Part shown: positions 1 through 64,000 of the stretch, piece by piece
How the letters are laid out: every line of letters begins with the position of its first letter
How positions within the stretch are numbered: position 1 is the stretch's first letter
Source of the DNA: Thermovirgaceae bacterium
Lineage (GTDB): Bacteria; Synergistota; Synergistia; Synergistales; Thermovirgaceae
Length of the DNA stretch: 64,000 bases
Reading direction: 5' to 3'
Assembly (NCBI GenBank): GCA_040767805.1
Contig: JAXGNU010000003.1
Coordinates: 32,001 to 96,000, forward strand
Program-made: the position numbers and the translations under genes
The notes under the pieces: generated by a model
Database searches by the model: none
What the model saw: only the letters and a program-made list of their open reading frames with translations
What the model was told of the DNA's origin: nothing

Positions 1-1128
1 GGGATCTGGAGTTCGGCGGCGAACTTATCGACGTCGCCGAAGGAAAGCCCTATCTTCTGCAGAGGTTCATAGACCAGCGCCGAGGTGATCGCCGCGGGGA
101 GGCGCCGGCACCCACCGAGTGTTTCCCGAGGGCATCGAGGCCTCCATGACCGGGCACGTGCCGTCATCTACATCCAGGAGGACGGCGAAGCTCCCGAGAC
201 AGTCTTCCAGGGCAGGCATGTCCTTCCTGACATGGTCCCGGCTGTTCATGTAAAGTTTTGGAACGGCTCCCCTGCCAGGACTACCACGTTGGGTCTCGCC
301 CCGCTCGCTACCTGGGTCGCCCCGGCTATCACCGCGTTGACAGGTCCTGCACAAAAACTCCTGATGTCGAAGCCCGAGGCATTCACGCACCCGGCGATCT
401 CGCAATGGCCTTGGCGAGTTCCCCCCGCCCCGCTGGTTCATGTCGCCCGCGGCTTCCTCGGAGCATTCGATGACGTAGTCGATGTCGGCCGGGGAAAGGC
501 CGGTGGACTTTAAAAGGTGAAGAAGAGCCAGCACCGATCCTGCCTTGCTGGCAATATTTTCAAGAAGAACGTGCGCGGAGAGTGATTCGTCGAGATCATG
601 CCCCTTCCTGCAACAACCGGCCACCCTGCCTCGGGAATAAAGTGGAAGGGCACCGTGTTCTTTCGTTTCCTTCTCTATCTCTGAAGAGGCATGACCTTTT
701 TCCAACCGCGTCAGGATCTTCTCGTTCATGAGCGGGTGCCTGGCCATGACTTCGCGGACTTCACCGGCGAAGGACTCTTCGAGCCAGATAATATCGAAGA
801 CATCGCAGATATCCATCAAGCCGAGGAACTCCTTCTCGGGCATGATCTCGCCGAATTTGCCGTACCGCGAGGCGCCATCGATCCTGTTACCGTACATCGG
901 GGCGGGCTGCGCCTTCAGGTCATCCAGGTCCATCCCCCCTATATAGGCTTGGTTGGGGGCGTAGGCACATGCTTCTTCATAGGACTGCATGCTTTTACAC
1001 AGTTTTTTTATGTACTCCGTCTCTCCGTGGGTGATCCTCTCAATGTACGGGGTGACCCCGTAGTGAAGCCCCAGTTCCGGGGTATGGTTTAGGCAATAGG
1101 AATAACCCCTGATAGCGACACGGGCCAT
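1..1128 (-). CDS. grdC: Glycine/sarcosine/betaine reductase component C beta subunit; runs off the window start; several apparent frameshifts in 140-420
   Basis: Motifs ENIASKAGSVLA, DYVIECSEEAAGDMNQRGGGN and KLYMNSRDHV. Alternate frames restore FAKAIAEIAGCVNASGFDIRSFCAGP and DALGKHSVGAGASP...DVDKFAAELQIP. Lies downstream of grdB. Confidence 0.9.
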
Positions 1129-1157
1129 GGGCCGCTCCTCCCTCCGTTTCTATAGAC

Positions 1158-1187
1158 GGATGGCCCGGATAAGGATCCGGGCCATCC
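1158..1187 (-). other. Perfect 13-bp stem-loop between grdB and grdC, without a U-tract
   Basis: GGATGGCCCGGAT-AAGG-ATCCGGGCCATCC on the + strand. Confidence 0.7.
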
Positions 1188-1195
1188 CTGGGTAC

Positions 1196-2503
1196 TTAAT
1201 CGTTAAAAACCGTCTGGTCCTCTACGGGCGTCTGGAGAGCCTTGAGGGCTTTCTCCACGATGGCACGCCTGATCTTCTTCTCCTCCTCGGGGGTCTTCGT
1301 CGGGTCCCCCAGGGGGTGAGGGATGGCCACCGCAGGCACGATCCTGTTCGCTCCAACGGTGAGTGAAATGGGCACTATGGTGCAGACGTGGACGACGGGA
1401 AGCCCCGCCCTTTCGATCTCTTTGACGATCGTTGCGCCGCAACGAGTGCAGGTCCCTCAGGTGGAGGTCACTATCACGGCGTCCACGTTGGCGTCCTTGA
1501 GCTTCTGGGCGATCTCCGTCCCAAAACGCCTGGCGTTGCCCACGGAGGTGCCGTTGCCGACGGTCGCATAGAAAGTCTCGTGAAATTTCTTGAAGGCACC
1601 CTCTTTTTCAAGGTCCCGCATCACGTCGACGGGCAGGACCCTGTTGGGATCGTCGTTCGCGTAGGTGGGGTCGTAGCCGCCATGGGCCGTCTCATGGGTC
1701 GAAGAGTTTATTGTCATGACGCCGGCCAGGCTGTATTCTCCGTACTTCGACGCGCTCGATGCCTCGATGTGGTCGGGGTTGCCCTTCGGTACGATGCCGC
1801 CGGAGGTCACGAGGGCGATGGTCGCGCTCTTCATGTCAGCCACCGGCGGGTTGGGAGGCACCCTGTCAAAGGTCGGCATGGGATATTCCGTTGTGAAGGG
1901 CTCTCCCTTGAGCTTCTTCACGAACATATCCACGGCCCTCTCGGCCCCGATCTTGTCCATGAAGAAGTTCACCCTTACGCCTCTTTCGATGTAGCCTTCA
2001 TCATCGGGCTTGCCTATCGGCTCGCCCTTGAGTTGCTTGAGAAGAAGGCGGGCCATGGCAGGAACCGCATCCTTCATGCCCCTGGCGCTGTCAGCTGTTC
2101 TGGCGATGTAGGTCGACTTACGGTACATGTCAACGCCGGGGTTCTCCTCGTACATACCCGACACGGTCGGTAGACCGAGGTTCTTCCTGACCGCTTCGCA
2201 GACGGCGCCGCAGGCGGTGCCGTAACGGCCGGCGTTGAAGGCCGGCCCGGCGACGACCGCGTCGGGAGAAAAGGACGCGATCAGGTCCAGGACCTCCTTC
2301 TCAGCCTTTTCAAGGTTATCGGCGAAGTAGGTGTCCCCGCAGATCACCGTTCCCACGATCTCCGCGTCAGGGGCTAAGGCCGCGTTAAAGGCTTGGCCGG
2401 GTCCTACGAAACCCTTCCTGGATTCCGGCTTATGGCCAGCCATCTCTTCACCGCCGATGCCTGCGAAGAACTGGTTGATATAATGGACTACCTTGTACTT
2501 CAT
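1196..2503 (-). CDS. grdB: Glycine reductase selenoprotein B (435 aa), Sec at TGA 1457-1459
   Basis: Starts MKYKVVHYINQFFAGIGGEE. Reading through TGA gives TST-U-GTCTRCGATIVKEIERAG...IPHPLGDP...QTVFND* (TAA 1196-1198); UxxCxxC motif. Confidence 0.96.
1429..1445 (-). promoter_or_regulatory. SECIS element of grdB
   Basis: mRNA: UGA + 11 nt + UCGUUGC-GGC-GCAACGA hairpin with a G-starting loop. Confidence 0.75.
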
Positions 2504-2537
2504 ATGATCATTTCCCCCCTTTCTTCGGGGCTGCCCT

Positions 2538-3014
2538 CTAGAGGGTGTACTTCCCGTACTGTTCACGAACTCCCTTGACGGCGTTGGCGAGGCTCTCGGT
2601 CTCGAGCACCATCTCCATCATGCCGATCTGGTCGGCCCATACCGACGGGTCGGCCTCGTCCCGGATCTCCTGTTCGAAAACGTGGTATACCGCGAGTCCC
2701 AACGGGACTCCTGCCAGGGGACCTGCGAAGGTGGGATCGCCGTTGGTCACCGTTTCCGCGTAGATTTCGGCTCCCTCGGCATCGGAGGAACCCAGGATCA
2801 CTACCAGGTTCTCCGCCCCGTACTTCTCAGCCGCGTCCTTGACGCGCTGCTGGTTCTGCAGGTCCATGGCTCCCGCGGCGGTTCAGACGAAGCACTCCGT
2901 CACGGAGAAGACGATATCCCCCCCGCAATTCTTCAGGCTTTCCTCCATGGCGGGGGCGGCCACTCCATCCCTCTCGCCCAGAAGGAGCACCTTCTTGCCA
3001 GCGAGTTTGCCCAA
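2538..3014 (-). CDS. grdA: Glycine reductase selenoprotein A (158 aa), Sec44 at TGA 2883-2885
   Basis: TTG start after [27 protein letters not shown]...[17 protein letters not shown]...[11 protein letters not shown]; CxxU motif. Confidence 0.96.
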
Positions 3015-3057
3015 ATCAGGCACCTCCTTTAAAGTCAAAGATTTTTAGTGCTGATAC

Positions 3058-4344
3058 CTAGATAGTGTAGGCGCCGATCCGGCTGAAGCCGAGTTCGCTG
3101 GTCGCCCCGGTTATCGCCTGGATCTCCACCTCGATGGAACCGTCCTCCCTCAGGGAACCCTGGAAACCCCCGGCGATCACATTGGCCGTGTCGGGGAGCC
3201 CAATGATCCTCTCCATCCTTGGCAGCACGATGATCTCGTTGGCGTTGGCCGCCGTAACGACGGCATCGGCTTCGGGACAGGCGTCGGCCAGGGACTGGCT
3301 GGCCCCGTCCCTGCCCGCGTATTCGTCGGTTACCAGGACGGTCTTGATCCCGCCCTGTTCAGCATTGCGGCAGTTCATGATCAGGTCCGTATCGGGGTTG
3401 CCGAAACCTTCCTCGCTGATGATCACGCCTTCGACACCAAGCATCTTGGCCAGTTTCACGGCATAGGAGGAACTGCGCTTCTTGTCGGCGAGGGTGGTAT
3501 TCTCGTTGGTGATGACGCAGCCGACGAAGTTGAAATCCTTGCCGTGCCTTTTGTACATGTGCTGGATTATTGGGTTGTTCTGGTGAGAATAGGTATTGTT
3601 CTTGTCACAGGCGGAAACACAGTTACCGGAGACGATCGCCCCGTCCATGACCTCGTTGGGGTGAATTAGGGTAGGGATGATCCTCTTGGCATCGACACCG
3701 TAGACATAGGTATCGTGTAGAAGCCCCTGGGACTGCAGCATGTACAGGTAGGCCACCTTCGGGAGCCCCGGGAAGGACGTCATGGCCTTGGCGAGGTCCG
3801 GCAGGCAATAGCTTTCGACCTCTCCCCCGGTCGCGCCCTTGGCGGCAGCCGCTAGGTAGTGTGCCGTCTTCAGGCCGGCGAGCCGGCAAGCGGACTCGTA
3901 TTCGTGCTTTTCCAGGCCTTCGACGGGTTCGACGACCAGCACCACGTTGAGGGTCTTGGAAAAGGGCGTGTATTCCGCTCCCGGACCCGACATGTCGATG
4001 ATGCCTTCCTGGAAACCCACGATCTTCCCGCAGGTTACCACGGCGGCGCCGCTTAGGACGAGGGTGATGCCTTCACCCACCGTCTCAACGTCACCGATAA
4101 AGCCCGGGAACACCTCTCCAGGCCCTTCAAGTTTGCACCTCGGCTCCACCACGTCCTTGACCGGCAGGATTCTAGTGCTCTCCCCCGGCAAGGCAAGCTC
4201 AACCTTGGCGCTGGAGAACCTCTGGTCCTTCATCACCATGTCGACGATCTCACGTCGGTTCACCCTTAAAACCCCGTCTTTGAAGGAAGTCTTGTCTCCG
4301 TCCAGAAGGGACTTTACGGCTACTCTCTTGAGTTTAAGTTCCAA
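3058..4344 (-). CDS. grdE: Glycine/sarcosine reductase component B proprotein (pyruvoyl-forming)
   Basis: 428 aa; LQSQGLLHDTYVYG, EVMDGAIVSGNCVSACDKN cleavage region, EEGFGNPDTD. Confidence 0.93.
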   Translation of the reverse strand: MELKLKRVAVKSLLDGDKTSFKDGVLRVNRREIVDMVMKDQRFSSAKVELALPGESTRILPVKDVVEPRCKLEGPGEVFPGFIGDVETVGEGITLVLSGAAVVTCGKIVGFQEGIIDMSGPGAEYTPFSKTLNVVLVVEPVEGLEKHEYESACRLAGLKTAHYLAAAAKGATGGEVESYCLPDLAKAMTSFPGLPKVAYLYMLQSQGLLHDTYVYGVDAKRIIPTLIHPNEVMDGAIVSGNCVSACDKNNTYSHQNNPIIQHMYKRHGKDFNFVGCVITNENTTLADKKRSSSYAVKLAKMLGVEGVIISEEGFGNPDTDLIMNCRNAEQGGIKTVLVTDEYAGRDGASQSLADACPEADAVVTAANANEIIVLPRMERIIGLPDTANVIAGGFQGSLREDGSIEVEIQAITGATSELGFSRIGAYTI

Positions 4345-4375
4345 TTAAGTTTCCCCCCTTTCGAATAACCCATCG

Positions 4376-4699
4376 CTATTCGGCCCACTCCTTTACCCTC
4401 TCCTCGATCTTTTCAGCCACTGCCTCGGCTCCACTCAGCCTGGGGCCGTCCTCCTTCCCTCCCTTGTAGAACAGGAAGGTCGGCACCCCCATGACTCTGA
4501 GGGATATGACGAGCTTGCGGTTCTCGGCGACGTTGAGCTTGCAGAACTTGACCTTGCCCTCGTATTTGCGGGAGATCTCCTCCACCTTCGGCATCAGCGC
4601 CAGGCAAGGGCCGCACTGCGGACCCCAAAGGTCAACCAGCACAGGAAGGTCGCTCTTCAGGACCTCTTCTTCGAAGTTTTCCTTGTTCAATTCGATCAT
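4376..4699 (-). CDS. trxA: Thioredoxin (glycine reductase-associated)
   Basis: WGPQCGPC active site, GVPTFLF; ATG overlaps the grdX stop (ATGA). Confidence 0.93.
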   Translation of the reverse strand: MIELNKENFEEEVLKSDLPVLVDLWGPQCGPCLALMPKVEEISRKYEGKVKFCKLNVAENRKLVISLRVMGVPTFLFYKGGKEDGPRLSGAEAVAEKIEERVKEWAE

Positions 4700-5160
4700 C
4701 TTTTCACCTCCCTTCGGTTTTCTCCGCCCTTCGGGGTTTGACGGGTGCTCCCGGGTCCATCACAGGCGCCGCCTTTAAGCAAACCGTATCTCTCCATGCT
4801 GTCCTGCAGCAGGTATACATCAAGGGCGGCAAAGTCCTCCAGGTGGCGGTTTTCCACGGCGGGCTTCACGGGGTGAACACCCTCCGCCCTGTAAAGATCG
4901 ATGGCTCTCTCGAGAATGGAAAGCGATCCAAGGTCGATGCCCCTTTTTTCGTCGGGCAGTCCGACGAGGACGCTCCTGAAGTGTTGCTGGGAGGGCTGGA
5001 TGTTCCCATAAAGGGGATGGGTCAAAAGCAGCCACCCGGCATGGACGCGATCTCTCGCAAGGGTCAGCACGTTAAGGGGGCCACCCTCAACGAAGGTGGC
5101 TTTCAGTGAGAGGTCTCAAAGCCGGGCGTTATTCGTGAGGCAGTCGATCTCCTGGAACAC
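4696..5160 (-). CDS. grdX: GrdX family protein with an in-frame TGA at codon 15 (5116-5118)
   Basis: GTG start after AGGGGG; MFQEIDCLTNNARL*DLSLKATFVEGGPLNVLTLARDRVHAGWLLLTHPLYGN...FRSVLV...DFAALD. The family motifs TNN and HPLYG lie on either side of the TGA in the same frame. Confidence 0.85.
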
Positions 5161-5162
5161 TG

Positions 5163-5192
5163 AAAAACCCCCTATTCATTGAATAGGTGGGT
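5163..5192 (-). terminator. Riboswitch expression-platform hairpin (terminator and/or RBS sequester for grdX)
   Basis: mRNA ACCCACCUAUUC-AAU-GAAUAGGGGGU-UUUU just before the grdX GTG; the 3' arm contains the SD. Confidence 0.7.
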
Positions 5193-5374
5193 CCTCTGTC
5201 CAGAAATTCTCCTACGGGAGGACACTGACGCCGAAAGGGCCTCCCGCGCCTGTCCAGAGACTTGTCCGGCCGCAATCCTTTGGCCTGAGAGTTTCGCGAT
5301 CCTGTCGATCGCTTGCCCCTTCGGCTCCCCCGCTCGAGGGAAAAGCACGGGGGTATCTCTTGCGGCCTTCATCC
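5193..5374 (-). ncRNA. Glycine riboswitch: one intact aptamer (5268-5367) plus a degenerate second domain (5193-5260)
   Basis: GGAUGAA leader; P1 GGCCGCAA/UUGCGGCC; AGAGA, GCCGAAGG, GCAA and GAAACUCUCAGG..AAAGGA conserved blocks; linker GGAC then CUCUGGA...GGACAGAG. Confidence 0.88.
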
Positions 5375-5389
5375 AAAAATTCCTTGTTG

Positions 5390-5418
5390 ATTTTCTCATG
5401 ATGAAAGGGAAAGGTCAA
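5390..5418 (-). promoter_or_regulatory. Putative sigma70 promoter of the grd operon
   Basis: TTGACC-17 nt-GAAAAT with a TG extension, 15 nt upstream of the riboswitch leader. Confidence 0.55.
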
Positions 5419-5428
5419 CGAGGCGGTG

Positions 5429-5455
5429 AAAAAAGCGGGGGCTTCAAGCCCCCGC
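5429..5455 (-). terminator. Intrinsic terminator after the NSS transporter
   Basis: GCGGGGGCT-TGA-AGCCCCCGC-TTTTTT. Confidence 0.85.
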
Positions 5456-5483
5456 CGGGTCAAAGACGAAATAGAGGCGGTTC

Positions 5484-6812
5484 TTACCACTTGAGCCCCG
5501 TGATGAAGATATAGGCTATGGCGATCGGGGCCACGACGCGGCATGCCCATAGCCAGACCGTGTAAAGGCCGAAGGGTACCGTGCCGTCGTTCGTGACTTC
5601 CTGCTTCGCGCCCTCGGTCCAGAACCAGCCCACGAAGAGGGCTATGAACAGGCCCCCGAGGGGGAGAAGGATGTTGGAAGCCAGGAAGTCGGCGGAATCA
5701 AGGAAATCCCTTCCCGCAAGGGTGGGGAGCTTCCCGGCGACGCCCAACACGGAAGGGATCCCCAGCAGGAAGATGCAAAAACCCATGAGCCAGGAGGCCT
5801 TGGTCCTGCTCCACTTCATCTCGTCGATGAAATAGGCGGAAACGACTTCCAGCAAGGAGATGGCCGATGTGAGGGCGGCGACAAAGAGCAGAACGAAGAA
5901 CAGTGCCGACCAGATCATCCCCCCGGGCATCTTCCCGAAGACGTTGGGAAGGGTTATGAAGGTGAGCCCCGCACCGGCGCCGGGTTCGATACCGAAAGCG
6001 AAGACGGCGGGAAAGATGACGAGGCCCGCCAGGAAGGCGACGGCGGTGTCAATGAAGCAGACCTGGAAGGCCGCACCGGGAAGGGTCTCCTTCTTACCCA
6101 CGTAACTGCCGTAGGTGATCATGCACCCCATGCCCAGGGAGAGTGAAAAGAAGGCCTGGCCGAGGGCCGCCCCGAAGGCGCCGCCGGTCAACTTGCTGAA
6201 GTCTGGTTTAAGGTAGTAGGCGATGCCGGCGCCGGCGCCGGGAAGCGTCACGGCTCGGACGATCAGGATGAGCAGTACGACGAAGAGGGAGGGCATGAGG
6301 ATCCTGCAGTACTTCTCGATCCCTTCGCCGATTCCTTTATAGATAATGTAGATGGTGACGAACATGAAAAAGGCCTGCCAGGCTATCACGAGGGGTACGT
6401 TGGTCACGAAGGAACCGAAGGCCTCCCCGGCGTCGGCCTGCATAAGCCCGGTGAAGGATTTGAGCACGTAGGCCATGGTCCAGCCGCCGATGACCCCGTA
6501 GTAGGAGAGAATGATGAAGCCGGCGATTACCCCCATCCAGCCCACGATGGGCCACGCCCCGCCCTTGGTCTTTCGAAAGGCCCCGACGGCGTTAAGCTGA
6601 GAGTTGCGGCCGATGGCCATTTCGGCGAGCATGACGGAGAACCCGATAACGAAGACAAGGATCACATAGATCAGGACAAAGGCCGCCCCTCCATGCAGAC
6701 CGGTGATGTAAGGGAAACGCCAGATGTTCCCCAGGCCCACCGCGGAGCCAGCGCAGGCAAGGATGTAACCCCACCTGGTACCCCACTGTTCGCGTTGCGT
6801 CTCGTTGCTCAT
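5484..6812 (-). CDS. Sodium-dependent amino acid transporter (NSS/SNF family)
   Basis: REQW...GSAVGLGNIWRFPY, GQAFFSLSLGMG; ATG 6812 after AAAAGGAGGG. Confidence 0.93.
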   Translation of the reverse strand: MSNETQREQWGTRWGYILACAGSAVGLGNIWRFPYITGLHGGAAFVLIYVILVFVIGFSVMLAEMAIGRNSQLNAVGAFRKTKGGAWPIVGWMGVIAGFIILSYYGVIGGWTMAYVLKSFTGLMQADAGEAFGSFVTNVPLVIAWQAFFMFVTIYIIYKGIGEGIEKYCRILMPSLFVVLLILIVRAVTLPGAGAGIAYYLKPDFSKLTGGAFGAALGQAFFSLSLGMGCMITYGSYVGKKETLPGAAFQVCFIDTAVAFLAGLVIFPAVFAFGIEPGAGAGLTFITLPNVFGKMPGGMIWSALFFVLLFVAALTSAISLLEVVSAYFIDEMKWSRTKASWLMGFCIFLLGIPSVLGVAGKLPTLAGRDFLDSADFLASNILLPLGGLFIALFVGWFWTEGAKQEVTNDGTVPFGLYTVWLWACRVVAPIAIAYIFITGLKW

Positions 6813-6944
6813 GCTGATATCCCTCCTTTTGAAACTAGGCTTGGACTGCCTCAAAACTGAACTCAAGGCTCGCTCAACTGGATACTCCCTTTGCTTCCCT
6901 TCCGCGCGAACACCTCCTTCGCTTTACCTCATAAACCTGATGGA

Positions 6945-6973
6945 ATTATAAAGCCCACCCTTTCTTTTGGCAA
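6945..6973 (-). promoter_or_regulatory. Sigma70 promoter of the NSS transporter
   Basis: TTGCCA-17-TATAAT; a second candidate TTGACT-16-TATAAT lies at 7034-7061. Confidence 0.65.
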
Positions 6974-7085
6974 TCGCAACAGCACCTCGGCCCGGGAAGG
7001 TTTTAAAGTCCCTCAGGGTCATGATTGCAGCGCATTATATAACAAAGGGTGAGCCAGTCAATGGGGAAGGCTCATTATGTCCTGG

Positions 7086-7880
7086 TTAACTCCATCGACG
7101 GTAAATCTCGGGCCTCCTTGAAGAGACCACCTTGTGCTCGCTCCGGGCGGCCTCCACCCTGGAGAGGTCAAGGACCACCCTCTCGAAGCGAGGCGTGTCG
7201 TCCAGGTGCAGGATCAGGTCACCAAAGGGGTCGACCACGAGGCTCTGCCCTCCGAAGGAGGAGTTTTTACCCCTGTCGCACCGGTTGACGCCGACGACGA
7301 AGACCTGGTTCTCGATGGCCCTGGAAATGAGAAGGGCCCTCCAGAGGCGGGCGTACTCGGCCTTCCACGCTGCCGGGACGAAGAGGATCTTGGCTCCGCC
7401 CGAAGACAGGCAGGTCGCCAGTTCCGGGAACTCCGCGTCAAAACATATCATGACGCCGCAGGGAAGCCCTCCCATATCAAAAGAACCGGGAGACACGCCG
7501 GGGGAGAGGATATTGGGTTCGTCCAGGCCGGGATAGAGATGGACCTTGTCGTAGCGGAAGGCGATCTCTCCTTCGGGAGAGAAGACAAGGCATCGATTCC
7601 TCGGCCCGGCAGCCGTCGACAGGGCCATGCTGCCCCCGATTATCCAGGTCTCGTTCCTGCAGGCCGCCTCGGCCATGGACCCCACGAGGGGGTTGTTCTC
7701 ATCGATGAGGACATGGGGCCCCAGGAGAGGGAAGGCGACGTTCCACAGTTCGGGCAAAACCAGCACGTCACAGCCGCTCCTCGCCCCGTCGCGGACCTGT
7801 CCGAGCACGTACCTTGCGTTCCTGGCCGCGTCCTCACGGATCACCTCAAGTTGAAGAAGGCCCACCCTCAATCGTTCCAT
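7086..7880 (-). CDS. Carbon-nitrogen hydrolase (nitrilase/omega-amidase family)
   Basis: E-K-C triad motifs LPELW, YDKVHL, ICFDAEFPE; RAIENQ. Confidence 0.9.
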   Translation of the reverse strand: MERLRVGLLQLEVIREDAARNARYVLGQVRDGARSGCDVLVLPELWNVAFPLLGPHVLIDENNPLVGSMAEAACRNETWIIGGSMALSTAAGPRNRCLVFSPEGEIAFRYDKVHLYPGLDEPNILSPGVSPGSFDMGGLPCGVMICFDAEFPELATCLSSGGAKILFVPAAWKAEYARLWRALLISRAIENQVFVVGVNRCDRGKNSSFGGQSLVVDPFGDLILHLDDTPRFERVVLDLSRVEAARSEHKVVSSRRPEIYRRWS

Positions 7881-8002
7881 GCTCGTCCCCTCAATGCTAG
7901 ACTACCCCCTGGGACACGAAGGGGCAAGTTCAATGATAAACTAGGGTGAAGGTCGGGCCGGTGCCCGTTGGCAACGGCCCGGGGGAAGGGAGTGGAGCGG
8001 CG

Positions 8003-8230
8003 GTGTGCCTGGCAATCCCGCACAGGGTGATCGCATTGAAAGGACCTAACAAGGCCTTGGCCTTGGCCGGCCCGGTGGAAGTCGAGATAAGGACCGACCT
8101 CGTCCCTCACGTCAAAGAGGGGGATATGGTGCTCGTCCACGCGGGCTTTGCCATCGAAAGGCTCCTCGAGGAGGAAACAGGGGAACTGGAAAAACTATGG
8201 GAGGAGATCCGTGAGCTTGCAGGCCCATAG
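8003..8230 (+). CDS. hypC: Hydrogenase maturation chaperone HypC
   Basis: GTG start giving MCLAIP; GDMVLVHAGFAI. Confidence 0.93.
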   Translation: MCLAIPHRVIALKGPNKALALAGPVEVEIRTDLVPHVKEGDMVLVHAGFAIERLLEEETGELEKLWEEIRELAGP

Positions 8231-9323
8231 GCCCGGTGACCCGAGAGAGCGTATAGAACTCCTTTCAAAAGCTTTGAGCGAGCTGGCCGACCACCCCATA
8301 AAGGTGATGGAGGTCTGCGGTACACACACCGTCTCCATTTTTCGCCAGGGGTTGAGAGTCTTGCTTCCGGCAAATATCACCCTCGTCTCGGGACCGGGGT
8401 GCCCGGTCTGCGTTACGTCCCAGGGTGAGATCGATGCCGCCCTTTCCCTGGCCGGCCGCGAGAATACCACCATTGCGACCTACGGGGACATGCTCAAGGT
8501 CCCGGGAACCGAGACGACCCTGGCGGAAGAGAGATCCCGGGGAGCCGACGTGAGGGTGGTCACCTCGGCCGACCAGGCCCTTTCGCTGGCCATGAATGAC
8601 AGGGCCCGTTCCGTGGTTTTCCTGGCGGTCGGTTTCGAAACGACAGCCCCGGCCACGGCCTCGGTCGTCCTGGACGCCTGGCGGGAAGGCCTCGACAATT
8701 TCATGGTCCTCGACCTGCACAAATCGGTACCGCCGGCCCTAGGAGCGCTCGCCTCCGACCCCGATGTGAACCTCGATGCTTTTCTCCTCCCCGGTCACGT
8801 GAGCGTCATCACGGGGCTCGCGACCTACCGCTTCCTGCCGGAACGATACGGCATCGCCTGTGCTGTGGCGGGCTTCGAGGCGGAGGGAATAATGACGGCC
8901 CTGGTGGAAGTGGCGAGGCAGATTCGAAAAAAAAGGCCGAGGGTGGCATCGCTTTACAGCCGGGCGGTGAGGCCCCAGGGCAATGTGGCCGCCAGGAACG
9001 TCATGGATAGAGTGTTCACCCTGGGCGACGCTCCCTGGAGGGGGCTCGGGGAGATTCCCTCCTCGGGCTTTTTCCTCAGGAAGGAATTCGCGTGCTTCGA
9101 CGCCGTGGAAAGGCTCGGGGTGGCGGTGAAAGAGACCCCGCCCCCAGCGGGGTGCCGCTGCGGGGAGGTCCTCAAGGGGTTGATCGACCCGCCGTCCTGT
9201 GATCTCTTTGAAAGATCGTGCACCCCCGCGCATCCCGTCGGACCCTGCATGGTCTCGACGGAAGGAAGTTGCGCGGCTTATTACCGTTTCCAAAAGAGGG
9301 GGTACTCGGCCTGGAGAGACTGA
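8211..9323 (+). CDS. hypD: Hydrogenase formation protein HypD
   Basis: MEVCGTHT, GPGCPVCVT, GFETTAP, PGHVS, GPCMVSTEGSCAAYY; start inferred from the RBS. Confidence 0.95.
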   Translation: MSLQAHRPGDPRERIELLSKALSELADHPIKVMEVCGTHTVSIFRQGLRVLLPANITLVSGPGCPVCVTSQGEIDAALSLAGRENTTIATYGDMLKVPGTETTLAEERSRGADVRVVTSADQALSLAMNDRARSVVFLAVGFETTAPATASVVLDAWREGLDNFMVLDLHKSVPPALGALASDPDVNLDAFLLPGHVSVITGLATYRFLPERYGIACAVAGFEAEGIMTALVEVARQIRKKRPRVASLYSRAVRPQGNVAARNVMDRVFTLGDAPWRGLGEIPSSGFFLRKEFACFDAVERLGVAVKETPPPAGCRCGEVLKGLIDPPSCDLFERSCTPAHPVGPCMVSTEGSCAAYYRFQKRGYSAWRD

Positions 9324-10297
9324 GCATCGGTCATGGGGCGGGCGGGAGCCTCACCCAGGAACTCATCGACCTCGTAAAGGGCCGTTTCGATGGCAGCACC
9401 TTGGCCGACGGCGAGGACTGCGCGATCCTCCCGGGCGGGTTCGCTGTGACCATCGACGGCTTCACTGTGTCACCCCTCTCCTTCGAGGGGGGTGACATAG
9501 GGAAACTCTCCGTCTGTGGGAGCGTCAACGACCTGTCCGTAAGGGGCGCTAAGCCGCTCTACCTGGCCCTCGGGGTCATCGCCGAAGAGGGCCTCCCCGT
9601 AAGGGAGCTGTTAGGATACATGGAAAGCGCCGCCGCCATATGCCGGAGCCTCGGTGTCGAACTCGTGACGGGCGACAGCAAGGTGGTCCCCAGGGGCCAG
9701 GCCGACGGTCTCTTCCTTTCAACCTGCTGCCTCGGTAAGATCGTACGGGAAGGCCCGTTGGGAGCCATTAACTTGCGTCCCGACGATGCCGTCATTCTCA
9801 CTTGCCCGCCCGGGCTGCACGGCGCCACCATCGCGGCTCACCGCTACGATATCAAGGTCAGGGGCCTGTCCTCTGACTGCGCCGCTTTGTGGCCCATGTT
9901 GGAGGGCATTCTTCCCGTGAGCGGGCTCCGCTGCATGCGCGACTGCACCAGGGGCGGTCTCGCCACGGTGCTCTGCGAATGGTCGGAAAGGGCCGGGCTC
10001 GGGATCGAGATCGACGAGTCGCTGATACCCTGGGACGAGGCGGCCCTTTCGGTTTGCGACATCCTCGGGTTCGAGCCGTTGCACATGGCCGGGGAAGGCT
10101 GCGCCGCGGTGGCCGTGGAAGAAGGGGAAGCTCAAAAAACGGTGGCGCTGCTTAAAAAACACGACCTTGGGGAAAGGGCCTCGGTCATCGGCCGTGTGAC
10201 GAAGGAACACCCGGGCCTGGTGGGTATCAGGACCCTCTCGGGCGGCACCCGCCTGGTGGACAAGCCCGTCGGGGAACTGCTGCCTAGAATATGCTGA
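9311..10297 (+). CDS. hypE: Hydrogenase maturation carbamoyl dehydratase HypE (probable CTG start)
   Basis: IGHGAGG, GGDIGKLSVCGSVNDL, RDCTRGG, C-terminal PRIC. Confidence 0.93.
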   Translation: MERLSIGHGAGGSLTQELIDLVKGRFDGSTLADGEDCAILPGGFAVTIDGFTVSPLSFEGGDIGKLSVCGSVNDLSVRGAKPLYLALGVIAEEGLPVRELLGYMESAAAICRSLGVELVTGDSKVVPRGQADGLFLSTCCLGKIVREGPLGAINLRPDDAVILTCPPGLHGATIAAHRYDIKVRGLSSDCAALWPMLEGILPVSGLRCMRDCTRGGLATVLCEWSERAGLGIEIDESLIPWDEAALSVCDILGFEPLHMAGEGCAAVAVEEGEAQKTVALLKKHDLGERASVIGRVTKEHPGLVGIRTLSGGTRLVDKPVGELLPRIC

Positions 10298-10387
10298 TTT
10301 GGCCGTTCTTAGACGCGAAACGTTGCACCTGGGGCCTGGCCGACTATCCTTGTCCCCGCCTATGTTCGCCTCCACGACCTTTCGATA

Positions 10388-11743
10388 CTACCCCAGCCCT
10401 AAGACTTGCCGTGCGATCTGGAAATAGATTAAAAGTCCCACCACGTCGACAACAGTGGTAATGAACGGCCCCGAGACTATGGCCGGGTCGAACCGTAGGG
10501 CCCTGGCCGCAAAAGGTAACAGCACCCCCACCAGGTTCCCTATCATGACGACGGCCACCAGGGAGATGGCCACCACTAAGGCGACATCCATCCCTGTGCC
10601 TAACGATACAGCCCTGAAAACACCGAAGAGCGCGAGGACGGCTCCCAGGATCAGGCCGGTAAAGGCTTCCCGCAGCAACACGCCGCCGATGTCGCGCCAC
10701 TTGATCTCGCCCAGGGTCATCCCCCTTATCATCAGTGTCGAGGACTGGGTCCCCGTGTTTCCCCCAGTGTCTATGAGGAAAGGGATAAAAAAGGTCAGGG
10801 CGACCACGCTGGAGATGATCGATTCATGGTGCTTCAGTATCGATGACGTGATAGCCTGGGTCATTATGCAGACCAGAAGCCATGTCAGCCTCTTCCTGGC
10901 CAGGGTGAACAGCCCTATCTCGAGGTACTTCTCCTCGAAAGGCTGTATACCTGCCATGCGCTCGAAGTCCTCGGTGGCCTCCTCTTCTACGATGTCGAGC
11001 ACGTCGTCGAAGGTCACTATCCCCACGAGGCGGTTCTCCAGGTCCACCACGGGGATAACGTGAAGGTCGTAGCGGGACATGACCTGCGCCACTTTTTCCT
11101 GGTCCGTCAGGGTCGTGACGAATACCGGGTCGTCGTCCATGAGGTCCGAGACGAGCGTCTCCGGTTGGGCCAGGATTATATCCTCCAGTTCCACGACCCC
11201 CCGAAGGCGGCGTTCACCATCCATGACGAAACAGGTGTAAATGGTCTCCTTGCTCCGGGCCACCTTCCGGATATGCTGCAGGGCTACGGCCGCCGTCATC
11301 GATGACTTGAGGCCGATATACTCCGCGGTCATGATCCTCCCCGCGGAGTCCTCGGGGTAGTTCAGCAGGTGGTTCGCGATCTTTCTCTCCTCGGGGGAAA
11401 GGTGCTGCATGAGCTTCTCTACCGTTTTCGCGGGCAGTTCGTCCAGCAGGGCGGTACGGTCGTCATCGGACATCTCCTCGATGATCTCCGCCGCTTCCTT
11501 CGCGGTGAAGCAATCGAGGAGTTCCTCCCTCTCCGCGCCTTCCATGTGTTCGAAAACATCGATAGCTAGATCCTTCGAAAGAAGACGGAAAATGAGTACC
11601 CTTTTTGCCTGGGGTGCTTCCACGAGAATCTCCCCTATGTCGGCCGGTTCCATGGTGGAAAGGGTTTCCTTGATCTCGATGAACCTGTGTTCCGACAAAA
11701 GGTCTTCTATCTGGCTGTAAAAACGGTCCAGTCTCTCTTTCAT
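10388..11743 (-). CDS. mgtE: Magnesium transporter MgtE
   Basis: N domain, CBS pair (YPEDSAGRIMT, GIVTFDDV), TGGNTGTQ, DPAIVSGPFITTVVD. Confidence 0.95.
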   Translation of the reverse strand: MKERLDRFYSQIEDLLSEHRFIEIKETLSTMEPADIGEILVEAPQAKRVLIFRLLSKDLAIDVFEHMEGAEREELLDCFTAKEAAEIIEEMSDDDRTALLDELPAKTVEKLMQHLSPEERKIANHLLNYPEDSAGRIMTAEYIGLKSSMTAAVALQHIRKVARSKETIYTCFVMDGERRLRGVVELEDIILAQPETLVSDLMDDDPVFVTTLTDQEKVAQVMSRYDLHVIPVVDLENRLVGIVTFDDVLDIVEEEATEDFERMAGIQPFEEKYLEIGLFTLARKRLTWLLVCIMTQAITSSILKHHESIISSVVALTFFIPFLIDTGGNTGTQSSTLMIRGMTLGEIKWRDIGGVLLREAFTGLILGAVLALFGVFRAVSLGTGMDVALVVAISLVAVVMIGNLVGVLLPFAARALRFDPAIVSGPFITTVVDVVGLLIYFQIARQVLGLG

Positions 11744-12040
11744 GGTCCAAGCACCCCCCGATCGACATGGCCATGCAAGGAACCCGCAGTCCCGTCTCAG
11801 CGCACGGAAGGCACGCGCTTCGGGCTTGGATTTGCACGTCCAGTTTTTCCTTGTCGAGGGTGAAATCCGGCGGCGGGAAGGTTTGAACTCTGCCGGGAGG
11901 GAAGAAACAAAACAGGGGCGGTACCTTATTCGTCCCCGGCCATCACCCTCTTTTTCATGGTCCCGTGACGTTGGAACCCGGTACTATGACACTCTTCCAT
12001 TTCCATCTCCCTCGTTACAGCTGGATGCTGCCCGTCTTTA

Positions 12041-12069
12041 ATGGTATACCAGCCAGGCCGCGAGGTCAA
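12041..12069 (-). promoter_or_regulatory. Putative mgtE promoter
   Basis: TTGACC-17-TACCAT immediately after the ymdB terminator. Confidence 0.55.
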
Positions 12070-12070
12070 C

Positions 12071-12106
12071 AAAAAGGGCGGGTCCCATGGGACCCGCCCT
12101 TTTTTT
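12071..12106. terminator. Bidirectional intrinsic terminator after ymdB
   Basis: AAAAAGGGCGGGTCCC-AT-GGGACCCGCCCTTTTTTT. Confidence 0.88.
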
Positions 12107-12130
12107 CGATGGTACCCTCGAAATAGCACT

Positions 12131-12913
12131 TCACAGTTCCATGGAAAGCCGGGTTATCGAAAGGCTCCTGCCTGACGCATCATCAATATCTATCGCCACG
12201 GCGTCCATCCGTAGGTCGCCTTTACAGACCTCGAACCGAGTGGGCATACCCGTCAGGAAACGATAGATGATGGCTTCCTTGTCCATCCCGATGACTCCAC
12301 CGTGCCCGCCCGTCATCCCCACGTCGGAAATATAAGCCGTGCCCCCTTCCAGGATGCCCTCATCGGCGGTCTGGACGTGGGTGTGGGTACCGAGCACGGC
12401 GGATACCCTTCCGTCAAGGTACAGGGCCAGGGCCCGCTTTTCCGAGGTCGCCTCGGCATGGATGTCCACCAGTACCGGGGATCCTTTTAAAAGAAGGAGT
12501 TCCTCGTCGGCCCTCCGGAAAGGGCAATCGATGGGCTGCATGAAGACTCTCCCCTGGAGGTTCAGGATTCCAAGTTTGAGGCCCTTTTTTTCAATCACCG
12601 TCGATCCGATTCCCGGCGCGGCCGGCGGGTAATTAGCCGGCCTGACCAACCGTCTCTCGGCATCCAGAAGGGGCAGGGCCTCCCTGTTGTCCCATATGTG
12701 GTTGCCGCTTGTCATTGCGTCCAACCCCTGCCGGAACAGTTCTTCCATGACCTTTTCCGTCAATCCGAACCCTCCGGCCGCGTTCTCCACGTTGGCCACG
12801 ATGAAATCGAAAGGCCCCCATTCGGCCCTCGCCCGGGGGAGCAGGCCCGCCAGCGCCCTCCTGCCGGGGTTGCCGACGATATCCCCCACGAAAAGTACTT
12901 TCAATGCCTTCAC
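12131..12913 (-). CDS. ymdB: YmdB-like metallophosphoesterase
   Basis: GDIVG, NVENAAGG, SGNHIWD, DIHAEATSEK, GTHTHVQTAD; follows rny. Confidence 0.92.
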   Translation of the reverse strand: MKALKVLFVGDIVGNPGRRALAGLLPRARAEWGPFDFIVANVENAAGGFGLTEKVMEELFRQGLDAMTSGNHIWDNREALPLLDAERRLVRPANYPPAAPGIGSTVIEKKGLKLGILNLQGRVFMQPIDCPFRRADEELLLLKGSPVLVDIHAEATSEKRALALYLDGRVSAVLGTHTHVQTADEGILEGGTAYISDVGMTGGHGGVIGMDKEAIIYRFLTGMPTRFEVCKGDLRMDAVAIDIDDASGRSLSITRLSMEL

Positions 12914-14443
12914 CTACTTGGCGTATTCCACCGAGCGAGTCTCCCTTATCACGGTCACCTTGATCTGTCCGGGGTACTTCATCTCGCTCTCTATTTTCCT
13001 GGCGATATCATAGGCAAGCTTATGGATAGAGCCGTCATCGAGGCTGTTCGGCGCGACCATGACCCTGATCTCCCGACCCGCCTGGATGGCATAAGCCTTG
13101 GTCACGCTCTTGAAGGTCTTGGCTAGCGTTTCAAGGGTCTCGAGCCTCTTGATGTAGGACTCCAGGCTCTCCCGTCTCGCCCCCGGCCTGGACGCGCTGA
13201 CGGCGTCGGCCGCCGATACGATCACGTCGTAGACGGAGGTCATCTCCTGGTCCTCATGGTGAGCCGCCACGGCGTTTACCACTTCGGGGGTTTCACCGAA
13301 CCTCTTGGCCAGGTCGCGGCCGATAAGCGCATGGGGTCCCTCGACCTGGTGGTCGACGGCCTTGCCAATATCGTGCAGAAGGCCGGCCCTCCTGGCGACA
13401 TGCTCATCGATGCCAAGCTCGGCGGCCATGATCCCCGAAAGGTGAGAAACCTCAAGACTGTGGGAAAGGGCGTTCTGCCCGTAGCTGGACCTGAATCTCA
13501 GTTGACCGATCAGTTTGACCAGTTCAGGGTGCATGGATTTGATCCCTGTTTCAAGGAGGGCTTCTTCGCCGGCCTCCAGGATCTTTTCTTCCACGTCACG
13601 CTGAGCCTTTTCCACGATCTCCTCGATCCTTGCAGGGTGGATCCTTCCGTCGAGGACAAGCCTCTCCAGTGAGAGACGCGCCACCTCTCTCCTCACGGGG
13701 TCAAAACTGCTCAACGTCACCGCTTCCGGTGTATCGTCCACGATGAGGTCAACTCCCGTGTAGGTCTCAAAGGCACGGATGTTCCTTCCTTCCCTCCCAA
13801 TTATGCGCCCCTTCATCTCGTCCGATGGCAAGGTAACAACGCTCACGGACATTTCAGAGGTATGATCCACGGCACACCTCTGGATGGCACTCACGACAAT
13901 TTCTCTGGATTTCCTTTCGGACTCTCTTCTCGCCTTCTCCTCGAGGTCCTTGAGTCTTAACCCTATAAGGTGTCCTGCCTCTTCTTCCACTTCCTTCAGG
14001 AGGAAATCCTTGGCGTCTTCCCTTGACATGCCGGCGATCTCCTCGAGTCGTTCCATCTGCTTCCTTCTCACTGACTCGACATCTTCGAGGCGGGACGCTA
14101 GTTCCTCCTGTTTCTTGCGGTACTCCTCCTCCCTCTGGAGTATGGACTCCATTTTGGAGTCGAGGTTCTCCTCCTTCTGTTCGAGTCTTCGCTCGGCGCG
14201 CTGTTGTTCGGCGCGCCTTTCCTTGATCTCGCGTTCGGCTTCTTGACGGAGGCGGTGGATCTCCTCCCTGGCCTCCGTTAACATCTCCCTTTTCCGCCTG
14301 TCGGCTTCCTGGAAAGCATCCTTCAAAAGCTGGTCGGACTGCTCCCGGGTCCCCTTGAGCTTCCTGTCGCTCAAAATTTTGTAAAAGAGGAAGCCGATCG
14401 AAAGACCGACGGCGAAAGCTGCTGCAAGTATTACAGGCAACAT
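12914..14443 (-). CDS. rny: Ribonuclease Y
   Basis: N-terminal TM, coiled coil, KH motif [15 protein letters not shown] motif LLHDIGK. Confidence 0.97.
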
Positions 14444-14540
14444 TCGGACATCACTCCTTATTCCGTTGTCAAGTTTCATTAATTGTCAATCTATTCGGCA
14501 GTCGCAATAGGCAAAAAAGCGTCCTGATGTATTCTACAGA

Positions 14541-14984
14541 TTAGGAGGCTTCACCACAAGTCCGCCGGAGAGCTTCCCTTATGACGGGGTAGGAGAACCC
14601 CCTACGGGACAACCTCCCCCAGGCCTTCTCCATCTCAAGATCAGGCCCCCAGTGGCGGATCATGGCCAGGGCTTTCCCAACCTCATCTTCCTGGTCAAAG
14701 GCTACCATGCTCTCCACAAGATCCCCTTCAATGCCCCTTTTCAGGAGCTCCACCTTCATCCTTTTAAAGCCGTATTCCCCGTGGGTTGAAATAAAGAGCT
14801 CGCAGTAGCGCCGGTCATCGATGTATCCCGACTCTTCTAGTTCTCGACACACTTTCTCGGAAGTCCGCCTCGAAGCCCCCCTGGCAACGAGCTTTCTCTT
14901 GAGCTGGCTGCAGGTCACTTCTGACCGGGAAATCAGCCTCATGGCATATTCAAGCAGGCCTTCGAAACTATCGTCCCTTTTCAT
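14541..14984 (-). CDS. recX: Regulatory protein RecX
   Basis: GYIDDRRY, ELLKRGI, LSRRGFSY repeats. Confidence 0.85.
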   Translation of the reverse strand: MKRDDSFEGLLEYAMRLISRSEVTCSQLKRKLVARGASRRTSEKVCRELEESGYIDDRRYCELFISTHGEYGFKRMKVELLKRGIEGDLVESMVAFDQEDEVGKALAMIRHWGPDLEMEKAWGRLSRRGFSYPVIREALRRTCGEAS

Positions 14985-14987
14985 AGG

Positions 14988-17063
14988 TCACGCCGTCCCC
15001 GCCAGTTTCAGCTTCGTCCCCAATTTCCTGAAAACTTCCCGCCGAAGGTCGGGGTAGCCCGACAATACCGGGTCCGACCCGACAAGCGTGAAGGCATCTT
15101 CCCTTGCCTCCTCCAGGAGGTCCCTGTCCTTCACGAGGTCCGCCACCTTGAAATCGGTTATGCCATGCTGCCTTACCCCACATATCTCACCCGGACCCCT
15201 GAGGGCCAGGTCCCTCTCGGCTATCTCAAAGCCGTCCGAAGAAGTGCGCATCGCTTCGATCCGGGCTCTTCCATCCTCCGTACCGGGCTTGCCGACAAGA
15301 AAGCAGAAACCGCCCACCTCGCCCCTCCCCACCCTGCCCCTGAGCTGGTGAAGTTGCGACAGGCCGAAACGATGGGCATCCTCGATCACCATGACTGTGG
15401 CGTCCCTCACGTCGACCCCGACCTCGACGACGGTCGTGGATACGAGGATCGACAGCTCTCCACTGACAAACCTCTCCATGGTGGACTGTCTTTCCTCGGG
15501 AGGAAGCTGGCCGTGAAGGATGCCGACCTTCTCCCCGGGGAACCGTTTTGAAAGCGTTTCGTGGCGCCTGATGACGGGCATCAGCGGGAGCTTGTCGCTC
15601 TCCTCGATCACTGGGCAGACCCAGTAGACCCTTCTTCCCTGGGCCGTCTCATTGGCAATAAACCGGGCGAGCCTGGGATCATCGGGGTCGCGTAGGTACC
15701 TGGTCTCTGTCGGGGTCCTCCCGGGGGGGAGTTCATCGATCACGGAAAAGGCTAGGTCGCCGTAGACGGATAGGGTCAGTGTCCTCGGTATGGGGGTGGC
15801 GGTCATAACGAGCACGTGAGGATGGCCGCCTTTGGCCGTCAGGGCCCCTCTCTGGAGGACGCCGAACCGGTGCTGCTCGTCCACCACCACGGCGGCCAGC
15901 CTCCCGAACTGTACCGTCTTCTGTATAAGGGCGTGGGTCCCCACCACGATACAGGGCTCACCGGAGGCAATATCCGCGAGGATCCCTTCCCTTTGCGGAT
16001 CGGGGAGGGATCCAGTGAGAAGGTGAACGGGGACATCCAGGGCTGAAAGCCAGCCGGATATCCTCTTGAAATGCTGCCTTGCCAGGATCTCGGTGGGGGC
16101 CATGATCGCCCCCTGGAAGCCGCTGTCCACAGCCGCGATCAGGAAGGTCACCGCCACAACAGTCTTGCCGGAACCCACATCCCCCTGGAGCAGCCTGTTC
16201 ATAGGGACATTGCCCGAACTGTCGGCGGCGAGTTCGCCCAGGACCTTCTCCTGGGACCGGGTCAGCGAAAAGGGGAGGACACCCGAACGGAACCGTTTCA
16301 TCAAGGGCCCTTGCCAATCAAGGGGTTCCCCTCCCGTTTCTTCCCGGTACTCCTGCTTCCTGATGGCAAGGGCTACCTGGAGGAGGAAGAGCTCCTCGTA
16401 GGCGAGCCTTTTCCTGGCCAGGGCCCATTCTTCCCTGCCCGAGGGGTAATGCATCTGGGTGACGGCAGGCATCCGGGGCATGAAACCCTTGGACTCCCGG
16501 ATAAAGGGGGGCAGGGGGTCGGCGAGATCACCGGGGAAAGCCGCGAGGGCATCGGAGATCAGCTTCCGAAGCCACTTCTGGTACAAACCCTCCGTCCCTG
16601 GGTAAACGGGGACCACCGTTCTTTGGTCAGAGGGATCGTCCTCATCGATCAGTACCTCGAACTCCGGGTTGGTGTATTGCAAAAGGCCCCCTCTTCTCTC
16701 GACCTTCCCGTAAAAGGAGGCCCTCGTACCCGGTGCCAGGACCCTCTCCAGGCCTTTCCGGTTGAACCAGACAGCCTGGGCGAGGCTCGAGCCGTCGCTG
16801 AGCAGGGCCGTCACCAGGGTGAGGTTTCTCCTCCTGGTGGGTTTCCTTTCGATGGCCAACACGGTGGCGACGGCCGAGGAGAATGAACCGGCCTGGAGGG
16901 AACCCAGGGGGGCGGGCGCCCCCCTGTTTTCGTAACGACGAGGGAAAAGGTACAGGAGATCCTCGACGGTCTGCACCCCGAGCCTGAGAAGCCGAGAGGC
17001 CCTCACGGGCCCGACCCCCTTCAGGAACCTGACAGGGGTGTCCCTCGTCAGGCTCTCCGTCAC
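14988..17063 (-). CDS. recG: ATP-dependent DNA helicase RecG
   Basis: RLLQGDVGSGKT, DEQHRFG, MTATPIPRTL, QLRGRVGRG. Confidence 0.97.
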   Translation of the reverse strand: MTESLTRDTPVRFLKGVGPVRASRLLRLGVQTVEDLLYLFPRRYENRGAPAPLGSLQAGSFSSAVATVLAIERKPTRRRNLTLVTALLSDGSSLAQAVWFNRKGLERVLAPGTRASFYGKVERRGGLLQYTNPEFEVLIDEDDPSDQRTVVPVYPGTEGLYQKWLRKLISDALAAFPGDLADPLPPFIRESKGFMPRMPAVTQMHYPSGREEWALARKRLAYEELFLLQVALAIRKQEYREETGGEPLDWQGPLMKRFRSGVLPFSLTRSQEKVLGELAADSSGNVPMNRLLQGDVGSGKTVVAVTFLIAAVDSGFQGAIMAPTEILARQHFKRISGWLSALDVPVHLLTGSLPDPQREGILADIASGEPCIVVGTHALIQKTVQFGRLAAVVVDEQHRFGVLQRGALTAKGGHPHVLVMTATPIPRTLTLSVYGDLAFSVIDELPPGRTPTETRYLRDPDDPRLARFIANETAQGRRVYWVCPVIEESDKLPLMPVIRRHETLSKRFPGEKVGILHGQLPPEERQSTMERFVSGELSILVSTTVVEVGVDVRDATVMVIEDAHRFGLSQLHQLRGRVGRGEVGGFCFLVGKPGTEDGRARIEAMRTSSDGFEIAERDLALRGPGEICGVRQHGITDFKVADLVKDRDLLEEAREDAFTLVGSDPVLSGYPDLRREVFRKLGTKLKLAGTA

Positions 17064-17557
17064 TGATGGCTCTCCCCTTCCTTTTCGCTCTCTCCTTCCT
17101 CCGCGGGGGCTTCCAGCGAATTCAGCAACGATCCGAACTTGGCAAGCAAGCCTTTGAACTCCGCCACGAACTGGTAACGAACCTGCCTCAATCTCTGGAT
17201 ATCCCGCTTGTGGGCGTCCACCCTGTCCTTGGCGCCGAGGACGATCTGGTGCGCCTGGGCCTCGGATTCGGCGATTATGGCCTCAGCCTTGCCTTCGGCG
17301 CTGCTCACCCTCTCCTCGGCGCTCTTCTGCGCAAGGACGAGCGCCTCTTGCAGCGACTGCTTAAGTTCGGTGTACTCCCGGATCTGCTCGTCAAACCTGG
17401 AAAGCTGCACTTCCAGGGTCTTTATTTTTTCCGAGTAAACCTGCAGGCTTTCAGCGACTTTCTCCAGGAAATCCTCGACCTCTTGGGGGTTATAGCCTCT
17501 CATGGCCTTGCTGAAACTGATCCTCTCGATATCAAGAACGGTCAATAGGTCTGCCAA
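17060..17557 (-). CDS. divIVA: DivIVA domain protein
   Basis: FSKAMRGYNPQEVEDFL followed by coiled coil. Confidence 0.88.
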   Translation of the reverse strand: MADLLTVLDIERISFSKAMRGYNPQEVEDFLEKVAESLQVYSEKIKTLEVQLSRFDEQIREYTELKQSLQEALVLAQKSAEERVSSAEGKAEAIIAESEAQAHQIVLGAKDRVDAHKRDIQRLRQVRYQFVAEFKGLLAKFGSLLNSLEAPAEEGESEKEGESHQ

Positions 17558-17580
17558 TTTTTTCCCTCCCTGCCCGCGGG

Positions 17581-18276
17581 TCAGTATGTTCTATCTCCGA
17601 AAATGGCGCTCCCTATCCGCACCATGGTGCTTCCTTCCATAACTGCGTACTCAAAGTCGCCGCTCATCCCCATGGAGAGGATCGGCAGCGAAAGGCCCAA
17701 CCGCGATTGCGTTTCATCCCTCAGTGCCCTCAGGGAGGCATAAAGCGTCCTGGTTCCCCTCTCGTCCAGGCCAAGGGGCAGGACAGTCATCAAACCCTTG
17801 AGGTCGAGGTTTGCGCACCCCTGCAGGATACCTTCAGCCAGGCCCTCTAGGGCGTCCCTTGACGCGCCGAACTTGTCAGGGTCTTCACCGATGTTCACTT
17901 CAAGGAGGACATCGAGCCTCCTCCCGGCGGCGGTACAGGCCCTGTCCAAGACCGATGCCAGTTCAAGGGAGTCCACGCTCTGGACGCAGTCGAAGACCTC
18001 GACCGCTTTCTTGGCCTTGTTCTTCTGGAGGTGCCCCACGAGGTGCCATGGAATGCGCGATCTTGGCGCCGAGGGATCCCATTTCGAAAGGGCTTCCTGC
18101 ACCCTGCTCTCACCAAGGGCGACTACGTCGCAGCGGGCAGCCTCTTCCATCTCATCGGTCGAACGGGTCTTGGTCACGGCTACTATGCCGACCCTGTCGC
18201 CTTCAAGGCCGCAACGGGCCGCCGCCCTGGCGATCCTCTCCCGGACCGAGGTTATGTTATCCGCTATGGAACTCAC
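17581..18276 (-). CDS. yggS: PLP homeostasis protein (YggS)
   Basis: VAVTKT, WHLVGHLQKNK, LSMGMSGDF, MVRIGSAIFG. Confidence 0.95.
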   Translation of the reverse strand: MSSIADNITSVRERIARAAARCGLEGDRVGIVAVTKTRSTDEMEEAARCDVVALGESRVQEALSKWDPSAPRSRIPWHLVGHLQKNKAKKAVEVFDCVQSVDSLELASVLDRACTAAGRRLDVLLEVNIGEDPDKFGASRDALEGLAEGILQGCANLDLKGLMTVLPLGLDERGTRTLYASLRALRDETQSRLGLSLPILSMGMSGDFEYAVMEGSTMVRIGSAIFGDRTY

Positions 18277-19196
18277 CAGATCCGCACCTCCCCCTCGGCG
18301 GCGTCGGCCCCCGACGCTATCACCAGGTCACCCGGCTCGAGCCCCTTTTTGACCAGGAAACGCTTCCCCGATACCGGTATTCCCGTCACCTCCACGGCGA
18401 CGGACCTGTCACCGGTTACGAGGAAGGTCATCTTTTTCCTGTCCCTTAAGGTGACGGCGCTCTCCGGGATGAGCACCCCCTTCGCGTCCTCGGCGTGGAG
18501 CAGGTACGAGACCCTCCTGGAGAGGACGTCCGCCGACGAGAAGAACGGAAAGGTGAGATAGACCTTGTAAATTGGCCCCAGGTCGTTCACCGCGCGGACT
18601 TCCGCCCTGAAGGAAAGGTCCGAGGCGGATCTTTTTATCTCGAGATGGTCCCTGTCGCCCGGGTCCCATTCAAGGGCCGATTTCTCCACGTAGGCCACGC
18701 ACCTCAGGAATTGTGGCTGGGGTATGAATTTACCGATCTCTCCCCCCAGGGAGACCTTTTGGCCTTCGTGCAGGAAACGGGGCGGTCCCGGTTCGGGGAG
18801 CTTCGAGCTTCCGGGCCAAAGGACCCCATAGGACCAGCCGCCTTCGGCCCCGTCGAGGGCCGCCATGAAAAAACCCGGGCTGGGCGACTTCACCTGTCTC
18901 CTGCCAGCGGGAGAGGCCACTTCCGCCACCACCTCTCCACGGGCGCAATAGACGGGGCCCCTGCCCCGGGGGTAGGACACCGCGCCCTCGGCGGGCGAGG
19001 CCATCACCGTTTCTTCCCAGATCAGTACGCCTTCCAGCGGGATGTCCAGGGAAAAGACCACCGGTTCCGCCACGGCCAGTTCAGGCCTGAGGCGGAAATA
19101 ACGATCCCACCAGGCCTTGTAGACGAGGATCGCGCCAAGGACTATGCAGACGGTGAAGAAATAGTAGAACACCTTCGTCGCGGTTTTCCCTTTCAT
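18273..19196 (-). CDS. Membrane-anchored HlyD/periplasmic-adaptor-like protein
   Basis: N-terminal TM, barrel-sandwich-like SPAEG...GEVVA...SPSPG, C-terminal IPESAV...GLEPGDLV. Confidence 0.6.
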   Translation of the reverse strand: MKGKTATKVFYYFFTVCIVLGAILVYKAWWDRYFRLRPELAVAEPVVFSLDIPLEGVLIWEETVMASPAEGAVSYPRGRGPVYCARGEVVAEVASPAGRRQVKSPSPGFFMAALDGAEGGWSYGVLWPGSSKLPEPGPPRFLHEGQKVSLGGEIGKFIPQPQFLRCVAYVEKSALEWDPGDRDHLEIKRSASDLSFRAEVRAVNDLGPIYKVYLTFPFFSSADVLSRRVSYLLHAEDAKGVLIPESAVTLRDRKKMTFLVTGDRSVAVEVTGIPVSGKRFLVKKGLEPGDLVIASGADAAEGEVRIW

Positions 19197-19203
19197 GTTT
19201 TTA

Positions 19204-19920
19204 TCATATCACTCCCCGGTCCACGTCGAAGGCGCCTTCCTGCTCTACGGGCAAGACCCGGGCAAGTTCCGAAATGTCTTTGATGACGTCCAGGGCCCCC
19301 GCGCTTGAAAGGACGCCGGGGCTTGTTCCACCCGTGCTCACGCCGATAAACCGGATGCCGGCACTCCTTGCGGCTAGGGCATCGATCTCGGAATCGCCAA
19401 CCAGGGTCGTTCCCGAGGCTGTGCTCCCAAGGTTTCTCAGGGATAACCATAACGGCTCCGGGTGCGGCTTGGGGTTTTCCACGTCGTCCATACCGACGAC
19501 GGAGAGGAAGTACCCTCCGAGCCCGGCACTTTCGACGGCCCGGAGCAGTTTCTTCCTGTTCGAGACCACCCCTAGAGGAAGGCCTTTATCCAGGAGCTTT
19601 TTCAAGGCCCCCCGGGTCGCCGCGAAGGGCACGATCCTCTCGTACTCAAGGGGGACCAGGTACTTTCTGTAATATTCCATCCAGGCGGGTTCATAGCGCC
19701 CCCATAACATCTCCATGGCCTTATCCATCGGGTGTCCTATGGTCGATATCACTTCCTCCCGGGTCACCTCGGCCAACCCGAAGGATCCGGCCAGCCTGTT
19801 AAGGCAATAGGTAATGCCGAGGCTGCTGTCGACCAGGGTCATGTCGAAATCGAAAAGGACGGCCCCTTTCCCGCTCCGTTCCCCTCCCGTCCAGGCTGGG
19901 TTCCTCTGGTGTTTCATCAT
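19204..19920 (-). CDS. HAD family phosphatase (phosphoglycolate phosphatase-like)
   Basis: FDFDMTLVDS, VSN, KPHPEP, VGDSEID. Confidence 0.88.
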   Translation of the reverse strand: MMKHQRNPAWTGGERSGKGAVLFDFDMTLVDSSLGITYCLNRLAGSFGLAEVTREEVISTIGHPMDKAMEMLWGRYEPAWMEYYRKYLVPLEYERIVPFAATRGALKKLLDKGLPLGVVSNRKKLLRAVESAGLGGYFLSVVGMDDVENPKPHPEPLWLSLRNLGSTASGTTLVGDSEIDALAARSAGIRFIGVSTGGTSPGVLSSAGALDVIKDISELARVLPVEQEGAFDVDRGVI

Positions 19921-20867
19921 TCCCGGTCCAGCCGGTTCAAAAGATCCAAACCTCTATCCAGGCGCGAGATATTCTCCGCCACGGTCCGGGCTACACCCAT
20001 CAAAGCCTCGTCCGTGACCCCCCCAACATGGGGAGTGAGGGTGATCATGGGGTTGGCCAGCAGAGGGTCACCAGGGTCAGCGGGTTCATCCCAGAAAACA
20101 TCGAGGCCGACGCCGGCGAGGCGGCCGCTCTCGAGGGATTCTTCCAAGGCCCTCCTGGACACCAGTTCGGCCCTGCCGACGTTGACCAGGAAGGAACCGG
20201 GTTCCAGGGCCTTGAAAAATGCCCCGGAGGCGATCTCCCTGGTCTCCTCGTTGAGTTCGAGGGAGAGCACGACAAACCTGCACCCCGAAAGGGCCTCCTC
20301 CACTCGTTCGAGGTGGTAAAACCCGTCGAGGCCCAGGGAACCGAAGGACTGCCTTTCGGTCCGGTTCACCCCCCTGACCTCCATGCCCATCCCCTTGAGC
20401 CTGGACACGACGTTCCGTCCCACGTTTCCCAATCCTATCACGCAGGCCCTCTTCTTCCACAAGGAAATACCCTGGGGGGAGAAGAGCCGCCTCTTCCGGA
20501 TGTTCTCCTGGCAACGGGCATACTTCCTTGAGTGGAGGAGGAGGTGCATCAGGGCGATCTCGGCGACACCCTCGGCGTTCCCCGTGCCCCCGGAAGGCAC
20601 GTTGCAAACGGCTACGCCCATTCTTCTACAGGCTTCGATGTCGATCCCGTCGACACCGACCCCCCACTGGTGTACCAACCTGAGCCTCGGCGCGCCCTTG
20701 AGGAGGGCTTCATCCACGTCCAGGGGACCGCAGACAAGCACCTCCGCCTCCCCCAGGCGATCCGCCAGGCCGGCCTCGTCGGCGACCTCCATTTCATGAC
20801 CTGCCAGCAGCGGCCCCACGACGCCTCGAAGTTTTTCAAAGGTTTTGGGAAAAAAAAGTATTCTCAT
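19917..20867 (-). CDS. D-isomer-specific 2-hydroxyacid dehydrogenase
   Basis: GLGNVG, VNVGRAELV, LDVFWDEP, TPHVGG. Confidence 0.9.
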   Translation of the reverse strand: MRILFFPKTFEKLRGVVGPLLAGHEMEVADEAGLADRLGEAEVLVCGPLDVDEALLKGAPRLRLVHQWGVGVDGIDIEACRRMGVAVCNVPSGGTGNAEGVAEIALMHLLLHSRKYARCQENIRKRRLFSPQGISLWKKRACVIGLGNVGRNVVSRLKGMGMEVRGVNRTERQSFGSLGLDGFYHLERVEEALSGCRFVVLSLELNEETREIASGAFFKALEPGSFLVNVGRAELVSRRALEESLESGRLAGVGLDVFWDEPADPGDPLLANPMITLTPHVGGVTDEALMGVARTVAENISRLDRGLDLLNRLDRE

Positions 20868-21688
20868 TTTCCTGTCCGCCCAGGATCGTTTCGGAGGCGT
20901 TTATCCCTCGAAAGGCTGGCGAAAGCCTCGTGGGCGTGGATGCTTTCGTGGCTCACCACCCTGACCGAGTACCAACTGATACGGGGGTCATCATCCAGGC
21001 GCACCGCTACCTCCCTGACCACGTCCTCCACGAACCTGGGATTATCGTAGGCCCTTTCGGTGACGTATTTCTCGTCCTCCCTTTTCAAAAGGGTGAAAAC
21101 AGGGGATGAGGCGCTCTCTTCCGCGATATCGGCCAATTCCTCGATCCATACCAGGTGGTCCATTCTCACGGTTATCATCACTTCCGCCCGCTGATTGTGG
21201 GCCCCCCTTTCGGAGATCTCCTTTGAGCAGGGACAGAGGGTGTTCACCGGCACCGTCACTGTCAAGGTGAAGTCAAAATCCTCCCCGCAGGAGGCCCAGA
21301 AAACGGCGTCGTAGCGGGTGAGGCTCGGCGCACCGCTGACGGGGGCCCTCCTCGTGGCGAAGTAGGGGAAACTGAACTTCAATTCCGCCTTTTCGGCTTC
21401 TAGGTGCTCCCTAAGGGCCGCGGCGATGTGCTCCAGGTTTTGCAGGGTCACGTGGCCGTTGCAGGAATTCAGGATCTCTATGAAACGGCTCATGTGGGTC
21501 CCCCTGAAGTGCCTCGGGAGTGAGACGGACATCTCCACCATGGCCACGGTGTGCTGAGTCTTCTCGTTCCTGTCCCTCACCTGTATGGGGTAGGCCAAGC
21601 CCGTCACCCCCACGCTGTCTATCGGGATATTCCGCATATCATGCTCACTCTGTACATCACGCATGAGAGAGACACCCTCTCCTGTCAA
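20864..21688 (-). CDS. folE2: GTP cyclohydrolase IB (FolE2)
   Basis: RGTHMSRF, TLCPCSKEIS, GAHNQR, NPRFVED, ESIHAH. Confidence 0.95.
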   Translation of the reverse strand: MTGEGVSLMRDVQSEHDMRNIPIDSVGVTGLAYPIQVRDRNEKTQHTVAMVEMSVSLPRHFRGTHMSRFIEILNSCNGHVTLQNLEHIAAALREHLEAEKAELKFSFPYFATRRAPVSGAPSLTRYDAVFWASCGEDFDFTLTVTVPVNTLCPCSKEISERGAHNQRAEVMITVRMDHLVWIEELADIAEESASSPVFTLLKREDEKYVTERAYDNPRFVEDVVREVAVRLDDDPRISWYSVRVVSHESIHAHEAFASLSRDKRLRNDPGRTGK

Positions 21689-21719
21689 TTGGTCGCTATG
21701 CCTTGCCCTCCCCTGGGGC

Positions 21720-22688
21720 TTATAGACCCTCGGAACCTCCGGTCGAGGCTCCCCCCGGCGACATGTTCCAGAGGTTCAGCATCTCCTGGCCCCGCCCGCC
21801 GGCCTCAACGCCTAGGAGGGCCTTCATCTCGAGAGCGTTCCGTACCGCGTTGTCCCTGAAGCAATTGTTGAACATGAGGAAAACCCTGCCCCCTTCCTTT
21901 GCGAAGACCTTGGCTTTCTCGCTGAAAGGGGCCAGTTCGTTCATATCGTACAGGTAGTTGAATCGCTCCGCCACCTTGGCATCCCTTTTGTTCCAGGCAG
22001 GGGCGTTCCTCCCATGGAACCTCATCACCGTCCCCCAGGTGGCGGTGATGTGCCATTCCGGCGGGACGGTCCATTCCAGGCTGGGTTCATCCACGGCGGT
22101 GAAGGCCATATTCTGGTCCCTCAGGAGGTCCAGGAACCTCTCACGGTTGCCCTCCTCGAGCCATGACCTATGCCTGACCTCGATGGCCACCCTCGCCGGC
22201 GAGGCCAGTTTCGCGACCCTTTTGAACCAGTTGAGGTGCCTTTCGGAAAAGACCACCCAGGGGGGGAATTGAAAGAGCAGGTAACCCAGCCTGTTCATGC
22301 TGTGGAGCACCAGGACGCGGGAGATGAACCTTTCCCAGAGCGCTACGCGGGCATCCTTGGGGATCTCCCAGATTCGCAGCCTGGATCCCTTGGAGATGCC
22401 GGGGGGGATCAAATCCTGGGGAAGGGCCGTCACTGAGAGCGTGTGGAAGGTGAAAAGACCGAAGGCCTTTATGTTGAAAAGAAAACCCGGTGCGGTCCTC
22501 GCGGCCCATTGGTAGAATACTTCCTCACCCGGGATGGCGTAGAAGGTACTGTCGACCTCGACGGTATCGAAAAAGCCCGCGTAGTGCTTAAGCCTTGAAT
22601 AGGCGTCCCTGGAATTGTCCGGGTACCACCCGCTGGCAATGAGCGACCGGTCGGTCCAGGAACAGGTACCGACTCTCAGGCCTTCCAT
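21720..22688 (-). CDS. DUF72 family protein
   Basis: VGTCSW, FDTVEVDSTFYAIP, LFQFPP, RFHGRN, FNN. Confidence 0.88.
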   Translation of the reverse strand: MEGLRVGTCSWTDRSLIASGWYPDNSRDAYSRLKHYAGFFDTVEVDSTFYAIPGEEVFYQWAARTAPGFLFNIKAFGLFTFHTLSVTALPQDLIPPGISKGSRLRIWEIPKDARVALWERFISRVLVLHSMNRLGYLLFQFPPWVVFSERHLNWFKRVAKLASPARVAIEVRHRSWLEEGNRERFLDLLRDQNMAFTAVDEPSLEWTVPPEWHITATWGTVMRFHGRNAPAWNKRDAKVAERFNYLYDMNELAPFSEKAKVFAKEGGRVFLMFNNCFRDNAVRNALEMKALLGVEAGGRGQEMLNLWNMSPGGASTGGSEGL

Positions 22689-22785
22689 GGCGTAGACCTC
22701 CGGGGGATCATGAGGCGTAAGTCTGCGGTTCCATTATAATGGAGACCAGTCGTAAGCGAAATTTTCCTTGAAAGGAAGTGCCGCC

Positions 22786-23688
22786 TTGAAACTGGAAGGG
22801 ATCTACGCCCCCATACCGACACCCTTTGATGAAAACGGGGACCTTTACCTGGAAGCGCTCACCCTGAACTTCGGCCACTGGCTGGCCACTCCCCTTGACG
22901 GCATCGTCGCCGGCGGTTCCAACGGGGAATGGCCCCTTCTGACCTTCGACGAGAGGGTCGCTCTCTTCGGCGCCTGCGCCGACCTTTCGCAGGGGAAGAT
23001 CAAGGTGGTCGCGGGGGTACACTGCCCCTCCACGAAGGAAAGCCTCCAATTGGGCCTCGAGGCCGCCAGGGCAGGCTGCGACGCCGTCCTCGTGCTGCCA
23101 CCCCATTACTACAAGGGACAGAACTCGGGAGAGGCACTCAGGGCCTACTTCACGACCCTGGCCGACTCGATCGGGATACCCGTCGTGCTTTACAACATGC
23201 CCGCCAACACGGGGTTTAACCTCGAGCCCGGTATCGTCGCCGCCCTTTCGTCGCACCCTAACATCATCGGGATCAAGGACAGTTCCGGCGATATAGTGCA
23301 GATATCCACCCTTTGCAGGGACACCCATGAAAGTTTCGGGGTCTTCGCGGGGTCGGGGAGTTTCTTCCTCCCCTCCATCGCTGTGGGGTGTTCCGGGGGG
23401 ACCATGGGCGTGGCCAACCTTTTCGCCGACGCCTGCGCCGACATCCTCGGCAGCTTCAGGGAGGGCGACACGGGGCGCGCAAGGTCCCTGCAGCTCGGCC
23501 TCATTGAGATCAACCAGGCGGTCACCAAGCGCTTCGGAGTGCCCGGTCTCAAGGCCGCCATGGACCACGCCGGCCTGTACGGCGGCCCCGTCAGGACACC
23601 GCTGCTCCCGGCGGTGGAAAAGGTCCGGGAAGAGATCGGGAGGATCCACGACCAATTCAAATCTTTTTACAAGGAGGTTTTATCATGA
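22786..23688 (+). CDS. Dihydrodipicolinate synthase/N-acetylneuraminate lyase family aldolase (HOGA-like GSNGE)
   Basis: TPF, GSNGE, LYNMP, GIKDSSG (Schiff-base Lys); start approximate. Confidence 0.85.
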   Translation: MKLEGIYAPIPTPFDENGDLYLEALTLNFGHWLATPLDGIVAGGSNGEWPLLTFDERVALFGACADLSQGKIKVVAGVHCPSTKESLQLGLEAARAGCDAVLVLPPHYYKGQNSGEALRAYFTTLADSIGIPVVLYNMPANTGFNLEPGIVAALSSHPNIIGIKDSSGDIVQISTLCRDTHESFGVFAGSGSFFLPSIAVGCSGGTMGVANLFADACADILGSFREGDTGRARSLQLGLIEINQAVTKRFGVPGLKAAMDHAGLYGGPVRTPLLPAVEKVREEIGRIHDQFKSFYKEVLS

Positions 23689-24233
23689 AAAGGATCCTCG
23701 GGATACTGGGGAGTCCCCGAAGGGGAGGCAACAGCGAGACGCTGGCGAGAAAGGTGCTGGACGGGGCGGCGGAAAATGGATTCGCTACGGATATCATCCG
23801 TCTCCAGGGCCTAAACCTCACCGGTTGTACCGACTGCAGGAAGTGCTGGTCGGGAGGGTCTCCCTGCGTGATTGACGACGACATGGACAAGGTCTACGAG
23901 AAGGTCCGGGAGGCCGACCTCCTGGTCTTCGCCTCACCCCTTTACTGGTACTCCTGGAGCTCCCAAATCAAACCCGTCTGGGACCGGTTCCTCCCCTTTC
24001 ATCATGCTAAGGCCCGCTGGGACCTGAAGGACAAGAAGGCCCTGCTGGTGGCTGCGGCCGGTGATGATAAACCCGAGGCCTTCGAGGGGATGCTTTTTTC
24101 ATTCAGGACGTCCTGCAGGCTCCTCGGCATGGAAATGGTGAAACCCCTGCTCGCCCACGGCGTCCATGGCATGGGAGAGGCGACGAAGGGCAATTGGCTT
24201 AAGCTCGCCGAGGAACTGGGGAAATCTCTTTAA
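23685..24233 (+). CDS. Flavodoxin-like iron-sulfur flavoprotein / NADPH-dependent FMN reductase family
   Basis: GSPRRGGNS, CTDCRKC..C..DDM, ASPLYW. Confidence 0.85.
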   Translation: MKRILGILGSPRRGGNSETLARKVLDGAAENGFATDIIRLQGLNLTGCTDCRKCWSGGSPCVIDDDMDKVYEKVREADLLVFASPLYWYSWSSQIKPVWDRFLPFHHAKARWDLKDKKALLVAAAGDDKPEAFEGMLFSFRTSCRLLGMEMVKPLLAHGVHGMGEATKGNWLKLAEELGKSL

Positions 24234-24243
24234 GAAAGGCAAG

Positions 24244-24274
24244 AGGGGGCGGCTCTAGAGACCGCCCCCTTTTT
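24244..24274. terminator. Terminator between convergent operons
   Basis: AGGGGGCGG...CCGCCCCCT-TTTT. Confidence 0.75.
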
Positions 24275-25413
24275 CATCGCTCCACCCGGAACAGGGTTTC
24301 CTCGTCAAGCCCGGTGATCACCGGGATGTAGCCGCACAAGGCCCCATCCACCGAAGGGTCGCCCGTATCGACGAGGAGGGCCTTGCCGTAAAGGCCTTTG
24401 AGTTTGGAAGGGGCCCCTAGGACCAGGATTCTCTCTTTTCCCACGGACCTGATCACCCTTGGCGACAGCTGTAGGTTTCCCCGCCCCAGGATGAAACCCT
24501 GGCCGCCTATGACGGAGACCACCAGCCAGGTCCTCCCTGGCAAAAGCAGTTCCAGGACCTCCCTCTCCGACAGGTCGACGCCGAGGGTCTTGCCGTCCCT
24601 AAGGGCATCGACACCCAAAAGGGAGTATCCGCACCCCAGCCTTTTCATGATCGCCGCCGTGGTGGTCCCCGGTCCGACTAGGTACAGGTCCCCCGGGACC
24701 ATCCTGGAGATGACCTCCCTGGCTATCCCGTCGAGTTCAACGGCCCCGCTCTTCCCGCCGCCCGACTTCCCCCCCTGGAGGAACCTCCTCTCGCAGGGCA
24801 CCAGCAGGTAACCGAAGAGCCTGGCCCGGAGAGACCCTTCTCTGAAGGCCTCCTCATCGATATCCATAACCTCCCGCTCCTCCAGCGCGACGCTCCCCCC
24901 GGTAAGGAAGAGGCCGGCCAGTTCTCCCGCCATGGTTGGGTTACGGGCGAATACGGGGGAGTGGATCTTGACCCCCGACGGGATACCCAGCGCTGGGACC
25001 CTCGTCCCCAAGACGGCCGCGATATCCCTGGCGGTCCCGTCGCCCCCGGTGAAGAGGACTAGGTCGACGCCGGCCTCCTCCATCGCGAGGGCCGACCGCC
25101 TGGTATCCTCCGCCGATGTGAGTGGGCCGATTTCTATGGGAAGGACCTCGGCGCGAAGGCCGGCCACCAGCGACTCCCGTTCTCCCATCTCCCCGGCGCA
25201 AGTCAGGACCCTCACGTCATCGGTGACGCCCCTCAACGCCGCCAGGGCCTCCCGCGCCCTCAAGGGGGACCTCGGGACGGCGCCAAGGGAACGGGCCTTC
25301 TCGAGGATACGGGCGCCGTCGGTCCCCTTGAGGCCCACGGCTCCACCCATGCCGGCGATGGGGTTCACGATCAGGCCGAGCTTCTTTCGGACCCCGACTT
25401 TTCCGCCGGTCAT
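24274..25413 (-). CDS. ATP-NAD kinase / AcoX family protein
   Basis: NPIAGMGGAVGLKGTDG, GGDGTARD, GVKIHS, GGQGFILGRGNLQLSP; ATG overlaps the gcvPB-like stop. Confidence 0.88.
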   Translation of the reverse strand: MTGGKVGVRKKLGLIVNPIAGMGGAVGLKGTDGARILEKARSLGAVPRSPLRAREALAALRGVTDDVRVLTCAGEMGERESLVAGLRAEVLPIEIGPLTSAEDTRRSALAMEEAGVDLVLFTGGDGTARDIAAVLGTRVPALGIPSGVKIHSPVFARNPTMAGELAGLFLTGGSVALEEREVMDIDEEAFREGSLRARLFGYLLVPCERRFLQGGKSGGGKSGAVELDGIAREVISRMVPGDLYLVGPGTTTAAIMKRLGCGYSLLGVDALRDGKTLGVDLSEREVLELLLPGRTWLVVSVIGGQGFILGRGNLQLSPRVIRSVGKERILVLGAPSKLKGLYGKALLVDTGDPSVDGALCGYIPVITGLDEETLFRVER

Positions 25414-26975
25414 CTTCTTTCGAAGTACCCCCTGTATTTTTTCGTGTACTGTCGCCACGTAATAGCCCATCGGTCTGGGTCGTCCAGGTACTCGTGGTCG
25501 ATAAGGTGGATCGTGCTGCTCTCAGGGGCGCGCCTTATTGTCTCGGGCTCCTCGTAGCACTCCCTGGATATCTGTTCCATGATCCCCAGGTACTCATCCA
25601 GGTCCTCTTTGGAATAGGATTCGCTGGGCTCGATGGTGAAGGGTTCCGGTATGACCCAGGGTTCGTGGCTGCTCCAGTAATGGGTACCGAAATCGGCTAC
25701 CCTCCTCTGCACGTCGGCGGTGCCGAAACCGGTCTCTCTTTTCATCTGCTCCCAGCTGTAGCGCACCTGTTCGATCCTAGCCGGGTGACGGGGGAAACTG
25801 ATCGAGCATCCTCTTACTTCGCGCATCTTCTTCATGAAGTAGTTGTTGTTCAAGACGGCTATCCTCGAGGCCTCCTCCAACCCTTCAGCCCCGAGGGACA
25901 TTATCCAAGCGTAAGACCTGAGGACCACGGGGATCACGCCGTAGAAGGCCTTCACCTTACCGCAACTTTTGGGGAGGTTGAAGTCCAGGTAGTATCGGCC
26001 GCTCCTTTCATCCCGCCTGACGACCGGAACGGGCAGGTAGGGCTCCAGCGCGCGGTCCACCATGAGGAGTCCCGTGGCGGGCCCCCCGCAGCCGTGGGGG
26101 GACGAGAAGGTCTTGTGAAGATTGAAGAAGGACATGTCGAAACCGGCCTCCCGGGCCCGGGCGATCCCGAGGAGCCCGTTGGCGTTGGCCTGGTCGTAGC
26201 AGCATAGAGCCCCGTACTTTCGAGCCAGTTCTGTGAATTCCGCTATCCTGGAGTTGAAGATGCCCGTGTCCTCCGGGTTGGTGAAAAATATGGCGGCCGT
26301 CCTTTCCGACAGGGCGCTGCGGTAGGCTCCCAGGTCGGGGAGGCCCTCCTCGTCGGGTGGAATTATGACCACCTTGTACCCCTTCACCTTGGGGACCGCC
26401 GCGTCGGAGGGGTGCGAGAACAGCGTCGTAATGATCTCGTCGCGCCGCCCATCCTCCCCCCTGTCCCTGTGCCACGCCCTGGCCATGGTGGCCATGGCCA
26501 GGGCGCCGTGGGTCCCCCCCCCGGGCTGGATACTGCAGTAGTCGAGGCCGGAGATTTCCCTGAAGATCTCTTCCGTGCGATAGATTATTTCCAGTATGCC
26601 CTGGACCGTGGAGTGGTCCTGGCAGGGGTGAAGGTCGGTCATCTTTGGCGACCCGGCAAAGACCTCGTTGATCTTCGGGTTGTATTTCATGGTACAGGTA
26701 CCCTGCCCTATATCGATATTTAAGTCGGCCCCGAGGTTCTCCTGGGAAAGGCGGTTGAAATGCCTTACCACCTGGGGCTGGCCCAGTTCGGGCAAATACG
26801 GCGGGTCACTCCTCCTCATGCCGAGGGGTATGGAGGACAGGCCGTCGCCCACGGCCTGCTCTATCTCCTCTTCCGCTTCCGGCACCAGGAGCCCCCGGCT
26901 CCCCGGCGTGCTCAACTGGTAGATTATTGGTTCGTTCCATCTCATGTGGTGAAACGCCCTTTTCCTAAGGGTCAT
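25410..26975 (-). CDS. gcvPB: Divergent glycine decarboxylase P-protein subunit 2-like (GcvPB paralog)
   Basis: GTCTMKYNP, TNPEDTGIF, NLHKTFSSPHGCGGP (PLP Lys), EPSESYSKEDLD. Confidence 0.85.
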   Translation of the reverse strand: MTLRKRAFHHMRWNEPIIYQLSTPGSRGLLVPEAEEEIEQAVGDGLSSIPLGMRRSDPPYLPELGQPQVVRHFNRLSQENLGADLNIDIGQGTCTMKYNPKINEVFAGSPKMTDLHPCQDHSTVQGILEIIYRTEEIFREISGLDYCSIQPGGGTHGALAMATMARAWHRDRGEDGRRDEIITTLFSHPSDAAVPKVKGYKVVIIPPDEEGLPDLGAYRSALSERTAAIFFTNPEDTGIFNSRIAEFTELARKYGALCCYDQANANGLLGIARAREAGFDMSFFNLHKTFSSPHGCGGPATGLLMVDRALEPYLPVPVVRRDERSGRYYLDFNLPKSCGKVKAFYGVIPVVLRSYAWIMSLGAEGLEEASRIAVLNNNYFMKKMREVRGCSISFPRHPARIEQVRYSWEQMKRETGFGTADVQRRVADFGTHYWSSHEPWVIPEPFTIEPSESYSKEDLDEYLGIMEQISRECYEEPETIRRAPESSTIHLIDHEYLDDPDRWAITWRQYTKKYRGYFERR

Positions 26976-27008
26976 AAGGTTTCCTCTCCTTTCATCGGCG
27001 GCCCGCTT

Positions 27009-28400
27009 TCACCGGAGGATATCCGAAAGGGCCTCGACAAGCCTGTCTATGTCCTTTTTGCTCGTCTTCTCCGTGACGCAGTAGAGGGCGCTCTGCCCCA
27101 GCTCCGGGAACTCCCCCGACAGGTCCTTCCCTCCGAAAATGCCGCGGGCGAGGAGTTTTTCATTTATGTCGGCCACGTCGCGCCCGGACTTTCCGAAATC
27201 GACGACGAACTCCCTGAAGCAGGCCCCCGAGGGTTTCCCCGTCGATATGCCCGGCACCTCACCTAGTACCTTCCTGGCGTAAAGGGAACGCTGCAGAATG
27301 ACCTTCCCCAGGTCGGCCATGCCCTCAGGCCCCATGGAAGCGAGGTAGACTGCCGCCGCGATGCCCCAGAGGGCCGCATGGGTGCCGACGAACTCCTTCG
27401 CCGTCTCCCTATTGGCGAAGGAGGTCCTCTCCCAGGCCACGTCCCCGAAGCCCCACTCTTTCTCCCGGGTCGGGGCTATCCCGAAGAGGCGGGAGGGGTA
27501 CTCCTCGACGAAGCGGTTCTCGCCCTTGGTGCAGATGAACCCCCCTAGGCCTCCGCCATAGTTCATGTGGACCCCCAGGGGCTGGATGTCCCCGCAAGCT
27601 ATGTCGGCGCCGTACCTGGAGGGGGGCTCCAGGACGCCCAGCGTGGAAGGGTCCACGAAAACCACCATGAGAGCCCCGGCTTCGTGGGCTACCCGGGCGA
27701 CCCTCCCGCCCTGGTCCTCGATCGTCCCCAGGTAGGAGGGGTTCTCGAAATAGACCACGGCCACCTCATCGGTCATCTTCGACCCCAGGTCCTCGAGGTC
27801 CAGCAACCCAGAGGATCGGTCCCAACCGAACATTTCGACCGTCATCACCGGGTCGAGGTAGGTCCGCACCACCCTGAGCCTGTCGGGGTTCATGTTGCCC
27901 GCCAGCAGGGCCTTTTTCCTGCCCGTCAACCGTGAGGCCATCCTAAGCGATGTCCCGGCGGCCTGGGCGCCGTCATAGGTCGGGACATTGCATACATCGA
28001 AGTCGAGCAATTCCGCCATCATGCTCTGGTATTCGAAGAGGGCCTGGAAACGGCCGTGGTCCTCGTAGGGTTCCCCGGCGTAGGCCGTAAGGAATTCCGA
28101 CCTCCCGATGACCTCGTCGACCACGGCAGGGACGTAGTGATCGTAGCACCCCGCCCCAAGGAAACTGAGGTATTCCCCGACGGTGATGTTCCTGGACAGG
28201 AGCCCTTCCACGTGCCGCTTCAGGTCAGCCTCGGCCGGAAACGGTTCGGGAAGGTTCATCCTGGACTTCATCCTGATCTCTTCGGGGATGTCGCCGAGAA
28301 GATCATCGACGCTGTCAACGCCGATTTCCCTGAGCATTGCCTCCCTGACTCGAGGCTCCGAATTGGGGATATAGGGGTAGACTCTTTTCTTGCCCTTCAT
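27009..28400 (-). CDS. gcvPA: Divergent glycine decarboxylase P-protein subunit 1-like (GcvPA paralog)
   Basis: YIPN...MLREIG, FLGAGCYDHYVP, RSEFLTAY, FEYQSMMAEL, CVTEKTSKKDID. Confidence 0.85.
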   Translation of the reverse strand: MKGKKRVYPYIPNSEPRVREAMLREIGVDSVDDLLGDIPEEIRMKSRMNLPEPFPAEADLKRHVEGLLSRNITVGEYLSFLGAGCYDHYVPAVVDEVIGRSEFLTAYAGEPYEDHGRFQALFEYQSMMAELLDFDVCNVPTYDGAQAAGTSLRMASRLTGRKKALLAGNMNPDRLRVVRTYLDPVMTVEMFGWDRSSGLLDLEDLGSKMTDEVAVVYFENPSYLGTIEDQGGRVARVAHEAGALMVVFVDPSTLGVLEPPSRYGADIACGDIQPLGVHMNYGGGLGGFICTKGENRFVEEYPSRLFGIAPTREKEWGFGDVAWERTSFANRETAKEFVGTHAALWGIAAAVYLASMGPEGMADLGKVILQRSLYARKVLGEVPGISTGKPSGACFREFVVDFGKSGRDVADINEKLLARGIFGGKDLSGEFPELGQSALYCVTEKTSKKDIDRLVEALSDILR

Positions 28401-28426
28401 GGCTTATTACCTCCTGCTCCGATTTT

Positions 28427-29194
28427 TCATGCCGTCCCGCCGCCGTCGACGACCAAGTTGGCCCCCGTGACCCACGGGGAGAGTCCGCTCACCAGGAAAT
28501 AGACGGCCATGGCGATATCCTCGGGAGTCCCGAGCCTTTTCAGCGGCCTGTCAGCGCTATCCTCGAGCCACTTTTTCTCGTCGATGCCCAGTTGCCTGGC
28601 CTCGTCACGGAGAAGAGGCGTGTCGGTGTCGCCAGGAGAGACGGAGTTGACCCTGATCCCCTGGGGGCCGTGATCGATGGCCATGGCTCTGGTCATGTTC
28701 ACCACCCCGCCCTTGGCGGCGCAGTAGGAGACGGCCTTGGGACCTCCCTTAACCCCCCAGCCCGAGGCTATGTTGACGATGCTTCCGCCGCCGTTTTCGA
28801 CCATGAAGGGTACGAGATGCCTCGAGACCAGGAAGACGCTTTTCAGCGTTACGGCGATGGAAAGGTCCCATTCCTTTTCGTCCAGTTCCACTATGTCCTT
28901 TCTCCTGATAATGCCGGCACAGTTGACCAGGATATCCACCCGCCCGAACCGGGCCATCACCACGGTGGCCATGTTCCTGCAATCTTCATCCCTGGTCACG
29001 TCGCACTTCACGAAAAGGCAATTCCCGCCCAAGTCGCTCTCTGCGGCCCGCCCCCCCGGCTCGTCAATATCCGCCAGGACGACCGCGGCACCCATTCGGG
29101 AAAGAAACCGGGCGCAACCCAAGCCGATACCCGAACTACCCCCGGTTATCACGGCTACCTTGCCGTCAAGCCTGAAGACGCTGTCGTCGACCAA
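28427..29194 (-). CDS. SDR family NAD(P)-dependent oxidoreductase
   Basis: TGGSSGIG, NCAG, YCAAK, VDGG. Confidence 0.92.
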   Translation of the reverse strand: MVDDSVFRLDGKVAVITGGSSGIGLGCARFLSRMGAAVVLADIDEPGGRAAESDLGGNCLFVKCDVTRDEDCRNMATVVMARFGRVDILVNCAGIIRRKDIVELDEKEWDLSIAVTLKSVFLVSRHLVPFMVENGGGSIVNIASGWGVKGGPKAVSYCAAKGGVVNMTRAMAIDHGPQGIRVNSVSPGDTDTPLLRDEARQLGIDEKKWLEDSADRPLKRLGTPEDIAMAVYFLVSGLSPWVTGANLVVDGGGTA

Positions 29195-29212
29195 TTCCTG
29201 TTCCTCCCTTTC

Positions 29213-29953
29213 TTATTGGAGCCCGGCGGTCTCGCCGCCGTCGATGGGTATGTTGGCCCCGGTGATATAGGATGCCTGGTCGGAGGCCAGGAAGGCGAAA
29301 AGGGCGGCGACCTCCGAGGGGTCCGCGTGCCGTCTGAAGGGGATCCTCGCGTTGACCTTTTCGAGCATCTCCGGTGAATATTCCGCCCTCTGCATGGGCG
29401 TAAGGACGTACCCGGGTGACACGGAGTTGACCCTTATCAGCGGCGCGAACTCCAGGGCCATGGTCTTCGCGAGGAGGATGACCCCGGCCTTCGAGGCGTT
29501 GTAGTCCGCGTAAAAGGGGTGACCCTCCATCCCGTTGGTCGAGGCCGTCATCAGGATTACTCCACCCGTGGACATCCGCTTTGAAGCCTCCCTGGCGCAG
29601 AGGAACATGCCCCCCAGGTTGACCCCCACGACCCTGTTCCACTGTTCAAAGGTTATGTCACTGAAACCGCTCCTGACGCTTATCCCGGCGTTGGATACAA
29701 GGATGTCCACACCCCCGAGGCGGGCGTCAATCTCCCTGAACGCCGACTCCACCGCTTCGGGGGCCGAGACATCGGCTTCAAGGAGCATTTCGGCTCCGGG
29801 CAGTTCGAGGCCCGCCCGCTCAAGGCCGGCGCCGTCCCTATCGATCAGGGCCACCCTAGAGCCCTCCTGGACGAACCTGGAGGCGGTGGCGAACCCTATC
29901 CCGCTGGCACCACCGGTGATGGCTACTCGTTTCCCGGCGAGATCCGGATACAT
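29213..29953 (-). CDS. SDR family NAD(P)-dependent oxidoreductase
   Basis: TGGASGIG, SNAG, YNASK, IDGG; ATG after AAAAGGAGGGG. Confidence 0.92.
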   Translation of the reverse strand: MYPDLAGKRVAITGGASGIGFATASRFVQEGSRVALIDRDGAGLERAGLELPGAEMLLEADVSAPEAVESAFREIDARLGGVDILVSNAGISVRSGFSDITFEQWNRVVGVNLGGMFLCAREASKRMSTGGVILMTASTNGMEGHPFYADYNASKAGVILLAKTMALEFAPLIRVNSVSPGYVLTPMQRAEYSPEMLEKVNARIPFRRHADPSEVAALFAFLASDQASYITGANIPIDGGETAGLQ

Positions 29954-29971
29954 CCTGCAACCCCTCCTTTT

Positions 29972-30000
29972 CCGTATACGTGGTATACTGCGTATACTAT
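29972..30000. promoter_or_regulatory. Triple GTATAC array, putative GntR/FadR operator
   Basis: GTATAC at 29974, 29983 and 29992 (9-nt period) between the SDR operon and the divergent GntR gene. Confidence 0.6.
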
Positions 30001-30075
30001 TTACCTTTTTACCTTGTGCGGGGCCTTTAGTCAACCGCTTCCTGTCACTTTATTTCTGCGTAGGGAGGAACGATC

Positions 30076-30729
30076 TTGGAAAAAAACGAGGCTCGCTGGG
30101 ACTCAACCGCGACGGAAAGGGTTTACCGGGAACTCAAAAGGAGGATCTTCCTCAAGGAACTGAAGCCCGGCCAGAGGCTCCCGGAAGGTTCCCTCGCCAG
30201 GACCCTGTCGGTGAGCAGGACACCCGTAAGGGAAGCCCTGAGGGTACTTGCCAACGAGGGTTTGGTGGACTTGGTACCCAATTCGGGCGCGCGGCTCGTC
30301 CTTCCCACCCTGGAGCAGGCCGGGGATAGTTACGAGGTGAGGGAGCACCTGGAGGCGCTGGCGGCGTCCAAGGCGGCCGCCCACATCACCCCGGTGCAGG
30401 TCTGCTTGCTGCAGGAGGCCATCGACGAGGAGGAAGAGATCTTCGCTTCCCGCGACTTGGAAAGGTACCTCGACGTCAACAATAGGTTCCACCTCATAAT
30501 AGCCGAAGCCTCGGGCAACCGCACCCTGGCGGAGCACGTGGCCCATACCCTGGCCGGCACCTACGTCTTCATGGTCTTCCTGGAATCATTTTTCGACTTC
30601 GATTCGAACCCGAGCCTGGACGAACATCGCGAGATCCTGGGCGCCCTGAAGCAGGGGGACGCCGACCTGGCCGACGTCCTGATGAGAAGGCACATCCGGG
30701 CCTCGTTGCAGGCGCTGAAGGAGCCATAA
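30076..30729 (+). CDS. GntR family transcriptional regulator (FCD domain)
   Basis: VSRTPVREAL HTH; FH..I..ASGN and EHREIL. Confidence 0.93.
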   Translation: MEKNEARWDSTATERVYRELKRRIFLKELKPGQRLPEGSLARTLSVSRTPVREALRVLANEGLVDLVPNSGARLVLPTLEQAGDSYEVREHLEALAASKAAAHITPVQVCLLQEAIDEEEEIFASRDLERYLDVNNRFHLIIAEASGNRTLAEHVAHTLAGTYVFMVFLESFFDFDSNPSLDEHREILGALKQGDADLADVLMRRHIRASLQALKEP

Positions 30730-30806
30730 AATCCGTGTATACATAGATTTTTACTGTTACCGGTAAAAAAATTTTGTTAACTCGCATTATTCTTATTTTA
30801 TATCTG

Positions 30807-30835
30807 TTGCTTATTCGCCCCCTTTCTGTTATATA
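30807..30835 (+). promoter_or_regulatory. Putative glnA promoter in an AT-rich spacer
   Basis: TTGCTT-17-TATATA with a TG extension. Confidence 0.45.
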
Positions 30836-30866
30836 CAGTGATCATCATCCAAAAGGGGTGCCTCCA

Positions 30867-32974
30867 TTGAAAGAAAGACCATCCGAGATCTTCGGGTCGA
30901 ACGTGTTCAACGACAGGGCGATGAAGGAGAGGCTCCCCAAGCAGGTATACCAGAAGCTCCAGGAGGCCGTCTCGGGCGGTGAAAAACTCGACTTCACCGT
31001 GGCGGAGATCGTCGCCACCGCCATGAAGGAGTGGGCTATCTCCCGGGGCGCCAGCCATTACACCCACTGGTTCCACCCCAGGACCGACCTCACGGCGGAA
31101 AAACACAATGCCTTCCTCTCGGTGGACGAATTGGGCCTCCCCCTGGACACCTTCGGAGGTGCCGACCTCATTCAGGGCGAACCGGACGCCTCATCCCTGC
31201 CTTCGGGGGGGATGAGGTCAACCTTCGAGGCCCGGGGCTTTACGGCCTGGGACCCCACAAGCCCCGCCTTCGTCGTGAGCGGCGATCATGGCGGGACGCT
31301 CTGCATCCCCTCGGTCTTCATCAGCGGCGATGGGACCCCCCTGGACATGAAGACCCCCCTGCTGAAAGCACTAGCGAGAATCGAGGCGGTGACCGTCCGG
31401 ATACTGAAACTCTTCGGAAACCGCAATGTGCGGTGGGTCCGGGCCACCCTGGGGGCCGAACAGGAATTTTTCCTCCTGGACGAGGAGAGGGCCTCCAGGA
31501 GGCCCGACCTGCAGTATTGCGGGAGGACCATCATGGGAGCCCCCACCCCGAAAGGCCAGCAGATGGAGGACCACTACTTCGGCTCTATCCCCCCACGGGT
31601 CATGGCCTTTATGCAAGAGGTGGGCTGCCGGATGAGCACCCTGGGCATCGTCATCAAGACAAGGCACAACGAGGTGGCCCCTTGCCAGTTCGAGTTCGCG
31701 CCCCAGTACACCGAGGCCAACCTGGCTGTGGACCAGAACCAGGTCCTGATGGAACAGATGCGCCTGGTCGCTTCGCGCCACGGGTTGCGGTTGCTCCTCC
31801 ATGAGAAGCCCTTCGCGCAGATCAACGGGAGCGGCAAGCACCTGAACTTCTCCCTGGTGGACAGCGAGGGGCGCAACCTCCTGAAACCCTCCTCAAGCCA
31901 GAGAAGGAACATTCAGTTCCTAACCCTCGTCTCGGGGCTGCTTCTTGGGATCTCTCGCTACGGGAGCCTTCTCCGGGCATCCATCGCGAACCCCGGGAAC
32001 ATGTTGAGGCTCGGCGGAAACGAGGCTCCCCCGGTCATAATGAGCGTTTTTCTCGGCGATGTCCTGACCCACATCTTCGACCGGATCGGGGAAGGCCTGC
32101 CCGAGAACCTCCCTTCGAAAGCGTTCCTGAACCTGGGGTTGAACCGTCTTCCCGATATCCTCATGGACAACACCGACAGGAACCGCACGGCCCCGATAGC
32201 CTTCACGGGCAACAAGTTCGAGTTCCGAGCGCCCGGCGCGTCGCAGTCGCCGGCGGGGCCCATGACGATGATCCTGTCTATATGGGCCTGGGGGCTCGAA
32301 CGCATGGCCCAGATGGTGGAATCCAGGATAGGCGAGACCGACGTAGCCGACGCGGCCCTCGACGCCATCAGGAACGCCGCCCTCGAAAGCGGCAACATCC
32401 GGTTCGAGGGTAACTGCTACACCCGGGAGTGGCACGAAGAGGCCAAGAGGAGGGGTCTTCCCGTCGCCCACAGCACCAGCGAAGCCCTCGCCCTTTTTTT
32501 GATCCCCGAGAACAGGGGACTTCTTTCCGGGCTCGGCGTTTTCTCCGACCGCGAGATCCGGGGTTATTACGAGACGAGGCTGGAACAATATGTGAAGACC
32601 CTGGAATCGAAATGAACGTCATGGAGGATATGATACGGACGGGCATCCTGCCGGCGGTCACGAAGCAGATTCACCTCGAGGCCTCTACCCTGTCTTTGAT
32701 CGCGGGCCGTCACGGGAGGTGAAGATTCCCTCTGGGAGGACCAGGTCGACCAACTGGTGGGCATCAAGGAAGGGCTCCTGGAGGGCGTCAACAGGATGAC
32801 CTCCCTCAGGGACGGCCTGGTGTCGCTCAGCCCGGATGAGAAGGCTCGAACGCTGACGGAGAGGGCGTGCCGATCCTCGAGGGCTTGAGGGGAATGTGCG
32901 ACGCGGCTGAAAGGATGACCTCCGGGGAGTTCTGGCCTTACCCCCGGTATAACGAACTTCTTCTTCCCGGTTGA
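30867..32974 (+). CDS. glnA: Glutamine synthetase type III; about three frameshifts in the 3' end (32600-32870)
   Basis: HYTHWFHP, GEPDASS, RHNEVAP, HEKPFAQINGSGKH, NKFEFRAPG; C-terminus WPYPRYNELL recovered in another frame, stop at 32972-32974. Confidence 0.92.
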
Positions 32975-34905
32975 CCGGCGGCGGGGGGCTTATACCCGGA
33001 ATGCCTCAGTCGGAGCCGAAAGAACTGGTAATCCTCCGAAGGCAATAACTGGCCGTCCCTGATGCTGTAAGCCCCGGGCTTCAGGTACCGGGCGACGCTT
33101 TCAAGCAGGTCGGACTCCCTCACGTCGGAATACCAAGCCATCAGCCGGCCGAGGTCCCTGGCGTGGGGCTCCTGCCTGAAATGCTGATGAAGTCTCATGA
33201 GCCCCTCCCCGAGCAACTCTCCCCTTTTCTCATCCACGGCCATCCTGATGTATTGATAGGCCAGCTCCCTTTGCGCTGTATCCCTCACCATCAGGCGCCC
33301 CTCCGCCTTTTCAATGAGCCGCACCCGCGTCATGGGGTCCTCCGCCATGGACGCCATCCTGAGGAGCCTGTCACCCTCCATGCCCCGGGCGAAAAAAAAC
33401 AAACCTGTGACGGCGACGGCGCTCATGGTCAGCCCCAGGCTCCTCAGGACCCATTTCTTCCTGATCTCGGTCCAGGAAAAGGACGAGGGCAGGAGTTCCC
33501 TGTTGGCGATGCCGAAGGCAAAGGCCAGCCACAGGACGTCCTCGATCCTGTGGAAGGGGCGTGTCCAAAGCGCGTCGAACCACATCAGGAACAAAAAGGA
33601 AGAAGCCCAGGCCCCTTCCGGCGACAGGGGGTCGCCCCTTCTCAGCCTGGATAAGAAACTTAGGAGCCACCAGGCCCCGAGGGCGATGAGGGCCAGGCCC
33701 CCGAACACCCCCGTTTCGCAAAACCACTGGAAGATCTCGCTGTGAGCCCAGTAAGTGTATTGCCATTTCATGTCGGGGTGCTTCGCGACCATCCTCCTCT
33801 GGGCCTCGAGGTAGTTCCACTTGTAATGGCCAAGACCCACACCGCCCAGGGGGTGCATTTTAAACATCTCGGCGGTGGTCAGCCATATGCTGTCCCTCTT
33901 CCCTATGGTCTTGAATTGCTCGACCATTTCAACGCTCTTCATGATGAAGACGTTGCCCCGTCCGAAGAGAAGGGTCCCGAAAAAGGTCGCGGCCAGTAGG
34001 GCCAGGATGACCGAAGCCCGCGCAAGGGCCTTCCTGGTCCCCATGGACCGAGCCGAGAGAAGGGCGAGAACGCAAAGGCCGACGGCGTAGGAAAAGACGG
34101 CTGAACGGCTCGTGGAATTCCATAATCCCCAGGCGTTTACGGCAAAAAAGAAAAGATTGGCCGCCGCGGCGATGCCCTTTCTGCCGCTGATGCCGCCTCC
34201 CCGGCCACCTTGCAAGTACAGCCAGGAGGAACCCATCATGACCATGGCCACCCATAGCCCGAACATGTTTTGCTGCCCCGTGTTGCCTATATATTTTCCC
34301 GGGGTCGGGTAAACGAAGGGGAAAAGATGGTGCAACTCATGAATCTGCAGTTCCGCGAAAAGGACATTCAGGGCCCCCGACAGGGCGGCAAGCCAAAGCA
34401 GGATAGGCAGGCTCTTGGCGTAGGTCCCGTTGCGGGCGATGATGTAGACCGCCCAGAGGGAGGCGAAGAAAAACCACTCCCTTGTGAAGGTCGGTACCGA
34501 TGTAATCGGGGCCCAAAGGGGTTGAAGGATCAGGAACAGTACGAGGAAAAGCCACACCGCGCCGAAGGGGTCGAGGGCGAAACCTTCCCTGACACCTTTC
34601 ATGAGCGTTATCCTCATTCCGACCAGGACTATCAGAAAGCCCACCGGGACGAAAACAGCGGCCCATTTCATGAGGTGAAGAGCCTCGTACCAGAAGGGTC
34701 CCGAGAAAACCAGGTTCGGGAACGAGAGCGCGAAAAAAAGGAGGATCGTGGCCAGGGGTTCGGGGGCAAGGCTCGCCTTTACCGGCCGATTTGATCCACC
34801 GCCTTTGAAGAAACCGACGTCACCTGGATCTCCGGTCAATTGCCTCACCTCTGGATGGGGCGGATGATCGGTGCGGCCTTCCTCGGATGGGCATTCCCAC
34901 CCCAT
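32938..34905 (-). CDS. O-antigen ligase / O-oligosaccharyltransferase-like membrane protein (start uncertain)
   Basis: Multiple TM segments, GNTGQQN, STSRS, HPLGGVGLGHY, WAHSE...ETG. Confidence 0.75.
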   Translation of the reverse strand: MGWECPSEEGRTDHPPHPEVRQLTGDPGDVGFFKGGGSNRPVKASLAPEPLATILLFFALSFPNLVFSGPFWYEALHLMKWAAVFVPVGFLIVLVGMRITLMKGVREGFALDPFGAVWLFLVLFLILQPLWAPITSVPTFTREWFFFASLWAVYIIARNGTYAKSLPILLWLAALSGALNVLFAELQIHELHHLFPFVYPTPGKYIGNTGQQNMFGLWVAMVMMGSSWLYLQGGRGGGISGRKGIAAAANLFFFAVNAWGLWNSTSRSAVFSYAVGLCVLALLSARSMGTRKALARASVILALLAATFFGTLLFGRGNVFIMKSVEMVEQFKTIGKRDSIWLTTAEMFKMHPLGGVGLGHYKWNYLEAQRRMVAKHPDMKWQYTYWAHSEIFQWFCETGVFGGLALIALGAWWLLSFLSRLRRGDPLSPEGAWASSFLFLMWFDALWTRPFHRIEDVLWLAFAFGIANRELLPSSFSWTEIRKKWVLRSLGLTMSAVAVTGLFFFARGMEGDRLLRMASMAEDPMTRVRLIEKAEGRLMVRDTAQRELAYQYIRMAVDEKRGELLGEGLMRLHQHFRQEPHARDLGRLMAWYSDVRESDLLESVARYLKPGAYSIRDGQLLPSEDYQFFRLRLRHSGYKPPAAGQPGRRSSLYRG

Positions 34906-36255
34906 TCATGACGACCAGGCCTGGCTCGCAAAACGGGCGTGTTCCTTGAAAAAGGTGAGCCTTACGGTGCCGGTGGGGCCGTTCCTGTGCTTCGCCACGA
35001 TCACATCGGCGGTGTTGTCGTCCTCATCCGCGGGAGCGTCGTAGTACCCCGGGCGGTAAAGGAGGATGACCAGGTCGGCATCCTGCTCGATGGCGCCGCT
35101 ATCGCGAAGGTCCGAAAGCTGGGGCCTCTTTTCCTGCCTCGATTCGACGGCCCTCGAGAGTTGGGAGATAGCTATCAACGGTACATCGAGCTCCCTTGCT
35201 ATGGCCTTGAGGGAACGGGAGATCTCGGCAACCTCCTGCTGCTTGCTCTCCGTTTTCCTGGTCAACTGCATCAACTGGAGGTAATCGACCACGATCAACC
35301 CGCTACCGGATCTCATGACCTGGGATTTGAACCGCCTGGACCGGGCGCGCAGTTCCAGCGTCGTCAGCACGGAACTGTCATCGATGAAAAAGGGGGCCCT
35401 CGAAAGGTCACCCGCCGCGGTGGCCAGCTTTTCCCAGGCGCTTTCGTGGAACATCCCCGTCCGCAGATCGTGGACATCCACCCTGGCCCTGGATCCCAGC
35501 ATGCGCTGGACCAGCTGTTCCGCTCCCATCTCGAGGCTGAACATCAGGACCGGTATCCCCCTGTCAACCGAAGCGTGCATACCGATATCGAGGGCCAGGG
35601 CAGTCTTCCCCATGGAGGGCCTAGCGGCGATTATGTTGAGGCTGCCCGGCTGGAACCCACCGGTGATCCTCTCGAAATCGTCGAAACCGCTGGGGACACC
35701 CGTCACCGAACTGTCAGGTGAGTGGAATTTCTCCTCGATGGTCCGGAAGGCGGGACCGAGGACATCCCCCACCTTCCTGAAGGGGACCTGGCTGCCTCTC
35801 TGGGTGATCTCGAAGACCGCCCGCTCGGCCTGGTCCATCACGTCCTCGATCTCCCTGTCTTCCGAGTAGCCCAGGCGGGCTATCTCGGCGCCAACCTGGA
35901 TCAGCCTGCGGTGGATCGACTTGTCCCGTACGATCCTGGCGTGGTACTCGACGTTGGCCGTGGTGGGGACGGAATCCACGAGCCCCGCTATGAAACCCTG
36001 GCCCCCCAGGGCCGAGGCGAGCCCTCTCCTGGACAGATCCTCGAGGAAGGTGAGGGGATCCACGGGTTTCCCCTTTTCGGCCATTTCCCTCATGACCTGG
36101 AAGGCCTGCCGATGGCTCCCGTCGTAGAAATCCTCCGGCAGGAGCGCGTCCAGGCACACGGTCAGGGCATCATCCGCGAGAAGGCAGCCCCCTATCACCG
36201 CCCTCTCGGCTTCGATGCTGTGGGGTGGAATCCTCTCAAAGAGCTGGTCATTCAA
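34906..36255 (-). CDS. dnaB: Replicative DNA helicase
   Basis: PPHSIEAE, AARPSMGKT, VDYLQL, SQLSR, SGAIEQDAD, KHRNGPTG. Confidence 0.97.
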   Translation of the reverse strand: MNDQLFERIPPHSIEAERAVIGGCLLADDALTVCLDALLPEDFYDGSHRQAFQVMREMAEKGKPVDPLTFLEDLSRRGLASALGGQGFIAGLVDSVPTTANVEYHARIVRDKSIHRRLIQVGAEIARLGYSEDREIEDVMDQAERAVFEITQRGSQVPFRKVGDVLGPAFRTIEEKFHSPDSSVTGVPSGFDDFERITGGFQPGSLNIIAARPSMGKTALALDIGMHASVDRGIPVLMFSLEMGAEQLVQRMLGSRARVDVHDLRTGMFHESAWEKLATAAGDLSRAPFFIDDSSVLTTLELRARSRRFKSQVMRSGSGLIVVDYLQLMQLTRKTESKQQEVAEISRSLKAIARELDVPLIAISQLSRAVESRQEKRPQLSDLRDSGAIEQDADLVILLYRPGYYDAPADEDDNTADVIVAKHRNGPTGTVRLTFFKEHARFASQAWSS

Positions 36256-36703
36256 CCCTTTCGTCCTCCACCTTCAGGGTCATCTCCGCTTCAACCCCCT
36301 GGTGCAATTTTATTGAAAAGGGGTAGGAACCCAACTCCTTCACCGGCGAAGGAAGCCGGACGTCCTTTTTATCGACGGGGACACCGAACTTTTCCTCGAC
36401 CCTTTCCGCCACCTGGGTCGCCGTGACGCTCCCGAACAGCTTCCCCCTCTCCCCGGCTGTGACCTTGAGCACGACCTGTTTCCCCTGGAGGAGGGCCCTG
36501 CTTTCCCAGGCCTCCTCCTCCTCCCGCCTGGCCCTGACTTCCTTCGTTCTCTGGTGCTGTTCCCACTCCTTCAGCCTCTCACTGGTCGCCTCTTCCGCCA
36601 TCTTCCTCGGGATCAGGTAATTCCTCCCGTACCCCTCGGCCACGTCGACCAGGTCGCCCTTTTTCCCCACTTTTGGTACATCCGTCAGCAGGATGACTTT
36701 CAT
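36248..36703 (-). CDS. rplI: 50S ribosomal protein L9
   Basis: MKVILL...GYGRNYLIP, GKLFGSVT. Confidence 0.96.
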   Translation of the reverse strand: MKVILLTDVPKVGKKGDLVDVAEGYGRNYLIPRKMAEEATSERLKEWEQHQRTKEVRARREEEEAWESRALLQGKQVVLKVTAGERGKLFGSVTATQVAERVEEKFGVPVDKKDVRLPSPVKELGSYPFSIKLHQGVEAEMTLKVEDERVE

Positions 36704-37659
36704 TCTCTTCCCCCCCGGAACCTCGACCGCAGGTCGAACCACACATCAATGATACCCAAAATAAGGACCAACTGCGCAAAAAAGGGGACGACCATGACGA
36801 CCAGTGTCAAGGCGACCTTCAGGAAACGGCCCAGTCCCCTGGAACCCATGAAGAACCAGCCCACGGCCAGCCCCTGGAAAAAGAACAGGGTCGTTACCAG
36901 GAGGCGCAGGTTCAGGGCCGTCTTTTGCAAAAAGGCCGCCGAAGGATGATAGGTCCCAGCCAGCTGGAGCGCCATGGAGGCCACGAGGGCCCAAAAAATG
37001 CTCTTGGGGAAGCGCCACCGGCTGAACTCCGGGAGCCGTGGAAGGACTTCCCTGCCCAGCCTTTTCAGAACTGCGGCGCTCACTACATAGCTGAGGAAGC
37101 AGTCCACCGTTGCTGCCATAACGAGAAGGGCGGGAAAGATCAGCGGGACCAGGGAGAGGGTGGCCCGCATCTGCTCCTTGGCCGCGGAGAGCGACTCCTT
37201 CGACATGCCCAGGCTTGAATAGACCGAGGAGATCCTCTCGATCATGGGCAGGATCTCCGCCTCCTCGAGCCCGAAGGGGTTGATCCCCGTGAGCTTTATG
37301 GCGATCACCATCAGGATGAGTTTGCTCCCCAGGGAAACCAGGATCCCGTAGAGGATGATATCGACGGCCCTGTCGAAACGCCTGCCCAGGACCCCGAGGG
37401 CTATGCCCAGGAAACCGAAACCGAAGCAGAAGAAAAGGGCACCCACCACACCCGTGAAGGCGGCCGAGATGATCGTCGCCGCCACTACCCCCAGCACCGC
37501 CCTTCCCAGGCTGTGCCTAAGGCCCAGGACTACAAGGGGGGCGGGGCAAACGAGAGAGAACACCATCCCTACCAGGGGGAGGAAATGACCCGCGAGGAAA
37601 AGCACCGCGGAAAGGGCTACGAGCAGCGATGATTCAACCAGGGCCCTGGTCCTGTCCAT
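36700..37659 (-). CDS. YybS/DUF2232 family membrane protein
   Basis: TRALVES..., hydrophobic, GIIDVWFDLR; conserved position between rpsR and rplI. Confidence 0.85.
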   Translation of the reverse strand: MDRTRALVESSLLVALSAVLFLAGHFLPLVGMVFSLVCPAPLVVLGLRHSLGRAVLGVVAATIISAAFTGVVGALFFCFGFGFLGIALGVLGRRFDRAVDIILYGILVSLGSKLILMVIAIKLTGINPFGLEEAEILPMIERISSVYSSLGMSKESLSAAKEQMRATLSLVPLIFPALLVMAATVDCFLSYVVSAAVLKRLGREVLPRLPEFSRWRFPKSIFWALVASMALQLAGTYHPSAAFLQKTALNLRLLVTTLFFFQGLAVGWFFMGSRGLGRFLKVALTLVVMVVPFFAQLVLILGIIDVWFDLRSRFRGGRE

Positions 37660-37733
37660 AAAAAACGACCTCCCGACAGAACGGGGGGAGAAGCCTGGGC
37701 TCCTCCCCCCGCGATGAACAGGGGTCTCCTTTC

Positions 37734-37985
37734 CTACTCGGCGCTGTAGGGAAGGAGAGCGAGGTAGCGCACCCTTTTGATCGCCTCCGTGAGCTGCCTC
37801 TGGTGCTTGGCGCAGTTTCCCGTCACCCTCCTGGGGACGATCTTTCCGCGCTCGCTTATGTACTTTCTGAGTTTATCCACATCCTTGTAATCAATGTGGT
37901 CAATTTTCTCCATGCAGAACATACAGACCTTAGGTTTTCTTCTCTTGCTTCTCTTGCCTCCGCCGGTCCTCGGTGAAAAGGCCAT
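37734..37985 (-). CDS. rpsR: 30S ribosomal protein S18 (Zn-ligand C+ form)
   Basis: [27 protein letters not shown]. Confidence 0.97.
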
Positions 37986-38022
37986 CACGAACCTCCTTCC
38001 CTTCAAGGGAACCAAAAAACTG

Positions 38023-38514
38023 TCAGAAGGGGATATCCGCGTCCTCGCCCTCGTCCTTGATTTCGTCCAGCTCGGATATATCCCTCACGTAATCATCCTC
38101 GAAACCCTTTTCCCTGAGGCTGCCGCCCCTCGACGGGGGGGCCTGTTCGTCTTCCGGAGGGTACGCCTCCTCGCCGTCCCTGCGGGAACCCAGGAACGTG
38201 ACGCCCTGGGCCACCACCTCGGTAAACCACCGTCTTTCGCCGGTTCCCGCCTCGTAACTTCGGACCTGGATCCTTCCCTCGATGAAGACAGGGCTCCCCT
38301 TCCGGAGGTATCTCTCGCAGTTCTCAGCCTGGGCGCCCCAGACCGCCACGGGGATGAAGTCGACCTGGTCCTGGACTTCGCCTTCCCTGTTTTTCCACTG
38401 GCGGTTGACGGCCACGGAAAACTTAGCCACGGCCTGCTTGGAAGTGGTGTAGCGCACCTCGGGGTCCCTCGCCAGGTTGCCCATCAGAATAACCTTGTTG
38501 AAACCTCTGACCAT
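38023..38514 (-). CDS. ssb: Single-stranded DNA-binding protein
   Basis: [14 protein letters not shown]; acidic tail DADIPF. Confidence 0.96.
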
Positions 38515-38526
38515 CGAGATCACTCC

Positions 38527-38811
38527 CTAGGTTTCATCCAGAGCAATAACCAGGTGTCTTAAAACCTGGGGCTTGAGCTTCAGCAACCGTTCCAGTTCGC
38601 TGACCTGGGAAGGGTCGAGAGTAAAGGTAAGGACCGCGTAAAACCCCTCGGCCTGTTTCTGGATGGGATAGGCGAAGCGCCTCTTCCCCCAGGAACTGCT
38701 CTCAACGATCTCTCCCCCCAGGTTGCGCACGACCCCTTCGATCTCCCCCACCGCCGACTCATGGTCCTCCAGGTCGGCCTGGAAGATCGTGACCATTTCA
38801 TACGATCGCAC
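38527..38811 (-). CDS. rpsF: 30S ribosomal protein S6
   Basis: GTG start MRSYEMV, WGKRRFAYPI, VLRHL. Confidence 0.96.
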   Translation of the reverse strand: MRSYEMVTIFQADLEDHESAVGEIEGVVRNLGGEIVESSSWGKRRFAYPIQKQAEGFYAVLTFTLDPSQVSELERLLKLKPQVLRHLVIALDET

Positions 38812-38818
38812 GTCATAC

Positions 38819-38872
38819 ACCTCCTCCCTTTGGCCTAAGGTCTCCCCACCCCGGGGAGACAGGGACATACGG
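38819..38872 (-). promoter_or_regulatory. Probable S6:S18 autoregulatory mRNA leader
   Basis: UCCCU/AGGGA stem next to the SD enclosing a GUCUCCCC/GGGGAGAC hairpin followed by a CC-containing internal loop. Confidence 0.5.
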
Positions 38873-38878
38873 CAGAAC

Positions 38879-38907
38879 ATTATACGCTAGGGGCCCTCTT
38901 CCGGCAA
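38879..38907 (-). promoter_or_regulatory. rpsF promoter
   Basis: TTGCCG-17-TATAAT. Confidence 0.7.
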
Positions 38908-39192
38908 CAAGTCCCTGGAAACCACCTCGACCCGGAAGATCCTCTCACCGGGGAGGGTCAGGTTGAACTGCTCCCGGGCGAGCCGGGCAACGCCCTCGGG
39001 TGTCCTGTAAAAAAGAATTTTTTCCTTCAGGACCTGGACGTCCCTAGTAACGGCGACAAGGCGGTCCATCCTTTCGTCCACGATGGAGCCAAGCCTTCCT
39101 ATCTTCCTGAGCTCCAGGATGTAGGCTGTTCCGACGATCGCCAGGAAGCAGAGACCGGCCGTGATCAGGGCCACCCAGCGCAGGCGGATCAT
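38887..39192 (-). CDS. Septum formation initiator (FtsB/DivIC family)
   Basis: TM, coiled coil, ARLAREQFNLTLPGERIF. Confidence 0.75.
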   Translation of the reverse strand: MIRLRWVALITAGLCFLAIVGTAYILELRKIGRLGSIVDERMDRLVAVTRDVQVLKEKILFYRTPEGVARLAREQFNLTLPGERIFRVEVVSRDLLPEEGP

Positions 39193-39194
39193 TC

Positions 39195-40874
39195 CTACAT
39201 CTTCTCCGGCGCGCTTATCCCCAGCAGGGAAAGGGCGTTGGCCAGGACCACCCTCGTCGCCTCGGAGAGGATGAGCCTGGCGCCCTCCAGTTCAGGCCCC
39301 ACCCCCAGGACCCGGTGGGCGTTGTAGAAGGAATGAAAATCCCCCGCCAGGTCGTAGGCGTAAAAAACAATCCTGTGAGGGGCGAGGTCGGCGGCGGCCT
39401 TTTCGACTTCCTCGGGGAAGGCCGATAACCTCTTCACCAGGCCTATCTCCTCCGGTTCGACCAGCACGGAAAGGTCGACATCCTGTGGTTTCGGCATTAT
39501 CACGCCCCTGGCCGCCGCTTCCCTGAAAATACTGTGTATCCTCGCGTGAGCGTACTGGACGTAAAAAACCGGGTTGTCCGTCGAGGCGCTCTTGGCCAGG
39601 TCCAGGTCGAAATCAAGGTGGCTGTCGGAACGCCTCATGGCGAAGAAATACCTCGTGGCGTTGACCCCTACCTCCTCTATTACCTCCGCCAGGGTGACGA
39701 ACTCGCCGGAACGGGTCGACATGGACACCTGCTGCCCTCCCCTGTGGAGATTCACGAATTGTATCAGGAGGATCTGGAGGTCTTCCTCCCTCCGGCCGAG
39801 GGCCTGCACCGCGGCCTTCATCCTTGGGATGTAGCCGTGATGGTCGGCCCCCCACACGTCGATCACCATGTCAAAGCCGCGGTCGTACTTGTCCTTGTGA
39901 TAGGCGATATCAGAGGCGAAATAGGTGGGGGCCCCGTTGCTCCTGATGAGGACTCGGTCTTTGTCGTCCGAGAAGGCCGTGGCCTTGAACCAGGTCGCCC
40001 CGTCGGCATCGAAGGCGAAGCCGTTCTTCTTGAGGGTCTCAAGCATTTTGGGGATCTTGACCCCGTCGTAGAGGGACTTCTCCGAGAACCAGACGTCGAA
40101 CTTCACGCCGAAGTCTTCAAGGGTCTTGCGGATGTCCTCCAGGATGACCTCATTGGCGTACTTGGTGAAAAAGGGAAGGGACTCCCCTGGGGAAATGTCC
40201 AGGAATCGCTCTCCCTCGGAGTCCAGCAGCTGCCGGGCGAGATCAAGGATGTAGCCGCCCTTGTAGCCGTCCTCCGGGAAGGGGACCTCCCCGGGGCGAC
40301 CGCAGATCTCGAAGTACCGGGACTGGGTCGACTTCCCCAGGAGTTCCATCTGGAGACCGGCGTCGTTGATGTAGTACTCCCTCTCGACATCCCACCCGGC
40401 GAAGGAAAGGATCCTCGCGCAGATGTCACCCACGGCGGCGCCCCTGCCATGGCCGACATGGAGAGGCCCCGTCGGGTTGGCGCTCACGAACTCCACCTGG
40501 ACCCTTCGTCCGCCGCCGGAATCACTCCTGCCGTAATCGCCCGCCAGCTCCAGGATATCCTCGATGGTCCCGGTCATCCACGACCGGGAGAGGAAAAAGT
40601 TTATGAAACCCGGTCCGGCCACCTCGACCCTCTCCACGAGGGGATTTTCCGGCAGAAGGGAGACTATCCTGCGGGCCACTTCAAGGGGTCTCTCTCCGAA
40701 GGTACGGGCCCACTGCATGGCGGCGTTGGTGGCCCAGTCCCCCTGGCCTTCCCTTCTTCCCCTCTCCACCTCCACGGGGACTTCCCCCTCCAAGGGTACC
40801 CCCTTCTCTTGGGCAATCTTCCCGATCGATGATGCCAGCATTTCCTTTATGACGGTCTCTATGTCTTTCTTCAT
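39195..40874 (-). CDS. argS: Arginine--tRNA ligase
   Basis: SANPTGPLHVGHGR, WGADHHGY, MSTRSG, YVQYAHAR, APEKM. Confidence 0.97.
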   Translation of the reverse strand: MKKDIETVIKEMLASSIGKIAQEKGVPLEGEVPVEVERGRREGQGDWATNAAMQWARTFGERPLEVARRIVSLLPENPLVERVEVAGPGFINFFLSRSWMTGTIEDILELAGDYGRSDSGGGRRVQVEFVSANPTGPLHVGHGRGAAVGDICARILSFAGWDVEREYYINDAGLQMELLGKSTQSRYFEICGRPGEVPFPEDGYKGGYILDLARQLLDSEGERFLDISPGESLPFFTKYANEVILEDIRKTLEDFGVKFDVWFSEKSLYDGVKIPKMLETLKKNGFAFDADGATWFKATAFSDDKDRVLIRSNGAPTYFASDIAYHKDKYDRGFDMVIDVWGADHHGYIPRMKAAVQALGRREEDLQILLIQFVNLHRGGQQVSMSTRSGEFVTLAEVIEEVGVNATRYFFAMRRSDSHLDFDLDLAKSASTDNPVFYVQYAHARIHSIFREAAARGVIMPKPQDVDLSVLVEPEEIGLVKRLSAFPEEVEKAAADLAPHRIVFYAYDLAGDFHSFYNAHRVLGVGPELEGARLILSEATRVVLANALSLLGISAPEKM

Positions 40875-40893
40875 GGTCTCGCCCCGCTTTCGG

Positions 40894-42723
40894 TCACCTT
40901 TTCTTCAAGGGCACTGTGGCCTCGTTCCAGCCGATCTGCTGTCGGACGACGTTCGCCAGGGCTTGTTGGGCCTGCTCTTCCAGCTTGGCCGTCGATACTA
41001 CGGTCTTCTGTTCCGCCGCCAGGGTGCGCTCCTTCTTAACCCTTATAGACTCCTCCAGCTTGACCTGCCCAGCGTCGTAGGGCCGAGTCACTGGAAGGAC
41101 CATGACCTTGAACCCCTCGGGGAGGACGATGGCGGCGGTCTGTTCAAAGACGAAGGGGAAACGGATATCCCCGGCAACCCTTTTTTCGGCTACCGAACGT
41201 TGCCAGGGCATCACCACCGAGGGCATCCTGAGCAGCAGCCCTTCGCCGCCGGGGATAGCGATCCTAGTATGGATGGGGACCTTGACCCTCAAAGCCGTGC
41301 CGGGCCTTTCCACCGTCACCTCTTGGAGGGATACCCCCGGGGTAGAAGGCCAAGAAAAGGAGGCCAGCATCCTGACCGCGGCGTCTTTCCCGGCGGCGCC
41401 CCCGCCGGCCAGGACCTCGACCCAGGCTCCTCCGGCCGTAACCGTCAAATCGCCCGTGGCCATACCGTCCGGGGCGACTTCGATGGCCCAATTGATGGAA
41501 AGGCGGTGGTCTCCGGGCCCACCCGAAGGCAATACCATTCTCGAAGGAGTGCCTCCATCAAGGTAATGCAGGGTCCTACCCCAGAGCCTCGGCGGCATGG
41601 AACCTGGCTTTACGGCCTGCCCTATCTCGAACATGAAGGGTTTCCCGTCGGCGGGCTTTACCGACAGTACGGGTTTCCCCCATGCCTTTACCGTGGCCGG
41701 CGACCCATCCGGGAGGGGGACCCGCGGGTCCCAGCAGGTTGCCACGCCCCAGCCGGCCTTCCGCAGCCAATCCCCCAGGAGGAACGAGGCCTCCCACTCT
41801 GTCCAGGGGCCCTCTGCCGGTGTCCCGGCGGCCGCCCTGACTAGGTCGGGAGGGAGGGAACGATCGACGCGGTCTGGATCGTTCATGTACTCCATGATGC
41901 CGATCCCCCTCCTCGATCTATCGGGGTCCTTCAAGAGGGACGCTACCCGCGGAGGGGGAGGGGCATCGCGGGAGGCGGCCAGCACGGCGACGTCGGAGAG
42001 AGAGTACTGGATGCCCTTCCTGAGGCTGAATACCAGCCAGCGCCCCTTCCCGGGGGAAAGGGAGGCCCCTTCGTAAGCAGGGGTGTTTATGATGCTCCAG
42101 CTATAGACATCCTCGGCGCCGTCCCTGCTAACATGTGGTTCGGGAAGATCTTCACCCAGCCAGGCCGGTTCAACCCCGGAGGGCACCGCCAGGGTGATCT
42201 TCTGTTCCCACTGGGCAAGGTCAAGGTCGATGGGCACGGCGTCCTCGAGGTTCATCCTCGTGGGGAGGGCCTCCCGGTAGGACAAGGCGAGGATGTTGCC
42301 CTCGAAGTCGTTGGGGAGCCTCACCTCGATCATCCGGACCCCGCCCCTTTCGACCTCCCTCGGGATAAGGGGGAACCTTACCCGGCGGCTGTAAGGGTCA
42401 TAAAGGGCCGATTCCAAGACGGAGGCCTCGCCCCCTTCGGGGATGGGGATCTCCCAGTTTCTCCAGTTGTCGGGTAGGTTTTCGCCCTCGTAGAGGAAAA
42501 GGGTGGTGGTCCTTTCCGTTTTTCCGTCGGCCAGGAGGCGGTAATTTATATCCCTCAGGACCACGGTCCCCTTCCCCAACCCCAGGGCTTGCAGGGAGGG
42601 GGCTTCATCCAGGGTCCTTGAGAGAAGGGCTGGGATGTCCTGACCATGGGCTGTACCGCGAAGGGTGAACGCTACCACTACTATCAGCGCGAAAAAAAAG
42701 GGTCTCGATCTCAAAAGAATCAC
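40894..42723 (-). CDS. Exported protein, DUF3857/transglutaminase-like architecture (tentative)
   Basis: Signal peptide; beta-rich N domain (YRLLADGKTE); C-terminal IVLPEGFKV..LP. Confidence 0.5.
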   Translation of the reverse strand: MILLRSRPFFFALIVVVAFTLRGTAHGQDIPALLSRTLDEAPSLQALGLGKGTVVLRDINYRLLADGKTERTTTLFLYEGENLPDNWRNWEIPIPEGGEASVLESALYDPYSRRVRFPLIPREVERGGVRMIEVRLPNDFEGNILALSYREALPTRMNLEDAVPIDLDLAQWEQKITLAVPSGVEPAWLGEDLPEPHVSRDGAEDVYSWSIINTPAYEGASLSPGKGRWLVFSLRKGIQYSLSDVAVLAASRDAPPPPRVASLLKDPDRSRRGIGIMEYMNDPDRVDRSLPPDLVRAAAGTPAEGPWTEWEASFLLGDWLRKAGWGVATCWDPRVPLPDGSPATVKAWGKPVLSVKPADGKPFMFEIGQAVKPGSMPPRLWGRTLHYLDGGTPSRMVLPSGGPGDHRLSINWAIEVAPDGMATGDLTVTAGGAWVEVLAGGGAAGKDAAVRMLASFSWPSTPGVSLQEVTVERPGTALRVKVPIHTRIAIPGGEGLLLRMPSVVMPWQRSVAEKRVAGDIRFPFVFEQTAAIVLPEGFKVMVLPVTRPYDAGQVKLEESIRVKKERTLAAEQKTVVSTAKLEEQAQQALANVVRQQIGWNEATVPLKKR

Positions 42724-42762
42724 TCCCTCGTACTCGTAGGTGCAGGACGACCGGTCCGGTCC

Positions 42763-45426
42763 TCAGGCATTCTTTCCGCAACAGTGCTTGTACTTTTTCC
42801 CGCTGCCGCAGGGGCAAGGCTGGTTCCTTCCAACCTTCGGGGCGCTCCTCACCGGTTGCGGCCTCGGTGAGTCACCGGGTTCGCCGGCGGCGAGGGGCGA
42901 TACCGCGTCGCGGGTCTCCCTTCGGGAGGCCGTAGGCCTGGCGGGAGCCGAGCCCGGCGTCATCACCGTGACCCTGAAGAAATACTGGGCGAAGGAGAGC
43001 CGAACCCGCTCCATCATCTCCTGGAAAAGATTATAGGATTCAAACTGGTATTCAAGAAGCGGATCCTTTTGGCCGATGGCCCTCAGGCCGATCCCCCGCC
43101 TAAGTTCGTCCATGGCCAGGAGGTGCTCCTTCCAGGCTGAATCGAGGACGTTGAGGAGCAGGAACCTTATCATTTCATTTGCGTTGTCCGTCCCCAGTTC
43201 CTGGATCTTCCCGTCGATCCTCCGGGTGACCTCTTCCATCAGCACTGCACGGGCCGCTTCCAGCCCTTGCGGGGTATCCACACCCTCAAGGTGCTTTTCG
43301 ATGCCCGGCCAAAGGACGCTCTTGAGGGAGACCGACACGGCCTGGGGTTGAGGTTCCCCGCCCTCGGGGAAGAAGCGGTCCAGGATGCCGTCGATGGCGT
43401 CTCCCACCAGTTGGCGGCCATGATCGGCCAGGTCTGGCTCGGTCAGGATCCTCCTCCGTTCCTGGTAAATTGCCTCCCGCTGCTGGTTCATCACGTTGTC
43501 GTACATCAGGAGCTGGCGCCGGATATCGAAGTGGAACTCCTCCACCCGTTTCTGGGCCGTCTCTATGGCCTTGGTAAGCAGGCCGTGCTCTATGTACTCG
43601 CCCTCCTCGAGGCCGAGTTTTTCCATGAATCCGCTTATCCTGTCGGAGCCGAAGAGGCGAAGAAGGTCATCCTCGAGGGAAAGGTAAAAGGTGCTGCAGC
43701 CGGGGTCCCCCTGGCGGCCGCTCCTGCCCCGGAGCTGGTTGTCTATGCGGCGGGACTCGTGCCGTTCCGTGCCGATGATCTTGAGTCCCCCGAGATCGAC
43801 GACGCCGGCATGCTCCCGGTCGCATTCCTCCTTCTTCGCCGCGAGGATCCCCTCGAAGGCCCCGGTGTCGGAGTCGTGGTCAACGCCCTTCTTCTGGGCC
43901 TCCTCCCTGGCCAGGAAAAGGGGGTTCCCCCCCAGGACAATATCGGTCCCGCGACCGGCCATGTTGGTGGCCACCGTCACCGCCCCCAGCCTCCCCGCCT
44001 GGGCTACAATGTGGGCCTCCATCTCGTGGTACTTGGCGTTGAGGATCCTGTGCTCGATCCTCCTGGCCTTCAGGATCTTCCCCAGGGTTTCCGAACTCTC
44101 GATGGAGGTGGTCCCTATCAGGACCGGTTGCCCCGTCCTGTGGGTCTCCTCCACGTCGTCCGCCACGGCGGCGAATTTCTCCCTCCTGGTCCGGAATATC
44201 ACATCGGGATTATCCTTCCTGATCATGGGCATGTGGGTGGGTATCACCAGCACCTCCAGCCCGTAAATGTCCTTGAACTCCTCTTCCTCGGTGGCGGCCG
44301 TTCCCGTCATGCCCGCCACCTTGCCGTACATCCGCACATAGTTCTGGAGGGTTATCGTGGCGAGGGTCTGGTTCTCCTTTCCGACGCTGACCCTCTCCTT
44401 GGCCTCTATCGCCTGGTGAAGCCCGTCGGAGTACCTTCTCCCGAACATCAGCCTCCCGGTGAACTCGTCAACGATCACTATCTCGCCGTCCTTGTTGACG
44501 TAATGGACATCCCTCTGGAAAAGGTGGTGGGCCTTCAGGGCCTGGACGATCCTGTGACCCAGCTCGGACCTCTGGTAGTCGGTGAAAAGGTCGGGCAGGC
44601 CGAGAATCTTTTCGCACTTGGCTATCCCCGCCTCGGTGAGGGCTACGTTCCGCTCCTTCTCCTCCAGTTCGAAGTCCTCCCCCTGGCGGAGCCTCCTGGC
44701 GACGTCGTCGGCTTTCCTATAGACCTCCACGTTGTCCTCGGAGGGACCCGAGATGATGAGGGGCGTCCTAGCCTCGTCGATGAGGATGGAGTCGACCTCG
44801 TCGAGGATTATGTAGGAATGCTCCCGCTGGACCAGCTGGGAGGCGAGGATGGCCATGTTATCCCTGAGGTAGTCAAAACCGAATTCGCTGTTGGTGCCGT
44901 AGGTCACGTCGGCCCTGTAGGCCTCCATCCTTTCGCCTTGGTCCATGAAGGCGTAGATCACGCCCACGGAGAGCCCGAGATACCTGTAGATCGGCCCCAT
45001 CCACTCGGCGTCCCGCTTGGCCAGGTAGTCGTTGACCGTGACCAGGTGCACCCCTTCGCCTTTCAGGGCGTTCAAGGCCACGGCCAGGGTCGCCACCAAG
45101 GTCTTGCCTTCGCCGGTCTTCATCTCGGCGATCTTGCCCTCGTGGAGGGCCATCCCCCCCATGAGCTGTACATCGAAATGCCGGAGTCCCAGGGTCCTCC
45201 TCGATGCCTCCCTGACGGCGGCAAAGACCTCGGGGAGCATTTCATCGAGGGCTTCACCCTTCATGGCCCTCTGCCTGAAAAGAGGCCCCAGGCCGGCCAG
45301 TTCGACCTCGGGAAGGGATCGCATCGACCCTTCCAGGTCATTTATCCTGGTCACGACCGTGGCGTAGCGCTTAAGGGTCCTTTCGTTACGATCGAGCCCC
45401 AGGGTCTTCTTCAATGCTTCAAACAT
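42763..45426 (-). CDS. secA: Preprotein translocase SecA
   Basis: [49 protein letters not shown]. Confidence 0.98.
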
Positions 45427-45475
45427 TCATTTCACCTCGATCGGCGTCGAAGCGGGGAGCGCTCCTCAAAGTGTC

Positions 45476-45504
45476 ATTATATTCCCCCCCGTAGGGAGCG
45501 TCAA
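45476..45504 (-). promoter_or_regulatory. secA promoter
   Basis: TTGACG-17-TATAAT. Confidence 0.7.
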
Positions 45505-45541
45505 AAAAGGGGCGGCCCCTATTCAGTTGACGGGCCGCCCC
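45503..45541 (-). terminator. Terminator after pgsA
   Basis: GGGGCGGCCC...GGGCCGCCCC-TTTTTT. Confidence 0.75.
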
Positions 45542-45575
45542 GGGGAACCTCTTGAAGGGTGGAAAAAAGGGGGGG

Positions 45576-46118
45576 TCAGGAAAGGAGGCTTTTAGCCTTG
45601 ACCAGGTACTCCATCCCGGACCACAGCGTGGCGACCAGGGCGACCCACATGGCCGGTAGCCCCCCGGGAAGGTCGAAGATCATGAGGAGGATGGCTATGA
45701 CCTGGGTAACGGTCTTTACCTTTCCACCCCTCGACGCAGAGATCACCACTCCCTCCGAGGCGGCGACCATTCGGAGGCCGGTCACGAAGAACTCCCTGGA
45801 AAGGATAATGACCACGATCCAGGCCGGCAGCCGCTGAAGTTGGACAAGGGAGATCAGGGCGGCGATCACGAGTATCTTGTCGGCCAGGGGATCGATGATC
45901 TTGCCCAGGTTGGTGACCATGCCGTGCTTCCTGGCGAAGTACCCGTCGAAGGTATCGGTGAGAGCCGCAATGGTGAAGACCAGCCCGGCGAGTATGTCAC
46001 CGAAGGGGAGCCCCAAAATGTTGCCGAACTGACCCCTGAGGGTGAGGAAGACCATGACAAGGGGGGCTAGAAAGACCCTGGAGAGGCTCAGGACGTTGGG
46101 CAGATTCCAGATATTCAG
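45576..46118 (-). CDS. pgsA: CDP-diacylglycerol--glycerol-3-phosphate 3-phosphatidyltransferase (probable CTG start)
   Basis: NLPNVLSLSR upstream in frame; DTFDGYFARK, GKIIDPLADK. Confidence 0.93.
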   Translation of the reverse strand: MNIWNLPNVLSLSRVFLAPLVMVFLTLRGQFGNILGLPFGDILAGLVFTIAALTDTFDGYFARKHGMVTNLGKIIDPLADKILVIAALISLVQLQRLPAWIVVIILSREFFVTGLRMVAASEGVVISASRGGKVKTVTQVIAILLMIFDLPGGLPAMWVALVATLWSGMEYLVKAKSLLS

Positions 46119-46183
46119 GGCTCACGCACCTCCAGCACCGCGTTTAGGGAGGGTCCCCGCTCCGCGGAGGGACCCCCTTCGCC

Positions 46184-46888
46184 CTACCCTCCCAGGTAGG
46201 CTTCACGGACCTTCGGGTCATTCAACAGTTGCTTACCCGTACCCAAGAGCACAATCCTTCCAACTTCCAGGACGTAGGCCGCGTCGGCGATCTTAAGAGC
46301 GGCATAGGCGTTCTGCTCCACCAGCAGGACTGTCTTGCCCTCGTTGTTTATGGCCTGGATAATATCGAAGACATCCTTCACCAGGATGGGCGCCAGCCCC
46401 AGTGAAGGCTCATCGAGCATAAGGAGGCTGGGCGAACCCATAAGGGCCCTGCCGACGGCAAGCATCTGCTGCTCCCCGCCGGAGAGGGTGCCCCCCTTTT
46501 GCCATGCCCTCTCCTTGAGCCTGGGGAAGAGTTCATATACCCAGGCGAGGTCACGGTCGATCCCCTCCGGGTCGTTTCTGCTGAAAGCGCCGAGCTTGAG
46601 GTTCTCCAGTACGGTGAGGTGGGGGAGGATCTTCCTCCCCTCCGGCGCCATCATTATCCCCGACTTGACTATGTCTTCCGGGGCAAGGCCGGAGATCTCC
46701 CTGCCCTCGAGCTCTATGGAACCGCTGCTTTTTTTGACGATCCCGGCGATAGCCCGGAGGGTGGAACTTTTCCCCGCGCCGTTGGCCCCGATGAGGGTGA
46801 CGACCTTGCCCCTGGGCACTTCCAGGGAGATCCCCTTGATGGCATGTATCCCGCCGTAATGGACGTGGAGGTCCTTTATACTAAGCAT
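46184..46888 (-). CDS. livF: Branched-chain amino acid ABC transporter ATPase
   Basis: GANGAGKS, LSGGEQQMLA, LDEPSLGLAP, VREAYLGG. Confidence 0.92.
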   Translation of the reverse strand: MLSIKDLHVHYGGIHAIKGISLEVPRGKVVTLIGANGAGKSSTLRAIAGIVKKSSGSIELEGREISGLAPEDIVKSGIMMAPEGRKILPHLTVLENLKLGAFSRNDPEGIDRDLAWVYELFPRLKERAWQKGGTLSGGEQQMLAVGRALMGSPSLLMLDEPSLGLAPILVKDVFDIIQAINNEGKTVLLVEQNAYAALKIADAAYVLEVGRIVLLGTGKQLLNDPKVREAYLGG

Positions 46889-47668
46889 CGCGGACGTACT
46901 CCTCTCCAAGGTAGGCCTCGATGACTTTCTGATTGGATCGGATCTCCTCGGGCCGGCCCTCGGCTATGGTCACGCCATAATCGAGTACCCATATGTGTTC
47001 GCAGATACCCATCACTACCCTCATGTCATGCTCTATCAGCAGTATGGTCAGGTTGAACCTGGTCCTGATATCCTTGACGAAACCCATCAGTTCCTGAGTC
47101 TCGTTGGGGTTCATGCCGGCGGCCGGTTCGTCGAGGAGGAGGAAGGTCGGGTCCGTGGCCAGGGCCCTGGCCAACTCCAGCAGCACTCGCTGGGCGCCAT
47201 AGGCCCCCCGATTCCTCGTCGGCAAGATGCTTAAGGCCCACGGCATCGAGCAGGAGCTGGGGCTTCTCCCGCAACTCCCCTCTCCTCTTTCCAGAAGGAA
47301 GGCAGGTTGAGAAGGGCGTGCCACCAGGTGGTGCCCTGGCGGACCCTGGCCCCCACCATGACGTTCTGGATGACACTGGCCGTGTGGAAAAGCCTGATGT
47401 TCTGGAAGGTCCTGGCTATCCCGGCCGAGCATACCTTGTGGGGAAGCCACCCCGTGATATCCTGCCCGTTGAAAAGGATCTTCCCCTCCGTCGGTTTGTA
47501 AAAACCCGTCACCATGTTGAAGCAGGTGGTCTTTCCAGCGCCGTTCGGCCCGATAAGGCCAACGATGCTGCCCCTGGGGATACGCACCGAGAAGTCCCTG
47601 ACGGCGACGAGGCCGCCGAAACGTATTGTGAGGGCATCTGTCTCGAGGACGGCGTCACTATTGGGCAT
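46881..47668 (-). CDS. livG: Branched-chain amino acid ABC transporter ATPase, frameshifted around 47180-47290
   Basis: GPNGAGKTT and ARTFQNIRLF in one frame; LLLDEPAAGMN, IEHDM and VIEAYLG in another. Confidence 0.88.
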
Positions 47669-48717
47669 CAGGCTTCTCTCCTTTTCCGGAAGAGGCCGAA
47701 GAGCCAGTCCCAGCTGAATTCACGCCTCCCCATGATCCCCTGGTGCCTGAAAAGGATGATGAACAGGAGTGCCAGGGAGAACACCACCATCCGCATGCCC
47801 GGTACCCCGGGAACCGTCATGCCGGCGAAGGTGATCGGGTTCTCGACGAACCGGAGCCATTCGAGCAGGACGGTGATCACGATGCCCGCCAGGACCGTGC
47901 CGGTGATCGAGCCAAGTCCCCCCGTCACCACGATCATCAGCACGTTGAAGGTCAGGGTGAAGATGAACATCCTCGGGTCGATCGTTGTAAGGAGACTTGC
48001 CAACAGGGCCCCTCCCACGCCGGCGAAGAAAGCGCCGATCGTGAAGGATGTCAGCCGGTAGCGGAATGTATTGATCCCCATGGCCCGTGCCGCAACCTCG
48101 TCGTCCCTTATCGCCTTGAGGGCGTTCCCGAAGTTGCTCCGCACGAGGCGGATCATCACGTAGAGGGTCAGGAGGCACCAGCCGTAGTTCCACCAGAGGT
48201 TTGAATAGGAAGGGATCCCTTTCAAACCCAGGGCCCCGTTGGTGACGCGGGGCATGTTGTTGGCCAGCACCCTTATGATCTCGGCGAAACCGAGGGTCGC
48301 TATCCCGAGATAATCCCCCCCGAGCCTTAGGACCGGAAGGCCTATCAGGAAACCGAAAAAGGCGGCCGCCAGGCCGGCGATGATGACGGCGATGAAAAAG
48401 GGTGCGTGCATCACCGAAAAGGGCCAAATGGGAGCCTGGAGGAGGAACATGGTCTGTTTGTACGTGGCGGGCAGGATGAGAAGGGAGCAGGTGTAGGCCC
48501 CGATGGCCATGAAACCGGCGTGGCCCAGCGAGAAAAGCCCGGTGAACCCGTAGATGAGGTTCAGGCTCAAGGCGAGAATGATGTTGACCGCTATAAGGTT
48601 CATTATCTGGATCTTGTAACCGTCTAAGTTGGCCTTGGACCAGAAAAGGGCGCCGACCAGGAGGAGAACAGCGATCCCGTTGAGGGCGTAATTTCTTTTA
48701 TTCTTCGGGTCCATCAC
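47668..48717 (-). CDS. livM: Branched-chain amino acid ABC transporter permease
   Basis: GLFSLGHAGF, RLGGDYLGIATLGF, AIRDDEVAA. Confidence 0.92.
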   Translation of the reverse strand: MMDPKNKRNYALNGIAVLLLVGALFWSKANLDGYKIQIMNLIAVNIILALSLNLIYGFTGLFSLGHAGFMAIGAYTCSLLILPATYKQTMFLLQAPIWPFSVMHAPFFIAVIIAGLAAAFFGFLIGLPVLRLGGDYLGIATLGFAEIIRVLANNMPRVTNGALGLKGIPSYSNLWWNYGWCLLTLYVMIRLVRSNFGNALKAIRDDEVAARAMGINTFRYRLTSFTIGAFFAGVGGALLASLLTTIDPRMFIFTLTFNVLMIVVTGGLGSITGTVLAGIVITVLLEWLRFVENPITFAGMTVPGVPGMRMVVFSLALLFIILFRHQGIMGRREFSWDWLFGLFRKRREA

Positions 48718-49607
48718 ACTTTATCCTCCAGCTTCTCACCCATGAGCCCCGTGGGCATGATGAGAAGGATGATGATCAAAAGAATGAAGGCGAAGGCGTC
48801 CCTGAAACCTGCCAGGGAAGGCATGAAGGCCACGATCATGATCTCCATAAGGCCGAGGACCATCCCCCCGATGACCGCTCCCTGAATGGAGCCAATGCCC
48901 CCGAAAACCGCCGCGATGAAAGCCTTGAAACCCGGTATGACGCCCATCACCGGTTGTAGCTGGGGGTACCTCAGGGCCCACATTATCCCTGAAGCGGCCG
49001 CCAGGGCGGAACCCATCCCGAAGGTAAGGGCTATTATCCTGTTCACGGGCACTCCCATGAGGCGGCTCGTCTCGATGTCCCTCGAGATAGCCCTCATGCC
49101 GAGGCCGGGCTTGGTCTTGTACACCACGTAAAGCAGTCCCATCATCAGGACGAAGGATAGCGCCGGGACAACGAGGGTCAGCGGGAGGATCCTCACCTTG
49201 CCGACGATGATCACCTTTACAAGCCATGCCGGGCGCTGCACTTCCCTGGGTATGGCGGAGAAAACGACGATCGCGAAGTTCTGCAGAAAAAAGGAAACCC
49301 CGATAGCGCTTATCAGGGCCGAGATCCTGGGGGCGTTCCGCAAGGGTTTGTAGGCCACCCTGTCAACGATGACCCCGGCGAAAGAGGTCACCACGATGGC
49401 CCCGATGACGGCGATGAACCAGGGAAGGCGGAAAAGGGTCACCCCCCAGAAGACAAAGTAGGCACCCAGCATGAAGATCTCGCCATGGGCGAAGTTGATC
49501 AGCCTCAAGATGCCGTAGACCATGGTGTAACCGATGGCTATGAGGGCGTAGAGGCTCCCGAGGGTGAGTCCGTTTAAAAGGTGCTGGACGAACATAGCCA
49601 GGCTCAT
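48714..49607 (-). CDS. livH: Branched-chain amino acid ABC transporter permease
   Basis: GSLYALIAIGYTMVYG, INFAHGE, GGIGSI. Confidence 0.92.
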   Translation of the reverse strand: MSLAMFVQHLLNGLTLGSLYALIAIGYTMVYGILRLINFAHGEIFMLGAYFVFWGVTLFRLPWFIAVIGAIVVTSFAGVIVDRVAYKPLRNAPRISALISAIGVSFFLQNFAIVVFSAIPREVQRPAWLVKVIIVGKVRILPLTLVVPALSFVLMMGLLYVVYKTKPGLGMRAISRDIETSRLMGVPVNRIIALTFGMGSALAAASGIMWALRYPQLQPVMGVIPGFKAFIAAVFGGIGSIQGAVIGGMVLGLMEIMIVAFMPSLAGFRDAFAFILLIIILLIMPTGLMGEKLEDKV

Positions 49608-49631
49608 GTGTGCTCCCCCTTGCGATCACGT

Positions 49632-49665
49632 AAAAGGCGGGGGAGGGAACTCTTTCCTCCCCCGC
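49632..49665 (-). terminator. Intra-operon hairpin/terminator after the binding-protein gene
   Basis: GCGGGGGAGGAA...TTCCCTCCCCCGC-CTTTT. Confidence 0.6.
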
Positions 49666-49716
49666 GCGAACCGCGACGGCTCTCCCGTGGAGAGCGGCTT
49701 GGATCAAAAGTACAGT

Positions 49717-50955
49717 TTACAGTTCGGGAGTGATCGTTGCAATATACTGCTTCTTGCCATCCTTGATCTGCACGATGCCGATGGGCTTCTCGGCGTCGTG
49801 GGTCTCGTTGATGGTGGTGAGCCCGGTCACACCCTCGAAATCCTTGGTGGCTGCCAGCGCGGCGGTGATCGCTTCAGGGTCGGTGCTGCCGGCCCTCTCG
49901 ATGGCATCGGCGAGGATCATGTAGGAGTCATAACCGAGGGCAGCGTTGACGTTCGGGTCATCGGAGCGCTTGGCCAGCCAGTTGTCGGTAAAACGCCTGG
50001 CGACGGGGTTCATCTCCTTCATCGAAGGATCGTAGGGGAAAGTCGTGTGGACGAACCCCTCGACGGCATCGCCGCCGATCTCGACGATCTTGGGGTTGTC
50101 CATGGCATCCCCGCCCATGATCTGGAAGTCCACGCCCAGTTCCTGGGCCTGCTTCATTATGATGGCTCCCTCGGCGAAGTAAGCCGGGATGAACATGATG
50201 TCGGGTTCCTTGCTGATGATCTCGGTCAACTGTGCGGTGAAGTCCTGGTCGCCGGAGTTGTAATTCAACTTGGCTACGATCTCTCCCCCGAGTTTAAGGA
50301 AGGATTTCTCGAAGAAACCGGCAAGCCCCACTGCATAGTCGTTGGCCACGTCGGTCAGCAGGGCCGCCTTCTTGGCGCCGATGACCTTGTAGGCGTAGGT
50401 GGCGGCTCCAGCTCCCTGGAGGGGGTCGATGAAGCAAACGCGGAAGATGTACTTCTTGCCCTGGGTGACTAGGGGGTTCGTGCAGGAGGTCCCGACCATC
50501 GGGATGCCGGCGCTTTCGGCCACTTCACCGCCGGCCATCGCGAGGGACGACCCGTAGGAACCGATCACGGCCACGACGTTATCCCTTTCGATGAGCCGTT
50601 TCACGGCATTGGCCGACTCCACCTTGTCGGACTTGTTGTCCACGACGCTGAGCTCCACCTTCCTGCCGAGCACCTCGGGCTTCTCCTCATGGGCCATCTT
50701 GACGCCGTCGAGCTCCAGCTGGCCGCCGAAGGCGTTCTGACCGGTCAGGGGAAGGTAGACGCCCACGTGGATCACGCCGCCCTCAACCGCCGCTTGCTCC
50801 TCTTCAGGCTCTTCCGGCTCTTCCGCTGGTTCAGGCGCGGGCGCTTCAGCGGCGGGTTCCGGTGCCGGGGCCTCGGGTGCCTTCTGCCCCTGGATCATCA
50901 TGAACCCTATGACCGCGATCACCACGATCACACCCAATACAAGACCTTTTTTCAC
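49717..50955 (-). CDS. LivK/LivJ-type ABC substrate-binding protein
   Basis: PLTG..A.GG, FRVCFID, DFTAQLT, GVTG; N-terminal anchor and Pro/Ala/Glu linker. Confidence 0.9.
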   Translation of the reverse strand: MKKGLVLGVIVVIAVIGFMMIQGQKAPEAPAPEPAAEAPAPEPAEEPEEPEEEQAAVEGGVIHVGVYLPLTGQNAFGGQLELDGVKMAHEEKPEVLGRKVELSVVDNKSDKVESANAVKRLIERDNVVAVIGSYGSSLAMAGGEVAESAGIPMVGTSCTNPLVTQGKKYIFRVCFIDPLQGAGAATYAYKVIGAKKAALLTDVANDYAVGLAGFFEKSFLKLGGEIVAKLNYNSGDQDFTAQLTEIISKEPDIMFIPAYFAEGAIIMKQAQELGVDFQIMGGDAMDNPKIVEIGGDAVEGFVHTTFPYDPSMKEMNPVARRFTDNWLAKRSDDPNVNAALGYDSYMILADAIERAGSTDPEAITAALAATKDFEGVTGLTTINETHDAEKPIGIVQIKDGKKQYIATITPEL

Positions 50956-51213
50956 TTAAGCTCACCTCCAGATGTATTGTCACCGTAAAACCGATTCTAC
51001 ACGATTCCGGCTTCCAGGGCACCAGGATGCCCCTCACAAAAGGGTCAACCACCTCTCTTCCCACGAAAGGCCGCCCCCGAAGAGGTCAGGCACCGACCCC
51101 TCCGGAAGCGGGTACAGGCTTCACAAAACCCTTGCGCTTAACGCGATCATTATACTCTATCGAAGGAATATTGTACCGAGAGAGTTGACTATCAATGTCT
51201 TTTCTTTGGGTGG

Positions 51214-51684
51214 CTACCGGAAGCCGTTCCGCTCCTCCCGGAGCCTCGAGATCTCCTCCACGAAACGGGAGACGTCGGTGAATTCCCGGTAAACAGAGGC
51301 GAACCTCACGTAAGCCACCTTGTGAATGTCCCGCAATTCCTCCATGGCCAGGGACCCCACGGTCAAACTCGATACCTCCCCCTGGCCGGTCCCTCTCAGG
51401 GCTTCCTCGATCCTGGAAACGGCCTCTTCTATCTGCTCCAGGGGTACAGGCAACTTTTCACAGGCCTTGGCTAACCCCTTGAGCAATTTTTCCCTGTCAA
51501 AAGCTTCCCTTTGGCCGCTCTTCTTGATGATCCAGAGCACGGGGCGGTCCTCGAACCTTTCATAGGTGGTGAAGCGGTACTGGCACCCCGGGCACTCTCT
51601 TCGCCGGCGGATGACCCTCCCCTCACCAGCTGTCCTGGTCTCGAGGACCCTGGTCTCCATCAGGCCGCACTTGGGACAACGCAT
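51214..51684 (-). CDS. nrdR: Transcriptional repressor NrdR
   Basis: MRCPKC, IRRRREC..C..RFTTYE, VAYVRFASVYREF. Confidence 0.96.
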   Translation of the reverse strand: MRCPKCGLMETRVLETRTAGEGRVIRRRRECPGCQYRFTTYERFEDRPVLWIIKKSGQREAFDREKLLKGLAKACEKLPVPLEQIEEAVSRIEEALRGTGQGEVSSLTVGSLAMEELRDIHKVAYVRFASVYREFTDVSRFVEEISRLREERNGFR

Positions 51685-51747
51685 GGCTCGGACCCCCTGT
51701 TTCCGGGTTTTTTTCATTTTATCACGACGACCCGGGGTCTCTACGTC

Positions 51748-51782
51748 AAGAGGGGGCCCCGCCTTGGCCGGGGCCCCCTCTT
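51748..51782. terminator. Strong hairpin downstream of rpsU
   Basis: AAGAGGGGGCCCCG...CGGGGCCCCCTCTT. Confidence 0.65.
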
Positions 51783-51889
51783 CACCTGGGACTATCTTGG
51801 GCTTACTCGATCTTCCGCTTCGTTTCTTAACCGGCGATCCTCCCCCGCCGGGGGTTTACCCTTGGGCCTTCCCCCGGGGGACATCCTCG

Positions 51890-52069
51890 CTATCTTCTTC
51901 TACGTTTTCTTGAAGCGTCCTCTCTCTTTCTTTTCTTGGCCTCACTGGGTTTTTCGTAATGCTTCCGCCTGCGCGCCTCACGCAGTATGCCTCCCTTGGA
52001 TACCTCTCGCTTGAAGCGCTTGAGAGCATCTTCGAGGGATTCGTTGTCGCGTCGAACGACCTGTGTCAT
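51890..52069 (-). CDS. rpsU: 30S ribosomal protein S21 (59 aa; absent from the ORF track)
   Basis: Manual translation [59 protein letters not shown]. Confidence 0.95.
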
Positions 52070-52100
52070 ATGCGTTCCCCCCCTTCTCTCTCACTCGGAG

Positions 52101-52442
52101 CTATCCCGGCGGCCATCCGAAAACCCGTCCGGCGAGCAGGTGGACATGGAGATGGTTCACCGTCTGTCCTGCGTCCGCCCCACAGTTGACCACGAGCCGA
52201 TACCCGCTTTCACGGAGGCCCAGTTCACGGGCAACCCTGACGGCGGCACCCATGATCGGGGACCACACAGCGGGATCTTCGACGTCATCGGCGCACCCCA
52301 CGTGCCGCTTGGGTATCACGAGGAGATGCACCGGCGCCCTGGGGTGGATATCCCGGATCACCATTACGTCATGATCGCTGTAGACGATATCCGCCTTTTC
52401 GTGCCCGTCCACGATCCTGCAGAATGGGCAGACATGGTCCAA
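52101..52442 (-). CDS. Histidine triad (HIT) nucleotide-binding protein
   Basis: CPFCRI, AGQTVNHLHVHLLAG. Confidence 0.93.
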   Translation of the reverse strand: MDHVCPFCRIVDGHEKADIVYSDHDVMVIRDIHPRAPVHLLVIPKRHVGCADDVEDPAVWSPIMGAAVRVARELGLRESGYRLVVNCGADAGQTVNHLHVHLLAGRVFGWPPG

Positions 52443-52518
52443 AGGATCAACTCCCTGCCGATACCCATTGGTCCCCTTTTGCCGGAAGGGACTCGATGAT
52501 ACCTGGTAGCGAATTATA

Positions 52519-53832
52519 TCACACCAACCCGAGAAGGGTCCCTTTTACCGAATCTTTGACCGTCACCGCGGTGACCTCCCCCGGCCGGGAATCCCCGCGG
52601 GCCTCTACCCGCAGGTAATGCCGGGAGAGACCCCCAATTGTCCCTCCTTGGTTCCTCTCCACCAGGACCTCCACTTCCTTGCCGACCCACCGCGTCGAAT
52701 AGAGTCCCAGGAGCTCGGAGCCCACTGCCAGGGCACGGTTCATCCTGGAACGGATCTCGTCGGGGGGAACGGGTTTTTCAAAGCGGGAAGCGGGAGTTCC
52801 CTCCCGGGCTGAAAAGGGGAATGCGTGGAGTTTACCCACCCTCGTCCTCTCTAGCATCTCCAGGGTCGCGCGAAAAGCCTCTTCCCCCTCCCCCGGGAAA
52901 CCGACGATGATATCGGTGCTCAAATGAAGGTCCTCGCCCAGGAAGGACCGGGCCCTCCCGATGAGGGCCACGAACTCTTCCGGCGTGTAACCGCGGTCCA
53001 TCCTTCGCAGAACGTCGGCGTCACCGCTCTGGAGGGGCACATGGAGGTGGGGGCAGAACTGAGGAGTCCCCGCGAGGGCCTCCAGGAGGGGCTCGTCCAG
53101 GCAGAAGGGTTCGATGGAACCGAACCGGATCCTCTTGATCCCTTCGATCCCCGCCGCATTGCGGACGACCTCACCGAGGGAAAGCCCGCGGCCCCTCCCG
53201 AAAAGACCCAGGTTGACCCCGGTGAAGACCACTTCAACGCAGCCGGATGAGGCCAGCATCCGAACCTCCTCCAGTATATCCCCCCCGTTCCTTTCGACGG
53301 GTCTCCCCCTGAGGTCGGGGATGATGCAGTAGGAACAACGGTGGTCGCACCCGTCCTGGATCTTGACGAAGGCCCTTGTCCTGGTCCTGCTGTCCGAAAG
53401 GCAAAGGGGTTCCCACCCAAGATCCCTCTGCACATCCACTCTCTCTACGCGGGGCGGCGCCGTGGGCGGCCCCTGCCCAATCATCTCAGCCACTATCGCC
53501 GGGACCCTGTGTTTGAGCCTGTTCCCCACGAGGCAGTCCACCCCGAGTTCCCGGGCTTCGCCGGGGGAGACCCGCTGGGCCCAGCATCCGGCGGCAACGA
53601 CCAAGGCCCCCGGGTTTTCCCTCCGAAGCCTCCTTATGATCTGCCTGCATTTCCTGTCGGCCTCGGAGGTCACTGAACAGGTGACGACGACGGCGGCGTC
53701 AAAGTCGCCTTGTCGGGGGGTCAAGGCGCCGGCTTCCCTGAAGGAGCATCCCAGGGCTTCCGATTCGAAGAGGTTGGTCCGGCAGCCCATGTGGAGAATC
53801 CGGACCCTGGTACCCTTCAGCCCGTCAATCAT
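52519..53832 (-). CDS. mtaB: tRNA t6A37 methylthiotransferase
   Basis: GCRTN..E, KIQDGCDHRCSYC, TDIIVGFPGE; prmA-rsmE-mtaB context. Confidence 0.9.
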   Translation of the reverse strand: MIDGLKGTRVRILHMGCRTNLFESEALGCSFREAGALTPRQGDFDAAVVVTCSVTSEADRKCRQIIRRLRRENPGALVVAAGCWAQRVSPGEARELGVDCLVGNRLKHRVPAIVAEMIGQGPPTAPPRVERVDVQRDLGWEPLCLSDSRTRTRAFVKIQDGCDHRCSYCIIPDLRGRPVERNGGDILEEVRMLASSGCVEVVFTGVNLGLFGRGRGLSLGEVVRNAAGIEGIKRIRFGSIEPFCLDEPLLEALAGTPQFCPHLHVPLQSGDADVLRRMDRGYTPEEFVALIGRARSFLGEDLHLSTDIIVGFPGEGEEAFRATLEMLERTRVGKLHAFPFSAREGTPASRFEKPVPPDEIRSRMNRALAVGSELLGLYSTRWVGKEVEVLVERNQGGTIGGLSRHYLRVEARGDSRPGEVTAVTVKDSVKGTLLGLV

Positions 53833-54550
53833 CGGACCGCCCGGTCATCATCATGGAAAGGACCGCCACGGCCACCGCCGCCGCCGTGGGGGATCTCATC
53901 ACGTTAGGGCCCAGGCTGACCCTCTGGAAACCATCCTTTTCAAGGATCTCCAGTTCCTCATCGGTCCAGTCACCTTCAGGCCCCACCGCTACGGCGGCTT
54001 CGTCCTGGACCTTCGATGCCAGGGCCGACGGGGCGGGCCCCGTGAAGGCTACATACCGTTGTTGAGGCAGGTCCAGGGAAGGAACGGAAGATACCGGCAT
54101 CGGCTCGCGTATCTCCGGTGGGTCGGCACGGCCGCACTGCTTGGTGGCCTCCATGACGATCCTTTCCCAGCGCTTCATCCTAGGGGGAATCCTTTCAGGG
54201 GTTATGTTCGACACCGAGCGGGAGCAGGTAAGGGGCACGACGACCGAAACGCCGGCCTCCACCGCCTGGGCCAGCAGCCTCTCAAAGGCCTCTCCCTTGA
54301 GAAGGGCCGCCAGCAGCCAGACCTTCCCCCTCGGCCTTTCCGGCGTTTCCCTGAGCACAATTCCCCTGGAGAGGCCGGGGGCGAGTTCCAGCCTCATCAG
54401 CAGCTTTCTCCCCGGGAGCAGCCCCTCGAAAAGGTCTCCCTCCCTACAACGCCTCACGGTGACGAGGTGGTGAGATTCCTCGGGGTCGAGGATCCAGGCG
54501 GAATCACCCTCGGGGACCGACGACTCAAGCCGTACGCGAGGCAGCGACAC
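53825..54550 (-). CDS. rsmE: 16S rRNA m3U1498 methyltransferase
   Basis: HHLVTVRR, EATKQCGR, VGPEGDW, LGPNVMR. Confidence 0.9.
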   Translation of the reverse strand: MSLPRVRLESSVPEGDSAWILDPEESHHLVTVRRCREGDLFEGLLPGRKLLMRLELAPGLSRGIVLRETPERPRGKVWLLAALLKGEAFERLLAQAVEAGVSVVVPLTCSRSVSNITPERIPPRMKRWERIVMEATKQCGRADPPEIREPMPVSSVPSLDLPQQRYVAFTGPAPSALASKVQDEAAVAVGPEGDWTDEELEILEKDGFQRVSLGPNVMRSPTAAAVAVAVLSMMMTGRSDD

Positions 54551-55403
54551 CCCACCAGTCCCCCTTTTCTTTTTCCCCTATCGGGACGAGCCCGCCCGCG
54601 GGGAGGATCTCCAGGAATCTCTCTCTTTCCTTCAGGACTAGGCCGGAGAAGACCGCGATACCCCCTTCAGGCAGTACCTTGGGTATACCCGCCATCATCG
54701 AGGCCAGGGGGTCAAAAACGATATTCGCGCTGACGAGGTCGGCCGTCTCCGAGATTCCCCCGAGGAGGTCCCCGGTGCGGATATCGACTACCCCATCGGG
54801 TATGTCGTTCAGGCGGAGGTTCTCCCTGATCTCGGGGATCACGGCGGGGTCGTTGTCCGTGGCGATGACCCCGGCGGCTCCCATCTTCAGGGACGCCACG
54901 GCCAGGATCCCCGACCCGGTACCCACATCGATGACCTTCATGCCGGGCCTGACCGTATCCTCGAGAAGTTCCAGGGCCGCCTGGGTGCTCTCGTGATAGC
55001 CGGTCCCGAAGGCGCTCCCGGGGTAGATGTAAAGGGGTATTCTCCCCCGGGGTTCCTTCCCCCTGTGCCAGGGGGCCATTACGACGAGAGACCTGCCCAC
55101 CTCTAGGGGGGGAAAGGCCTCCTTCCAGGCCGTGTGCCACTGTCGGTTCTCGATCCGTCCCATGTCCACGATCTTGACCCCGGGCCAGGGACTTATCACG
55201 TCCTGGACCCTCCCTATCCAAAAACCGAGGTCCCTGGTACTGCGGTAGTAGGCCTTCACCGCTATCCTGCCCGGGAGTTCCCTTATTTCCGAACCAATGC
55301 TCCCCGAGAGATCGGCCAGGGCGGACAGATCGTCCTCGTTGCCCTCCTGTCCCTCGAGAGTTACATACCACCAGAACCCTTCGCCGCCCATGGCACTGAA
55401 CAC
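54525..55403 (-). CDS. prmA: Ribosomal protein L11 methyltransferase
   Basis: PGSAFGTGYHEST, DVGTGSGILA; start approximate. Confidence 0.93.
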   Translation of the reverse strand: MFSAMGGEGFWWYVTLEGQEGNEDDLSALADLSGSIGSEIRELPGRIAVKAYYRSTRDLGFWIGRVQDVISPWPGVKIVDMGRIENRQWHTAWKEAFPPLEVGRSLVVMAPWHRGKEPRGRIPLYIYPGSAFGTGYHESTQAALELLEDTVRPGMKVIDVGTGSGILAVASLKMGAAGVIATDNDPAVIPEIRENLRLNDIPDGVVDIRTGDLLGGISETADLVSANIVFDPLASMMAGIPKVLPEGGIAVFSGLVLKERERFLEILPAGGLVPIGEKEKGDWWGVAASRTA

Positions 55404-55489
55404 CTCCGGAATTACCGGCTCTAAAGGAAACGGGAGGCCCTGCCGCCTCCCGTCCCTTCATAGTCTAGCATGACCGGCCCGCCGGGACA

Positions 55490-56605
55490 TCATGAAAAAA
55501 GTTGCTTTATCCGGTCCAGCAAACCGGCGGACTGGACGGGGACACCCATCTCCTGGGCGAGGGCCTCGACGAGGGCCCTCTCCTTTTCGCTGAGGTTCTT
55601 GGGGACATCGATGAAAACGTGGGCGTAAAGGTCGCCCCTCCCCGAGCCCCTGAGCCGGGGCATGCCCTTGCCCCTCACCCGGAAGGTCTTCCCTCCCGGG
55701 GTCCCGGGGGGGATATCGATCGTTTCCGGCTCTTCGAGGCCGGGGACCTCGACCGAGGCGCCGAGCACCACCTGGGGGAACTGCAGGTCAAGCCGCGTGT
55801 GCAGGTCATCCCTGTCCCTCTCGAAGAGGGGGTGTTCCTCGACCTTGATCGTAATGAAAAGATCGCCCGGGGGACCCCCGTGAACCCCTTCCCTTCCCTC
55901 TCCAGCGATACGGAGCCGGGTCCCCGTATCCACGCCGCGGGGGATCTTGACCTCCACGGTACGCCTCGTCCTGACCTTGCCGGACCCGCCGCAGTTCGAG
56001 CAAGCCTTTTCGATCTTCCTGCCCGTGCCGCCGCATTCCCGGCACGGGGTGACGCTGACGAAGGTCCCGAAGGGGGTCCTCTGCTGGGTCTCGACCTGGC
56101 CCGTTCCGTGGCAGGAGGGGCACGCCTTGACCTCCGAACCCGGTTCGGCGCCGGAACCGCCGCATCGCGCGCAGGTCTCCAGTTTCGGGACGGTTATCTC
56201 CCTGGTCACGCCCTTGAAGGCTTCCTCCAGGGTTATGGACAGGTTCATTTCCAGGTTCTCGCCCCTGGCGGGACCTCCCGGAGCACGGCCGGGGCCGAAA
56301 AAGCTGTCGAAAAGATCGCCGAAAATATCTCCGAAAGGACCGAAGCCACCAAAAGGCCCCTCACCGGGGGGTGCGTCCCCGATGGTGCCGTACCGGTCGT
56401 AGGCGGCCCTCTTCTGGGGGTCCTGGAGCACCTCGTAAGCGAGATTTATCTTCTTGAACCTCTCCTCCGCGCCGGGGTCGTCGGGGTTGGCGTCGGGGTG
56501 ATATTGACGGACCAGTTTCCGGTAAGCCTTCTTTATCTCCTCCTGCGAGGCGTCCCGGGAAACCCCCAGGATAGCGTACAGGTCCCGGCTGTCCTCAGAG
56601 GGCAC
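55490..56605 (-). CDS. dnaJ: Chaperone DnaJ
   Basis: HPD J-domain, four CxxCxGxG repeats. Confidence 0.97.
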
Positions 56606-56618
56606 CTATTTTCACTCC

Positions 56619-58445
56619 CTAGGACTGTCCGTTCTCTTCGAATTCGGCGTCGACCGTGTCGCCGTCGGTAGCCGGCTCGGAAGGCTCCTGGTGGGCCTCC
56701 TGCTGCCCCGCGGCCTGATCGTAAAGTCGGGCGGACAACTCGTGAAGGCTCTTCGTCAGTGTGTCACAGGCTTGGCGGATCTCCCCGGGGTCATCACCGG
56801 CCAGTTTGCCCCGGAGATGGTCGATCTCTTCCCTGACCCGGGCCTTTTCGGCCTCGGTCGCCCTGTCGCCGAGGTCGGAGAGGGTCTTCTCCGTGCTGTA
56901 TATAAGCGAATCCCCCTCGTTACGGGCATCAGCCAGTTCCTTCCTCTTCCGGTCGCTTTCAAGGTTTTCCTCGGCGGCGCGGCGCATTTTCTCGATCTCG
57001 GCCTCGGTGAGCCTCGAGGACTGGATGGTGACATGCTGCTCCCGGGAGGTCCCCTTGTCCCTGGCGCTCACGTTCAGGATCCCGTTCACGTCGATATCAA
57101 AGGTGACCTCTATCTGGGGCACCCCCCGCGGCGCGGGCGGGATCCCGTCGAGAAAGAACTTGCCCAGGGTGACGTTATCGGCCGCCATGGAACGCTCCCC
57201 CTGGAGAACGTGGATCTCCACCTGGGGCTGGTTGTCCGAAGCCGTGGAGAAGACCTGGCTTTTCGAGGCGGGTATGGCCGTGTTCCTGTCCAGTATCTTG
57301 GTGAAGACGCCTCCCAGCGTCTCAATGCCCAATGAGAGGGGCGTCACGTCCACCAGGATTATGTCCTTGTGCTCGCCCGTGAGGATAGCGGCCTGGATCG
57401 CCGCCCCGACGGCGACGCACTCGTCGGGGTTAATCCCCTTCGTGGGTTCCTTCCCCAGGAGTTCCACGATCTTCCTCTGCACCATGGGCATCCTGGTGGC
57501 CCCGCCCACGAGGAGCACCTTGTGGATCTCTTCCCTGGTCAGCCCGGAATCGTTCATGGCCCTCCGGGTAGGCTCCACGACCTTCTCGAGCAGGGGCCGC
57601 GTGATCTCCTCGAAACGAGCCCTGGTCAGGTTCAGCTCCAGGTGCTTGGGTCCGGTGCTGTCGGCGGTGATGAAGGGCAGAGAAATAGAGGTCTCCGCCA
57701 TGGAGGAGAGTTCCACCTTGGCCTTCTCGGCGGCTTCCCGGAGGCGCTGCAGCGCCATCTTGTCCCTGGAGAGGTCGATACCCTCGTTTTTCTTGAACTC
57801 CGACACCATCAGGTCGACGATCTTCTGGTCCCAGTCATCCCCGCCAAGGTGGTTGTCCCCCGAGGTCGCCAACACCTCGATGACCCCGTCCTCGATGCCC
57901 ACGTCGAGGACCGACACGTCGAAGGTACCCCCGCCGAGGTCGAAGACCAGGATCTTGTTCTCGCCGCCCTTGTCCATCCCGTAGGCCAGGGCCGCCGCGG
58001 TGGGTTCGTTTATGATCCTCAGCACCTCGAGACCCGCTATCTTTCCTGCGTCCTTCGTGGCCTGCCGCTGGGCATCGGTGAAGTAGGCCGGCACGGTAAT
58101 GACGGCCTGGGTGACCTTCTCCCCCAGGTATTCCTCGGCGTCCCGCCTGAGCTTCTGAAGTATCATGGCCGATATCTGCTGCGGGGTCTGCGAGGCACCG
58201 TCGATCTCGATCCTGAAGTCGGAGCCCATCTTTCTCTTTATGGAGGAGATCGTCCTCTCGGGATTGACGATGGCCTGTCTTTTCGCCAACTGGCCGACGA
58301 GCCTGTCCTTGTCCTTCGTGAAGGCCACCACCGAAGGCGTGGTCCTGGAGCCCTCGGCGTTGGTTATTACCGTTATGTGGTCGCCCTCCTTGACGGCCAC
58401 GCAGCTGTTAGTCGTTCCGAAATCGATACCGATGACTTTCCCCAT
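56619..58445 (-). CDS. dnaK: Chaperone DnaK
   Basis: [32 protein letters not shown]. Confidence 0.98.
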
Positions 58446-58498
58446 TCAGCATTCACCCCGCACTGATTTAAAGTTCGAACATCCTCGGCTGCGCCGCC

Positions 58499-59110
58499 TC
58501 AATGGGAGCCCTTGGCCACCTTGACGCGGGCGGCCCTGAGCACCTTGCCGGAGATGGTATACCCCCTTTGGACCTCCTCGGTGATGATCCCGTCACCGAC
58601 CTCTTCCCCGGCCTCCTCCACCGCCACGGCCTCGTGGATGGATGGGTCAAAGGGCTTCCCCACCGTTTCGATGGCGGAAACACCCAGGTCCTCCAGGACC
58701 GAAAAGAACTGGTCCCTTACCATCCCCACTCCCTTGACGTAAGACTCGACGTCGGACCGGTTGCCCGATAACGCCCTCTCCAGGTTATCGAGGACTGGGA
58801 TCAGGGCGGCGGCGGCATCTTCACCGGCCATGGACCTGAGCTTCCTCTGTTCGCGCTCGACCCTCTGGCGGTAGTTGAAAAAATCCGCCCTTGCCCTCGC
58901 TATGGCATCGCCCAGGGCCTTGTTCTCCTCGCTGAGCCGCTCCACGAGGGCCTTGGCCGACCCAAGTTCTGAAAGCAACCCTTCATTGTCGGACGACCCC
59001 TCGTCGTGGGATTCTTTTTCGAGAGTGGCCTCAAGCCCGCCCACCCCGCCATCGCCTCGAGGTGCATCTTCGGGGTTACCCTGTTGTCTTTTCCCCTTGG
59101 GTACTATCAT
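58499..59110 (-). CDS. grpE: Nucleotide exchange factor GrpE
   Basis: ADFFNYRQR, PVLDNLERAL, FDPSIHEA, RGY...LRAARVKV. Confidence 0.95.
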   Translation of the reverse strand: MIVPKGKRQQGNPEDAPRGDGGVGGLEATLEKESHDEGSSDNEGLLSELGSAKALVERLSEENKALGDAIARARADFFNYRQRVEREQRKLRSMAGEDAAAALIPVLDNLERALSGNRSDVESYVKGVGMVRDQFFSVLEDLGVSAIETVGKPFDPSIHEAVAVEEAGEEVGDGIITEEVQRGYTISGKVLRAARVKVAKGSH

Positions 59111-60159
59111 CGATGCACCTCCTTGGCGCTTTCGCCGTTCTCCCCGTTTTCGCCCTTCCCGGCGATGGTCCCGAGAACACCCTCGAGGACCGAAATGGAC
59201 CTCTCGTAATCCATCCTCATAGGCCCAATGAGGCCGACCACGGCCTTCCGGCCGCCGGCTATCGTGGAGGCCATCAGGATGGAACAGTCGGGCATCTTCA
59301 GTTCGGGGTTCTCATCCCCTATGGTCACGCGGAGGCCCCTTTCGGTCGAACAGCTGCGGACCAGCATTCCGATGGACTCGTCCTCTTCGAGGAGGGCCAT
59401 GATGGTCTGCAGTCGGCCGAGATCGTTGAAATCGGGGAGTCCCAGGACATTATGGGTGCCCCCGGTGAAGAACTGAAAGGGCTGCTCCAGCAGCAAGCCG
59501 TCCATCTCCCTCAAAGCCGAGCGGCAACTCTCGGCGTACCTCTCCAGGGCATCTTCCACGTAAACCTGGAGCACCCCTCTTACCTCCCCCCAGGACCTTC
59601 CGACGGCCACGGTGGAGACACGCCGGGATAGTTCATCGAGGGCCTCCTGGGTCATGTCGCAGGGCAGGGTGGATATTTTGTGGTGGATGAGCCCTCCCTT
59701 GAGCACTAGCAGTATCAGCACCGTGCCGTGTCCCATGCGGAGAAATTCCACCCTCTCCAGGACCGGTTCCCGCGCGGGTCCCAGGGCGGCTACGCCGATA
59801 TAGCTGGTGATCCTTCCCAGGAGCCTGGTGGCGTAGATGAGGGCTTCCTCCACGTCCTTTCTTCGTTCCCGGAGTTCCTTGATCCACCCTTCGCTCTCGG
59901 GGGGGAAGGACCTCTGGCGCCTCAAGATGGCGTCCACGTAGACACGGTACGCCTTGGGCGTAGGGATCCTTCCAGCGGAGGTGTGGGGTTGGTAAAGGTA
60001 CTCCGACTCCTCCAGGTCGGCCATCTCGTTCCTGATGGTCGCCGCGCTGCGGCCCTTCAGGTACTTCCTGGCGATGGTGCGCGACCCTACGGGTTCACCG
60101 GTCTTGATATATTCGTAAACCACCGCGAGGACCACTTCCAGTTGTCGTTCGCTAAGCAC
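59107..60159 (-). CDS. hrcA: Heat-inducible transcription repressor HrcA
   Basis: EPVGSR, SAATIRNEMADLE, PHTSAGRIPT, IGPMRMDY; GTG start. Confidence 0.96.
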   Translation of the reverse strand: MLSERQLEVVLAVVYEYIKTGEPVGSRTIARKYLKGRSAATIRNEMADLEESEYLYQPHTSAGRIPTPKAYRVYVDAILRRQRSFPPESEGWIKELRERRKDVEEALIYATRLLGRITSYIGVAALGPAREPVLERVEFLRMGHGTVLILLVLKGGLIHHKISTLPCDMTQEALDELSRRVSTVAVGRSWGEVRGVLQVYVEDALERYAESCRSALREMDGLLLEQPFQFFTGGTHNVLGLPDFNDLGRLQTIMALLEEDESIGMLVRSCSTERGLRVTIGDENPELKMPDCSILMASTIAGGRKAVVGLIGPMRMDYERSISVLEGVLGTIAGKGENGENGESAKEVHR

Positions 60160-60187
60160 TCCCGCAGCAACTCCCTGTCTTATACTA

Positions 60188-60214
60188 TTAGCACTCCCGC
60201 TCAAAGAGTGCTAA
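60188..60214. promoter_or_regulatory. CIRCE operator
   Basis: TTAGCACTC-CCGCTCAAA-GAGTGCTAA, perfect consensus. Confidence 0.97.
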
Positions 60215-60234
60215 AGGATATCCGTCCGAATGGT

Positions 60235-60263
60235 AGATTAGCAATGGTATCGTCTATTGTCAA
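60235..60263 (-). promoter_or_regulatory. hrcA operon promoter
   Basis: TTGACA-17-TAATCT with a TG extension, upstream of CIRCE. Confidence 0.75.
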
Positions 60264-60352
60264 CACTGGTCAGAAACATGGGGGACCCCAATTGCGCCCC
60301 TGTTAGCCTAGAATAGGCCTTGGTGAATCAACCTTTCCCCGGGGGGTCTCCT

Positions 60353-60997
60353 TTGACCGATAAAAAAACGACCACGGTGATACTGGTAAGGCATGGGGAA
60401 TGTGAGGGCAACAGGGAAGGCCTGTTCAGGGGAAGGACCGACTTCCCCCTCAACGAGACAGGGAGAGAGCAGGCCCGGGCCCTGGCGGAAGCGTTAAGGC
60501 CCATGACCCCTTCCGCCGTTTATTCGAGCCCGCTGGTCCGGGCGAAGGAGACGGCCAGGATAATCTCGGAACGATGCGGGGCCGACCTGGTCCTCAGGCA
60601 GGGCTTCATCAACATCGCCCTGGGCCGGTGGGAGAACAGGAAAAAGTCGGACATCCAGCAGGAATACCCGGAAGAATGGAGGCTCTGGCTCTCTCACCCC
60701 GAGAGGCTCCGCATGGCCGGCGGCGAGTCCCTCGCCGACGTAAGGAGACGTGCCTTCGCCAACCTGGACGTCCTCGTGAAGGAGCACGCCGGGGGGGTCT
60801 TCGCCATCGTCTCCCACCGGGCGGTGTTCAAACCGCTCCTTGCGGAGGTACTGGACATAGGTGACCCTTACTTCTGGAAGGTCCACCTCGACACGGCGTC
60901 CTTTTCGATCCTGAGACATGAAAAAGACAGGGGCTACTGCCTGACCTCGCTGAACCAGACTTACCACCTGGGCCGGTTCATCAGCGAGTGGGTCTGA
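60353..60997 (+). CDS. Histidine phosphatase (phosphoglycerate mutase family)
   Basis: VRHGE, SSPLVRAKET, GGES, VSH; start approximate. Confidence 0.9.
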   Translation: MTDKKTTTVILVRHGECEGNREGLFRGRTDFPLNETGREQARALAEALRPMTPSAVYSSPLVRAKETARIISERCGADLVLRQGFINIALGRWENRKKSDIQQEYPEEWRLWLSHPERLRMAGGESLADVRRRAFANLDVLVKEHAGGVFAIVSHRAVFKPLLAEVLDIGDPYFWKVHLDTASFSILRHEKDRGYCLTSLNQTYHLGRFISEWV

Positions 60998-61037
60998 TGA
61001 CAGAAGAGCACCTGCACTCGATGGGAGAGCTGAAAAA

Positions 61038-62252
61038 ATGTCGCTATACCGGATAGAAATCGAAAGCAGGAAGGACCTGGCCGACCTGGTCCGCGTCACC
61101 GGGGCCGACGAAAGGAGTTTATACTTTTTCGAGCGGAAAAGGAGGATGCTGGCCTTTTTCATCCCCGAGGTTGACTTCAGGGCGGCCAACGCTCTCAAGC
61201 AGGAACTACTTTCCCGGGGCGGTGACGCGATCGTCCACAGGGGCGCCATAGCGGCGTCGGTCCCCAGGTCCAGCGTGGTGATCCTGGGAACCCTCAAGAC
61301 CCTGGAAGACCTCTCGGTCAAGTTGAGATCGATGCCCTACTGGGGGCTGGACGTCGTTAAAGACCAACTCCTGCGGGCCCTCTCATCTCTCGGCGTTCAA
61401 CGATGGACCCTGAAGCTGCCTGGCCGGGACGACCTCGAGTTGGGTGGTCATACAAAGGTGATGGGCGCGATAAACATCACCACTGATTCTTTTTACCCCG
61501 GGAGCAGGGTCGAGGGGACCGGCGGCTGTGTCGAGGCAGCCCTTCGAATGCACGAGGAGGGCGCTGATATCATCGACATCGGGGCGGAGTCGACACGGCC
61601 CGGTTCGAGGCCGCTCAGCCAGGAGGAGGAAGCCCGCCGCCTGGTCCCGGCCATCGAGACGGTCAGGAGGGAGCTGCCGCAGGTTTTGATCTCCGCCGAT
61701 ACCTTCCGGTCGGAGACCGCCAGGGCCGCCCTTGATTCCGGGGCCGATATCATCAACGACATCTCGGGGGGGGCCTTTGACGGGGGAATGTTCCCCCTGC
61801 TGGCGAAAAGGGGGAACCCCATGATCATCATGCACGCCAGGGATGTACCCGGGGGGATGCACCACCCCGTGGTTTACGGGGATATAATCGGCGAGATAAT
61901 TTCATTCTTTTCCTGGAGGTTGGATGAGGCGGAAAAAGCAGGCCTGAGCCGGGACCAGGTGATACTGGACCCCGGCATGGGCTTTTCCAAGAACGCCGCC
62001 CAGAACCTGCAGATACTCAAGGGGGTGGTCTCCTTCACCACCCTGGGTCGGCCCCTTCTCGTGGGGCACTCCCGCAAGAGCACCATCGGTAAGGTCCTAG
62101 GCCTGGAAGACCCCGCCGACAGGATCGCCGGCACCCTCGCCCTTTCGGCCTACTGCGCCATGAAGGAGGTCCCGCTGGTAAGGGTGCATGACGTGGGGGA
62201 AAACAAGAGGGCCGTAAGGATAATCGAGGCCCTTAGAGAGGAAGGGTTCTGA
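61038..62252 (+). CDS. folP: Dihydropteroate synthase with an approximately 135-aa N-terminal extension
   Basis: NITTDSF, GAESTRPG, INDISG, LDPGMGF, SRKS, RVHDV. Confidence 0.94.
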   Translation: MSLYRIEIESRKDLADLVRVTGADERSLYFFERKRRMLAFFIPEVDFRAANALKQELLSRGGDAIVHRGAIAASVPRSSVVILGTLKTLEDLSVKLRSMPYWGLDVVKDQLLRALSSLGVQRWTLKLPGRDDLELGGHTKVMGAINITTDSFYPGSRVEGTGGCVEAALRMHEEGADIIDIGAESTRPGSRPLSQEEEARRLVPAIETVRRELPQVLISADTFRSETARAALDSGADIINDISGGAFDGGMFPLLAKRGNPMIIMHARDVPGGMHHPVVYGDIIGEIISFFSWRLDEAEKAGLSRDQVILDPGMGFSKNAAQNLQILKGVVSFTTLGRPLLVGHSRKSTIGKVLGLEDPADRIAGTLALSAYCAMKEVPLVRVHDVGENKRAVRIIEALREEGF

Positions 62253-62734
62253 TGCTCGCCGGAATCTCCCTCGGGAGCAACATGGGCGACAGGCTGGGTT
62301 CCCTCCGGCAGGCGTCGCAGATGATAAGGTGCATGGGTATAGTGATCCTGGCGGCCAGCGACGTTTTCGAGACACCTCCCTGGGGGGTACGGGAGCAACC
62401 CTGGTTTCTCAACGCCTGCCTCCTAGTGGATACCCTCGACTCGCCCAGGGAACTCCTTTCCAAATTGCAGGAGGTCGAGAACAGGCTGGGACGGGTTTCG
62501 CGATTCCGTTGGGGCCCGAGGGAGATCGACCTGGACCTCCTCTTCATGGACGGACTCACCATGAATGAAAAGGACTTGGTCTTGCCTCACCCGGAGATGC
62601 ACAACCGGTCCTTCGTCCTGGTGCCCCTCAACCAGGTGGCCCCCGGGTGGGTCCACCCGCTCCTGCACAGTAGTGTCAGCGAAATGGCCCGGCAGGTCCC
62701 GGGTGAAGACCTGCTCAGGATCACGGCCCTTTAG
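62252..62734 (+). CDS. folK: 6-hydroxymethyl-7,8-dihydropterin pyrophosphokinase
   Basis: LGSNMG, FLNA, WGPREIDLDLL, LPHP...R.FVLVPL. Confidence 0.95.
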   Translation: MLAGISLGSNMGDRLGSLRQASQMIRCMGIVILAASDVFETPPWGVREQPWFLNACLLVDTLDSPRELLSKLQEVENRLGRVSRFRWGPREIDLDLLFMDGLTMNEKDLVLPHPEMHNRSFVLVPLNQVAPGWVHPLLHSSVSEMARQVPGEDLLRITAL

Positions 62735-62756
62735 ACCCGGGACTTCCAGAGGAGTG

Positions 62757-63530
62757 ATGCTTTTGTCCTTCCGCAAACCGGGAAGCATACATCTTGTCAG
62801 GCTGGTGGCGGCCTCCCTCGCGCTGACCCTTTGCCTTTTGTTCTCTTCTTCACCGGCGGCCGCGCAGCACCTGAAAGTACTCTCCGTCCCGGGGCACCCC
62901 CTGAGCTTGGTCCTGGAGACCAGCGAAGGCGTGATCTCCTCGGCGCTCCTCCGCTCCCCCGCCGGGATACAGAAGATCCTCCCCCTCGAGGGTTTCGTCT
63001 ACGCCGGGGAGACCTTCGCCGAGCCCTACGCCGACGGCGATATCAGGAAGGACCTCCTCTGGACTATCACTTTTACGAGGCCCGGCGACCGCTCGAGGGG
63101 AATGTACCTCTGGATAGGGCTCACCACTCTCATTCCCAGGGCCTGGGTCATAATCAGCCCCCTGGGGCAGACCTACTGGGATACGATCCCGATGAAGGTC
63201 TACGCCCCCAGGGGTACGGCACTCTTCGTCTCGCCCAACCTGCCGGCCTACGGCGACCTGCCCCAGTTCGGCGGCAACAGGACCCTTACCTTCGTGTACA
63301 CCATCGCCCTTACCCCCGAGGGCCCGAACTTCCTTCCCGTGCCCGAGGTCTATCGCCAGCTTTATACCATCACGGCGACCATCAGGGACGCTGAACAGGT
63401 TCCCGAACGCCGGGAAGCCTACTCCAGGCTTCTCGAGGATTACGAGACCCTTGCGCGGGGAGGAAAGCCATCCACGGAAGTGATCCAGAACTTCACCTGG
63501 AAGCGCATTCTCTGCCTGGACTGGAGATGA
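62757..63530 (+). CDS. Hypothetical exported protein
   Basis: Signal peptide LVAASLALTLCLLFSSSPAAA; host-like codon usage; start approximate. Confidence 0.7.
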   Translation: MLLSFRKPGSIHLVRLVAASLALTLCLLFSSSPAAAQHLKVLSVPGHPLSLVLETSEGVISSALLRSPAGIQKILPLEGFVYAGETFAEPYADGDIRKDLLWTITFTRPGDRSRGMYLWIGLTTLIPRAWVIISPLGQTYWDTIPMKVYAPRGTALFVSPNLPAYGDLPQFGGNRTLTFVYTIALTPEGPNFLPVPEVYRQLYTITATIRDAEQVPERREAYSRLLEDYETLARGGKPSTEVIQNFTWKRILCLDWR

Positions 63531-63536
63531 AACCAA

Positions 63537-63559
63537 GGGGCGGGGATGTCCCCGCCCCG
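63537..63559. terminator. Hairpin between convergent genes
   Basis: GGGGCGGGGA-TG-TCCCCGCCCC. Confidence 0.6.
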
Positions 63560-63562
63560 GCG

Positions 63563-64000
63563 CTACCTGAACGAGGCCAGGAGGTCCTTGATCCTTTCCG
63601 GTCCGTAGACCCTCCGGTAAAGAGGGGTGTCATCCTCGTAGTAACAGCCCATGGAATCCTCGAAAGTGGGCCTTCCCTCGACCTTGTAAAGGACTCCCAG
63701 CGGGTAGGGCGGACCTTCCAGTGCCCGTTCCATGGCGGCCATCCTGTCCGTAGGGTCATGGTCGACCGGGAGGTCAAAGGTGTTCGCCTTGAACCACGCG
63801 TAGGTGTTGACCTTGTTGAAGGTCACGCAGGGCTGGAAGATGTCCACCAGGGCGTAACCCTTGTGAAGTATGGCCTCCTTCATGATCCCCACCGTCTGAT
63901 CGATGTTGGCCGAGTAGGCCCTCGCCACGAAGGAGGCCCCCAGGGCGACGGCGACGGCCACGGGGTTGAAGGGTTCGGAGAAGACCCCGTCCACCTGGAC
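63563..64000 (-). CDS. 2-oxoacid:ferredoxin oxidoreductase beta subunit (C-terminal part; starts outside the window)
   Basis: PFNPVAVA..GASFVAR, HKGYALVDIFQPCVTFN, LGVLY. Confidence 0.9.
   Translation of the reverse strand, partial: VQVDGVFSEPFNPVAVAVALGASFVARAYSANIDQTVGIMKEAILHKGYALVDIFQPCVTFNKVNTYAWFKANTFDLPVDHDPTDRMAAMERALEGPPYPLGVLYKVEGRPTFEDSMGCYYEDDTPLYRRVYGPERIKDLLASFR

Follow-up and report, generated by a model that had tools for sequence, protein, structure and literature searches.

The otherwise well-studied grd operon is headed by the gene of a conserved protein, GrdX, whose function is unknown. In C. difficile, grdX likewise heads the grd operon behind a glycine riboswitch, and the accessible part of the preprint describing that operon does not call GrdX a selenoprotein (10.1101/2023.06.30.547236). 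The Synergistota have already been noted as rich in selenoproteins in the available text of one article (PMC13188914). Selenoprotein families are found truncated in databases, as gene calling ends or begins anew at the Sec codon; in the excerpts available from the preprint by Haft that makes this point, GrdX is named only as co-occurring with the SAO system and not as a selenoprotein (10.1101/2022.07.06.499078). A regulatory use of such a codon is known from Treponema primitia, where, according to the available part of the report, selenium controls the transcription of fdhF(Sec) via translation coupling (PMC3892789). A full-text literature search, which covered the accessible article texts and not their supplements, returned no report of GrdX as a selenoprotein. 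The accessible text of the Cloacibacillus paper does not call it one, and a 2026 review of the prokaryotic selenoproteome mentions neither GrdX nor NF038093 nor PF28011 in its main text. Within the texts so covered, this agrees with a first-pass annotation of the locus studied here, in which GrdX had been taken not to be a described selenoprotein.

The locus lies in a 64,000-nucleotide stretch, here called the window, of contig JAXGNU010000003.1 from an uncultured member of the Thermovirgaceae (Synergistota). The grd transcription unit is complete within the window and is encoded on the minus strand (Table 1). A glycine riboswitch lies 5' of grdX, while trxA, grdE, grdA and grdB follow directly 3' on the same strand and a GrdC-beta-like ORF is also found downstream in the unit. 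RF00504 matches the riboswitch at 5263-5372 with 66.1 bits (gathering score 32), and the tandem-aptamer model RF03166 matches 5192-5376 with 79.2 bits and falls short of its gathering score (110). The terminator-like hairpin ahead of grdX is probably the expression platform of this riboswitch; an AGGGGG Shine-Dalgarno sequence sits in its 3' arm and tail, 7 nt ahead of GTG 5160. In sequence, in motifs and in its position at the head of a grd operon behind a glycine riboswitch, the gene resembles the GrdX family at large (NF038093). Unlike the family, the grdX of the window carries an in-frame UGA.

Table 1. Features of the grdX locus and the grd transcription unit (coordinates of the window).
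Feature	Position	Strand	Basis or remark
Terminator of the preceding sodium:solute symporter (transporter) gene	5456-5434	-	Consensus scan
Promoter-like site TTGACC-17-GAAAAT, with TG preceding the second hexamer	5390..5418	-	Consensus scan only; downstream of the symporter terminator
grdX 5' leader: glycine riboswitch with an apparent tandem aptamer	5192..5376	-	Rfam models
Terminator-like hairpin and T-run, 7 pairs at 5187-5171	5163..5187	-	Scan; kept in L001-L009
grdX	4696..5160	-	154 codons and stop if TGA-15 is read through; first gene of the operon
Cys-7 codon (TGC), predicted strand 1	5140..5142	-	Invariant in group 1
In-frame TGA, codon 15, proposed selenocysteine codon	5116..5118	-	Frame reading and conservation
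Spacer from UGA to hairpin, 15 nt	5101..5115	-	Alignment; sequence variable among relatives
SECIS-like hairpin GCCACCUUC-GUU-GAGGGUGGC, encodes A-T-F-V-E-G-G	5080..5100	-	RNAalifold, pair counts, synonymous variation
Internal GTG (Val-31)	5068..5070	-	GTG in 6/19 distinct relatives; GTT 9, GTA 3, GTC 1
trxA (thioredoxin)	4376..4699	-	Start codon overlaps the stop of grdX (ATGA)
grdE (glycine reductase component B proprotein)	3058..4344	-	PF09338, E 1.3e-204
grdA, selenoprotein A	2538..3038	-	TGA at 2883-2885
grdB, selenoprotein B	1203..2566	-	TGA at 1457-1459; SECIS 1419-1456 (Rfam SECIS_4, 52.3 bits)

We consider it likely that UGA-15 of grdX is decoded as selenocysteine (Sec) in a SelB-dependent manner, giving full-length GrdX. 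The 9-bp hairpin, which begins 15 nt downstream of UGA-15 and carries a GUU triloop, would recruit SelB.GTP.Sec-tRNA(Sec) once the UGA occupies the A site of the ribosome. Sec would be inserted and translation would continue to yield a GrdX of 154 residues. GrdX would then be the third selenoprotein of the grd operon, so far annotated only in truncated form. SelB-directed Sec insertion is favoured because the conservation of UGA and hairpin, the hairpins that move with the TGA, the same-style SECIS elements of the genome and its Sec machinery are here taken together; from these we infer both the binding of SelB to the grdX hairpin and the identity of residue 15 as Sec rather than another amino acid.

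The grdX frame on the minus strand runs from GTG 5160-5158 through MFQEIDCLTNNARL to TGA 5118-5116, then through DLSLKATFVEGG...HPLYGN... to a TGA stop at 4698-4696. Re-reading that strand returned every coordinate that the first-pass annotation had given for the start, the internal TGA and the continuation to HPLYG. The earlier identification of the gene as grdX is likewise borne out by a score of 85.6 bits against a cut-off of 40 for NF038093 (E 2.4e-24; residues 8-122 aligned to profile positions 3-118/119), and the family motifs TNN, RD..H.G and HPLYG are present. In a precomputed table the family also corresponds to Pfam PF28011. Genome-wide reassignment of UGA is excluded because TGA is the commonest stop codon of the genome, ending 1294 of 2492 open frames of at least 200 codons, and also terminates grdX itself.

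GrdX was found in 36 of the 41 related genomes searched. The nine best matches all have TGA at the same codon; the genome of the window and four congeners account for five of them, and the other four come from three further genera. These nine TGA-carrying reference genomes represent the Thermovirgaceae genera g1, g2, g4 and g5 and are hereafter group 1, with protein identity down to 58%. Metagenome contigs were screened with a DNA pattern for HPLYGN(I/V)QP, which matched eight of nine group-1 loci and none of 55 other loci. Three of the 26 loci obtained were unrelated chance matches. Codon 15 is TGA in 22 of the 23 metagenomic grdX loci, the exception (L086) having TGG. Group 1 in total thus carries TGA in 31 of 32 sequences, 19 of the 32 being distinct, so that the UGA, seen at first in one genome, is conserved among reference genomes and metagenomic loci alike. 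As in bacterial selenoprotein genes, the in-frame UGA is conserved among orthologues together with coding sequence on both sides of it, and with the conserved SECIS-like hairpin it supports the earlier proposal of a candidate new selenoprotein. The TGA letters, which had been flagged for checking, also hold up. Contigs from two DNA runs of different studies match 4690-5400 without a difference (the runs may represent the source sample), and an RNA-library contig that spans both the start codon and the TGA (5077-5270) is identical to the window. grdX is a complete gene, neither an error nor a pseudogene.

Database versions of the window-type GrdX are all N-terminally truncated (18 matches, 54-85% query coverage). 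Like the truncated selenoproteins of the Haft preprint, grdX is on record as fragments only; it differs from them in that the proposed Sec lies near the N-terminus and occupies four positions in different clades. Since the grdX annotations are truncated, counts of the Synergistota selenoproteome miss these genes. One N-truncated representative, P0097, was found neither among 268 Synergistota genomes nor in wider genome contigs, and the nearest relative of another representative, P0034, is not truncated (G165).

Bacterial SECIS elements are stem-loops shortly 3' of the UGA, with a G starting the apical loop. The criteria of Zhang and Gladyshev from 2005 reportedly place the loop within a window of 16-37 nt from the UGA. 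The hairpin 3' of UGA-15 has nine pairs, one of them G-U, and its loop begins 24 nt after the UGA; together with the 15-nt spacer and the GAGGGU ahead of GTG 5070, each of these elements, as first described, was confirmed. RNAalifold, given 20 relatives, recovered the 5080-5100 hairpin unaided as the sole consensus structure, which is the helix that had been called SECIS-like. Folded as a single sequence, 5060-5125 has a minimum free energy of -23 kcal/mol with pairing other than this hairpin, which folded alone reaches -14 to -15 kcal/mol. The alternative pairing is not kept in relatives and was rejected.

Cells of the stem are paired in 96.7% of cases, against 32-59% when the 3' partner is slid. 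Two-sided changes occur at pair 31-51 (G-C/G-U/A-U) and pair 34-48 (A-U/U-A). In all, three cells change on both sides, a number that 96 of 500 shuffles also reach; with so little variation in the stem, covariation is thin. The synonymous sites are more telling. Synonymous diversity is 0.20 in codons 22-27 of the hairpin (codon 21 is unscored) against 0.53 in codons 28-69, with a Mann-Whitney p of 0.0036 that is descriptive only, as the sequences compared are related. Codons 22-26 read ACC in 18 of 18, TTC in 19 of 19, GTT in 18 of 19, GAR, and GGT in 18 of 19 sequences, and GTT and GGT are retained despite a genome GC content of 61%. The alignments show the hairpin to be under RNA-level constraint, for which synonymous sites rather than covariation give the stronger signal.

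How often such a hairpin arises by chance was estimated by scanning for a perfect stem of at least nine pairs whose loop starts 16-37 nt downstream and has a G as its first or second base. This was found at 1.2% of 200,000 random positions and after 1.3% of all 47,489 TGA triplets of the genome. One UGA with one hairpin is only mildly unusual by chance, and the evidential weight therefore comes from conservation.

The genome of the window encodes selA, selB, selD and a tRNA-Sec with anticodon tca. The proven SECIS elements of this genome are those of four grdB genes and of selD; in them the stem measures 6-7 bp, and the triloop, GGC or GGA, begins 17-18 nt past the UGA. Our scan, the consensus fold, the pair counts and the comparison with grdB and selD all place a stem-loop with a G-first apical loop 3' of UGA-15. 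grdX shares with these genes the in-frame UGA, a stable stem inside the ORF and a short loop beginning with G; like grdA and grdB it sits in the grd operon of a genome that has selA, selB and tRNA-Sec. Whereas the grdB and selD loops start at 17-18 nt, read GGC or GGA and close stems of 6-7 bp, the grdX loop starts at 24 nt, reads GUU and closes a stem of 9 bp. Across the TGA clades among the matches listed, the loops of the grdX hairpins start 19-24 nt after the UGA. The Rfam SECIS models gave no match at 5080-5100 even at E up to 10, and the only element they matched in the window was that of grdB, which belongs to SECIS_4. The missing match says little about function, because the grdA site of the window also matches no model.

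UGA-plus-hairpin pairs are not confined to group 1. A phylum search of 268 Synergistota genomes gave a match in 186, and the other TGA sets were drawn from the best 150 of 202 matches. Among these matches, the TGA of all eight g13 orthologues found lies seven codons further along (..NL-U-..SSAWEVL), and 10 nt separate it from the hairpin CCAGYGCCU-GGG-AGGUGCUGG, an invariant block between variable flanks. A ninth g13 genome, 56% complete and with a paralogue only, stands outside that count. All three g17 genomes listed have a TGA just before VEG or VSG and, 13 nt on, GCGGGGAG-GUN-CUCCUCGC. In g50, one of six genomes among the matches (G205) has a TGA in place of the Cys-7 codon, which is TGC or TGT in its five congeners. 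The hairpin of G205, GUCGCUC-GGCG-GAGCGGC, lies 14 nt past the TGA, and its sequence is absent from the five congeners. In G205 the proposed Sec would take the place of that Cys.

The four TGA sets among the matches listed (group 1, g13, g17 and G205) form separate clades in a GrdX tree with 61 rows. In the three clades outside group 1, again among those matches, a hairpin follows the UGA by 10-15 nt; the hairpin moves with the TGA. At matching places in TGA-less homologues the best stems are mostly short, with a few of 8-11 pairs. Many TGA flags raised by the phylum search proved to be terminal stop codons and were rejected as internal sites. Five matches that start late in the query (L099-L103) have insertions and no TGA.

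In contrast to known selenoproteins, the proposed Sec site of grdX is not a conserved Cys or a redox motif of the family. Position 15 is hypervariable: among 134 representatives, Arg and Ala occur 16 times each, Lys and Leu 12 times each, Trp four times and Cys three times, in accordance with the earlier remark that the UGA does not replace a conserved Cys. The nearest relatives of group 1 that lack the TGA have Trp (TGG in L086), Lys (P0009) or Arg (L010), and none has Cys. P0009 nests inside the TGA clade on the GrdX tree. Other observations speak for a chemical role of Sec. Cys-7 is invariant in group 1 and in g17, a Cys is aligned to the group-1 Sec site in G085 and to the g17 Sec site in G259, and Cys makes up 2.6% of the N-terminal segment of GrdX, about twice its share in the rest of the protein (1.2%). 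In the predicted structure, Sec-15 would lie on a short helix that follows strand 1 with its Cys-7, an arrangement compatible with a thiol/selenol role. The pattern of residue replacement in relatives fits a gate on selenium availability about equally well as it fits such a role.

A gate of this kind is plausible, although we give it a fairly low probability. Sec would again be inserted, with the residue itself unimportant, and an early UGA with its SECIS would tie translation of the leader gene to charged Sec-tRNA. The mechanisms of the two readings overlap, and purpose alone differs. At low selenium, it is tentatively conceivable that ribosomes would stop at codon 15 and leave untranslated mRNA to be terminated, degraded or poorly coupled. 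The benefit, if this rather unlikely arrangement exists, would be that the cell is spared TrxA, GrdE and two obligate selenoproteins when selenium is scarce. The four independent TGA sites among the matches listed all fall within the first 23 codons of grdX, which suits such a checkpoint. So does the position of the gene: grdX is the first ORF past the glycine riboswitch in 14 of the 15 loci checked, and in the window it is preceded by a promoter-like site and a terminator-like platform. The genome has three further GrdX paralogues, each adjoining a grdB paralogue; none of them is a leader gene and none has an internal TGA. The hypervariable site, with Trp, Lys or Arg where the TGA is absent, and the overlap of the grdX stop with the trxA start also speak for it.

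A precedent is provided by fdhF(Sec) of T. primitia, where, in the available part of the report, a Sec codon likewise makes expression depend on selenium, as it would here for the downstream genes (PMC3892789). The T. primitia codon, as far as that text goes, specifies the catalytic Sec of an enzyme, whereas here it would be an early codon of a small leader gene with control over a multi-gene operon.

Several observations weigh against a checkpoint. Rho was not found in the genome of the window (G000), which is 80.6% complete, or in that of the congener G002, at 91% completeness, whereas it was found in four of four other Synergistota checked; Rho-type polarity is therefore doubtful in this genus. 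UGA codons are already present in grdA and grdB, and relatives do not keep the ATGA overlap with trxA. Moreover, Cys occurs at equivalent sites (position 15 in G085, the g17 site in G259 and position 7 in all five G205 congeners), which points to a chemical role. If the checkpoint did exist, it would have arisen at least four times in the Synergistota. Expression of the whole operon would then depend on glycine, by way of the riboswitch, as well as on charged Sec-tRNA, by way of SelB and the hairpin, and which residue is inserted would matter less; to this account, too, we give a fairly low probability.

It is improbable that the UGA is instead leaky and read by a near-cognate tRNA such as tRNA-Trp, perhaps stimulated by the hairpin, so that GrdX is kept low. 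Such readthrough would accommodate L086, in which TGG replaces TGA and the hairpin is intact, as well as the Trp in four of the 134 representatives and the spacing and loop that set the grdX hairpin apart from the genome's own SECIS elements. However, TGA to TGG is the easiest single transition to a sense codon. Stems with G-first loops start their loops 19-24 nt after each of the four TGA sites among the matches listed, like the grdB and selD SECIS elements, and every carrier uses Sec machinery in the same operon.

Still less probable is a stop at codon 15 followed by re-initiation, or by independent initiation, at GTG 5070, which would yield the N-truncated GrdX of current annotations. This had been offered by the first-pass annotation as an alternative model. 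The genome of the window does have GAGGGU ahead of GTG 5070, and database proteins begin at this site (P0004). Among the 19 distinct group-1 relatives, however, the codon is GTG in six, and no other in-frame start codon is conserved. The first 14 codons retain the peptide MFQEI(D/E)CLTNNA while their synonymous sites differ, T9 being encoded by four codons, L8 by three and N10 by two. In alignments across the phylum and with 149 representative homologues, they match the GrdX N-terminus and its near-invariant TNN motif. Selection at the protein level thus acts on codons 1-14, as it does beyond the UGA, and these codons are translated as part of GrdX. Because these codons belong to the protein and GTG 5070 is unconserved, re-initiation fails and readthrough of UGA-15 is required.

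The AlphaFold model of GrdX (mean pLDDT 88.8) places strand 1 at residues 2-9, the short helix that carries residue 15 at 12-17 and strand 2 at 21-23. A product started at GTG 5070 would lose strand 1, the near-invariant TNN and strand 2 of this confidently modelled fold. A Foldseek search of the PDB with the model gave no match at E up to 0.001, and the best Z in a wide VIA-align search was 3.2, without a convincing relative among solved structures. The predicted fold offers no functional lead.

A pseudogene, nonsense mutation or sequencing error, as a single TGA considered alone would permit and the first-pass annotation had kept in view, is scarcely credible, being contradicted by the TGA in 31 of 32 independent group-1 sequences, by a frame that is intact and conserved on both sides, and by the agreement of separate DNA-run contigs and one RNA library with the window.

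If Sec insertion is the correct reading, GrdX represents a new family of selenoproteins made with the usual recoding machinery of bacteria. Its unusual features would be several independent N-terminal Sec sites and the lack of a conserved Cys counterpart. Sec forms at four N-terminal strand-helix positions would give a first chemical hint for GrdX, namely a thiol/selenol surface beside Cys-7. Alternatively, the four positions could mean a new way to couple an operon to selenium supply.

Points for caution are the hypervariable, non-Cys site, the longer spacing, the missing Rfam match and a hairpin that occurs without a TGA. The last of these is found in the sister lineage L010, which has Arg at position 15 and, at the same place as in group 1, a hairpin of 8 bp with a GUA loop and one A-U to U-A flip. 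The group-1 hairpin may thus either predate the TGA or have outlived it. Since the hairpin stands there without a TGA, it may have, or have had, another role. Its presence at this place illustrates a route by which new Sec sites could arise.

A Leu codon (CTN) lies directly 5′ of the in-frame TGA, the proposed selenocysteine (Sec) codon of grdX, in all 18 distinct TGA-bearing sequences of group 1, the grdX relatives that carry the TGA at codon 15. CTN also precedes the TGA in Synergistota that have it at other N-terminal grdX codons, namely in 8 of 8 genomes of genus g13 and 3 of 3 genomes of genus g17; in the grdX of a further genome, G205, this place is taken by ATC. The preceding Leu codon may represent a context effect on Sec insertion.

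At locus L086, on a metagenome contig, codon 15 of grdX is TGG (Trp) instead of TGA, the sole case of this kind. The SECIS-like hairpin of L086 is unaltered and, apart from codon 15, L086 almost matches loci L002 and L082. Either Sec was lost here recently, or the TGG is a clue to the residue that is tolerated at position 15. In the sister lineage (locus L010), codon 15 is CGC (Arg) despite a hairpin at the homologous place. The L010 protein also has Phe in place of Cys-7 and carries a Cys at position 12, one helical turn ahead of position 15.

Features of grd loci in the window and in the sister lineage
Feature	Location	Strand	Remarks
L010 hairpin, CUUCCCUC-GUA-GAGGGAGG	Within L010:1528-1600 (genome G006)		Homologous place to the grdX hairpin
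GrdC-beta-like ORF, 353 aa	Window 67-1128	minus	NCBIfam profile, 352 bits, below cut-off of 450
grdX stop/trxA start overlap (ATGA)	Window 4696-4699	minus	Strong GGGAGGTG ahead

Within the same operon, the Rfam SECIS models gave no match after the grdA TGA (window 2840-2885, minus strand), where the best candidate from a simple stem scan was a stem of only 4 bp. Therefore, the grdA SECIS of G000, the genome holding the window, is not obvious. By comparison with the NCBIfam profile, the top-scoring stretch of the GrdC-beta-like ORF covers positions 2-234 of 477. This ORF could be divergent or carry an interruption. The overlap between grdX and trxA is not kept in relatives.

Elsewhere in G000, contigs C13, C5 and C2 hold three additional grdB paralogues, all of which have a Sec codon as well as a SECIS with a GGC or GGA triloop. 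Directly downstream of each lies a GrdX paralogue that is free of an internal TGA. The genome has two selD genes, one with and one without a Sec codon.

The structure of GrdX was predicted confidently (model mb8fbf163555c, pLDDT 88.8). A Foldseek search with this model returned no match at E up to 0.001, and comparison with solved structures yielded a top VIA Z of 3.2. No solved structure is a convincing relative of the GrdX model.

In genus g1, Rho (TIGR00767) turned up in neither G000 (80.6% complete) nor its congener G002 (91% complete); it scored above cut-off in 4 of the 4 other Synergistota checked.
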